Notes under the pieces: generated by a model | Seen by the model: only the letters and a program-made list of their open reading frames with translations | What the model was told of the DNA's origin: nothing | The model's database searches: none | Translations under genes and position numbers: made by a program | In this document: in pieces, positions 1 to 8,455 of the stretch | Numbering within the stretch: position 1 is the first letter of the stretch | Layout of the letters: every line of letters begins with the position of its first letter | Origin: a virus | Lineage: Duplodnaviria; Heunggongvirae; Uroviricota; Caudoviricetes | Length of the DNA stretch: 8,455 bases | IMG/VR virus record: IMGVR_UViG_2648501730_000017 | Strand: one strand, 5' to 3'

Positions 1-1545
1 TCACAGATAAAACACTCTCCAGGAAACCCGGGGCGGTTCAACCATATATTTGAGAGCACTTATCGCCTGCTGGGCGGATATTACTTTCATTAAAGGATAG
101 TGTTTAAAAACAATGCCATTCATAAAATAGATATCACAGGTTTTATTATCCGTATTAATTATGATTTTTTCGAATGTTTTATAGGCAAGTGTACGGCATA
201 ACTCTCGTCCATTTTTACTGGTTAAGTCAATAGCATAAAAATCACTGAATGAATTTACACCTTTACTCTTCAAAGTTTTCAATGATACCGAAGCCCTTCT
301 TAATTCCTTATCTAATAGTCTTATTTTCTCTGCTATAGCGGTAACTTCAGGCGCGACAGACAATGCAACGATTAAATTATTAATTTTCATCTGAAGCTCA
401 ATAATTTTTAACTCTAAAGTTTCATTAGCATCTTTCTTGTTTTCAACTGGTTGAATTTTGCTACAATTAAAAAGCAATTCATTAATGATATTATAATCAA
501 CCAAATCTCTTTTTATTGATGGCCTGTCACATCGATGTAATCTTCTCATCGGACAAACATAATAGCCATGCAAACTTCCAGATACCGCATGAACAATCAT
601 GGTATTACCACAAGCCTCACACTTCATAACTGTTCGAAGTAGATTTATTAGCATAGGATTCTTGCTACTATTGCTAATACCAAAAGGTGCCAACCGAATT
701 TCCTGTACAGCGTAAAACAAATCATCTGATATGACTCTGGGATAATAGCCAGCGATTTCACTTATCCCTTTCCCTCTTGCACGATATGAAGGTACGCATA
801 TACCTATCAGAGCTTTATTCGCTAATAATTTTTCAATTACAGAAGGTCCCCATGCACTTTCTTTTCCTGAGAAATTCTTTACAGCATGATCATTTAAATA
901 CTTGGCTATTGCATTCAATGAGCGCCTTTCCATCCTGAGTTTAAAAATTAGCTCAATAGTTTTCACCCTGTCGGGGTCTGGAACAAAAGCCGTTCTTTTG
1001 TCATCTAAGGAGAGCCATCTCGGACAAGACGCCGTCATAATCGTACCTGATTCCAGTGCATCCTGCCGTTTTTTCTTCCATGATAATTTAACCCGACTTG
1101 ACTTTATCTCGCTTTCTTCATTTGCCCTTTGTGCTATAAGTATGGCTTTTATTAATGAATATGGCTCATTCAAAGAGTCAATGTTATAGACTGTATTGTC
1201 GCAAAGAGTTATAACATCAATACCGTGATTCAAAATCAATTTCAGACGTTCAATCGCTTCACCGACTTTTTCTCTTGAAAGTCTGTCCAGACTTTCAACT
1301 AACAATGTAGTTCCTGGCAATATATAACCATGCTCTATAGCATCTAAAAATTCCGAAAAAGCTCCTGATTGTGCATGCTTTCCTTTGAATGCACTTAATC
1401 CTAAATCTTCATATGTTATGGTATCAAGATAATAATCACTATTTACCTTTAACCATTCAGCAATAAGTCTTCTCTGTCGGTTTAATGAGTCACCAGACAT
1501 CTGACCTGGTGATGAAAATCGCATATATGCTATGGCTTTTTTCAT
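1..1545 (-). CDS. ybcK: Large serine recombinase (resolvase-type catalytic domain, recombinase domain, Cys-rich zinc ribbon); complete 514 aa, stop codon at positions 1-3
   Basis: Supplied translation starts MKKAIAYMRFSSPGQ...SLNRQRR, a serine-recombinase catalytic motif; 514 aa length and the Cys cluster CEACGN...YYVCPMRRLHRCDRP fit large serine recombinases. Position next to emrE matches the emrE-ybcK arrangement of DLP12 as I recall it. Gene is visibly AT-rich relative to the lambda-like genes. Confidence 0.8.
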   Translation of the reverse strand: MKKAIAYMRFSSPGQMSGDSLNRQRRLIAEWLKVNSDYYLDTITYEDLGLSAFKGKHAQSGAFSEFLDAIEHGYILPGTTLLVESLDRLSREKVGEAIERLKLILNHGIDVITLCDNTVYNIDSLNEPYSLIKAILIAQRANEESEIKSSRVKLSWKKKRQDALESGTIMTASCPRWLSLDDKRTAFVPDPDRVKTIELIFKLRMERRSLNAIAKYLNDHAVKNFSGKESAWGPSVIEKLLANKALIGICVPSYRARGKGISEIAGYYPRVISDDLFYAVQEIRLAPFGISNSSKNPMLINLLRTVMKCEACGNTMIVHAVSGSLHGYYVCPMRRLHRCDRPSIKRDLVDYNIINELLFNCSKIQPVENKKDANETLELKIIELQMKINNLIVALSVAPEVTAIAEKIRLLDKELRRASVSLKTLKSKGVNSFSDFYAIDLTSKNGRELCRTLAYKTFEKIIINTDNKTCDIYFMNGIVFKHYPLMKVISAQQAISALKYMVEPPRVSWRVFYL

Positions 1546-1730
1546 GGTGACACCTGCTAACGTATGCTTTTATAAACCTTAGTGGTGGGATATAATTTTT
1601 GTTTAATTTTTATTTAAAAAGACAATTAAGGTCACATTATCTTGAATATACAACAATAATCGTATTGCAATTTTCTTACGCCATAATCTTGAAAGCACAA
1701 AAGAACACATAAAAAAAATAAAGACATTAA

Positions 1731-1771
1731 CAAAAAGCATAAAACGAGGCTCATATAAATATAAGAGCCTC
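1731..1771 (-). terminator. Putative intrinsic terminator about 30 nt downstream of emrE
   Basis: Inverted repeat GAGGCTC (1746-1752) / GAGCCTC (1765-1771) with a 12-nt loop; on the minus strand the hairpin is followed by GTTTTATGCTTTTTG (T-rich). Confidence 0.5.
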
Positions 1772-1802
1772 CATATTTTAGTCGTTTAGAAACAAATTAT
1801 TT

Positions 1803-2135
1803 TTAATGTGGTGTGCTTCGTGACAATAGATTAATAACCAACACACCGGCACAAATTAACATCATGCCTATAATGGCTGGCAGGTCCAGCCGTTGGCCGA
1901 AAAGTCCCCATGACAGTAAGCTAATCAGGACAATACCGACTCCTGACCAGATAGCATAAGCAATCCCTGTAGGAATATAAGCCAGCGTCTGAGCTAATAA
2001 CCAGAATGATGCACAATAACAAATAATTGTACCAACAGATGGCCATAACCGTGTAAAACCTTCTGAAAACTTCATTAAGGTTGTACCAATGACCTCTGCA
2101 AGTATTGCACCACCAAGATAAATATAAGGGTTCAT
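1803..2135 (-). CDS. emrE: SMR-family multidrug efflux transporter EmrE (110 aa)
   Basis: Translation from the internal Met reads MNPYIYLGGAILAEVIGTTLMKFSEGF...LLSRSTPH, matching E. coli EmrE as recalled, including the conserved membrane Glu in helix 1. AGGAAAG ribosome-binding site 8-14 nt upstream of this ATG; the 128-aa ORF in the track is an upstream extension. Confidence 0.9.
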   Translation of the reverse strand: MNPYIYLGGAILAEVIGTTLMKFSEGFTRLWPSVGTIICYCASFWLLAQTLAYIPTGIAYAIWSGVGIVLISLLSWGLFGQRLDLPAIIGMMLICAGVLVINLLSRSTPH

Positions 2136-2202
2136 AGCATATTCTTTCCTGTTCAAACTGGAGAGAATTGTACTACAGTTTGAACTCAACTCACCTGTTT
2201 CA

Positions 2203-2504
2203 TCATTGTGTACCCATTGATGTTCTTTTATATACCCTCAATACCCGTTTCATCGCGGCACTCTGGCGACACTCCTTAAAAATCAGATTCGTGCTCACCT
2301 TTCCTTCCCGTTCTTCTCTGGTAGCGAACCGGTAATACACCGTTCGCCAGACCTTACCATCAACGACCAGGATTCCTGCCCGGCCATTTTAGCCGCAGCC
2401 TGATTTATGCTGGTTACGGTTGCGCCTGTTACCGCGGCAACGTCCTGCGCACAGAAGTTCTTATGAGTCCCCAGGTAATGAATAATTGCCTCTTTGCCCG
2501 TCAT
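2203..2504 (-). pseudogene. ren: ren (lambda Ren-like) inactivated by a frameshift; first ~41 codons intact, remainder readable in another frame
   Basis: ORF 2295-2504 begins MTGKEAIIHYLGTH...VTGATVTSINQAAAKMA as lambda Ren does, then diverges. Shifting frame near 2385 (GCCGGGCAGG where lambda, as recalled, has GCCCGGGCAGG) restores Ren-like ...KVWRTVYYRFATREEREGK...KECRQSAAMKRVL. Start overlaps the P stop by 4 nt as in lambda. Confidence 0.6.
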
Positions 2505-3202
2505 ACACTTGCTCCTTTCAGCCCAAACTTAGCTTTGATTTCTGCGATCTTCGCCAGAGCCTGTGCACGATTTAGAGGTCTACCGCCCATGGCAGGAAGT
2601 TGTTTTACTGGTTCAGGTATAGCCTCACCACGGTTAATTCGCGCGATCATACAGGACAGTTCATCGGCAGCCTTGCGCCGTAATTCCGCGTCAGTCAGCG
2701 CATTGGCTCGCATGTTCTGGTACAGGTTGGTAACCAGCCAGTAGTGCGCGTTTGATTTCCACGGATAAGACTCTGCATCCGGATACAGCCCGCGCTTCCG
2801 GCAATACTCGTAAACCATATCAACCAGCTCGCTGGCGTTTGGCAGCCCGGCGGTAACGGATGCTTCTTCCCGGCACCAGGCGACAAACTGCCCGGGTGAT
2901 GGCAGGAATGGTCGATTCTGCCGACGGGCTACGCGCATTCCTGCGTTAACCTGTTCCATTGTGGTGATCCCGTTTTCCCGGAAAGCCAGAACCCACTGGC
3001 GGCGGATTTCGTTCAGTTCATTCTGGTCACGGTTAGCCAGGCTCGCCGGGAAAGTTGCCAGTAACTGGCTGAACACACCGTTGATGATCTGCGCTACCTG
3101 CTGTACCTGTGGCTTTTCGTCGTACTGTTCCGGCATGTTGTTGGCGATCCGACGCATCTGCTCACAGTCAAAGTTAACCATTTGTGCGGCGATGTTTTTC
3201 AT
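2501..3202 (-). CDS. P: Lambda-type replication protein P (DnaB helicase loader), 233 aa
   Basis: Translation MKNIAAQMVNFD..EQMRRIANNMPEQYDEKPQVQQVAQIING...AKFGLKGASV is near-identical over its full length to lambda P as recalled; same 233-aa length; start overlaps the O stop. Confidence 0.9.
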   Translation of the reverse strand: MKNIAAQMVNFDCEQMRRIANNMPEQYDEKPQVQQVAQIINGVFSQLLATFPASLANRDQNELNEIRRQWVLAFRENGITTMEQVNAGMRVARRQNRPFLPSPGQFVAWCREEASVTAGLPNASELVDMVYEYCRKRGLYPDAESYPWKSNAHYWLVTNLYQNMRANALTDAELRRKAADELSCMIARINRGEAIPEPVKQLPAMGGRPLNRAQALAKIAEIKAKFGLKGASV

Positions 3203-4128
3203 AAATCCACCCCATAAATCCAGTCAGTGTTTGTCAGGTCCAGTTTTGATTTTCCGGCTGTCACTCCAGCCTGTTGCTTGTTACGGTTGATTTCGAGTTG
3301 GGTCCACTTGTCACGGAGTTTGGCCGGACTTAGCACGTTACCGGACCAGAAGTTGTCCTGGCATGCCCAGCGGAACAGCACGCACATGTCGCGGTGGTTA
3401 CGTCCGTCACGTTCACGCATCAGGCGGATATCGTTAGCCCACCCTGCAAAATTCGGTTTTCTGGCTGATGGCGCGATGGTCTTCACCATGTCAAACATCC
3501 ACTCTGCGGCGGTCAGGTCTTCTGCTGTCCCCCACTTGCTGCCGCTCTGAATTGCAGCATCCGGTTTCACCACAGGAAGATCGTTTTCTGGTTGGTCAGA
3601 GGATTCGCCAGAATTCTCGGACGAAAAAGGTTTTATATTGTCTTTTGTTAGTTTGTCTTTTGTGTTTACCTGATTCGGGTAAACGCCTTTACCTGATTTG
3701 GGTAAACTTTTTTTACCTGATTCAGGTAAATTTACCTCTTTCAGGTAAACTTTATTTTTCTTACCTGATTCGGGTAATGTTGACCATTCACTGACCACAT
3801 TATTAATGCCGGTATTCCGCCCGCTCTGAATAAAAATCCCACGCTTTACCAGAACACTTTTTGCAGCAGAACACTTGTGCGGCAATATCCCGGTTAATTC
3901 GGAAAGTTGCTCGTTGCTAACCCAATCCAGTTTTTTATTAAAGCCATATGTTTTGCGCATGACAGCCAGAAAGACCAGAAGCTGGTGCTGTGTTAATCCG
4001 GCCAGCATCACAGCTTCCAGCAACTCATTTGCAATGCGCGTATAACCATCATCGAGATCTGCCACGCGCGGCTCCTTTTGTGCCGCATCCGGCACTGGAA
4101 AATTGAATATCTCAGCAGTGTTTGCCAT
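3199..4128 (-). CDS. O: Lambda-type replication initiator O (309 aa): N-terminal iteron-binding domain diverged from lambda, C-terminal P-interacting domain lambda-like
   Basis: C-terminal half ...ESSDQPENDL.VVKPDAAIQSGSKWGTAEDLTAAEWMFDMVKTIAPSARKPNFAGWANDIRLMRERDGRNHRDMCVLFRWACQDNFWSGNVLSPAKLRDKWTQLEINRNKQQAGVTA...LDLTNTDWIYGVDL matches lambda O as recalled. N-terminus from the internal Met (MANTAEIFNF...VADLDDGY) aligns with the lambda O start and has a GGGAGG ribosome-binding site 5 nt upstream; the 339-aa track ORF is an upstream extension. Confidence 0.85.
   Translation of the reverse strand: MANTAEIFNFPVPDAAQKEPRVADLDDGYTRIANELLEAVMLAGLTQHQLLVFLAVMRKTYGFNKKLDWVSNEQLSELTGILPHKCSAAKSVLVKRGIFIQSGRNTGINNVVSEWSTLPESGKKNKVYLKEVNLPESGKKSLPKSGKGVYPNQVNTKDKLTKDNIKPFSSENSGESSDQPENDLPVVKPDAAIQSGSKWGTAEDLTAAEWMFDMVKTIAPSARKPNFAGWANDIRLMRERDGRNHRDMCVLFRWACQDNFWSGNVLSPAKLRDKWTQLEINRNKQQAGVTAGKSKLDLTNTDWIYGVDL
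3667..3779. repeat. Replication origin iterons: five ~18-bp direct repeats inside O, flanked by an AT-rich stretch (about 3620-3666)
   Basis: Read directly: TACCTGATTCGGGTAAAC (3667-3684), TACCTGATTTGGGTAAAC (3690-3707), TACCTGATTCAGGTAAAT (3714-3731), TACCTCTTTCAGGTAAAC (3733-3750), TACCTGATTCGGGTAATG (3762-3779). Each has TACC...GGTA internal dyad symmetry. Location inside O next to an AT-rich tract mirrors lambda ori. Confidence 0.8.
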
Positions 4129-4214
4129 AATTCCTCCCGCAATGAGTGTGTTACGATTTGCACCTGAAAGTCGGTTCTGTTCCAGCAGACCGGCTTTCGC
4201 CATTTCTGAACCTG

Positions 4215-4754
4215 TCATATCGCCCCCAGCATGGTAGTAACCATCGCCATCAATGGACCAGCCAGATCTGGGTCCACACGAAACATCGACACAATACCTT
4301 CACTAATTTCCTTCAGTTTCTGGTGGCGTGGTGCGTTGAGAATGACAGCCTGTTTTGCCTCACTGAGTTCCTTTTCCATTTCAGCCAACCTAGCCATGAA
4401 GCTATCCTGCTCAACCAGGTAACCGCGATATTCCAGCGGTAGTACCGCCAGAATTGCCGGGGTCAGTTCACGCACGTTATTTCGGTATTTTTCAGAATCG
4501 AATTTGTTATCGAGGAAGCGGAACAGCTTCTGGCGTGCACGGCTGACATCATCAGGGAAATCGATGGTGCCGCCGCCCTGCTCCCGATACTCATTCACAA
4601 TGAGTGTGGCAACGACATCCTGATTATCTACAGCCGACCAGGCGCGGACGGCATCACGGATTTTTTCGTGGCCTGGCACCTGTTTTGTTTGAGAACGATT
4701 TATCACCGCAGTCGGGCTAAATCCGCTAGTCTGTTGGTATGTAAGTGGTTGCAT
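4215..4754 (-). CDS. YdaT-like protein (about 179 aa) in the cII position; probable CII functional analogue
   Basis: Sits between the cro-like gene and O where lambda has cII, but is about twice the length of lambda CII. GGAG ribosome-binding site 7 nt upstream of the ATG. Family assignment is from recalled Rac / CP-933P ydaS-ydaT arrangements, not from a search. Confidence 0.5.
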   Translation of the reverse strand: MQPLTYQQTSGFSPTAVINRSQTKQVPGHEKIRDAVRAWSAVDNQDVVATLIVNEYREQGGGTIDFPDDVSRARQKLFRFLDNKFDSEKYRNNVRELTPAILAVLPLEYRGYLVEQDSFMARLAEMEKELSEAKQAVILNAPRHQKLKEISEGIVSMFRVDPDLAGPLMAMVTTMLGAI

Positions 4755-4798
4755 AATTGACTCCTTTAGTTTGAATTGACTGTTAAGTTGATTGCTTA

Positions 4799-4811
4799 TT
4801 GTTAAAGAGCG
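4799..4811 (-). promoter_or_regulatory. boxA-like element in the nutR position, just downstream of the cro-like stop
   Basis: Minus-strand sequence CGCTCTTTAACAATAAGCAATCA contains GCTCTTTAACAAT, matching the E. coli rrn boxA (TGCTCTTTAACAATTTATCA, as recalled) at 13 consecutive positions; placement matches lambda nutR. Confidence 0.5.
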
Positions 4812-4823
4812 TGAAATGGAAAT

Positions 4824-5054
4824 TTAAGCTGCGTTCTTTTCGGTGTGTGGAAACAACTTCGGAAGATCCGGGCGAATCTGGTATGCCTTCACTACTCCAC
4901 CAGTAGCCGTAACAATGCTGCCGACATGTTCAGGGGATACCTTTGCTTTGTTGTGAAGCCACTTATAGACGGCCTGCTGTGAAACTTCGCAAGCAGCGCC
5001 CAGTTTCTTTTGTGAACCAACGATATTGATCGCTGTTTTGATAGCTGGGTTCAT
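4824..5054 (-). CDS. Cro-like small HTH regulator (76 aa), first gene of the rightward early operon
   Basis: Small protein transcribed divergently from the cI-like repressor; GGAGG ribosome-binding site 5 nt upstream of the ATG; the segment QKKLGAACEVSQQAVYKWL is helix-turn-helix-like. Confidence 0.6.
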   Translation of the reverse strand: MNPAIKTAINIVGSQKKLGAACEVSQQAVYKWLHNKAKVSPEHVGSIVTATGGVVKAYQIRPDLPKLFPHTEKNAA

Positions 5055-5081
5055 AACAACCTCCGTGGTTAATTTGAATCA

Positions 5082-5110
5082 AGATTAAAACTATGGTTGT
5101 TTTTAGTCAA
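5082..5110 (-). promoter_or_regulatory. pR-like promoter: -35 TTGACT, 17-nt spacer, -10 TAATCT, with a 17-bp operator filling the spacer
   Basis: Reverse complement of 5082-5110 reads TTGACT-AAAAACAACCATAGTTT-TAATCT, about 25 nt upstream of the cro-like ATG. Confidence 0.5.
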
Positions 5111-5150
5111 CAACCATTTTCGTTTGATGGAATAAAACCTTGGTTGTACA
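5087..5150. promoter_or_regulatory. OR-like tripartite operator region between the cro-like and cI-like genes
   Basis: Three related sites: 5087-5103 AAAACTATGGTTGTTTT (strongest, in the pR spacer), 5107-5123 TCAACAACCATTTTCGT (weaker), 5134-5150 AAAACCTTGGTTGTACA (next to the cI-like start). Shared half-site AAAACAAC / GTTGTTTT. Confidence 0.5.
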
Positions 5151-5158
5151 TTTGGACT

Positions 5159-5848
5159 ATGAAAACAACACTCTCAGAAAGACTTAAAGAAGCCAGATTA
5201 GCGCGAGGCCTTACACAAAAGGCGCTTGGGGATTTGGTCGGGGTTAGCCAGGCTGCTATTCAGAAAATCGAAACAGGGAAAGCTAATCAAACAACTAAAA
5301 TCGTGGAGATCGCGAACGCTTTGGGTGTGCGCGCAGAATGGTTATCTTCTGGCGTTGGAAATATGTCAGACAGTACAGTGCAACCAATACAATCAACTGT
5401 CAGCCATTCCAAATACTTCAAGATTGACGTTCTTGATATAGAAGTCAGTGCTGGGCCGGGAGTCATCAACCGTGAGTTTGTAGAAGTTCTACGCTCGGTT
5501 GAGTACTCGTTTGACGATGCTCGTCACATGTTCGATGGTAGGAAGGCGGAAAATATCCGCATCATTAACGTGCGTGGTGACAGCATGTCAGGAACGATCG
5601 AACCAGGTGATCTGCTGTTCGTTGATATCACAGTTAAATCTTTCGACGGTGATGGTATCTATGCGTTTCTGTACGACGACACAGCCCATGTAAAGCGCCT
5701 GCAAATGATGAAGGATAAGCTGCTGGTCATCTCTGATAACAAAAGCTACTCACCGTGGGACCCGATCGAGAAAGACGAGATGAACCGGGTGTTCATCTTC
5801 GGTAAGGTTATTGGGAGCATGCCGCAGACATATAGGAAGCATGGGTAG
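5159..5848 (+). CDS. cI-like prophage repressor (229 aa): N-terminal HTH-XRE domain plus C-terminal S24 LexA-like autopeptidase domain
   Basis: From the internal Met: MKTTLSERLKEARLARGLTQKALGDLVGVSQAAIQKIETGK (HTH), then GDSMSGTIEPGDLLFVD with a downstream HVKRL Lys, the Ser/Lys dyad of S24 peptidases. No Shine-Dalgarno before 5159, and a weak TTGATG / TACATT promoter would start transcription near the ATG (leaderless, as lambda cI from pRM). The 5093 start would overlap operator 1. Confidence 0.8.
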   Translation: MKTTLSERLKEARLARGLTQKALGDLVGVSQAAIQKIETGKANQTTKIVEIANALGVRAEWLSSGVGNMSDSTVQPIQSTVSHSKYFKIDVLDIEVSAGPGVINREFVEVLRSVEYSFDDARHMFDGRKAENIRIINVRGDSMSGTIEPGDLLFVDITVKSFDGDGIYAFLYDDTAHVKRLQMMKDKLLVISDNKSYSPWDPIEKDEMNRVFIFGKVIGSMPQTYRKHG

Positions 5849-5969
5849 TACCAATTAAAAATTATCAACTGGGCATTGTGCTCATTCAGTAAAGAACTAA
5901 TTCCTATCTTTGCTCTAGGTAGTAATATTAAGCCACCGCAATAATATCTTTACCTAACGGCGTAAGAAT

Positions 5970-5996
5970 CCCGGTCACCGTGCCGGGTTTTCTTTT
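5970..5996 (+). terminator. Putative intrinsic terminator about 120 nt downstream of the cI-like gene
   Basis: CCCGG (5970-5974) pairs with CCGGG (5983-5987), followed by TTTTCTTTT. Confidence 0.45.
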
Positions 5997-6091
5997 GCCC
6001 TCCCCTCATCACACACACCGTTAAAAAAACCACCATAACCTCGCTTCAGTTATCGCTATGCGATTCAAGTCACAAAATAAATCCATCCTAA

Positions 6092-6166
6092 ATACAACCA
6101 GTTATATCTAAAACAACCAATAAAACAACTTTTGTTGTTGACGATAAAACAACTATGGTTTTAAAT
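6092..6166 (+). promoter_or_regulatory. OL/pL-like operator-promoter cluster driving the kil-gam-bet operon
   Basis: Repeated AAAACAAC motifs (ACAACCA 6094-6100; AAAACAACCA 6110-6119; AAAACAAC-TTTT-GTTGTTG 6122-6140). Promoter TTGACG (6138-6143), 17-nt spacer, TTAAAT (6161-6166); the spacer carries AAAACAACTATGGTTTT (6146-6162), near-identical to the operator in the pR spacer. Confidence 0.5.
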
Positions 6167-6443
6167 AAGTTCATCGCAACAACACAACGATACGGCAACT
6201 ACCTGATTCACCGTTGCGATGACCGCTTAGATCCGCAGTTTGAATTTCAGCAGGCTTCGGGGAGTGCGAGGGGTGAAACGGACGCGTGAACGTCGGTGTG
6301 ACCAGCTGAAATTAACTCAACATTTCATACCTTAGTCGCTTCAACGAGGCGGCTTAGTTATGACAACCGGCGGCCATCCACCGCCTGAATACGCGCAGAA
6401 GTCTCTATATGTTCAGCAGCCCAGCTTACGGGCAGGAGTTTTT

Positions 6444-6650
6444 ATGGTTCATCAACATTATGGAACGCAGACCGTTAATCGAGGTGCGGTCATGCCAGGA
6501 ATGCTGGTCAAACACAAAGATGGTACCTGGACTGCATCAGCTAATTTACGCGGACGGCTTTATCTGCATCGCGGCATCGAGCGCACTTATACCCGTGATT
6601 TGCTCGTGGAAGTTTTTCTCGACGGACGCGGTAACGGCCTGAATCACTAA
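6444..6650 (+). CDS. Small protein (68 aa from this start) in the kil position; possibly a Kil-like host-killing / division-inhibitor protein, identity unverified
   Basis: AGGAG ribosome-binding site 5 nt upstream of ATG 6444; alternative in-frame starts at 6492 (GAGGTG upstream) and 6501. The ORF ends 76 nt before gam, where lambda has kil. I cannot reliably recall a homologue. Confidence 0.3.
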
Positions 6651-6725
6651 TCCCCTTTCCTGTTTTCCTAATCAGCCTGGCATTTCGCGGGCGATATTTT
6701 CACAGCCATTTTCAGGAGGTCAGCC

Positions 6726-7022
6726 ATGAACGCTTATTACATTCAGGATCGTCTTGAGGCTCAGAGCTGGGCGCGTCACTACCAGCAGATCGCCCGTGAA
6801 GAGAAAGAGGCAGAACTGGCAGACGACATGGAAAAAGGCCTGCCCCAGCACCTGTTTGAATCGCTATGCATCGATCATTTGCAACGCCACGGGGCCAGCA
6901 AAAAAGCCATTACCCGTGCGTTTGATGAAGATGTTGAGTTTCAGGAGCGCATGGCAGAACACATCCAGTACATGGTTGAAACCATTGCTCACCACCAGGT
7001 TGATATTGATTCAGAGGTATAA
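6726..7022 (+). CDS. gam: Gam (RecBCD nuclease inhibitor), 98-aa short form
   Basis: [94 protein letters not shown] matches the C-terminal 98 residues of lambda Gam as recalled. AGGAGG ribosome-binding site upstream. No in-frame ATG upstream before a TAA at 6669-6671, so only the short form can be made. Confidence 0.85.
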
Positions 7023-7027
7023 AACGG

Positions 7028-8455
7028 ATGAGTACAGCACTCGCAACGCTGGCAGGGAAGCTGGCTGAACGTGTCGGCATGGATTCTGTCGACCCACAGG
7101 AACTGATCACCACTCTTCGCCAGACGGCATTTAAAGGTGATGCCAGCGATGCGCAGTTCATCGCATTGCTGATCGTCGCCAACCAGTACGGCCTTAATCC
7201 GTGGACGAAAGAAATTTACGCCTTCCCTGATAAGCAGAACGGCATTGTTCCGGTGGTGGGCGTTGATGGCTGGTCCCGCATCATCAATGAAAACCAGCAG
7301 TTTGATGGCATGAACTTTGAGCAGGACAATGAATCCTGTACATGCCGGATTTACCGCAAGGACCGTAATCATCCGATCTGCGTTACCGAATGGATGGAGT
7401 TGCACGACAAGCGAAAAGCAGAACTCTGGCGAGTAGAAAAGCTAGGGGATTTACCTGATGTCACTTTTGAAGAGGCCTGCCTAAGATGGCTTGAGGAAAA
7501 AGCTGATAAAAAATCTCTCGATTCAGATAAAAGCCGGATTGAGTTCTGGCTTGAACATTTTGAGGGTATAAGGCTTAAAGATATCTCGGAGGCAAAGATT
7601 TACTCTGCTGTAAGCAGAATGCATAACAGAAAGACGAAAGAAATATGGAAACAGAAAGTTCAGGCCGCCATCAGGAAAGGTAAAGAACCGCCTGTTTATG
7701 AACCAAAGCCAGTATCAACTCAGACAAAGGCAAAGCATCTTGCCATGATAAAGGCCATTCTCCGTGCTGCAGAACGCGACTGGAAGTGGCTGGAAAAAGC
7801 GCCTGTCATCAAGATACCAGCGGTCAGAAACAAGCGAGTCAGATGGCTGGAAAAGGAGGAAGCAAAACGCCTTATTGATGAGTGCCCCGAACCACTGAAA
7901 TCTGTCGTCAAGTTTGCGCTGGCAACTGGTCTGAGAAAGTCGAACATCATAAATCTGGAATGGCAACAAATCGACATGCAGCGACGAGTTGCCTGGGTGA
8001 ATCCAGAAGAGAGCAAATCAAACCGCGCCATTGGTGTGGCGCTGAACGATACCGCCTGTAAAGTGTTGCGTGATCAAATAGGCAAGCATCACAAATGGGT
8101 GTTTGTACATACCAAGGCGGCTAAGCGAGCAGATGGAACATCAACGCCTGCGGTCAGGAAGATGCGCATCGACAGCAAGACATCATGGCTATCAGCTTGT
8201 CGTCGTGCAGGAATTGAAGATTTCCGTTTCCATGACCTCAGACACACCTGGGCAAGCTGGCTGATTCAGTCAGGCGTCCCATTATCAGTGCTTCAGGAAA
8301 TGGGCGGATGGGAGTCCATAGAAATGGTTCGTAGGTATGCTCACCTTGCGCCTAATCATTTGACAGAGCATGCGAGGAAAATAGACGACATTTTTGGTGA
8401 TAATGTCCCAAATATGTCCCACTCTGGAATTATGGAGGATATAAAGAAGGCGTAA
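7028..8455 (+). CDS. In-frame fusion: Bet (lambda Red-beta) residues 1-123 joined to a tyrosine integrase (IntD / P21-family like) lacking roughly its first 35 residues; probable deletion product that removed the bet 3' end, exo, xis and the int 5' end
   Basis: Residues 1-123 ([122 protein letters not shown]) match lambda Bet as recalled. From about nt 7397 the protein switches to integrase sequence (ELHDK.KAE.WRV.KLG..PD.TFE.AC.RWLEEKA.KKSLD.DKSRI.FWL..F...), with the catalytic Arg in TGLRKSN, HDLRHTW and the Tyr in MVRRYAHL. Gam stop to bet start geometry (aggtataaaacggATG) is as in lambda. Confidence 0.8.

Follow-up and report, generated by a model that had tools for sequence, protein, structure and literature searches.

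The first 2212 nucleotides of the window (the whole 8,455-nucleotide stretch of DNA analysed here) are very probably the emrE-ylcJ-ybcK accessory block of a DLP12-type lambdoid argU prophage, consisting of two adjacent and independent AT-rich morons. Their place would be a hyper-mosaic slot of the rightward early operon, with ren on one side and the nin genes on the other. They probably reached it by the mosaic recombination at gene boundaries that is usual among lambdoid phages, rather than by an insertion of emrE and ybcK together mediated by a large serine recombinase (LSR). The emrE-ybcK region of DLP12 is already known and annotated, and to that extent what we describe is an ordinary rediscovery. 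There is also value in a correction, as an ORF that ends neatly at the edge of the window seemed intact, yet it is chimeric with an insertion sequence (IS). The features are collected in Table 1.

Table 1. Features of the window, by position and strand
Feature	Positions	Strand	Evidence
IS3-family insertion sequence, terminal 40 nt (right inverted repeat)	1..40		100% match to 17901-17940 of related locus L002
ybcK native part (codons 1-502 of 508), LSR	38..1545	-	Pfam domains, conserved residues, AF2/Foldseek, dN/dS
AT-rich ybcK leader with frameshifted small ORF ylcJ	1546..1802	-	257 bp, GC 0.272
Intrinsic-terminator-like hairpin (GAGGCUC...GAGCCUC + GUUUUAU)	1740..1780	-	~25 nt past emrE stop
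emrE module	1795..2212	-	~91-92% identical, over exactly these positions, to the emrE-ybcL-ybcM locus by fliE that lacks ybcK
emrE, 110-aa small multidrug resistance (SMR) efflux transporter	1803..2135	-	PF00893, E 4.8e-35; phrog_1395 'moron/QacE'; RefSeq annotation in relatives
ren pseudogene	2203..2504	-	1-nt deletion near nt 2382, from alignment to the intact ren of L002
bet(1-124)::intD(36-387) in-frame fusion	7028..8455	+	Pfam RecT and Phage_integrase in one ORF; blastp against Bet and IntD

A compositionally foreign, non-core block

The initial annotation had placed a change to AT-rich DNA at about nt 2200, and the composition agrees. GC is 0.359 over nt 1-2212 and 0.483 over nt 2213-8455 (z = 10.1), and a single change point fits best at nt 2234. 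The segment differs from the flanking prophage also in codon usage, GC3 being 0.29 in ybcK and 0.34 in emrE compared with 0.47-0.59 in P, O, gam and int. Within L001, a related 26-kb locus that comprises most of the prophage and flanking host genes, it is the lowest-GC stretch of 2.2 kb. The emrE-ylcJ-ybcK block is compositionally foreign, with the atypical base composition of a phage moron. The genes originally called in it, namely emrE and the LSR gene ybcK with a 257-bp spacer of 27% GC, are borne out.

The edge of the block is a mosaic joint at the stop codon of ren (nt 2203-2234), and homology to ren alone in other prophages begins at 2230. In lambdoid prophages without the segment, namely those of E2348/69 and ETEC1738, ninB comes directly after ren. 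Absence from related phages and a joint at a gene boundary are further characteristics of a moron. The suggestion that a moron lies downstream of ren can therefore be kept. The suggestion made along with it, of a separate element with its own recombinase, has to be given up, since no repeats bound the segment and its modules are separable.

The order ren-emrE-ylcJ-ybcK recurs in K-12 MG1655, in 1399 of the 5426 complete E. coli genomes examined, and in isolated coliphages, with 12 Escherichia phage records at a protein identity of at least 95%; these coliphages have tyrosine integrases of their own. One of these, coliphage 4A7, has its own int and xis beside an icd fragment. Isolated coliphages, K-12 and roughly one in four complete E. 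coli genomes thus share the block unchanged. We see it as a unit only inside DLP12-type phages and never elsewhere, and a widespread phage lineage, which has tyrosine integrases and uses argU or icd as integration sites, carries it as a fixed component. According to the initial annotation, conservation as core phage genes would speak against foreign cargo. The block is indeed widespread in the DLP12-type lineage, yet it is non-core and is missing from the prophages in which ninB follows ren.

It is also built from separable modules. In 2626 of the 5426 complete genomes emrE adjoins ybcL-ybcM without ybcK. None of the 20 or more ybcK-family loci in other genera carries emrE, and these loci lie in different slots of phages or plasmids. 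Nevertheless, emrE and ybcK occur together in 1399 of the 1423 ybcK-positive E. coli genomes (~98%), and given such co-residence in a phage lineage, they may have been acquired together in an ancestor. Because the copy at the fliE locus is ~9% diverged, both an "inserted" and a "deleted" ybcK fit. Downstream of ybcK there are three alternative cassettes. They share one boundary, a hairpin before ylcH/ybcN, and their ybcK-side breakpoints, which differ between pairs, lie 40, 283 and 309 bp past the stop; varying breakpoints of this kind are expected from mosaicism. An integron-like capture by YbcK was also considered, but this variable boundary fits ordinary mosaicism better.

The YbcK recombinase and the decay of this prophage copy

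The ORF at nt 1-1545 (minus strand) encodes 514 aa with Resolvase, Recombinase and Zn_ribbon_recom domains (PF00239, E 5.7e-19; PF07508, E 2.3e-14; PF13408, E 8.1e-08). Residues R9, S11, D87, R88 and R91, the last three in the pattern D87-R88-x-x-R91, are invariant across 17 homologues of 41-61% identity, as are the zinc-ribbon cysteines C309, C312, C331 and C339. Searches of PDB sequences, either with YbcK alone or with a 17-sequence profile, returned no recombinase and only a spurious RING2 match, which made a comparison of folds necessary. The AF2 model (pLDDT 78.8) contains helices 373-397 and 402-428, in agreement with the coiled coil and the overall fold of LSRs. Its top Foldseek matches are full-length serine integrases: 9dxd (E 1.9e-18), PhiC31, Bxb1 and 4kis. 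Judged by its domains, its residues and its modelled fold, ybcK encodes a genuine LSR, in which the residues of the catalytic site and of the zinc ribbon are all in place. Its dN/dS of 0.07, and that of 0.05-0.10 for the family, correspond to strong purifying selection. PADLOC gave no match to a defence model for YbcK, EmrE or the proteins of the neighbouring cassette.

With the phage serine integrases PhiC31, Bxb1, Listeria A118/LI and the integrase-RDF complex 9dxd, YbcK shares a catalytic domain with a serine nucleophile, a long alpha-E helix, a recombinase domain followed by a four-cysteine zinc ribbon, and a predicted coiled coil (Foldseek E 1e-14 to 1e-18), although at only 13-20% identity. 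Unlike the genes of these integrases, ybcK lies off the prophage junction, in a phage that integrates by a tyrosine integrase, and YbcK has no known directionality factor or att sites.

The copy in the window had been described as complete, with its stop at positions 1-3. That stop is derived from an IS; the native protein has 508 aa, and its last six residues are lost. The matching stretch of L002 is the outer end of an IS and adjoins an annotated IS3-family transposase. The element presumably resembles IS629/IS1203. Its end, as found at nt 1-40, occurs ~19,000 times in 4420 genomes, at chromosomal and plasmid sites. Here the final 12 codons of a chimeric ORF, and its stop, come from this IS end, nt 38-40 being common to native ybcK. 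Genomes with an uninterrupted ybcK align from nt 38 only, and all encode 508 aa ending in ...YMVDGEIYF, whereas the ORF of the window ends in ...YMVEPPRVSWRVFYL. Residues 503-508, which form a conserved C-terminal beta-strand (E505-507 in the model), have been swapped for 12 IS-encoded residues. What the window holds is thus an IS-chimeric 514-aa allele and not an intact, full-length LSR. The same junction between IS and ybcK was found in strain C325 only.

The rest of this prophage copy has decayed as well, with ren frameshifted and the integrase fused to bet. In the relative H1, which by BLAST is 100% identical to the window over 38-2400, both ren and ylcJ are also annotated as frameshifted. 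The tyrosine integrase that the initial annotation ascribed to the prophage is there as a domain, but the ORF is a truncated IntD joined to Bet. The junction, at 7396-7398, marks a deletion of ~2.7 kb in which exo was lost together with the 3' portion of bet, the 5' end of int and the small ORFs that had separated exo from int (any xis included); the junction is present in 0 of the 5426 complete genomes. With its tyrosine integrase truncated and fused to bet, and the bet-int region, in which xis would be expected, deleted, the prophage is locked in place.

Some suggestions can be made regarding expression. In K-12, the untranslated leader upstream of ybcK is a Rho/NusG-dependent terminator, "t_ybcK", that silences ybcK (PMC4150792). 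Production of YbcK may require that this termination be overcome, as phage antitermination could do after induction. Once made, it would catalyse conservative site-specific recombination at putative sites. The gene emrE (dN/dS 0.01-0.16) encodes a proton-coupled SMR efflux pump. The hairpin past its stop folds as RNA with -14.6 kcal/mol (z = -2.8 compared with shuffles), and as emrE has a terminator hairpin of its own, it is plausibly expressed in the lysogen. A hairpin 5' of emrE exceeds shuffles in stability by no margin (z = -0.3). A promoter scan of the region gave 9 promoter-like sites, with 9.0 +/- 2.6 expected by chance from shuffled sequence, and an Rfam scan of the whole window gave no match.

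Alternative origins of the block

Several other explanations can be suggested. The best of them, which we nevertheless consider rather unlikely, is that ybcK by itself forms a self-mobilising "solo" LSR cassette of ~1.6-1.8 kb that enters phage and plasmid moron slots across Enterobacterales. Such a cassette would comprise the gene together with flanking DNA, up to ~250 bp on the 5' side and 0-85 bp on the 3' side, and it would have neither terminal inverted repeats nor target duplications. The ybcK of DLP12 would then be one insertion between emrE and the downstream cassette, and emrE would be a mere neighbour.

Much of what is found beyond E. coli agrees with this. When 20-kb loci of the family are compared, the LSR unit is the only DNA shared in three pairs (1808 bp at 93.9%, 1649 bp at 83% and 1602 bp at 76%), and in the two pairs examined for context the surroundings differ: a lambdoid early region as opposed to AAA_25/SDR genes in Pantoea, and the tail end by tmRNA as opposed to a place downstream of O and P in Atlantibacter. 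Two diverged copies of the gene exist on one Pantoea plasmid, with homology running from 12 nt before the ATG to ~83 nt past the stop. The position of the gene relative to a conserved pair of genes (80-aa/UmuD'-like) depends on the genus; the gene is found on either strand, and also solitary on plasmids. The low dN/dS of the family points in the same direction. Movement as such a sharply bounded, gene-sized unit is a hint of self-mobilisation over purely passive mosaicism.

Against self-mobilisation, the edges of the unit differ between the pairs that share the LSR alone (12 to 247 bp upstream), the number of ybcK copies per genome is 1-2, and no isogenic pair of filled and empty sites was found. 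Illegitimate recombination followed by selection would also yield joints at gene boundaries, for any moron. Sites recognized by LSRs are ~40-50 bp long, with imperfect inverted half-sites around a 2-bp core. The flanks of ybcK contain no candidate att sites, conserved end motifs or inverted-repeat half-sites, and aligning the flanks of 24 members of the family revealed no family-wide motif. A 13-nt direct repeat, TTTAGAAAYAAAT (12/13), present at the ybcK stop and at the joint on the emrE side, was considered as att and rejected, as it lies off the other breakpoints. We also looked at Ca. Pantoea alvi, where P might have been split by the LSR; there is a full P and a second, partial P, with no clean insertion. 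As a working analogy only, the unit could be likened to the IS607 family, whose members are gene-sized and have no terminal inverted repeats or target duplications. Their TnpA, in contrast to the large YbcK, belongs to the small serine recombinases and has a MerR-type DNA-binding domain at its N-terminus, and transposition of ybcK is putative.

It is more doubtful still that YbcK proteins are working phage recombinases, serving either as the integrase at the tail end of a prophage or as a Gin/Pin-like invertase of tail-fibre or host DNA. The copy in the nin region of E. coli would then be a second integrase, or an invertase, with a phage function. In Atlantibacter, Yersinia, Erwinia, Ewingella and Pantoea, homologues do lie just past tail-fibre/Caudo_TAP genes, at or near the junction of prophage and host, and one of these tail-end homologues is convergent with the tmRNA gene. 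PHROG places YbcK under "integrase", and its fold matches serine integrases. However, in Erwinia two phage genes separate the LSR from host DNA, and no duplication of the tmRNA 3' end was found within 10 kb of the Atlantibacter homologue. Copies in the nin region share their prophages with tyrosine integrases, which explain integration at argU/icd; in Pantoea, such a copy coexists with a tyrosine integrase at the prophage end.

A role as invertase meets other difficulties. PinE, PinQ, PinR and Gin/Cin have the serine-recombinase catalytic domain in common with YbcK, whose relatives often follow directly on tail-fibre assembly genes, in the place of gin/pin genes. But small serine invertases are ~190 aa long with a C-terminal HTH, whereas YbcK has 508 aa with recombinase and zinc-ribbon domains and is not of the Hin/Gin/Pin type. 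In six homologous loci, no inverted repeats of 18 nt or more enclose a tail-fibre segment in such a way that it could invert, and no suitable inverted repeats were found in E. coli. The literature on PinQ and PinR indicates that recombinases of cryptic prophages can be active.

By far the least credible proposal is that emrE, spacer and ybcK are one integrative element or transposon, similar to Tn4451 with TnpX or SCCmec with Ccr, inserted by its LSR and still excisable: its AT-richness, the sharp GC step at the ren stop codon, the intact catalytic residues and the frequent co-residence of the two genes would suit it, but there are no direct or inverted repeats at the ends, the emrE module exists alone by ybcL-ybcM and is missing from ybcK-family loci of other genera, the downstream boundary is variable, the block is restricted to DLP12-type phages, and the LSR of the window is disrupted at its C-terminus. 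At nt 2203-2234 and past the ybcK stop (read in intact relatives), the direct and inverted matches are short and at chance level. The block does resemble Tn4451 (TnpX), Tn5397 (TndX) and SCCmec (CcrAB) in that an LSR adjoins a gene for drug efflux or resistance. In contrast to them, it has no defined ends flanking recombinase and cargo, the two do not move together (ybcK-less emrE in E. coli, homologues without emrE elsewhere), and it never occurs outside phage. The idea of an element with its own integrase fails because emrE and ybcK are modular.

Relation to DLP12 and meaning of YbcK

We therefore return to two independent morons in a DLP12-type prophage. The cryptic prophage DLP12 of K-12 has the same genes in the same order and orientation (ren-emrE-ylcJ-ybcK-ybcL-ybcM) in the same argU/intD setting, with 99-100% identity over ybcK, which carries the label "recombinase family protein" there. 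What each copy has lost is different. The prophage of the window keeps P, O, a cro-like gene, a cI-like gene, gam and part of bet, which in DLP12 of K-12 are lost or reduced to fragments. An IS3-family IS interrupts the 3' end of ybcK in the window, whereas IS3 interrupts ren in K-12; the frameshift in ren and the fusion of bet to intD by deletion are features of the window copy.

The block is like other lambdoid morons and nin-region modules in being non-core, AT-rich and bounded by gene borders, in having alternative cassettes in its slot, and in its presence in viable phages. A large site-specific recombinase is nevertheless unusual cargo for a moron. With YbcK, the best-studied of bacteria carries an LSR that is strongly conserved and that Rho keeps silent, and members of the YbcK family move from one phage or plasmid context to another as units of the size of a gene. 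Should YbcK prove self-mobilising, it would represent an LSR element of minimal size, from which compact integrases might be obtained.

The prophage and its AT-rich block

The window corresponds to the early region of a lambdoid prophage of the DLP12 type, which is integrated at argU, and it reads opposite to the K-12 orientation (see the table). Annotation in related complete genomes names ybcK, ylcJ, emrE, ren, P, O ... bet, exo, intD and tRNA-Arg, and the order ren-emrE-ylcJ-ybcK-ybcL-ybcM is also found in E. coli K-12 MG1655. Very probably, the AT-rich segment is the already known accessory block of DLP12. It would consist of two adjacent morons, the emrE efflux pump and ybcK, a Rho-silenced gene for a large serine recombinase (LSR). 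It is not an integrative element that carries emrE, and its copy of ybcK is truncated by an insertion sequence (IS).

Features of the window (nt) and of related loci used for comparison (L numbers)
Feature	Location	Strand	Basis or source
514-aa ORF with Resolvase, Recombinase and Zn_ribbon_recom domains	1-1545	-	ORF calling, Pfam
emrE	1803-2135	-	ORF calling, Pfam
ren	2203-2504	-	ORF calling, Pfam
P, O, YdaT-like gene, cro-like gene		-	ORF calling, Pfam
cI-like repressor, gam		+	ORF calling, Pfam
Single ORF with RecT and Phage_integrase domains	7028-8455	+	ORF calling, Pfam
Cassette slot directly downstream of ybcK	L002 5127-6941; L001 10579-11943; L004 41378-42997		
Cassette 3' of ybcK: ybcL-ybcM			K-12 and strain C5
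Cassette 3' of ybcK: P22AR-C-domain gene and hypothetical gene			Z1323HEC0422
Cassette 3' of ybcK: esterase, opposite orientation			phage 4A7
Gene pair, 80-aa protein and UmuD'-like protein	L007 9092-9684; L010 12207-12772; L014 9212-9845		

The initial annotation described a change to AT-rich DNA at about nt 2200 and a very AT-rich spacer of roughly 250 bp, and both descriptions hold. GC content is 0.359 over nt 1-2212 versus 0.483 over the remainder of the window (z = 10.1), with a single change point whose maximum-likelihood position is nt 2234. GC3 is 0.29 in ybcK and 0.34 in emrE versus 0.47-0.59 in the adjacent phage genes. The spacer (nt 1546-1802) is 257 bp long with a GC content of 0.272. 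In a 26-kb related locus that covers most of the prophage and flanking host genes, the emrE-ybcK block is the 2.2-kb stretch of lowest GC.

The prophage around the block is decayed. Its ren is a pseudogene that, compared with the intact allele of strain C5, lacks 1 nt near nt 2382, and ren is annotated as frameshifted in the relative H1, which is 100% identical to the window over nt 38-2400 (BLAST). The tyrosine integrase previously attributed to this prophage is present as IntD residues 36-387, fused in frame to Bet residues 1-124 at a joint (nt 7396-7398) with 3-nt microhomology. The deletion of about 2.7 kb behind this fusion runs from within bet, whose 3' part is lost, through exo and the small ORFs before int (any xis included) into the 5' end of int. 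The junction was not found in any of the 5426 complete genomes of the collection.

YbcK, its leader and the insertion sequence at its end

All three Pfam LSR domains of YbcK score above threshold, and the catalytic residues R9, S11 and D87-R88-L-S-R91-E92, as well as four zinc-ribbon cysteines, are invariant in 17 homologues of 41-61% identity. Besides the catalytic domain and a long alpha-E helix, the AlphaFold2 model (mean pLDDT 78.8) contains a recombinase domain made of helices, a zinc ribbon, a coiled coil of two helices and, C-terminally, a small alpha/beta domain. In Foldseek it best matches serine integrases over their full length, namely 9dxd (E 1.9e-18), PhiC31, Bxb1 and 4kis, a Listeria LSR in complex with DNA. 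PHROGs places YbcK in the category 'integrase'; sequence searches of the PDB gave no match and PADLOC has no model for it.

The recombinase had been taken as complete, and this did not hold. An IS of the IS3 family has inserted 19 nt before the native stop of ybcK, and the window starts within its terminal inverted repeat. Nucleotides 1-40 are the outer end of this IS, with 100% identity to a stretch that adjoins an annotated IS3-family transposase in a relative with intact ren (L002 17901-17940); the same 40 nt recur at about 19,000 places in 4420 genomes. The IS ends, TGAACCG[C/T]CCCGGGAATCCTGGAGA... and ...TCTCCAGGAAACCCGGGGCGGTTCA, are presumably those of IS629/IS1203. Genomes with uninterrupted ybcK align to the window only from nt 38, and all of them encode a protein of 508 aa ending in YMVDGEIYF, while the ORF in the window ends in YMVEPPRVSWRVFYL. 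Therefore, the IS supplies both the stop (nt 1-3) and the 12 codons before it. The residues lost form the C-terminal beta-strand (E505-507 in the model), with a hydrophobic pattern conserved throughout the family. The identical IS::ybcK junction occurs in one complete genome only, that of strain C325, whose annotation gives the 514-aa product as ybcK; in the same strain the IS has also placed intD beside ybcK.

As the untranslated region ahead of ybcK, the AT-rich spacer acts in K-12 as a Rho/NusG-dependent terminator, and ybcK mRNA is elevated in rho and nusG mutants (PMC4150792). Overexpression of ybcK leads to higher sabinene tolerance in BL21 (PMC7181518); the literature we found assigns no recombination substrate to YbcK. 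The spacer also contains the small ORF ylcJ, frameshifted in the allele of the window.

Joints of the block in E. coli

Comparison with prophages that lack the block, as proposed in the initial annotation, puts a sharp joint on the ren side. The prophages of E2348/69 and ETEC1738 run directly from ren to ninB and their homology to the window starts at nt 2230, which supports the reading of a moron inserted downstream of ren. The block itself is modular. Of 5426 complete E. coli genomes, 2626 have a second locus, emrE-ybcL-ybcM without ybcK; hence, many strains have emrE outside DLP12. The only copy examined for position, a remnant about 9% diverged in E. coli AVS0171 (L003 6290-7342), adjoins fliE. 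The fliE locus is homologous to the window over exactly nt 1795-2212 (about 91-92% identity). Relative to this locus, DLP12 has an extra 2083 bp consisting of ybcK, 247 bp upstream and 309 bp downstream. Since the two loci are 9-10% diverged, this is compatible with either insertion or deletion. Neither target duplication nor inverted repeats were found at the ybcK junctions, and emrE and ybcK are separable modules; the suggestion of a separate integrative element comprising both thus does not hold. A terminator-like hairpin (nt 1740-1780, minus strand, z = -2.8) directly follows emrE. It lies within DNA specific to the ybcK-containing arrangement, so emrE at the fliE locus must terminate otherwise.

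Downstream of ybcK, three alternative cassettes have one common boundary, a conserved hairpin CACCGGAG...CTCCGGTG before ylcH/ybcN. Their ybcK-side breakpoints vary by pair (40, 283 and 309 bp past the stop), for which reason we rejected site-specific capture of the cassettes. The pattern is ordinary lambdoid mosaicism.

We found ybcK in 1423 complete genomes, 1399 of them with the ren-emrE-ybcK arrangement; the K-12-type downstream cassette is present in 675. YbcK also occurs at no less than 95% identity in 12 Escherichia phage records, including Turner, PhiR70_1, 1W and 4A7. The complete lambdoid genome of 4A7 (49 kb) encodes an integrase and an excisionase of its own, next to an icd fragment. 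From this distribution, the block belongs to the accessory cargo of a phage lineage whose integration relies on tyrosine recombination.

Relatives in other genera and the movement of the gene

Full-length homologues of YbcK are present in Atlantibacter, Yersinia, Erwinia, Ewingella, Citrobacter, Kluyvera, Pantoea, Lonsdalea and others, and none among the loci examined outside E. coli has emrE beside it. Four contexts can be described. The first is the early or nin region of lambdoid prophages: in P. dispersa, whose prophage has a tyrosine integrase at its end; in Atlantibacter RC6, after O and P; and in Ca. Pantoea alvi, on the opposite strand, flanked by a full-length lambda-P-like gene and by a second P copy that is partial and frameshifted (L033 9253-9693, 12152-12859). 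The latter arrangement points to a scar left by recombination between two lambdoid phages. The second is directly after tail-fibre or assembly genes, at or near the prophage end, in Yersinia, Atlantibacter (adjoining a tmRNA gene), Erwinia (where another gene is the last of the phage), Ewingella and two Pantoea-like loci. Tail-end homologues in three genera are accompanied by a conserved gene pair for an 80-aa protein and a UmuD'-like protein (start MGFPSPAxDY), located before the recombinase in Atlantibacter and Ewingella and after it in Erwinia. In the third, the gene lies by itself on plasmids, with metabolic or defence genes around it, e.g. in Duffyella and Pantoea sp. S18. The fourth is non-phage: in C. 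koseri (L013 8145-13567) the homologue lies between a 555-aa pilin-like gene, with a faint Shufflon_N match, and degenerate copies, close to a MobA/MobL relaxase. No repeats of an invertible segment were found near the homologues.

How does such a gene move? In three pairs of 20-kb loci the LSR unit is the sole shared DNA: 1808 bp at 93.9% identity between P. dispersa S68 and Ca. P. alvi (223 bp 5', the gene and 56 bp 3'), 1649 bp at 83% between P. dispersa and Pluralibacter (about 127 bp 5' and the gene), and 1602 bp at 76% between two Atlantibacter loci (68 bp 5' and the gene). Its surroundings differ in both pairs examined. Plasmid NZ_CP142690 of Pantoea sp. S18 has two family copies of 89.6% identity, one frameshifted (L100 6980-8521, L101 19110-20631), whose similarity is sharp-edged, from 12 nt before the ATG to about 83 nt past the stop. 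The corresponding unit of E. coli is 247 + 1527 + 40 bp. Illegitimate recombination at gene boundaries followed by selection, the standard moron model, fits these units. That they are minimal self-mobilising LSR cassettes seems unlikely to us: a unit shared alone between otherwise different loci would agree with it, provided that att sites are too weakly conserved to be seen, but terminal inverted repeats, target duplications and a common end motif are absent from all the units compared. In Edaphovirga cremea, two contigs (L030 and L036, one of just 994 bp) end inside a YbcK-family gene, as would be expected if the gene were a multi-copy repeat at which the assembly breaks.

The dN/dS ratio is 0.07 among E. 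coli ybcK alleles; for pairs from Ewingella and from Pantoea it is 0.05-0.10. Judged by these substitution patterns, the YbcK family is kept by selection.

Follow-up and report, generated by a model that had tools for sequence, protein, structure and literature searches.

Gene organization of the early-right operon

The window, by which we mean the whole stretch of 8,455 nucleotides analysed (IMG/VR record IMGVR_UViG_2648501730_000017, Caudoviricetes), comes from a lambda-like E. coli prophage and carries on its minus strand, in one orientation, a cro-like gene, a YdaT/CII-like gene, O, P, a frameshifted ren and emrE. The preliminary description had proposed that emrE is co-oriented with the whole pR operon, and the gene calls, all on the minus strand, agree with it. 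The repressor gene lies on the plus strand and is divergent from the pR operon. The features of this region are as follows.

5159-5848, plus strand: cI-like repressor with HTH and S24 peptidase domains (PF00717, PF01381)
5082-5117, minus strand: candidate pR, TTGACT (5110-5105), 17-nt spacer, TAATCT (5087-5082), from sequence reading
4824-5054, minus strand: cro-like gene (YdaS/Cro HTH), first gene of the rightward operon (PF15943, 4e-17; PF14549; PHROG 35)
4760-4890, minus strand: C-rich, G-poor stretch by composition, C/G up to 3.0
4215-4754, minus strand: YdaT/CII-like gene (PF06254, 8.5e-30; PHROG 163, CII-like)
3199-4218, minus strand: replication initiator O (PF04492, 1e-33)
2501-3202, minus strand: helicase loader P (PF06992, 9e-62)

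The translated repressor has an Ala-Gly site (VSAGPG) and the motifs GDSM and VKRL, and the same 690-nt gene in a 100%-identical locus (L002) is labelled S24 family peptidase in RefSeq. Judged from the sequence, cleavage of the repressor would be RecA-dependent. A palindrome, ATGGTTGTT-N7-AACAACCAT at 5093-5117, overlaps the candidate pR and is likely an operator; pR itself is called a candidate because its -10 box is weak (3/6). The terminator scan also called 5093-5117, on both strands, and this call was rejected as being the operator palindrome at pR.

The C-rich stretch includes a boxA-like CGCTCTTTAACAA at 4811-4799. In lambda, rutA, NutR and rutB are found directly past cro, and on this model 4760-4890 is a candidate Rho-dependent site similar to tR1/nutR. 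Among the ORFs between the repressor and kil, examined for an N-like antiterminator, none had a PHROG match, and the window as a whole showed no N-like gene. The stop of P and the start of ren overlap (ATGA). The window also carries a bet-int fusion, and its prophage is probably unable to excise.

The ren pseudogene and the emrE cassette

Downstream of P, the following features were identified.

2203-2504, minus strand: ren pseudogene (PHROG 142; alignment to intact Ren)
2213-2229, minus strand: 17-nt junction, without a match in lambda ren or in the chromosomal emrE island (blastn boundaries)
1795-2212, minus strand: emrE cassette of 418 bp, with a 77-nt leader, the ORF and 8 nt past the stop (match to the chromosomal island)
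2167-2194, minus strand: candidate emrE promoter, GTGAGT (2194-2189), 16-nt spacer, TACAAT (2172-2167) (promoter scoring)
2151-2185, minus strand: 13-nt inverted repeat around TACAAT, 12/13 complementary, 9-nt loop (fold and repeat analysis)
1803-2135, minus strand: emrE, SMR-family multidrug/H+ antiporter of 110 aa (PF00893, 3e-35, residues 3-94)

Compared with the intact 100-aa Ren of Lambda_4C10 and Perceval, ren of the window has lost one nucleotide between 2383 and 2382. This deletion splits the ORF into two frames, with residues 1-41 in 2504-2295 (premature stop at 2297-2295) and the remainder in 2340-2203, so the frameshift reported before is real; RefSeq also flags ren of L002 as "frameshifted". 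Lambda Ren is an intact ORF of about 96-100 aa coupled to P, and the split ORF here falls outside this definition. Among 122 loci having enough upstream sequence, 102 had an intact 100-aa Ren and four had the same deletion. Homology with lambda-type ren ends at 2230 (blastn), and the last ren codons and the stop fall in the junction and the cassette. Between the ren stop (2203) and the emrE ATG (2135) there are 67 nt, close to the 70 nt estimated earlier. Sequence of ren type is immediately 5' of the emrE leader in 120 of the 125 fetched leader-bearing loci, so that the juxtaposition of ren and emrE in the window is not due to chance.

The emrE product begins with MNPYIYLGGAILAEVIG and is named EmrE in RefSeq (WP_001070451.1). 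Its length, PF00893 match and Glu14 assign it to the EmrE subtype of SMR transporters, which have about 110 aa and four transmembrane helices. The cassette (2212-1795) shows 91.4% identity with the fliE-emrE-ybcL-ybcM island, which is present in the chromosome of many E. coli with the same 418-bp cassette and leader. Its GC content is 0.40, against 0.52 in ren and 0.54 in P. The Shine-Dalgarno sequence of emrE (AGGA, 2150-2147) is located in this chromosomally shared cassette, past the end of ren homology, and so the ribosome-binding site does not lie within ren-derived sequence as the preliminary description had assumed.

Two promoters could be proposed near emrE by promoter scoring. One is the cassette promoter listed above. 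The other is a hybrid formed by the junction and upstream ren, with ATGAAA (2253-2248) and TATAAA-TAAAAG (2232-2225). Both are weak sigma-70 matches with scores of about 7.5, and a stricter consensus scan gave no minus-strand promoter in the emrE upstream region. The constancy of TACAAT and of the inverted-repeat core in the fetched loci is by construction, because they are inside the 27-nt exact search pattern; outside this pattern, two fetched chromosomal copies kept the -35 GTGAGT, with two base differences from -59 to -1. The literature did not yield a mapped transcription start for emrE.

The inverted repeat at 2151-2185, which has no U-run past it, may serve as an operator or, in read-through transcripts, as a 5'-UTR hairpin. 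Rfam cmscan of the whole window with E up to 1 revealed no riboswitch or leader RNA (the sole match was a chance rliD elsewhere), which argues against control of emrE by a guanidine-type riboswitch. No LexA box (CTGT-N8-ACAG, up to one mismatch) was detected in 2100-2600, which speaks against emrE being a LexA-regulated SOS gene; in the leader inverted repeat CTG and CAG are 15 nt apart, not 10 as in a LexA box. The sole perfect CTGT-N8-ACAG, at 5669-5684, falls within the repressor gene; its centre is GC-rich, and it probably arose by chance. A mini-ORF ATG-CTA-TGA (2140-2132) overlapping the emrE start was discarded as not conserved, since its ATG is ATT in 15 fetched loci.

Terminators and Rho

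On the minus strand from about 5090 to 1803, no terminator was detected by a consensus scan or by a more liberal hairpin-plus-U scan. Terminator prediction over 2136-2500 on the minus strand, suggested earlier as a check, gave only a loose stem internal to ren. This candidate (hairpin plus U, 2332-2288) was rejected, being a long-range stem of -9.8 kcal/mol in sequence common to lambda ren. The scans and folding therefore bear out the earlier reading that no strong terminator lies between P and emrE and that the first good hairpin is past emrE. The features there are as follows.

1732-1771, minus strand: intrinsic terminator, GAGGCTC (1771-1765) and GAGCCTC (1752-1746), stem 1771-1746 (fold energy)
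1-1545, minus strand: ybcK, large serine recombinase (PF00239, PF07508, PF13408)

The terminator stem is followed by UUUUAUGCUUUUU (UUUU AUGC UUUUU), with a fold energy of -13.6 kcal/mol and z = -4.2. Across seven variants 94.8% of the cells were paired, with one compensatory AU-to-CG pair, and at this position two loci had another hairpin, likewise with a U-run. The terminator is part of the ybcK block, not of the emrE cassette: a block of ybcK and an AT-rich spacer (1546-1794, with a ylcJ remnant and the terminator) is inserted directly past the emrE stop. The extra block in K-12, compared with the chromosomal emrE island, is 2083 bp.

The site at 1771-1732 is the first intrinsic terminator downstream of pR. 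Because it is also the first one past P and ren, it occupies the functional position of lambda tR2. In lambda, tR2 (AGGCCTGC...GCAGGCCT, then a U-run) is between ren and ninB, directly past ren, where the window diverges. The two terminators have no sequence similarity, and that of the window is about 420 nt further downstream owing to the emrE cassette.

It might be supposed that the ren frameshift uncouples emrE from pR by Rho-dependent polarity, as translation that ends at 2297-2295 leaves 159 nt untranslated ahead of emrE, against 67 nt otherwise. However, RNA from ren to emrE folds into stable stems, and with much G, little C (C/G 0.38-0.9) and few YC dimers its composition is the reverse of that of a rut site. 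This stretch would therefore be a poor Rho substrate despite the frameshift. We consider such polarity very unlikely, and it was rejected on base composition.

Comparison with related phages and prophage remnants

In DLP12 of K-12 (renD pseudogene, emrE, ylcJ, ybcK), the gene order, ren/emrE junction, leader and terminator hairpin are as in the window, with 98.7% identity over 2415-1500. The argU-side attachment next to fimZ is alike in DLP12 and in the window's 100%-identical relative. An IS3 interrupts K-12 ren at the equivalent of 2414/2415, whereas ren of the window has its 1-nt deletion. K-12 has lost cro, YdaT, O and the greater part of P and so has no pR operon upstream, while the window keeps the repressor, pR, the cro-like and YdaT-like genes, O and P. 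The remnant in O157:H7 has lost its immunity region, and in both strains emrE is intact without pR. It means that the P-ren-emrE or ren-emrE module persists in remnants of K-12 and O157:H7 lacking pR and the immunity region.

Perceval (of strain LF82), Lambda_4C10 and 4A7 are active temperate phages of the genus Bievrevirus, and their YdaT-O-P-ren-emrE-ybcK segment shows 96.7% identity with the window over 4755-1500. Unlike the window, they have an intact 100-aa Ren and complete recombination genes, and their immunity region differs from that of the window in the repressor N-terminus and cro. The chromosomal island differs from the window in lacking upstream phage genes, the ybcK block and the hairpin terminator; ybcL-ybcM is directly past emrE.

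Relatives without emrE but with the same pR-O-P-ren backbone also exist (L008). P-ren is common to the window, lambda and L008, and divergence begins at 2230 for lambda and at 2239 for L008. Phages that carry emrE have the entire block in common with the window.

Expression of emrE in a repressed lysogen

Published RNA-seq of LF82 carrying Perceval (PMC9928086, S4 table) gave 16-163 FPKM for emrE, 0-2.7 for P, 0-51 for ren and 70-270 for CI. The prophage in these data is a relative (96.7% identical over 4755-1500) whose immunity region differs and whose ren is intact, and gene-level counts such as these do not resolve the start position. After reanalysis of the table, the read density of emrE per kb was 9- to 90-fold that of O plus P, and the genes from cro to P were at background in all five LF82 conditions. 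As P did not exceed 2.7 FPKM while CI was expressed and emrE reached 16-163 FPKM, emrE of Perceval is transcribed without pR. The authors of that study called EmrE a moron of Perceval.

These results bear on the strictest form of the pR idea, in which emrE has no effective promoter and is a distal gene of the pR operon, so that efflux depends on SOS cleavage of the repressor. The co-orientation, the 67-nt gap, the lack of intrinsic terminators all the way from pR to the end of emrE and the S24 autocleavage motifs of the repressor are all compatible with it. But it is contradicted for the close relative by the emrE density in the repressed Perceval lysogen. In addition, the K-12 and O157:H7 remnants keep emrE without pR, with K-12 emrE functional in paraquat evolution experiments, and chromosomal emrE has the same leader and expression pattern with no phage operon upstream. 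We regard this form as extremely unlikely.

The Perceval data require a promoter downstream of P. The ren reads were 5-27 times the O plus P level, and since they exceed the P reads, some transcription begins in or near ren; the cassette promoter may therefore not be dominant. Read density rose again, by 3- to 12-fold, from ren to emrE in samples from culture medium (B1, B6) and in MB1, while in macrophage samples ren was 30-70% of emrE FPKM. The earlier statement that any emrE promoter lies within ren-derived sequence is thus partly right: ren at 0-51 FPKM against at most 2.7 for P speaks for it, but the proximal 77 nt with the candidate promoter is not derived from ren.

A fuller version of this statement would be that the hybrid promoter made by the insertion (2253-2248 and 2232-2225), or a start internal to ren (TTGATG-18-TGTATT, 2363-2334), drives emrE and TACAAT is unused, and then "promoter in ren-derived sequence" would be essentially right. 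The ren reads in Perceval, including their share in macrophages, are consistent with it; these candidates score on a par with the cassette promoter, 279 nt from the 3' part of ren are still present before emrE in K-12, and "(renD-emrE)" is given as an operon in the text of PMC3946193. The additional step-up from ren to emrE in B1, B6 and MB1 argues against it, as does chromosomal emrE, which is expressed at the same level and profile without any ren sequence. Moreover, for one paraquat-evolved K-12 line a 9-bp insertion was predicted 39 bp before emrE; the authors took it for IS1, and it adjoins the TACAAT box, as expected if TACAAT is the -10. This version is possible but doubtful.

The chromosomal and phage copies of emrE in LF82 have similar expression levels and profiles. 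They co-vary across conditions with r = 0.92 after normalization and have only the 77-nt leader in common upstream. The correlation of 0.92 could partly stem from shared global effects, and that of raw counts (r = 0.98) was discarded because it was inflated by library size.

The drop in density per kb from emrE to ybcK in Perceval was 21-25-fold in B1, 4-5-fold in B6, LB and MB1, and 1.1-1.5-fold in MB6.

emrE as a moron

The moron concept is that of Hendrix and colleagues (review PMC3594210). Morons are extra genes between conserved phage genes that close relatives lack, with deviant composition and their own promoter and terminator, and they are expressed from a repressed prophage. The lambda morons bor and lom are located in the late region. 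The emrE gene sits between conserved phage genes with patchy presence (lambda and L008 are without it), its base composition deviates (GC 0.40 vs 0.52-0.54), it is transcribed from the repressed prophage in the 96.7%-identical Perceval, and a terminator is directly downstream (1771-1732), though this is part of the ybcK block. Unlike bor and lom, emrE is a gene of the early-right operon: it is found where ren meets nin, reads in the direction of pR and precedes the first terminator.

So the best explanation, which we hold with good confidence, is that emrE is a self-contained moron cassette in the 3' end of ren, transcribed without pR, and that any read-through from pR is additive. The 418-bp AT-rich cassette would have recombined into the ren 3' end exactly at the position of lambda tR2, bringing the leader, the ribosome-binding site and probably a weak sigma-70 promoter of its own. 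In the repressed lysogen emrE is transcribed from one or more promoters downstream of P, one probably within the cassette, with a second, condition-dependent start in or near ren. Since no terminator-like site was found from P to emrE, transcripts begun at a derepressed pR should also cross emrE if they get beyond the likely Rho site after cro. They would stop at least partly at 1771-1732, and the terminator would presumably have some efficiency in the source strain too. The pR read-through would be an additional input and not the main route of expression.

This arrangement is a classical phage moron and has been described before, as renD-emrE of DLP12 and as EmrE of Perceval and Lambda_4C10; in Perceval, Lambda_4C10 and 4A7 it was described as an accessory gene or moron transcribed in the lysogen. 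Our result refines the picture of a known moron in a modest way and does not reveal a new kind of system. EmrE is a model small multidrug transporter whose in vivo regulation is poorly described, and the analysis shows that its gene travels with its own leader, precedes a terminator equivalent to tR2 and is transcribed in repressed lysogens.

Possible read-through from pR after DNA damage

As emrE is co-oriented with pR without an intervening terminator, it has the arrangement of an early-right operon gene, and SOS-induced read-through from pR into emrE is structurally plausible. Searches of the literature and of datasets gave no emrE data after mitomycin or SOS induction, and none for an induced prophage of this type; the idea of SOS coupling is easily testable.

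In its strong form, DNA damage would raise emrE mRNA several-fold in lysogens with the complete operon, and the cells would for a time pump out more paraquat, quaternary ammonium compounds or ethidium. The position of emrE before the tR2-equivalent terminator, with no terminator upstream, agrees with this, and RNA from P to emrE would be a poor Rho substrate. In paraquat evolution experiments with K-12, selection favoured extra copies of the region or an IS1 inserted upstream, raising expression, and basal emrE expression limits paraquat tolerance; an extra transcriptional input could therefore alter the phenotype. On the other hand, the C-rich tR1-like site with boxA lies past cro and an N-like gene was not found in the window. 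Induction also activates the toxic kil, O and P, so that induced cells may gain nothing, and membrane insertion of the pump takes time. We think that a read-through of this strength is unlikely.

It is quite improbable, in our estimate, that in lineages with an SOS-cleavable repressor, pR, O, P and ren, DNA damage (e.g. by fluoroquinolones) raises emrE above its basal promoter. If it were so, emrE would close the run of genes ahead of the first early-right intrinsic terminator, and cationic toxic compounds would be exported more strongly under a prophage-wired, damage-induced control. The SOS-emrE circuit could then be a selected remnant function in prophages that are defective in excision, as the present one with its bet-int fusion probably is. 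YdaT-O-P-ren-emrE was contiguous in 5 of 30 rows of the spread sample, and three of these five also matched the cro/pR end of the query.

Gene organization around emrE

The window covers the early region of a lambdoid E. coli prophage in the DLP12 family. Here emrE, a classical moron cassette (an independent cargo transcription unit), occupies the ren/tR2 boundary and is expressed while the prophage is repressed. This layout is already known: the K-12 annotation has it as renD-emrE, and it has been described for the phages Perceval and Lambda_4C10. Together with a possible SOS link it is no new kind of system. The preliminary description placed emrE behind a frameshifted ren, co-oriented with the pR operon, and proposed that efflux could be coupled to prophage induction. 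The observation is confirmed, with the cro-like gene, the YdaT-like gene, O, P, ren and emrE all on the minus strand, and the interpretation is supported in part.

5159-5848, plus strand: repressor with HTH and S24-peptidase domains
5054-4824, minus strand: YdaS/Cro-like gene
4754-4215, minus strand: YdaT/CII-like gene
4218-3199, minus strand: O
3202-2501, minus strand: P
2504-2203, minus strand: ren
2135-1803, minus strand: emrE
1545-1, minus strand: ybcK, serine recombinase
plus strand: kil, gam and a bet-int fusion

Between pR and emrE, identity with E. coli Z1323HEC0422 is 100%; the prophage of that strain adjoins tRNA-Arg and fimZ, the DLP12 site. P and ren overlap (ATGA). Compared with the gene for the intact 100-aa Ren in Lambda_4C10 and Perceval, ren lacks one base between 2383 and 2382; this frameshift leaves the first 41 residues in one frame and the last 45 in another. 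The distance from the ren stop to the emrE ATG is 67 nt, close to the first estimate of about 70 nt.

The bet-int fusion (7028-8455, plus strand) is one 475-aa ORF with a Bet/RecT N-terminal part (PF03837, aa 24-118) in frame with a tyrosine integrase (PF00589, aa 272-443) that seemingly lacks its own N-terminal end. Exo and xis are absent from the window, and full bet and exo are present in L002, a relative 100% identical at pR-emrE. The prophage is probably excision-defective.

Borders of the cassette

Homology to lambda-type ren runs from 2600 to 2230 (93.3%) and ends there. The chromosomal fliE-emrE-ybcL-ybcM island of many E. coli matches only 2212-1795 (91.4%), which is the emrE ORF with 77 nt upstream and 8 nt downstream, and the 17 nt between (2229-2213) are matched by neither. 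From these mosaic borders it follows that the cassette, and not ren as first supposed, supplies the proximal leader with the ribosome-binding site AGGA (2150-2147); we also judge wrong the view that any emrE promoter lies in ren-derived sequence. The emrE-linked ren variant ends in ...RVYKRTSMGTQ*, its final codons and stop being encoded by junction/cassette sequence. GC content changes from 0.54 in P and 0.52 in ren to 0.40 in the cassette and 0.28 in the spacer.

In lambda, the tR2 hairpin AGGCCTGC...GCAGGCCT, followed by UUUUUAUUU, lies directly 3' of ren, and therefore the cassette sits exactly at the ren/tR2 boundary. An emrE-less relative (L008) that shares repressor, cro, YdaT, O, P and ren diverges at 2239, so the ren 3' end is a module boundary with alternative cargo. 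On the other side, comparison of the K-12 DLP12 locus with the chromosomal island, where emrE and ybcL are contiguous, showed a 2083-bp block inserted straight after the emrE stop, containing the terminator hairpin, ylcJ and ybcK (window 1546-1794; K-12 locus L005, 5622-7704). The serine recombinase gene ybcK may belong to a small mobile element.

Terminators

As first reported, no terminator was found between P and emrE: a consensus scan and a more liberal hairpin-plus-U scan gave no terminator-like site on the minus strand from pR to the emrE stop. The first convincing hairpin does lie after emrE, GAGGCTC (1771-1765) with GAGCCTC (1752-1746), then UUUUAUGCUUUUU (-13.6 kcal/mol, z = -4.2). 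Over seven sequence variants 94.8% of cells are paired; one pair changes from AU to CG, and four one-sided changes stay paired in every variant. At the same position directly 3' of emrE, another GC-rich hairpin (GCCCGCATAAGTGCGGGC, then a U-run) is present in two IMG/VR loci. A terminator seems to be kept there even after sequence replacement.

Within the AT-rich spacer is the best sigma-70 match of the window (1569-1596, plus strand; TTTATA-16-TATAAT, 10/12), directed into emrE in antisense. The hairpin could be a bidirectional terminator. At 5093-5117 a 9-bp palindrome, ATGGTTGTT-N7-AACAACCAT, overlaps the -35 (TTGACT) of the presumed pR; the scan called it a terminator on both strands, and it is most likely the repressor operator instead.

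Promoter candidates and the emrE leader

Simple weight-matrix scoring gave two comparable candidate promoters:

GTGAGT (2194-2189), 16-nt spacer, TACAAT (2172-2167), minus strand: within the cassette
ATGAAA (2253-2248), TATAAA/TAAAAG (2232-2225), minus strand: across the ren/cassette junction

Around TACAAT there is a 13-nt inverted repeat (2151-2185, minus strand; arms 2185-2173 and 2163-2151, 12/13 complementary, 9-nt loop). That TACAAT and the repeat core are constant among the fetched loci is uninformative, because the exact search pattern included them. All phage-type leader variants read CAGTTTGAAC in the 3' arm, which the pattern did not cover, and the chromosomal copy shows a single mismatch there; both 10-bp repeat arms are exact in 5/5 phage-type loci tested. 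The repeat could be an operator for some regulator or a 5'-UTR hairpin. In transcripts from upstream it would fold just 5' of the Shine-Dalgarno, and no U-run follows it.

In a paraquat-evolved K-12 line, a caller-predicted 9-bp insertion 39 bp upstream of emrE, read by its authors as IS1, falls about 2 nt upstream of TACAAT, and in a second study IS1 upstream of emrE raised expression. Both cases are consistent with TACAAT as the -10. Another paper gives "(renD-emrE)" as an operon and assigns to the emrE-ybcK spacer H-NS as well as a sigma-70 promoter that is constitutive (PMC3946193).

Overlapping the start codon of emrE is a two-codon mini-ORF (ATG CTA TGA; 2132-2140, minus strand) that is better spaced from the Shine-Dalgarno than emrE itself. 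It is probably non-functional, because its ATG is missing in 15 of the fetched loci.

Expression in a Perceval lysogen

Over 4755-1500 the window shares 96.7% identity with Perceval, a phage of E. coli LF82 whose immunity is different because it has another repressor N-terminus and another cro. The FPKM values below were normalised from the stranded RNA-seq counts given for five conditions in PMC9928086 (S4 table).

Expression of Perceval genes in LF82 (FPKM)
CI: 70-270
P: 0-2.7
ren: 0-51
emrE: 16-163
ybcK: 2.6-51

The cro-like gene, the YdaT-like gene and O were at background (<=31 reads per kb), and the early genes stayed there even in macrophages. Read density per kb of emrE was 9- to 90-fold that of O plus P, which speaks against the implied dependence on pR. 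In LF82 emrE did not track P (r = 0.23). Its two emrE copies, phage and chromosomal, share only the 77-nt leader upstream, have similar expression levels and co-vary after normalisation (r = 0.92). It means that emrE transcription starts downstream of P, independently of pR. Some of this transcription begins within or close to ren, so ren does contribute as had been proposed, with ren at 0- to 27-fold O plus P per kb (5-27-fold without LB samples), and there is a further step-up at the cassette.

Density per kb was lower at ybcK than at emrE by 21-25-fold in B1 samples, by 4-5-fold in B6, LB and MB1, and by only 1.1-1.5-fold in MB6. In macrophage samples ren reached 30-50 FPKM while P was <=2.7, and ren followed ybcK (r = 0.90), not P. 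This pattern points to a start within or close to ren that depends on the conditions, to H-NS silencing being relieved in the AT-rich block, or to both. EmrE was counted among the Perceval morons induced in DMEM (PMC9928086), and an earlier survey found EmrE in two lambda-like gut phages.

Possible read-through from pR and a possible SOS link

Judged from the layout, it would be structurally possible for pR transcripts to reach emrE. Rho-dependent polarity through the ren frameshift is unlikely, because the RNA from the premature ren stop to emrE is G-rich (C/G 0.38-0.9). By analogy with lambda, the likeliest obstacle lies earlier, in the stretch 4890-4760 (minus strand), the cro-like 3' end and pre-YdaT spacer, which is C-rich and G-poor (C/G up to 3.0) and resembles the rutA/NutR/rutB order just after lambda cro. 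It holds a near-consensus boxA, CGCTCTTTAACAA (4811-4799, minus strand), which agrees with the ribosomal boxA consensus in 12/13 positions. No obvious boxB hairpin was seen near this boxA, and no N-like ORF within the window, including between repressor and kil. Attenuation at such a site would affect the whole operon, emrE together with O and P.

Derepression by SOS is plausible, since the repressor has the Ala-Gly, Ser and Lys motifs seen in S24 repressors that cleave themselves. No LexA box was found at emrE, nor did the literature yield transcript measurements from induced prophages of this kind. We consider an SOS-linked read-through transcript into emrE somewhat probable, and a meaningful phenotype from it quite improbable. 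Such read-through is a reasonable addition to the moron reading.

Distribution in other genomes

Searching with the emrE leader matched at least 120 IMG/VR prophage contigs and a few genomes. Among the matches listed, ren-type sequence lies upstream of the leader in 120/125 loci; where enough upstream sequence was present (122 loci), ren is an intact 100-aa gene in 102, has the 1-nt deletion in 4 (window included) and is of the K-12 IS3 type in 5. At least 80% of the P/ren-emrE-ybcK query was present in 1382/5426 complete E. coli genomes, the remainder having mostly emrE-only or ren/P-only matches; one fetched emrE-only match sits at the fliE locus. Outside prophages, many E. coli have another emrE paralogue (~91% identical), flanked by fliE and ybcL-ybcM, for example at 4078-4410 of the E41-1 locus (L003). 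K-12 derivatives carry IS3 in ren at the equivalent of 2414/2415 and are without cro-O. In an O157:H7 remnant at icd, P-ren-emrE-ybcK is intact but the immunity region is gone.

Follow-up and report, generated by a model that had tools for sequence, protein, structure and literature searches.

This locus raises the question of what is encoded by the two genes next to a divergently transcribed repressor gene: a toxin and its antitoxin, as the names of their families suggest, or the Cro and CII regulators of a lambdoid phage. The original prediction placed genes of 76 aa and 179 aa in the cro and cII positions and compared them with the ydaS-ydaT pairs of Rac-type prophages. The open reading frame listing of the window (the whole analysed stretch of 8,455 nucleotides) confirms both genes at 4215-5054, each on the minus strand and each starting with ATG (Table 1). 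Their positions agree as well. The order is cI-like repressor (divergent), cro-like, cII-like, O-like, P-like, and the cII-like gene lies after the cro-like gene, divergent from the repressor and upstream of the replication genes. Its ATG is preceded by a Shine-Dalgarno box AAGGAG at a distance of 7 nt, and at its 3' end the TGA stop shares bases with the start codon of the longest O-like ORF, in the overlap ATGA. The replication genes are followed by a ren fragment, emrE and ybcK, whereas kil, gam and a bet'-'int fusion ORF lie past the repressor. The window represents the early region of a lambdoid prophage of DLP12 type; in other genomes this prophage adjoins a tRNA-Arg gene. Since the family matches are strong and the 1.1-kb stretch containing the pair is widely conserved, both ORFs are real genes and not chance ones.

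Table 1. Genes and candidate regulatory sites of the repressor-cro-cII-O region, in window coordinates
Feature	Position	Strand	Basis or remark
lambda O-like replication initiator, directly 3' of the cII-like gene	3199-4218	-	Phage_rep_O, E = 1.1e-33; PHROG 277, E = 4e-163
cII-like gene, 179 aa, predicted long form of the YdaT family (phi80 CII type)	4215-4754	-	Pfam, PHROG, identity with phi80 CII, predicted fold
candidate YdaT-type operator GTGATAAATCGTTCTCAA, codons 17-22	4689-4706	-	8/12 against TTGATT-N6-AATCAA
cro-cII intergenic spacer	4755-4823	-	
direct repeat TTGACT-N6-TTGATT	4776-4793	+	spacer
YdaT-box-like site	4788-4805		9/12; spacer
weak promoter-like TTGATT-18-TGAAAT, toward cI	4788-4817	+	loose scan
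exact boxA-like CGCTCTTTAACAA	4799-4811	-	spacer
cro-like gene, 76 aa, YdaS-family HTH regulator	4824-5054	-	Pfam, PHROG and PDB matches
divergent control region of the cro-like and cI-like genes, 104 bp	5055-5158		
YdaT-box-like TTGATTCAAATTAACCAC	5065-5082	-	10/12; between hand-read pR-like -10 and cro ribosome-binding site
25-bp palindrome ATGGTTGTTTTTAGTCAACAACCAT	5093-5117		control region 5055-5158
cI-like repressor	5159-5848	+	HTH_3 and Peptidase_S24 (Pfam); PHROG 4, E = 8.7e-73

The 76-aa protein had been described as a YdaS-like HTH protein distinct from lambda Cro, and the HMM search agrees: it matches Pfam YdaS_toxin PF15943 above the cut-off (62.2 bits against 30, E = 4.1e-17), and the Pfam family of lambda Cro is absent at E <= 0.01. 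Weaker Pfam matches, below the curated cut-offs, were observed to P22_Cro (E = 8e-5) and HTH_3 (E = 2e-4). The protein also matches PHROG 35 'transcriptional repressor' (E = 1.5e-27) and, weakly, the 'Cro protein' 3bd1 in PDB (E = 7e-4). It is thus a small single-domain HTH protein of the YdaS or Cro type, encoded by the first gene of the rightward operon.

The 179-aa protein is a member of the YdaT family. This assignment, originally made without a database search, is borne out by the score against Pfam YdaT_toxin PF06254, 103.5 bits with a cut-off of 21 (E = 8.5e-30, residues 67-154). An even longer part of the protein, residues 17-179, matches PHROG 163 'CII-like transcriptional activator' (E = 3.9e-67). 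The Phage_CII family of lambda was absent from its Pfam matches at E <= 0.01, and no NCBIfam model matched. The protein is a functional analogue of lambda CII and not a member of its family. CII of phage phi80 is 66% identical to it over the full length (tblastn), and relatives with 48-73% identity, mostly annotated as CII, are found in mEp237, HK225, HK639, CobraSix, PHB10 and Klebsiella phages. The identity with Rac YdaT is 35% over approximately 96 residues of the DNA-binding domain, and the search of PDB by sequence yielded only YdaT of CP-933P (8bt1) and 3c4r. The suggested likeness to the Rac-type pairs is upheld, with one refinement: the closest characterised relative is phi80 CII and not Rac YdaT. 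Sequence comparison and the structural model support the description of the protein as a phi80-type CII, a long form of the YdaT family.

The structure of the 179-aa protein was modelled as a monomer with AlphaFold2 from a 31-sequence alignment (mean pLDDT 85.2). Residues 1-25 have pLDDT below 50 and no secondary structure. Helices are predicted at residues 29-43, 45-58, 70-82, 88-104, 107-112, 119-138, 143-159, and 162-178; in the model, a POU-like all-helical HTH (approximately residues 29-112) is followed by the long helix 119-138. The original prediction depended on a DNA-binding fold in this protein, and such a fold is predicted. A Foldseek search of PDB with the model returned the chains of 8bt1 and 3c4r alone (probability 1.0, target-normalised TM 0.67-0.69), the rest being noise. 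Arg79 is aligned with Arg57 in the recognition helix alpha3 of Rac YdaT, and a Rac protein mutated at both Arg57 and His56 no longer binds DNA (PMC11879457). In the 31-sequence alignment, the conservation of Phe78 and Arg79 is 90% or more. The helices after the HTH domain probably drive oligomerisation. Two of them, at residues 143-178, extend beyond what is ordered in the solved structure of YdaT, and because of these extra C-terminal helices the oligomeric state of the protein may differ.

The gene pair is already known and already annotated, and in this respect the finding is ordinary. Positions 4100-5200 of the window match 2,224 of the 5,426 complete E. coli genomes with 95-100% identity (1,215 genomes with at least 99%). 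This region is 100% identical in phage PhiR34_1 (host E. coli K-12 MG1655 according to its record), where the gene order is the same and the genes are annotated Cro and cII; four other phage records contain the same 1.1 kb at 97.5-99.8% identity. The YdaT-type family is small, with 111 clusters (50% identity) at E <= 0.001. Enterobacteriaceae are the named source organisms of the matches and account for 72 of the 73 related genome loci. RefSeq labels the 76-aa protein 'transcriptional regulator'. Its label for the 179-aa protein is 'toxin YdaT domain-containing protein', a misleading one when toxin-antitoxin systems are searched for. The two genes form a standard module of the lysis-lysogeny switch, and their importance is mostly one of annotation hygiene.

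Among the related loci, the sequence 5' of the cII-like gene varies as a mosaic, with several cro modules that are unrelated to each other. Therefore, a site working together with the cII-like protein is more likely to be carried by the gene itself. The 73 related loci were collected by searching a 10-sequence alignment against contigs of one genome per species; a scan of genome contigs with the cII-like protein as the lone query had found no relatives. The 5' coding region of the gene is unusually conserved as DNA in these loci: by a by-eye estimate, which relatedness or mosaicism confounds, synonymous codon identity is about 0.7 in codons 2-22 against about 0.5 elsewhere. Every position in 62 loci was scored against the published box TTGATT-N6-AATCAA. 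In each of the 62 loci, the 18-mer that starts 48 nt into the gene has 7-11 matches out of 12, with a mean of 8.3, although, as the loci are related, they do not constitute 62 independent observations. Among the background positions of the same loci, 1.7% score at least 7/12 and 0.38% at least 8/12.

Together with phi80, the loci provide 63 sequences in which the codons could be counted. Codons 17-22 encode 19 different hexapeptides (e.g. MINRAQ, LISQNQ, MIYQNR, LIFPCH, LIKLNQ) by 26 distinct 18-mers. Nevertheless, the palindrome core TGAT-N9-TCA is conserved: positions 2-5 (TGAT) and 15-16 (TC) of the 18-mer are constant in the 63 sequences, and position 17 (A) differs in one 18-mer alone, the one shared by the eight MIYQNR loci. 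Variation is seen at the six positions of the spacer. Several loci reach 10-11 matches, near-canonical examples being TTGATTTTTGAAAATCAG and ATGATAAATCGCAATCAA. Since the core is kept despite the changes of the peptide, and in a segment predicted to be disordered, we read codons 17-22 as a DNA element. As far as such a sequence pattern can tell, the TGAT-N9-TCA core probably marks the binding site of the CII-like regulator itself, located in its disordered N-terminal extension. No open paper on the DNA site of phi80 CII was found in a literature search.

A canonical box was observed in the nin region of related phages. A single perfect box (12/12), TTGATTTTGGGAAATCAA, lies between ybcM and ybcN of PhiR34_1, at 12985-13002; about 0.003 perfect boxes are expected by chance in the 44.6 kb of this phage (uniform-base estimate). 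The sole site of phi80 scoring at least 10, TTGATAAAACACTATCAA at 38718, occupies the equivalent place upstream of a ybcN-family gene. Alignment of six phages shows constant half-sites, TTTGAT and ATCAA, around a spacer that is different in almost all of them, and the box is followed by a -10 motif GCCATAAT and a hairpin with compensatory changes in the stem. The left half-site is the -35 box of a promoter that the record X92588 of phage 82 already lists as predicted. By BLAST, this nin element is present in 20 full-genome records, and a phi80-type cII also occurs in 19 of them, the comparison covering all but KO-TP1. These boxes fit a shared specificity for TTGAT(T/A)-N6-(A/T)ATCAA, with common descent of the phages as an alternative. 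It is plausible, though short of probable, that the 27-residue disordered N-terminal extension of phi80-type CII is conserved mainly as DNA that carries the protein's own operator and travels with cII through mosaic recombination, as the lambda site does, and that the regulator has a second canonical target over the nin-region promoter. If this is true, the latter target would connect the decision for lysogeny with the genes that lead to Q, as a differently built counterpart of lambda paQ. The predicted operator in the 5' end of the gene and the nin palindrome are concrete targets for studying non-lambda CII proteins.

The remaining candidate sites of the window lie in the control region and the spacer. 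In the former, which contains repeated GGTTGT half-sites, promoters were assigned by eye or from loose consensus matches. The number of box-like sites, at 5065-5082 and 4788-4805, is near the chance expectation; as about 0.4 matches like 5065-5082 are expected per window, this site is suggestive by its position only. Related loci with other cro modules do not share the spacer, and thus its elements are only candidates. For the same reason the TTGACT-N6-TTGATT sequence, a perfect repeat, was rejected as a lambda-CII-style site of the family. No canonical YdaT box with at most three mismatches was found at the cro-cII junction, its place in CP-933P, except for 4788-4805. Scanning of the plus strand from the operator candidate to cI with the sigma-70 consensus revealed no promoter, and a looser scan gave weak candidates only. 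One possibility is an arrangement like that of lambda pRE, with the box flanking a poor -35, then 16 nt, then CTAAAT at 4717-4722; conservation of this -10 among the related loci could not be demonstrated. A 9-nt identity of the window, TATGTAAGT, with lambda pRE was rejected as a homologous element: its position is not homologous, and we regard it as a chance match. The Rfam search of the window yielded nothing.

The pair very probably represents the rightward early Cro and CII regulators of a DLP12/phi80-type lambdoid prophage. The 76-aa Cro equivalent would bind operators in the 104-bp region between cI and cro and oppose the cI-like repressor. The 179-aa CII equivalent, an orthologue of phi80 CII, most likely binds TTGAT(T/A)-N6-(A/T)ATCAA palindromes, and the degenerate, but positionally conserved, copy in its own 5' coding region (4689-4706) would be one of its sites. 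Bound at this copy, it most likely activates transcription to the left (plus strand), antisense to cro and toward cI, which would establish repression after infection. The mechanism of activation is not simply transferable, as the two studied homologues place the box differently relative to the promoter. The box of the window itself scores 8/12 only and has no convincing sigma-70 promoter beside it, and we count both facts against this scheme.

That the two genes are functional analogues of Cro and CII rather than a toxin-antitoxin pair is favoured by published work on homologues (PMC8630535, PMC9986795, PMC11879457, PMC5917428). The notion of a type II pair with YdaT as the toxin and YdaS as the antitoxin lives on in the Pfam names 'Bacterial toxin ydaT' and 'Bacterial toxin YdaS' and in the RefSeq label quoted above, and overexpressed Rac YdaS and YdaT are indeed toxic (PMC5700377, PMC5700373). 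However, overproduced lambda CII is itself toxic (PMC5917428), and YdaT of CP-933P is a non-toxic activator of a promoter (PMC8630535). YdaS/YdaT had been flagged as a toxin-antitoxin pair by an algorithm, but the tests on homologues cited in PMC9986795 and PMC5917428 failed, by these citing accounts, to confirm it. Moreover, the predicted HTH fold is a DNA-binding one, with no enzymatic or toxin domain, and the genes occupy the cro and cII positions of an immunity region that isolated phages have as well, so that a toxin-antitoxin pair is highly improbable here. It is less improbable, but still quite unlikely, that the two genes are an inert remnant within a defective prophage. The window is shorter by approximately 2.7 kb than the best-matching genomes and contains the bet'-'int fusion, its ren ORF is apparently truncated, and IS-disrupted versions occur in other genomes. 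On the other hand, both ORFs and the control region are intact in this element, and positions 4100-5200 retain complete identity to the PhiR34_1 copy.

If the pair is accepted as Cro/CII regulators, the 179-aa protein might still act mainly as a repressor or autoregulator that occludes promoters or blocks elongation, e.g. at 5065-5082 and 4689-4706. The best box of the window (10/12, 5065-5082) is just downstream of the hand-read pR -10, the perfect box of PhiR34_1 covers the -35 and the spacer of the predicted nin-region promoter, and Rac YdaT bound in the intergenic region lowers the expression of racR (PMC11879457). With two of the best boxes overlapping promoters, a mainly repressive role keeps some plausibility, but we consider it unlikely: both studied homologues activate a leftward promoter of the repressor gene (PMC8630535, PMC11879457), cII of phi80 is annotated as 'CII decision making protein' in database records, and repression and activation can coexist. 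A somewhat stronger, yet still doubtful, objection concerns the operator: the conservation of TGAT-N9-TCA could reflect constraint on the protein or its translation, combined with shared ancestry, and no binding site at all. Indeed, the loci are related, the window copy with its 8/12 is weak, and part of the left half-site is fixed by the invariant Ile18 and by the NTG codon of residue 17, which is always M, L or V. However, residues 1-25 are predicted to be disordered, and the third position of codon 21 is T in 63/63 sequences despite seven different amino acids. Similarly, Ile18 is encoded by the rare ATA in 54/63 and by ATT in 9/63 sequences, but never by the common ATC, whereas the spacer codons vary freely. 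Several loci, as noted, have 10-11 matches to a box that was defined experimentally.

Among the known systems, phi80 is the closest. Its CII (JX871397 / NC_021190, 180 aa) has the N-terminal extension and the C-terminal helices in common with the 179-aa protein, is encoded in the same place, between the cro-like and O-like genes, and contains the same type of box at codons 17-22, ATGATAAACCGCGCTCAA. The differences are in the surroundings: the upstream cro and cI modules of phi80 are other ones, reflecting mosaicism, and an oop-like M3 RNA separates its cII from gene 15, whereas cII of the window overlaps the longest O ORF.

YdaT of CP-933P (8BT1) and its close homologue 3C4R share with the 179-aa protein the Pfam family, the fold (TM 0.68-0.69 on the target), the recognition-helix motif QK(I/L)FR(W/F)LD, and the cII position (PMC9986795). 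However, the identity is only 26-27%, and the 179-aa protein has an additional disordered N-terminus of 27 residues and approximately 40 additional C-terminal residues (two helices). Jurenas et al. found that CP-933P YdaS and the repressor PaaR2 cross-regulate divergent promoters and that the non-toxic YdaT switches on a PRE-like promoter located between ydaS and its own gene, and pointed to the homology of YdaT with phi80 CII (PMC8630535). In the structure of Prolic-Kalinsek et al., this YdaT is a POU-like HTH protein forming a tetramer via helix alpha6, and its footprint is TTGATT-N6-AATCAA (PMC9986795). The CP-933P operator is located at the end of ydaS, whereas the window candidate is inside the ydaT-like gene.

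The Rac genes ydaS and ydaT (E. coli K-12 b1357/b1358) belong to the same two Pfam families and have the same order, divergent from the repressor. According to Wons et al., the site of Rac YdaT, ATGATTCATGAAAATCAA, spans the start codon of ydaT itself, and from it the protein switches on a reverse promoter located in ydaS, which raises racR expression up to 29-fold; the protein also binds the intergenic region between racR and ydaS, that is, between the repressor and cro (PMC11879457). Rac YdaT is shorter (140 aa), with a box that overlaps the start codon instead of lying within the coding sequence. The positions of the two boxes are parallel: the Rac box stops 1 nt short of the His-Glu codons at the start of helix 1, and the window box stops 18 nt short of the equivalent codons. 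The repressors differ as well, since RacR is not an S24 self-cleaving protein, whereas the window repressor carries Peptidase_S24.

The positions of the genes are also those of lambda cro and cII and, for the studied YdaS/YdaT homologues, the regulatory logic is shared too. The site of lambda CII is likewise inside the 5' end of its own gene. This likeness does not extend to the sequences: a relationship of the pair with lambda Cro and CII is undetectable by Pfam at E <= 0.01, and the window nowhere contains the direct repeat to which lambda CII binds, TTGC-N6-TTGC. It is the gene context that, according to Jobling, makes YdaS and YdaT the equivalents of Cro and CII (PMC5917428).

Outside the window, the genomes of phages PhiR34_1 and phi80 contain a canonical YdaT-type palindrome (published YdaT box: TTGATT-N6-AATCAA) together with a hairpin element. 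The PhiR34_1 copy matches the box in 12 of 12 positions. The palindrome spans the -35 box and spacer of a conserved predicted promoter, TTGATT-17-CATAAT, upstream of ybcN/ninB. In the six phages compared, the half-sites of the palindrome are invariant and its spacer is variable. The hairpin is located 3' of the palindrome and promoter; its loop GCCTGAACAAC is conserved, and changes in the stem are compensatory. This element and the phi80-type cII co-occur.

Coordinates of candidate regulatory elements and open reading frames
Feature	Position	Strand	Remark
ren-like ORF, 69 aa	2295-2504	-	
Iteron-like repeats (TACCTGATTCGGGTAA and variants)	3640-3790		Within O-like gene; read from sequence
Promoter-like TTGAAT-17-CATAAT with upstream TG	4103-4131	+	Consensus match
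boxA-like sequence CGCTCTTTAACAA	4799-4811	-	Exact, 13/13; cro-cII spacer
25-bp palindrome ATGGTTGTT-TTTAGTC-AACAACCAT	5093-5117		cI-cro control region
Promoter-like TTGATG-17-TACATT	5124-5159	+	
bet-int fusion ORF, 475 aa, single frame	7028-8455	+	
YdaT-type palindrome and hairpin, PhiR34_1	12985-13060		Outside window
YdaT-type palindrome and hairpin, phi80	38718-38800		Outside window

The 25-bp palindrome of the cI-cro control region is accompanied by GGTTGT/ACAACC half-sites repeated at 5055, 5140 and 5163; the palindrome and half-sites probably serve as operators for CI and Cro. The predicted start from the promoter-like TTGATG-17-TACATT coincides with, or adjoins, the A of the ATG codon of the cI-like gene (5159), and thus suggests that the repressor mRNA is leaderless. 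Leaderless repressor mRNAs were reported for paaR2 of CP-933P and cI of lambda (PMC8630535). The boxA-like site occupies the position equivalent to that of nutR in lambda. No N-like ORF is visible between the end of cI (5848) and kil (6360), and a search for a second boxA found none.

The bet-int fusion ORF combines the N-terminal ~130 residues of Bet/RecT with the catalytic portion of an intD-type tyrosine integrase. The alignments to the best-matching genomes consist of two pieces and cover ~11.1 kb versus 8.4 kb in the window; by this comparison, ~2.7 kb is absent here, namely the rest of bet, exo, small genes and the 5' part of int. The ren copy looks frameshifted or truncated, because the match to Ren families is confined to the first ~44 residues and Ren of PhiR34_1 has 100 aa (303 nt) versus 69 aa in the window. 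Alignments to the best-matching E. coli genomes begin at position 38 and leave positions 1-37 uncovered; the ybcK-like serine recombinase gene therefore departs from the common allele over its last ~12 codons.

The only consensus promoter match within 4100-5300, TTGAAT-17-CATAAT, lies in antisense orientation within the 5' part of the O-like gene and points into the cII-like gene from its 3' side. No terminator was found. The same position is occupied by pO and the oop RNA in lambda and by the M3 RNA in phi80. The iteron-like repeats are situated as expected for a lambda-type origin, inside the O-like gene.

Follow-up and report, generated by a model that had tools for sequence, protein, structure and literature searches.

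The boxA RNA signal normally acts together with the phage N protein. Lambdoid phages that lack N, such as HK022 and HK639, are already known. A perfect rrn-type boxA is also said, in work of Berg et al. in 1989, to suppress Rho-dependent termination by itself. Consensus boxA has high affinity for NusB–NusE without N (PMC5725501), and a stand-alone boxA less than 50 nt from the start codon represses suhB (Baniulyte et al. 2017, PMC5725501).

The locus described here carries a boxA in the nutR position of a phage lineage that lacks N. Judged from its sequence, this orphan boxA is with moderate probability a vestigial half nutR relic, any effect of which would be at most accessory. In the literature searched, no paper was found on early antitermination of this phage group or on PhiR phages, and no stand-alone rrn-perfect boxA was found in the nutR slot of an N-less phage with a complete deposited genome and a named host.

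The early region and its boxA

The window, which is the whole 8455-base stretch of DNA that was analysed, covers the early region of a lambdoid prophage and is 99.2–100% identical throughout to the complete phage PhiR34_1 (PV340559), one deletion excepted. The 2.7 kb missing relative to PhiR34_1 comprise exo, orf63, orf61, a traR-like gene, and the rest up to int, where xis would be expected too. A long ORF (7028–8455) is a bet::int fusion with its junction near 7396–7398, and the deletion that fuses bet to int makes this copy a defective prophage. PhiR34_1 itself is 44.6 kb long, has E. coli K-12 MG1655 as its recorded host, and is ordered int ... exo-bet-gam-kil / pL / cI / pR-cro-cII-O-P-ren-emrE-ybcK-ybcL-ybcM-ybcN-ninE-ybcO-rusA-ylcG-Q-nmpC-S-R-Rz, the order of an intact version of the K-12 cryptic prophage DLP12. 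Synteny and near-identity with an intact phage place the window in the DLP12 family. The lineage is Bievrevirus-like in genus and has neither an N gene nor nutL.

Leftward transcription begins at pL (6138–6166, plus strand), which is read from the sequence as TTGACG, a 17-nt spacer, and TTAAAT inside OL, and is conserved in 9 cro-family loci. A 270-nt leader (6174–6443, plus) without N gene or boxA separates pL from kil (6444–6650, plus; phrog_294, E = 1.3e-37), the first recognisable gene of the pL operon. The preliminary description had placed a pL-like promoter at about 6166 and an ORF in the kil position at 6444, in agreement with a −10 element at 6161–6166 and with the kil start. The cI-type repressor gene (5159–5848, plus) encodes HTH and S24 peptidase domains by Pfam, with the start codon assigned as in phage IdasGreatGrand. 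An intrinsic terminator is predicted after it (5970–5997, plus).

Rightward transcription runs on the minus strand from pR (5082–5110), read as TTGACT (5110–5105), a 17-nt spacer, and TAATCT (5087–5082), and embedded in OR operators whose repeats reappear at OL. The first gene is a cro of the YdaS family (4824–5054, minus; 76 aa; PF15943, E = 4e-17). It is followed by a 69-nt intergenic spacer (4755–4823, minus) and by a cII analogue of the YdaT family (4215–4754, minus; 179 aa; PF06254, E = 8.5e-30), the first gene downstream of boxA. Beyond cII, the minus-strand operon continues in the window with O, P, ren, emrE, and ybcK. The ren ORF (2295–2504, minus) encodes 69 aa compared with ~100 aa in PhiR34_1, consistent with its earlier description as a remnant. 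Within O, repeated TTTACCTGATT-type units at 3660–3776 are presumably ori iterons and are the source of spurious Rfam matches.

The spacer between cro and cII, an unstructured RNA, holds an exact copy of boxA, CGCTCTTTAACAA (4799–4811, minus), identified by reading the sequence. It starts 15 nt past the cro stop and ends 45 nt ahead of the cII ATG. Downstream of it the minus strand continues as TAAGCAATCA, and the Shine–Dalgarno sequence of cII lies ~30 nt 3' of boxA. The preliminary description gave this 13-mer as a 13/13 match to the rrn boxA core just after a cro-like stop. Site, strand, and sequence are as quoted, but the quoted 13-mer matches rrn at 12/13, its first C being the lambda-type base, whereas the 13-mer one base along, GCTCTTTAACAAT, matches the E. 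coli rrn leader boxA at 13/13. The E. coli rrn leader sequence, TGCTCTTTAACAAT, occurs at 100% identity with a median of 7 copies per genome across all 5426 complete E. coli genomes. On the early transcript the site also conforms to CGCTCTT(T)A, the boxA consensus of the lambda type. It is likewise a perfect match, within 50 nt upstream of a start codon, to the published functional consensus GYTCTTTAANA (PMC5725501).

The element is unique in the window even when up to 2 mismatches are allowed, and no second boxA matching at 10/12 or better was found on either strand. The AT-richness of the spacer, and nothing else, speaks for a chance match. Given the base composition of the window, the number of exact copies expected by chance is 3.2e-4 for the window as a whole and 1e-6 for the 69-nt spacer, and the position is that of boxA in homologous nutR sites. 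On these two grounds a coincidence within the AT-rich spacer, which the preliminary description had allowed for, is rejected as wholly improbable. The 13-mer is a genuine boxA.

The spacer offers one candidate for a DNA-level role that would account for the conservation, in which the opposite strand would form part of a pRE-type promoter or YdaT operator. In prophage CP-933P, the interval between the genes ydaS and ydaT contains pRE; downstream of this promoter, at the ydaS 3' end, YdaT gives a footprint on a TTGATT-N6-AATCAA repeat (PMC8630535, PMC9986795). In the window, A[AG]TCAA occurs three times between boxA and the start of cII (4757–4795, minus); these repeats read TTGACT-N6-TTGATT on the opposite strand and adjoin the complement of boxA there. 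By analogy with CP-933P, they could serve as a YdaT/pRE site. As an explanation of boxA itself this is very unlikely. The published YdaT motif matches the spacer only at 3 mismatches, which is chance level, and the identical 14-mer is found both in rrn and in relatives whose cII is of another type, a distribution better explained by an RNA signal.

At the RNA level, the short distance to cII raises the prospect of regulation of the suhB type. Nus assembly on boxA would loop the leader and cut translation of cII (ydaT), with or without Rho termination, and would tune the choice between lysis and lysogeny. Both the perfect GYTCTTTAANA less than 50 nt from a start codon, the criterion established for suhB (PMC5725501), and the placement of the Shine–Dalgarno sequence past boxA fit this proposal. 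It is nevertheless unlikely, as other YdaT-type cII genes (L011, L015, 4A7, Perceval, and phi80) have no upstream boxA and the same position serves antitermination in N-using phages.

Partners of boxA and the pL leader

In the window, boxA stands without the partners that define a nut site. The 91-nt stretch that spans boxA and continues past it has essentially no structure, folding at only −4.1 kcal/mol (z = +0.41) with an unpaired centroid and without a boxB hairpin. This upholds the earlier statement that no convincing boxB occurs within the next 40 nt. The upstream boxB hairpin and GU-rich boxC of the rrn type are likewise absent around boxA, by sequence and by fold. A mismatch-tolerant scan of the leftward pL leader found no boxA and hence no nutL, again as the preliminary description had it.

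The same description reported no N-sized ORF between pL and kil, and the searches for N bear this out. Leaving aside an upstream extension of kil in the same frame, the pL leader has only two plus-strand ORFs of at least 20 aa, one of 44 aa and one of 31 aa. The small leader ORFs have no match in Pfam or PHROGs, whereas kil is matched in PHROGs. As a positive control, phrog_271 (anti-termination protein N-like) recognises the N ORFs of relatives L014, L016, L017, and L019 with E values of 8e-17 to 0.014. With eight N/Nun queries (lambda N, HK022 Nun, phi80 'N', and five N ORFs from relatives), tblastn against the window and all 44.6 kb of PhiR34_1 gave nothing better than E = 0.3. When the window and PhiR34_1, translated in six frames, were searched with an N-family HMM built from six of these N proteins (Nun and phi80 'N' left out), no match was better than E = 2.

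A scan for arginine-rich motifs, aimed at a hidden N, had one standout, the 31-aa ORF at 6240–6335 (plus; MNFSRLRGVRGVKRTRERRCDQLK...). Its N-like arginine-rich stretch reads RLRGVRGVKRTRERRC, and the ORF is annotated as a gene in one phage, IdasGreatGrand. An ordinary N/nut system could be present with an N that is hard to recognise, encoded either by this ORF or by a co-resident prophage. The ORF was rejected as N on several counts. It starts with TTG and has no Shine–Dalgarno sequence; variants L022 and L026 carry 1-nt indels, and a stop/sense polymorphism falls at 6333; substitutions number 7, 4, and 5 at codon positions 1, 2, and 3, without third-position bias; and neither PHROG nor Pfam matches it. 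The frameshifting indels, the polymorphism, and the flat codon-position pattern indicate that the ORF is not coding. The strongest objection is the lack of a boxB to which any N could bind, and an ordinary N/nut system is highly improbable, marginally more so than a DNA-level signal.

The put RNA of HK022 is the main known mechanism that dispenses with N. A covariance model (R1) of 21 putL sites and HK022 putR scored true sites at 44–97 bits, including HK022 putL at 95.8, HK639 putL at 91.2, and HK022 putR at 44.4 bits. With filters off and E ≤ 10, it returned nothing in the window and only noise in PhiR34_1 (L222). The two-stem put fold with its GAACGG...GGCGGG...CGGCAAT core is absent from the window. 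All Rfam families, searched at E ≤ 10, gave spurious matches only, none of them near boxA or in the pL leader. In a viral contig, L196 (~1200–1290), put stem I (GTCGAACGGCGCGAC...CATGCGTCGG) is joined directly to a consensus boxA, CGCTCTTTAACAATCTGG, an arrangement resembling a put/nut hybrid leader.

The pL leader has features of its own. The 270-nt sequence is unannotated, is present in 2222 of the 5426 complete E. coli genomes (41%), and occurs in phages of several immunity types. Within it, an 85-nt element (6236–6320) folds into two hairpins with a long closing stem (−27.3 kcal/mol, z = −2.2), and the longest invariant run among 46 unique variants, of 26 columns (6286–6310), falls inside this element. 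These 46 variants show 0 compensatory pairs and wobble-compatible single changes only, their divergence being too low to prove structure. The element matches neither the put model, nor the phi80-type leader HMM, nor Rfam. The leader precedes an operon with strong terminators, since the pL strand of PhiR34_1 has two strong intrinsic ones, after exo and after orf61 (2599–2577 and 2002–1984), and a possible cis-acting role is therefore worth considering.

The leader also contains a block, 6323–6391, that is common to phi80, HK639, HK225, and Enterobacter prophages. It consists of a hairpin (6323–6385) followed by an invariant UUAUGACAACCGGCGGCCAUCCACCG. The stem covaries between phages as AGUCGC/GCGGCU, GAGUCA/UGGCUC, and GGCAGA/UCUGCC. 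In the other phages the block comes after a strong tL1 terminator, which is missing in the window.

The pL leaders of the phi80 type (2270–2530 in L004, which is phi80; also L009, L011, L012, and L297) carry a boxA-like TGCTTTTTAACAA, perfect in L012, followed by ~200 nt of GC-rich RNA. Compared by nhmmer, the pL leader of the window and the phi80-type boxA leader gave no significant match, the best being boxA itself. The phi80-type leader is 74–95% conserved, yet each locus follows it with a different first gene. The conserved antitermination determinant of phi80-like phages may therefore be the leader RNA and not the putative N.

The cro–cII slot and the origin of the orphan boxA

Homologous cro loci were drawn from 11 genomes of other Enterobacterales and from 80 viral contigs. 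The viral set reduced to 53 distinct sequences of cro with its downstream DNA, for a total of ~60 distinct loci. The slot between cro and cII takes several states among them. In N/nut loci (L013, L014, L016, L017, L019, L224–L227, L229, L232–L235, L238, and L239), boxA is followed 5–10 nt later by a hairpin, the cro–cII gap is 99–158 nt, and the pL side has a boxA with the same boxB and an N ORF. A second state, found in most viral loci, in L009–L012 and L015, and in phages 4A7, Perceval, and phi80, has no boxA, no N, and a cro–cII gap of 24–41 nt. In a third (L299), putR fills the slot and putL follows pL; its cI–cro DNA is 82% identical to that of the window, and its cII is of the YdaT type. 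A boxA with nothing behind it, in a gap of 69 nt, occurs among the ~60 loci in the lineage of the window only. In homologues boxA starts 9–26 nt past cro, compared with 15 nt in the window, which makes the site positionally homologous to bona fide nutR sites.

The related pair L297/L298 combines a boxA and a GNRA-loop hairpin after cro with a pL leader of the phi80 type. The hairpin, GGCUGA-GGAA/GAAA-UCAGCC, stands 3' of boxA, and the two together occupy 3749–3795. A second copy of the boxA–hairpin unit was not found at pL, nor was an N detectable within 7 kb.

L297 is the nearest relative of the window that bears boxA, and the comparison of the two locates a breakpoint. Homology of 79% extends from cI across cro and stops at 4798, immediately 3' of boxA. 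In a MAFFT alignment with five full nutR regions, a gap of ~57 columns opens right after boxA, and the RBS-proximal tail aligns weakly. Phages with different immunity types (4A7, 4C10, 1W, 3W, D2, and Perceval), in turn, have the pL leader in common with the window from 6174, approximately the transcription start, and the cII gene in common from its ATG. 4A7 and Perceval have a different cro, a cro–cII gap of 24–30 nt, and no boxA. The shared leader, the shared cII, and the end of L297 homology at boxA together define an exchangeable immunity cassette, with the pL start at one end and boxA at the other. Since boxA forms the right-hand border of this cassette in an N-less backbone, it is called a vestigial half nut site.

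By this account, the cassette OL/pL–cI–OR/pR–cro–boxA was probably imported from an N-using phage. Its boxA would be the 5' half of an N-type nutR without the boxB hairpin. The sequence downstream of boxA (RBS, YdaT-type cII, O, and P) and that downstream of the pL start would belong to the N-less backbone. One point counts against a relic: it is somewhat unlikely that a random joint would keep a complete boxA with the breakpoint 0–8 nt away.

The preliminary description assumed that the rightward operon needs antitermination, a premise that the sequence does not support. A scan for intrinsic terminators on the pR strand of PhiR34_1 from cro to Q found no strong one. The untranslated cro–cII gap is 69 nt, compared with 99–158 nt in N-using relatives, in which it houses the tR1-type Rho entry region, and this shortening would have removed most of the untranslated RNA available for Rho loading. 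The short gap, the lack of a strong intrinsic terminator before Q, and the existence of boxA-less sisters with identical downstream genes (cII-O-P) make the operon seemingly independent of boxA. It is plausible that the pR operon, 8.5 kb long, is N-independent and needs no contribution from boxA.

Whether or not it is needed, boxA is expected to be recognised. The RNA fits the rrn consensus, so NusB–NusE(S10) very probably still binds it on the nascent pR transcript, with an effect that would be accessory and not essential. The lone boxA is termed vestigial, which may understate its activity, given the Rho suppression reportedly exerted by the rrn type. Recurrence of boxA-like elements without a recognisable N in relatives (L012, phi80-type pL leaders, and L297/L298) also hints that boxA is able to work without N.

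With a functional, rrn-like antitermination, RNA polymerase would become resistant to Rho without N as it transcribes the long operon cII-O-P-ren-emrE-ybcK...Q, which morons interrupt. The 13/13 rrn core suits such a role, as does the position of boxA at the head of an operon with several untranslated gaps of 150–240 nt. PhiR34_1 has neither N nor put, yet was deposited as a complete phage with a recorded host, and the recurrence in relatives points the same way. This proposal is possible but doubtful, since boxC and the upstream boxB hairpin are lacking, boxA is missing from sister phages that share the downstream genes, pL has none although its operon holds the strong terminators, and the arrangement is confined to one lineage. 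A more elaborate form, which is more tentative again, has the orphan boxA as a working N-independent Nus loading site on the right and the 85-nt two-hairpin leader RNA as a new cis element on the left. If true, this would be a third strategy of early antitermination in lambdoid phages beside N/nut and put. The early rightward operon would then be protected or tuned by the host ribosomal antitermination machinery alone, in a phage family that over a quarter of E. coli genomes carry.

The preliminary description left the choice between a non-N antitermination mechanism and the relic of a lost N system. The relic is favoured by the pattern of the slot, by the breakpoint shared with L297, and by the boxA-less sisters, while the main known non-N mechanism, put RNA, is absent. 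The relic is thus the better supported of the two, and the element is of modest interest unless it has Nus-dependent activity.

Distribution and likeness to known systems

The cro–boxA–ydaT junction is present in 1515 of the 5426 complete E. coli genomes (28%), and 1463 of these 1515 copies share an identity of at least 99%. One junction variant that was examined carries a 12-nt insertion 3' of an intact boxA. A junction so young and uniform gives no power to see decay of boxA or purifying selection, and a young relic and a selected element look alike. If only a relic, boxA marks an immunity-cassette exchange with its breakpoint at boxA, and a lineage turning N-independent. If active, it is a natural test case for a lone boxA on an mRNA and bears on the expression of cargo genes (emrE, ybcK–M, and Q) in a prophage of 28–41% of sequenced E. 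coli.

The locus resembles several described systems in part. In HK022 and HK639, which are N-less lambdoid phages, putL and putR take up the two corresponding places, one past pL and the other between cro and cII, and the relative with 82% identity in cI–cro has both; the put model, in contrast, finds nothing in the window or PhiR34_1. The putative nutL leader of phi80 belongs to a related group with a YdaT-type cII, the shared block that follows tL1, a boxA-like sequence, and no demonstrable lambda-type N. It differs in that its boxA-like sequence is at pL and not at pR and is followed by ~200 nt of conserved, structured leader, the HMM of which misses the window.

The boxA of the suhB 5'-UTR is likewise a stand-alone GYTCTTTAANA less than 50 nt from a start codon, without N or boxB (PMC5725501). 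That boxA represses its gene and is conserved across genera, whereas the boxA of the window is limited to one young lineage and has the ancestry of a nut site. The boxA of E. coli rrn leaders and spacers, where the Nus/SuhB complex acts, is identical over GCTCTTTAACAAT and is of the type reported to bind NusB–NusE without N. The boxA of the window differs by lacking the flanking rrn boxB and boxC and by its placement on a phage mRNA directly upstream of a translated gene. In comparison with the lambda-type nutR, the window lacks the boxB hairpin, N, and nutL, and its downstream untranslated stretch is cut to 45 nt, but it has the same position after cro, the same boxA consensus, and a homologous flanking cro gene.

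Follow-up and report, generated by a model that had tools for sequence, protein, structure and literature searches.

Organization of the immunity region

The DNA analyzed here is a viral stretch of 8,455 nucleotides, referred to as the window. A cro-like and a cI-like gene lie divergently in it, 104 bp apart, with dyad operators repeated at the promoters pR and pRM between them and a second set at pL, past the repressor gene (Table 1). The flanks carry early genes of lambdoid type: the YdaT-family gene, O, P and ren on one side, and kil, gam and bet on the other. Region 5056-6166 is very probably the immunity region of a lambdoid prophage with lambda/434-style architecture, whose cI and Cro are predicted to bind 14-bp dyads. 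A divergent pair of this kind, with repeated operators overlapping two outward early promoters, had been proposed in a preliminary description of this DNA and is indeed present.

Table 1 Genes, operator sites, predicted promoters and other elements of the immunity region (positions in the window)
Feature	Position	Strand	Sequence or elements	Remarks
YdaT-family gene	4215-4754	-		lambda cII position; Pfam YdaT_toxin E=8.5e-30; PHROG CII-like activator E=4e-67
Cro-like gene	4824-5054	-	recognition helix VSQQAVYKW	76 aa; YdaS family, HTH
Possible auxiliary operator-like 14-mer	5056-5069		ACAACCTCCGTGGT	1 mismatch; overlaps cro Shine-Dalgarno, 31 bp from OR1
Predicted pR	5082-5110	-	-35 TTGACT (5110..5105), 17-nt spacer, -10 TAATCT (5087..5082)	
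OR1	5087-5100		ACAACCATAGTTTT, read on minus strand	perfect match to A[AC]AAC-N4-GTT[GT]T; in pR spacer
OR2	5110-5123		ACAACCATTTTCGT	left half consensus, right half weak; between two -35 hexamers, centre -42.5 from cI ATG
Predicted pRM	5124-5152	+	-35 TTGATG (5124-5129), 17-nt spacer, -10 TACATT (5147-5152)	
OR3	5134-5147		AAAACCTTGGTTGT	perfect match; in pRM spacer
cI-like repressor gene	5159-5848	+	helix VSQAAIQKIE	229 aa; HTH_3 N-terminal domain and S24 autoprotease domain
Intrinsic-terminator-like hairpin	5970-5997	+	G+C-rich CCCGGTCACCGTGCCGGG, then T run TTTTCTTTTG	downstream of cI
Auxiliary ACAACC half-sites ('OL3' region)	6094-6118	+	at 6094 and 6113	upstream of OL2; neither with dyad partner
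OL2	6125-6138		ACAACTTTTGTTGT	perfect dyad; also fits 434 consensus ACAA-N6-TTGT
Predicted pL	6138-6166	+	-35 TTGACG (6138-6143), 17-nt spacer, -10 TTAAAT (6161-6166)	
OL1	6149-6162		ACAACTATGGTTTT	in pL spacer, overlapping -10
KilR-like FtsZ inhibitor gene	6444-6650	+		first gene of pL operon; in frame of 96-aa ORF 6360-6650

The Cro-like protein matched Pfam YdaS_toxin (E=4e-17) and, more weakly, P22_Cro, and its PHROG match was a transcriptional repressor. Its gene is followed by the YdaT-family gene and both are transcribed away from the repressor gene, which is the arrangement of a YdaS/YdaT-type early operon. The YdaT operator TTGATT-N6-AATCAA, sought at the ydaS end, had no match with up to one mismatch in the window; the best well-placed match (4788-4805) had 3 mismatches and the number of matches was at chance level, 10 against 7.9 expected. 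On the other side, the KilR-like protein, which probably starts at Met29 of its ORF, matched NCBIfam PRK11354 'FtsZ inhibitor protein' (E=4e-17, under the curated cut-off) and PHROG 294 'Kil protein' (E=1e-38). Past pL, neither an N gene nor a nut site was recognised, and an Rfam scan (E<=1) covering the entire window returned only a chance match to rliD, with no nut, put or other known RNA in that part. The pL leader (6170-6362) folded no more stably than shuffled sequences (z=-1.1). A 10-bp perfect hairpin is found at the 5' end of this leader.

The repressor showed the Pfam domains HTH_3 and Peptidase_S24, the latter with E=1.2e-18 over the full model. Over 64 residues, its N-terminal domain is homologous to 434 repressor (E=4.5e-9), the closest relative of this domain with a solved structure; 434 Cro is a homologue as well (E=2.7e-7). 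In the C-terminal part, the motifs GDSM (S142) and VKRL (K179) align with Ser60 and Lys97 of UmuD, and the cleavage site A98-G99 lies within a VSAGPG linker, so that the S24 repressor is intact in these respects, as had been suggested. Given the intact residues and the relatives, self-cleavage of cI is probably SOS-inducible. The relatives all begin with MKTT, while public records often take a longer start at 5093.

Integrity and distribution of the switch

The locus is an ordinary, intact lambda-style genetic switch from an E. coli prophage that is very common. Its sequence identity to the phages PhiR34_1 and Turner is 99.8-99.9%, and 1049 of 5426 complete E. coli genomes contain at least 80% of the region. 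Since the region is almost identical to that of viable phages, the locus plausibly encodes a working switch, probably one inducible by the SOS response. The prophage itself is defective: a 2.67-kb deletion fuses bet to int, and therefore induction here would yield no phage. The earlier proposal of a still-functional, SOS-inducible switch is thus plausible for the repressor and the control region but has to be qualified for the element as a whole.

The same deletion, which leaves the element unable to excise and grow as a phage, would fit a decaying relic in which genuine operators persist without any present function. We consider this unlikely. Between 4200 and 7398 (3.2 kb), the window differs from plaque-forming PhiR34_1 by just 3 substitutions, none of which falls within the operator half-sites, the promoter hexamers or the cI and cro genes; the only one in the control region is at the centre of OL1 (G6157, A in PhiR34_1). 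The exact cI protein occurs on at least 1000 contigs. Moreover, a Kil-type FtsZ inhibitor would be made from pL and the O/P replication genes expressed from pR; derepression should therefore be harmful and retention of the switch would be favoured.

The recognition unit

The preliminary description noted clusters of one short motif in both control regions, and these are present far above chance. The 8-mer AAAACAAC occurs 6 times in the 8,455 bases against 0.57 expected, a number reached in none of 200 shuffles, with five of the copies at 5096-5103 (minus strand), 5162, 6110, 6122 and 6146. A strict 14-mer, A[AC]AAC-N4-GTT[GT]T, occurs 4 times against 0.04 expected, solely at 5087, 5134, 6125 and 6149, that is, within the two control regions of the window.

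The operator had originally been read as a 17-bp imperfect palindrome, AAAAC-N7-GTTTT, based on AAAACAAC and exactly filling the spacers of both early promoters. Two exact copies with 5+5 symmetric arms do exist (AAAACAACCATAGTTTT at 5087-5103 on the minus strand and AAAACAACTATGGTTTT at 6146-6162 on the plus strand), both proposed -35 hexamers were found, and AAAACAAC is enriched tenfold. The embedding is not identical, however: O1 begins 4 nt past the -35 hexamer in pR and 5 nt past it in pL, and each 17-mer overlaps the -10 hexamer by 1-2 nt rather than lying precisely between the two. In about 130 related loci it is the 14-bp dyad that is conserved, and not the 17-bp palindrome. The AAA located 5' of ACAAC is not kept among relatives (ATACAAC, AGACAAC, ATTACAAC), OR3 (TGTACAACCAAGGTTTT) lacks the left arm yet retains the dyad, and OL2 is a perfect ACAAC/GTTGT dyad and a poorer 17-mer. 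Column statistics show invariance over exactly 5+5 positions set 4 bp apart, and the homologous 434 repressor binds a 14-bp site. The 17-mer register is thus rejected on comparative grounds as highly improbable. The unit recognized by cI and Cro is probably the 14-bp dyad ACAAC-N4-GTT(G/T)T, with the geometry of the 434 operator ACAA-N6-TTGT and a layout much like that of phage 434.

Arrangement and conservation of the operators

OR comprises three sites at 23-24 bp spacing. The final T of OR1 is the first T of the pR -10 hexamer, and that of OR3 the first T of the pRM -10. OR1 is fixed at -72 relative to the cI ATG in 112 related loci and OR3 at -25 in 121, with invariant half-sites and a freely variable central 4 bp; selection of sites with no more than one mismatch accounts for part of this invariance, and many of the loci tabulated are closely related to each other. 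For OR2, columns defined by position alone showed a conserved ACAAC-YATW-TTCGT in 57-65 unique relatives. Both OR2 and 'OL3' are poor dyads, and their occupancy is conjecture.

In OL, the final T of OL2 is the first T of the pL -35, and a pair of sites 24 bp apart was found downstream of cI in 84 loci. Among the 84 unique OL regions, an ACAAC half-site starts 31 bp upstream of OL2 in 52 and 12 bp upstream in 33. The three sites claimed for the right-hand cluster, the weakest nearest cI, therefore need a different reading: the description suits OL, where the third element (6110) is only a half-site, while the left cluster, in which three sites had not been distinguished, likewise has three, the weakest-looking being the middle one, OR2. 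A further operator-like 14-mer, at 5056-5069, keeps the same offset (-103) in relatives and has 0 mismatches in 13 loci, a conservation confounded with that of the ribosome-binding site.

The positional census covered 129 loci with the cI helix SQA(A/N)IQK, in about 1 Mb of related phage DNA. Perfect 14-mers numbered 437, of which 414 were at OR1 (-72), at OR3 (-25), in the OL2/OL1 pair 24 bp apart or at -103, and about 4 were found elsewhere. The motif is thus not a common AT-rich repeat spread over the genome; the preliminary description had named such a repeat as counting against its proposal. In a separate scan, the O2/-35/O1 composite was detected in more than 120 viral contigs, about half of them with a divergent pair 1.0-3.1 kb apart, and a SQAAIQK repressor was present in the available DNA of 68 of the 80 examined.

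Covariation of operators and recognition helices

Across phages, the cI helix (SQAAIQKIE) and the helix of the YdaS-family Cro change in step with the operator type. Raoultella L003 and phage 4A7 have the helix AQPTIWRL with a closely related C-terminal domain (about 95% DNA identity in 4A7) and none of the sites. HK639 and PA28 have the helix SQPAIQKM and sites of the form ATAAC-N4-GTTAT instead. The Cro helices shift in parallel with those of cI (SQQAVYKW, AQPTVWRW, SQPAVHKW). Dichelobacter homologues, 25% identical, have the same helix and no clear sites; therefore, the helix alone does not define the operator.

These data bear on whether ACAAC(C) might represent direct repeats, iteron-like or CII-like, bound by the YdaT-family factor, the O initiator or a host factor instead of dyads bound by cI and Cro. 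Three copies of AAAACAAC on the same strand (6110, 6122 and 6146), the conserved unpaired ACAACC half-sites upstream of OL2 and more copies of ACAAC at 6179 and 6184 speak for such repeats. Against them, the inverted partner GTT(G/T)T, exactly 4 bp away, shows conservation at four positions across more than 100 loci, changes of motif type go together with changes in the cI and Cro helices, and the motif is kept in Pectobacterium rdgA-rdgB loci that lack an adjacent YdaS-type cro and have no O/P among the listed ORFs. The published YdaT site (PMC9986795) is also different and, as described above, not enriched here. We reject the direct-repeat interpretation on these comparative grounds as very improbable and retain dyads bound by cI and Cro as the preferred reading.

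Predicted promoters

A consensus promoter scan of 4700-6500 called no promoters, because the -10 hexamers match merely 3-4 of 6 positions; the promoter assignments therefore rest on comparative conservation. In 57 unique relatives, pR has the -35 TTGACT and the -10 TAWTNT, with A2 and T6 in 56 of 57. For pRM, the TTG of the -35 and both A2 and T6 of the -10 (TANATT) were found in 57 of 57. In 84 relatives, the pL -35 TTGAC is present in 83-84 and a T at -10 position 6 in 82; this -10 is without the usual A at position 2. The -10 hexamer of pL that had been proposed earlier, TTAAAT, is supported, and that of pR is better placed 1 nt away, as TAATCT. The predicted pR would transcribe cro, the YdaT-family gene, O and P.

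The pRM -10 and the cI ATG are separated by 6 nt (this gap measures 6 nt in 45 relatives, 7 nt in another 11), and a leaderless cI mRNA starting at the A of the ATG (A5159) is therefore predicted. Transcripts from pR and pL are predicted to begin at about 5075 and about 6173, respectively. No conserved Shine-Dalgarno sequence precedes this ATG among the relatives compared.

A terminator-like scan listed the inverted repeat 5093-5117 (ATGGTTGTT...AACAACCAT, 9-bp stem) on both strands, but its function as a bidirectional terminator or cruciform is so improbable that we reject it: the stem arises simply because the inner half of OR1 faces that of OR2, it contains no more than 3 G-C pairs, its position upstream of each of the three predicted starts means that it would be transcribed from none, and its arms vary among relatives as operator halves do and not as a compensating stem.

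Comparison with known systems

Phage 434 is among the closest known systems. As in 434, the sites are 14-bp dyads whose outer bases read ACAA and whose centre varies, OR has three sites about 23-24 bp apart, and the C-terminal domain of the repressor is of S24 type. The 434 consensus is matched in full only by OL2, and three of the four perfect sites have AAAA in the other half. Here C invariably occupies position 5, and OR1, OR3 and OL1 each have one half that reads AAAAC. The 434 residues that contact bases are Q28, Q29, S30 and Q33 (crystal structures PDB 2or1 and 1per). In the alignment with cI only Q28 is kept (Q31 here), the equivalents of the other three being A, A and K; therefore the locus is not filed as imm434. 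Because these recognition-helix residues differ, cross-immunity with 434 is unlikely. In addition, Cro is here of the YdaS family and not a paralogue of cI as in 434, and a YdaT-family protein occupies the cII position.

The switch resembles that of lambda in its three OR sites common to divergent pR and pRM, the duplicate set at pL, the placement of OR2 near -42 of pRM, the (here predicted) leaderless cI message, the S24 repressor and the terminator after cI. The lambda operators are 17 bp long, with no sequence similarity to those found here, and the N-terminal domain of the repressor here is of the 434/HTH_3 type. The operator was thus correctly described as unrelated to that of lambda; with its 434 geometry and outer ACAA, it is nevertheless not exotic.

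Prophage CP-933P of E. coli O157:H7 (PaaR2/YdaS/YdaT) and Rac (RacR/YdaS/YdaT) have the same gene order, a divergent repressor and YdaS followed by YdaT. Also shared are intergenic operators with a second set at a pL-like promoter. Experiments on CP-933P established a leaderless repressor mRNA and YdaS acting as Cro and YdaT as CII, and EMSA and footprinting showed that PaaR2 and YdaS bind the DNA (PMC8630535, PMC9986795). Its operators differ, being 18-bp repeats with the consensus GTTTAGTAA, and the published YdaT site is not clearly present here. The two CP-933P papers describe no S24 domain for PaaR2 (the term does not occur in PMC9986795), and the PaaR2 gene shares its transcript with a toxin-antitoxin pair; the repressor here is an S24 protein with cleavage residues and another operator.

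The same helix and operator occur in the RdgA-RdgB system of Pectobacterium, which controls a DNA-damage-inducible pectin lyase and carotovoricin. RdgA has HTH_3 and S24 domains and the helix VSQAAIQKIE, a perfect ACAAC-N4-GTTGT lies at -25 from its ATG, as OR3 does here, and the Mor-family rdgB is preceded by a pL-like O2/-35/O1 composite. This is a chromosomal regulatory pair without an adjacent YdaS-type cro, and RdgA is about 37% identical to cI. Liu et al. may have published footprints of RdgA during the 1990s. RdgA is described as responsive to DNA-damaging agents in the title of a 1994 paper by Liu et al. (cited in PMC13566846). No description of this operator was found in the literature searched, a search outside which the RdgA papers of 1994 and 1996 fell; a match to AAAACAAC in PMC8053113 is a primer and not an operator description.

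HK639 and the Stx1a-converting phage PA28 have the same layout of cI, YdaS-type cro and equivalently placed 14-bp dyads, with 56-58% identity in the cI N-terminal domain. Because operator position 2 and the helices of both cI and Cro differ (see above), they represent a sister specificity, presumably heteroimmune.

Proposed working of the switch

Motif enrichment, positional conservation, helix/operator covariation, conserved promoter hexamers, intact catalytic residues and near-identity to viable phages were all computed here; the binding, transcription and cleavage steps that follow are those we infer for the switch. A dimer of the 229-aa cI would bind the 14-bp dyad A(C/A)AAC-N4-GTT(G/T)T, and the YdaS-family Cro, with its related recognition helix, would bind the same dyads. 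OR1 on pR and OR3 on pRM would each act from within the spacer, touching the -10 hexamer, with OR2 filling the gap between the back-to-back -35 hexamers; its centre is at the position from which lambda cI activates pRM. OL2 and OL1 on pL would repeat the arrangement of OR2 and OR1.

In a lysogen, repressor on O1 and O2 would close pR (cro, the YdaT-family cII analogue, O and P) and pL (kil, gam and bet). Repressor bound at OR2 may stimulate pRM, which would be closed once OR3 is occupied; activation from OR2, and any looping between OL and OR, are proposed by analogy. After DNA damage, activated RecA would lead cI to cleave itself at A98-G99 by means of S142 and K179, derepressing pR and pL. 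Cro would then bind OR3 and silence pRM.

Significance

The locus leaves the general understanding of such switches unchanged. A more speculative possibility, which we regard as somewhat unlikely, is that the pairing of SQAAIQKIE with ACAAC-N4-GTTGT sustains a network of immunity and cross-talk across genera, spanning prophages of many Enterobacterales genera, about a fifth of complete E. coli genomes and RdgA-RdgB, in which the intact switch serves defective prophages as an SOS-triggered addiction module with an additional control site at 5056-5069. If so, resident repressors would exclude or silence incoming phages of the same type, and the Cro or repressor of an infecting phage could flip a virulence and bacteriocin circuit of the host. 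Defective prophages would keep the switch to hold down a Kil-type FtsZ inhibitor and in-situ O/P replication, and the fourth site, over the cro ribosome-binding site, would be an added layer of control missing in lambda and 434.

Of the lambdoid immunity types in E. coli, this one appears to be one of the commonest. Definition of the 14-bp site corrects the annotated start of cI, permits typing of prophages for superinfection immunity by sequence alone, and links an E. coli prophage switch with the RdgA-RdgB damage-response circuit of Pectobacterium. The locus adds one set of candidate orthogonal repressor/operator pairs, and the series ACAAC, ATAAC and ATACGC, with the matching helices, offers a testable recognition code for HTH domains of the 434 type.

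Gene organization of the prophage segment

The window covers part of a lambdoid prophage. The emrE multidrug efflux gene and the ybcK recombinase (window 1-2189; locus L001, 1-1335), both known from the DLP12 remnant of K-12, occupy equal positions in the viable phage PhiR34_1, which makes them cargo of an active lineage of phages. The first ORF after the predicted promoter pL, at 6360-6650 with a probable start at 6444, matched the KilR/Kil FtsZ-inhibitor families (NCBIfam PRK11354, E=4e-17; PHROG 294, E=1e-38), whereas the PhiR34_1 record annotates instead, in a different reading frame, a 77-aa ORF (window 6409-6642) without any match. The stretch 6323-6383, which starts just before the kil-like ORF and runs into it, was ~85% identical to the phi80 early region (X13065, 355-413) and likewise to several Enterobacter and Klebsiella phages.

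Genes, putative operators and predicted promoters of the prophage segment (window coordinates)
Feature	Position	Strand	Sequence or remark
ybcK-like recombinase, emrE, ren, P, O			first genes, in window order
YdaT-family gene	4215-4754	-	
YdaS-family cro-like gene	4824-5054	-	
pR, predicted	-35 5110..5105; -10 5087..5082		-10 TAATCT
OR1	5087-5100		ACAACCATAGTTTT (as minus-strand sequence)
OR2	5110-5123		ACAACCATTTTCGT (right half weak)
pRM, predicted	-35 5124-5129; -10 5147-5152		
OR3	5134-5147		AAAACCTTGGTTGT
HTH_3+S24 repressor (cI)	5159-5848	+	
Terminator-like hairpin	5970-5997		between repressor and KilR-like gene
OL2	6125-6138		ACAACTTTTGTTGT (perfect dyad)
pL, predicted	-35 6138-6143; -10 6161-6166		
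OL1	6149-6162		ACAACTATGGTTTT
KilR-like gene, gam, bet::int fusion			last genes, in window order

Putative operator sites

The preliminary description proposed as operator a 17-bp imperfect palindrome built on AAAACAAC. Its observations were reproduced: AAAACAAC was present in six copies versus 0.57 expected (0/200 shuffles reached six), the two 17-mers were found exactly at 5087-5103 (-) and 6146-6162 (+), and TTGACT and TTGACG lay where reported. The three A residues forming AAAACAAC were unconserved in relatives, and the operator predicted from sequence is a 434-like 14-bp dyad, not the 17-bp palindrome. Among proteins of solved structure, the repressor N-terminal domain was closest to those of phage 434, the repressor (E=4.5e-9) and Cro; 434 operators are 14-bp ACAA-N6-TTGT dyads, and reading the clusters in this register gave the sites OR1 to OL1. 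Perfect matches to A[AC]AAC-N4-GTT[GT]T numbered 4 versus 0.04 expected, every one at OR or OL places; at two mismatches there were 25 versus 17.6 expected, near chance, so that the strict sites alone are informative.

A fifth operator-like 14-mer, ACAACCTCCGTGGT, with one mismatch, was located at 5056-5069, 31 bp from OR1, covering the cro Shine-Dalgarno. Its counterpart at equal offset is a perfect dyad in Providencia, Morganella, Xenorhabdus and Klebsiella relatives; it may be a real site or may reflect conservation of the ribosome-binding site.

Conservation of the putative operators in relatives

When a single genome was scanned for each species, 35 loci encoding relatives were obtained, in genera including Klebsiella, Kosakonia, Providencia, Morganella, Photorhabdus, Xenorhabdus, Pectobacterium, Brenneria, Erwinia, Pantoea and Serratia, and in a Rhizobiaceae metagenome-assembled genome. 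In nearly all loci with the recognition helix (V/I)SQAAIQKIE the 14-mer was positioned at -72 and -25 from the cI ATG, the exceptions being rdgA-type loci (without the -72 site), the pseudogene fragment L033 and Dichelobacter; many also had a pair of sites 24 bp apart downstream of the repressor gene. The central four bases varied freely at OR3 and were YATR at OR1 and OL1.

The O2/-35/O1 composite GTTGTTGAC-N5-6-ACAAC-N4-GTTTT matched at least 120 viral contigs. Two opposite-strand copies were present in about half of the matches listed, and 68 of the 80 contigs examined among these matches encoded an SQAAIQK repressor; the remaining 12 were pL-type matches with so little upstream DNA (<1.7 kb in all but one, which has 2.6 kb) that the repressor gene possibly lies beyond the sequence at hand. 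A census covering 129 loci yielded 437 perfect 14-mers, of which 414 fell at OR1, OR3, OL1, OL2 or the fifth position (-103), 18 were OL1 sites whose OL2 is imperfect, and ~4 were elsewhere. By census and composite scan the motif is therefore operator-specific and not a general AT-rich repeat, which the preliminary description had named as a finding that would refute it. The distance between pR and pL composites (viral contigs L043-L122) ranged from 1018 to 3065 bp, the window being in the shortest class (1019), so the cI-pL space seems to be a cargo slot; RexA/RexB occupy it in Klebsiella phage ST101-KPC2phi6.1 (L041).

Recognition helices were compared with operators in three types. In type A (the window and relatives), cI SQAAIQKIE and Cro (S/T)QQAVYKW or TQAAVQKW accompany A[AC]AAC-N4-GTT[GT]T; in type B (HK639, L039; PA28, L040), cI SQPAIQKM and Cro SQPAVHKW accompany ATAAC-N4-GTTAT; in type C (Raoultella locus L003 and phage 4A7), cI AQPTIWRL and Cro AQPTVWRW accompany ATACGC...GCGTAT-like repeats. 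Type C has a C-terminal domain as in the window's cI (4A7, ~95% DNA identity), and ACAAC dyads at up to one mismatch were absent from L003 and 4A7. HK639 and PA28, with their sites upstream of cI, form a sister immunity type, one base and one residue away: the cI A-to-P change at the 434 Q29 position coincides with C-to-T at operator position 2, a pairing that agrees with known 434 contacts. The rule has a limit, since Dichelobacter homologues (25% identity) share the helix and no clear sites were found there.

Putative promoters and cI start

A simple promoter scan of 4700-6500 called none, since the -10 hexamers match only weakly. Column counts over 57 unique OR and 84 unique OL regions gave, for pR, TTGACT, 17 nt and TAWTNT (A2 and T6 in 56/57); for pRM, TTGA directly after OR2 (TTG in 57/57), 17 nt and TANATT (A2 and T6 in 57/57); and for pL, TTGAC, 17 nt and TTAAAT (T6 in 82/84). 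In 45 relatives 6 nt separate the pRM -10 from the ATG, in 11 others the gap is 7 nt, and no conserved Shine-Dalgarno preceded the cI ATG in the 57 OR regions. With pRM so arranged, the cI mRNA is predicted to be leaderless and to begin at A5159, which would place the OR2 centre at -42.5. The lambda cI mRNA is likewise leaderless, and a leaderless paaR2 mRNA was shown in CP-933P (PMC8630535). Public records often begin the repressor at ATG 5093 (251 aa), as does the 90% cluster representative; that ATG falls within OR1/OR2. The start at 5159 (229 aa) is favoured by the MKTT starts conserved in relatives, by the alignment with 434 and by the geometry of pRM.

At the 5' end of the predicted pL transcript a perfect 10-bp inverted repeat, TCATCGCAAC ... 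GTTGCGATGA, with a 32-nt loop (6171-6222), is followed by ~220 nt of leader; more ACAAC copies occur at 6179 and 6184. Neither an N gene nor a nut site was recognised downstream of pL, nor did an Rfam family match there; RNA-based antitermination is a known trait of HK639 relatives.

Related regulatory systems

The Pectobacterium relatives are rdgA-rdgB (L013-L025), a chromosomal pair regulating pectin lyase and carotovoricin, with cluster members named 'regulator of pectin lyase production'. They keep the window's recognition helix, rdgA has a perfect ACAAC-N4-GTTGT at -25, and the downstream Mor-family rdgB is preceded, ~1040-1470 nt after the rdgA start, by a pL-like composite, AAAACTAAAGATGT-TGACA-N4-ACAACTATAGTTTT-AAAT. 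Outside the early RdgA papers, no published description of the ACAAC-N4-GTTGT operator came up in the literature searched. The experimentally studied YdaS/YdaT arrangement of CP-933P resembles that of the window but has a different operator, GTTTAGTAA (PMC8630535). The best match to the published YdaT operator TTGATT-N6-AATCAA was TTGATTGCTTATTGTTAA (4788-4805, in the gap between the cro and YdaT genes), with three mismatches and at chance level; the window's YdaT homologue may have another recognition site.

Integrity and probable inducibility of the switch

The S24 domain spans the full Pfam model, GDSM (S142) and VKRL (K179) aligned with UmuD Ser60 and Lys97, and A98-G99 was found within VSAGPG. 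The 1.6-kb region was 99.8-99.9% identical to the plaque-forming phages PhiR34_1 and Turner; over 4200-7398 there were three substitutions relative to PhiR34_1, one at 6157 in the OL1 centre (TATG for TATA). Compared with PhiR34_1 the prophage has lost 2.67 kb, which in that phage hold exo, four small ORFs, the remainder of bet and the int start. The deletion joins bet to int (junction 7396-7398, 3-nt overlap): in the resulting 475-aa ORF (7028-8455) the first ~123 codons of a lambda-type bet are fused to an integrase gene of the IntD-like type, which makes the prophage defective.

All binding and transcription steps are inferred, and the region is a working-looking, probably SOS-inducible lambdoid switch; this part of the initial interpretation is supported, the palindrome as operator is not. 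Of 5426 complete E. coli genomes, 1049 carried at least 80% of 5040-6200; the switch is thus common, and it belongs to a well-known class.

Follow-up and report, generated by a model that had tools for sequence, protein, structure and literature searches.

The analysed stretch of DNA (8,455 nucleotides, hereafter the window) corresponded to positions 54–8508 of the E. coli draft contig JHSQ01000002.1 (286 kb, assembly GCA_001266015.1). It covers the early-left, immunity and replication region of a temperate, lambda-like prophage whose Int/Xis module is of the P22 type. The genes are arranged in the order ybcK (serine recombinase), ylcJ, emrE, a frameshifted ren, P, O, YdaT-/YdaS-type genes, a repressor gene (HTH/S24), kil and gam, and gam is followed by the chimeric bet'-'intD ORF that is the subject of this report (Table 1). 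In the source contig, the int stop codon is followed after 16 nt by the tRNA-Arg gene argU (anticodon tct), and fimZ and the sfm fimbrial genes lie beyond it. argU is the attachment site of the cryptic prophage DLP12, and the chimeric gene adjoins this attachment site at the tRNA gene. An Rfam scan of the window at the gathering threshold returned zero matches.

Several further features of the window were recorded. Positions 1–37, together with the preceding 53 bases of the contig, formed the terminal end of an IS3-family element that was identical over 93 nt to an element annotated in E. coli strain C5. The element sits 19 nt before the normal ybcK stop codon and replaces the last residues of YbcK. 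Because the contig ends inside this IS element, the late half of the source prophage was not visible. The ren gene (2203–2504) was split into two overlapping ORFs of 69 and 45 aa; the annotation of strain 64 has this frameshift too, but ren is intact (100 aa) in strain C5 and phage PhiR34_1. Within positions 4215–5054, a YdaS-type protein (76 aa) was encoded at the cro position and a YdaT-type protein (179 aa) at the cII position, as in the Rac prophage; phage records label these proteins simply Cro and cII. The multidrug efflux gene emrE (1603–2189), with ylcJ and ybcK, has the position that these genes occupy in PhiR34_1 (L006 9016–11000), where they lie between ren and the nin region. Since PhiR34_1 carries all three, these "DLP12" cargo genes travel on phage genomes deposited as complete.

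Table 1 Coordinates of the chimeric gene, its parts and the neighbouring early-left and immunity features in the window.
Feature	Position	Strand	Remarks
cI-type repressor	5093..5848	+	HTH and S24 peptidase domain matches
Candidate oL/pL	6088..6165	+	AAAACAACnnTGGTT-type repeats; promoter-like site TTGACG-17 nt-TTAAAT, read by eye
kil	6444..6650	+	KilR-type cell division inhibitor; leftward operon shared with gam
gam	6726..7022	+	directly upstream of the chimera, same leftward operon
Chimeric bet'-'intD ORF	7028..8455	+	475 codons and TAA; ATG start; stop formed by the last bases of the window
bet 5' part	7028..7398	+	codons 1–123; native start kept; 5 nt past the gam stop
Deletion junction GGA	7396..7398	+	3-nt microhomology of both parental sequences, from comparison with strain 64 and PhiR34_1
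intD 3' part	7397..8455	+	codons 36–387 and stop; zero mismatches to strain 64 intD
Tyrosine recombinase catalytic domain	7841..8356	+	aa 272–443; R303, H402, R405, W428, Y437

Anatomy of the chimeric ORF and its junction

The sequence-only reading had described the 475-aa ORF as the first 123 residues of Red-beta joined to a tyrosine integrase, and the database comparisons bore this out. Residues 1–123 were identical to lambda Red-beta (PDB 7UJL) at 122 of 123 positions, with D96N as the one substitution. The NCBIfam model bet_lambda (TIGR01913) matched with 114.1 bits, against an equivalog cut-off of 76.95 bits, and the match stopped at profile position 128 of 188. The DNA of the bet part was 100% identical, through nucleotide 7398, to the full-length bet of strain 64. 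A Pfam match to RecT (PF03837, cut-off 24 bits) was partial as well, covering aa 24–118 and profile positions 5–130 of 198 with 64.8 bits. By comparison with strain 64, the chimera is composed of Bet 1–123 and IntD 36–387.

The Phage_integrase match in Pfam was complete (aa 272–443, profile positions 1–171 of 172, 159.5 bits), and the catalytic Arg, His-x-x-Arg and Tyr predicted earlier were located at R303, H402-x-x-R405 and Y437; the His/Trp residue that completes the set in heterobivalent (lambda/P22-type) phage integrases is W428. Residues 36–387 of the integrase were identical to those of the integrase of an active phage, and against solved structures the integrase part matched the catalytic domains of HP1 integrase and of Xer recombinases only. 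The N-terminal segment said to be missing was indeed absent, comprising IntD residues 1–35 in the comparison with relatives. The reading frame, also claimed to be intact across the junction, runs as one ORF of 475 codons from ATG to TAA. A separate truncated Int would have no likely start, since near the junction none of the internal in-frame start codons comes with a plausible Shine-Dalgarno sequence.

The possibility that the first 123 residues are not Bet but the N-terminal domain of a natural integrase, which the sequence-only reading had itself raised, was rejected. These residues are Red-beta, as judged from their near identity to 7UJL, the bet_lambda score above the cut-off and DNA identical to strain 64 bet, and zero points in favour of an integrase domain were found. 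Full-length IntD homologues are 387 aa long and have a conserved N-terminus of their own that is distinct from Bet.

Compared base by base with strain 64, the window matched without a single difference up to and including 7398 for bet, and over 7396–8455 for intD. At the crossover the parental sequences have only GGA in common: one reads …GAATGGATGGA, followed across the breakpoint by TGAATG…, and the other …GCTCAGGA, followed by GTTGCACG…. The comparison with PhiR34_1 yielded both breakpoints at identical positions. The earlier placement of the junction at nt 7394–7400 (TEWM joined to ELHDK) proved exact, and the alignment to bet and the integrase, proposed to define the breakpoint and any microhomology, found GGA at 7396–7398.

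The window is 2,675 bp short in comparison with strain 64, and 2,677 bp short when PhiR34_1 is the reference. The missing sequence contains bet codons 124–261, exo, five small ORFs (DUF1317, DUF1382, orf61, TraR-like and DUF4222), xis, the int upstream region and int codons 1–35. Both exo and xis, noted as absent from the sequence alone, fall inside the interval deleted relative to the relatives. The length of the deletion offsets the frame difference between bet and int and so yields an in-frame join. Any two co-oriented genes that a deletion joins will be in frame with a probability of 1 in 3, and the open frame is therefore unremarkable. An IS-mediated deletion was also considered, as strain C5 has an IS3-family element in the interval, and was rejected because no IS sequence is left at the junction.

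Undeleted relatives and the rarity of the junction

The nearest undeleted prophage is that of E. coli strain 64 (NZ_CP142590.1), with 99.9% identity over window positions 38–8455. It matched the window in two pieces spanning 11,092 bp, and this comparison with a syntenic undeleted prophage, suggested as a check by the sequence-only reading, revealed a single 2,675-bp loss. Eight features are annotated in strain 64 from bet to intD, namely full-length bet (261 aa), a lambda-type exonuclease, DUF1317, DUF1382, a hypothetical protein, a TraR/DksA-like protein, DUF4222 and a short HTH pseudogene. The packaging, head, tail, lysis and Q genes of the strain 64 prophage are all complete, and its IntD is 100% identical to the integrase of the isolated phage Turner. 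IntD is 74% identical to Int of the Shigella phage SfII.

Phage PhiR34_1 (PV340559.1, 44.6 kb, host given as K-12 MG1655) was colinear with window positions 2295–7398 in one piece with 99.1% identity. Its gene order is the same (int, xis, DUF4222, TraR, orf61, orf63, exo, bet, gam, kil, cI, cro, the cII-position gene, O, P, ren, emrE, ylcJ and ybcK). PhiR34_1, Turner, ev243 and 2G7b have full-length bet, exo, xis and int, whereas the window is without 2.68 kb of this module. Literature searches on GCA_001266015.1 and on the PhiR phages found nothing relevant.

The state of xis before the deletion was assessed from the same relatives. In strains 64, C5 and ZH177, the PGAP annotation has a truncated HTH pseudogene of 66 nt at the xis position. 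The ORF from the xis ATG is open for 123 codons, overlaps the start of int (L002 11202–11573), lies wholly inside the deletion and has excisionase-type HTH matches. It was found full length and 100% identical in the isolated phages ev243, 2G7b and Turner and in several PhiR phages. A further 98 phage records have it with 60–80% identity, and 161 of the 163 records that matched span 80% or more of the ORF. In SfII, an annotated excisionase gene adjoins int. Because the 123-codon ORF is 100% identical in isolated phages, we conclude that the xis that was lost was an intact P22-type gene and that the pseudogene label is an annotation artefact, probably one that is systematic in DLP12-type prophages. 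The identity to Turner Int, the intact xis of phages and the complete genes of the strain 64 prophage together argue that close relatives have a functional version of the module that the deletion struck.

The junction is a singleton, seen in one draft genome. The exact 475-aa protein is on record once (JHSQ01000002.1), and the bet–int junction occurred in 0 of 5,426 complete E. coli genomes, 656 of which keep at least 80% of the undeleted bet-to-int interval. The junction 40-mer GCGTTACCGAATGGATGGAGTTGCACGACAAGCGAAAAGC was absent from the metagenome, viral and species-representative genome collections, and a search with a 61-aa junction peptide gave a best coverage of no more than 49%. Among the 120 best-scoring homologues, none had RecT and integrase together in the precomputed annotation.

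This isolation has to be weighed against the possibility of an assembly or sequencing artefact, in which the source genome would have a normal bet-exo-...-xis-int arrangement and the contig would join bet to int falsely. A junction that is found once, in a draft short-contig assembly, and is missing from the 5,426 complete genomes and every other collection searched is what such an error would leave, and E. coli often has several lambdoid prophages with similar bet genes (median of 2 matching places per genome) between which it could arise. Against this, the parental sequences have just 3 nt in common at the join; overlap or k-mer assemblers require a much longer shared sequence for a false join. 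Both flanks are also error-free up to the junction, the contig extends over 286 kb through the correct chromosomal neighbours, and finished genomes (ZH177 and K-12) have real, independent deletions in this interval. We consider a false join unlikely.

Prophage decay strikes the bet-to-int interval repeatedly, with independent deletions in other lineages. The only complete-genome record covering >80% of the ORF was that of ZH177, which has a different deletion and a full-length intD; there (L001 9047–9568) bet is truncated after ~98 codons and abuts an ASCH gene fragment. K-12-lineage genomes have intD, an exonuclease fragment (exo') and P side by side, which is yet another deletion.

Three proteins (P0004, P0005 and P0006) represent intD ORFs with foreign or missing N-termini, for example MPVHLT-ELWRVEK… (86 member sequences), which suggests further independent 5' disruptions, some of which may be contig-end fragments. 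One of them, the 502-aa P0006, covered 97% of the query and was considered as a second fusion; it was rejected, as its N-terminal part, a 170-aa leader, is unrelated to Bet, which makes P0006 another intD ORF with its own disruption at the 5' end. The protein collection clustered at 90% identity places the chimera together with two short, unrelated peptides, one of which is the cluster representative, and for this reason the chimera itself was not returned by homology searches. The grouping looks like a clustering artefact, and the cluster mates (P0002 and P0003, unrelated peptides of 39–40 aa) were discarded as independent support.

Predicted expression, function and fate of the prophage

The AAAACAACnnTGGTT-type repeats of the candidate oL/pL recur between the repressor gene and cro. 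Repeats of the type AAAACAAC(n2)TGGTT and a 16-bp palindrome, AACAACTTTTGTTGTT, flank the repressor gene at 5054–5147 and 6088–6165, and the two regions are candidate oR and oL operators, respectively. A terminator-like hairpin with a T-run was found past the repressor gene at 5970–5987. The ~600 bp between the repressor gene and kil had no N-like gene, and a sigma-70 consensus scan called zero promoters in 4700–8455, the candidate pL included. From its repeats and promoter-like site, 6088–6165 may act as oL/pL. If so, the chimeric ORF, being downstream of kil, gam and this region, would be kept silent in the lysogen by the repressor together with the rest of its operon, and transcribed only on derepression.

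In the structure of Red-beta(1–177) with DNA, the template strand is held by R128, W143, H153, K154 and R161, and a conserved motif is made up of the finger loop (residues 130–139), a 3-10 helix and helix alpha5 (PMC9512822). The DNA-contact residues, the finger loop and the C-terminal domain of Bet are all beyond residue 123 and are gone from the chimera. The minimal DNA-binding construct of Red-beta comprises residues 1–177, whereas the Bet part of the chimera ends sooner, at 123; the annealase core is incomplete and the partner gene exo is missing downstream. On this basis the Bet part should not anneal DNA and would be inactive as an annealase.

On its own, the C-terminal part of lambda Int can bind and cleave core sites and resolve Holliday junctions that have already formed, but it cannot carry out recombination, for which the N-terminal domain is needed in cis (PMC9791396). 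The integrase part of the chimera resembles this arm-less C-terminal domain, the lambda fragment C65; IntD is instead a P22/SfII-type integrase, and we therefore infer the domain boundary. Of the 35 IntD residues lost, 26 are invariant among 23 homologues that are 77–82% identical to the reference overall, which argues for an essential role of this N-terminal segment. The IntD N-terminus gave a sub-threshold match to DUF6538. A PDB profile search with the IntD homologue alignment returned catalytic domains only (HP1 Int, XerA and XerD) and left the N-terminus unmatched, and the mean pLDDT of AlphaFold2 models (50.5 for an IntD homologue and 45.7 for the chimera) was too low to define an N-terminal domain. 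By analogy with lambda Int, residues 1–35 would be the arm-binding segment, and the Int part would be unable to integrate or excise.

The cognate Xis gene, which in relatives lies upstream of int and overlaps it, is absent from the window. With the N-terminal Int segment and xis both lost, the prophage should be unable to excise and is probably stranded in the chromosome. The chimera itself would be a non-functional pseudogene product, encoded by an ORF that has not acquired stop codons yet.

Alternatively, the fusion could be a functional new protein under selection, such as a recombinase that works independently of arm sites or a dominant-negative inhibitor that targets Red or Int of related phages entering the cell. 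In favour of this, the frame is intact, the chimera starts at bet's own translation start, and its complete catalytic domain does not differ from that of an active phage's integrase; an open frame, however, has a prior probability of 1 in 3, and the halves are identical to their parents and are too recent for selection or decay to show. The fusion is in no other genome, no RecT-plus-integrase annotation was present among the 120 best-scoring homologues, the Bet fragment is without its DNA-binding half, and the C-terminal domain of lambda Int alone does not recombine. We regard selection for a new function as very improbable. Equally improbable is a more specific scenario in which the chimera, derepressed by the SOS response, would bind and cleave core sites in an unregulated way and independently of arm sites, oligomerize via its Bet fragment and hinder the Int or Red functions of superinfecting phages; if this were true, the chimera would be an accidental exclusion factor against related superinfecting phages.

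A single deletion event very probably produced the in-frame bet–int pseudogene fusion and grounded this lambda-like prophage at argU. The parent would have been a lambda-like temperate prophage of E. coli, inserted at the tRNA-Arg gene argU and equipped with a P22-type Int/Xis module. One illegitimate recombination at GGA, by replication slippage or end joining, would have removed the 2,675 bp. The chance in-frame join would have placed a 475-aa Bet(1–123)-IntD(36–387) product under the bet start signals, in the repressor-controlled leftward operon, and the loss of the Int N-terminus and Xis would have grounded the prophage and left the ORF as a pseudogene.

Decay of the DLP12 type

DLP12 of E. 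coli K-12 (argU; intD, xisD, exoD', emrE and ybcK) has the same attachment site and integrase family as the prophage described here, and the DLP12 cargo genes emrE, ylcJ and ybcK are also present in the window. K-12 DLP12 was likewise grounded by a deletion in the int-to-replication interval. Compared with DLP12, the window prophage has a deletion of its own, which joined bet codon 123 to int codon 36 and gave an in-frame chimera instead of separate fragments; kil, gam, the immunity region, O and P are all retained. DLP12-type prophages occur in ~74% of strains (PMC6379469).

The locus is a case of ordinary, strain-specific prophage decay, one more example of a familiar type of deletion that grounds prophages, and its significance outside the source strain is small. 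For annotators it carries a warning, as the intact-looking 475-aa "integrase" with a RecT domain would be a pseudogene fusion and no new domain architecture. It offers a clean and datable case in which one microhomology deletion would have grounded a lambda-like phage that was apparently active and left a prophage of the DLP12 type, with parental sequences known to the base in prophages and isolated phages alike.
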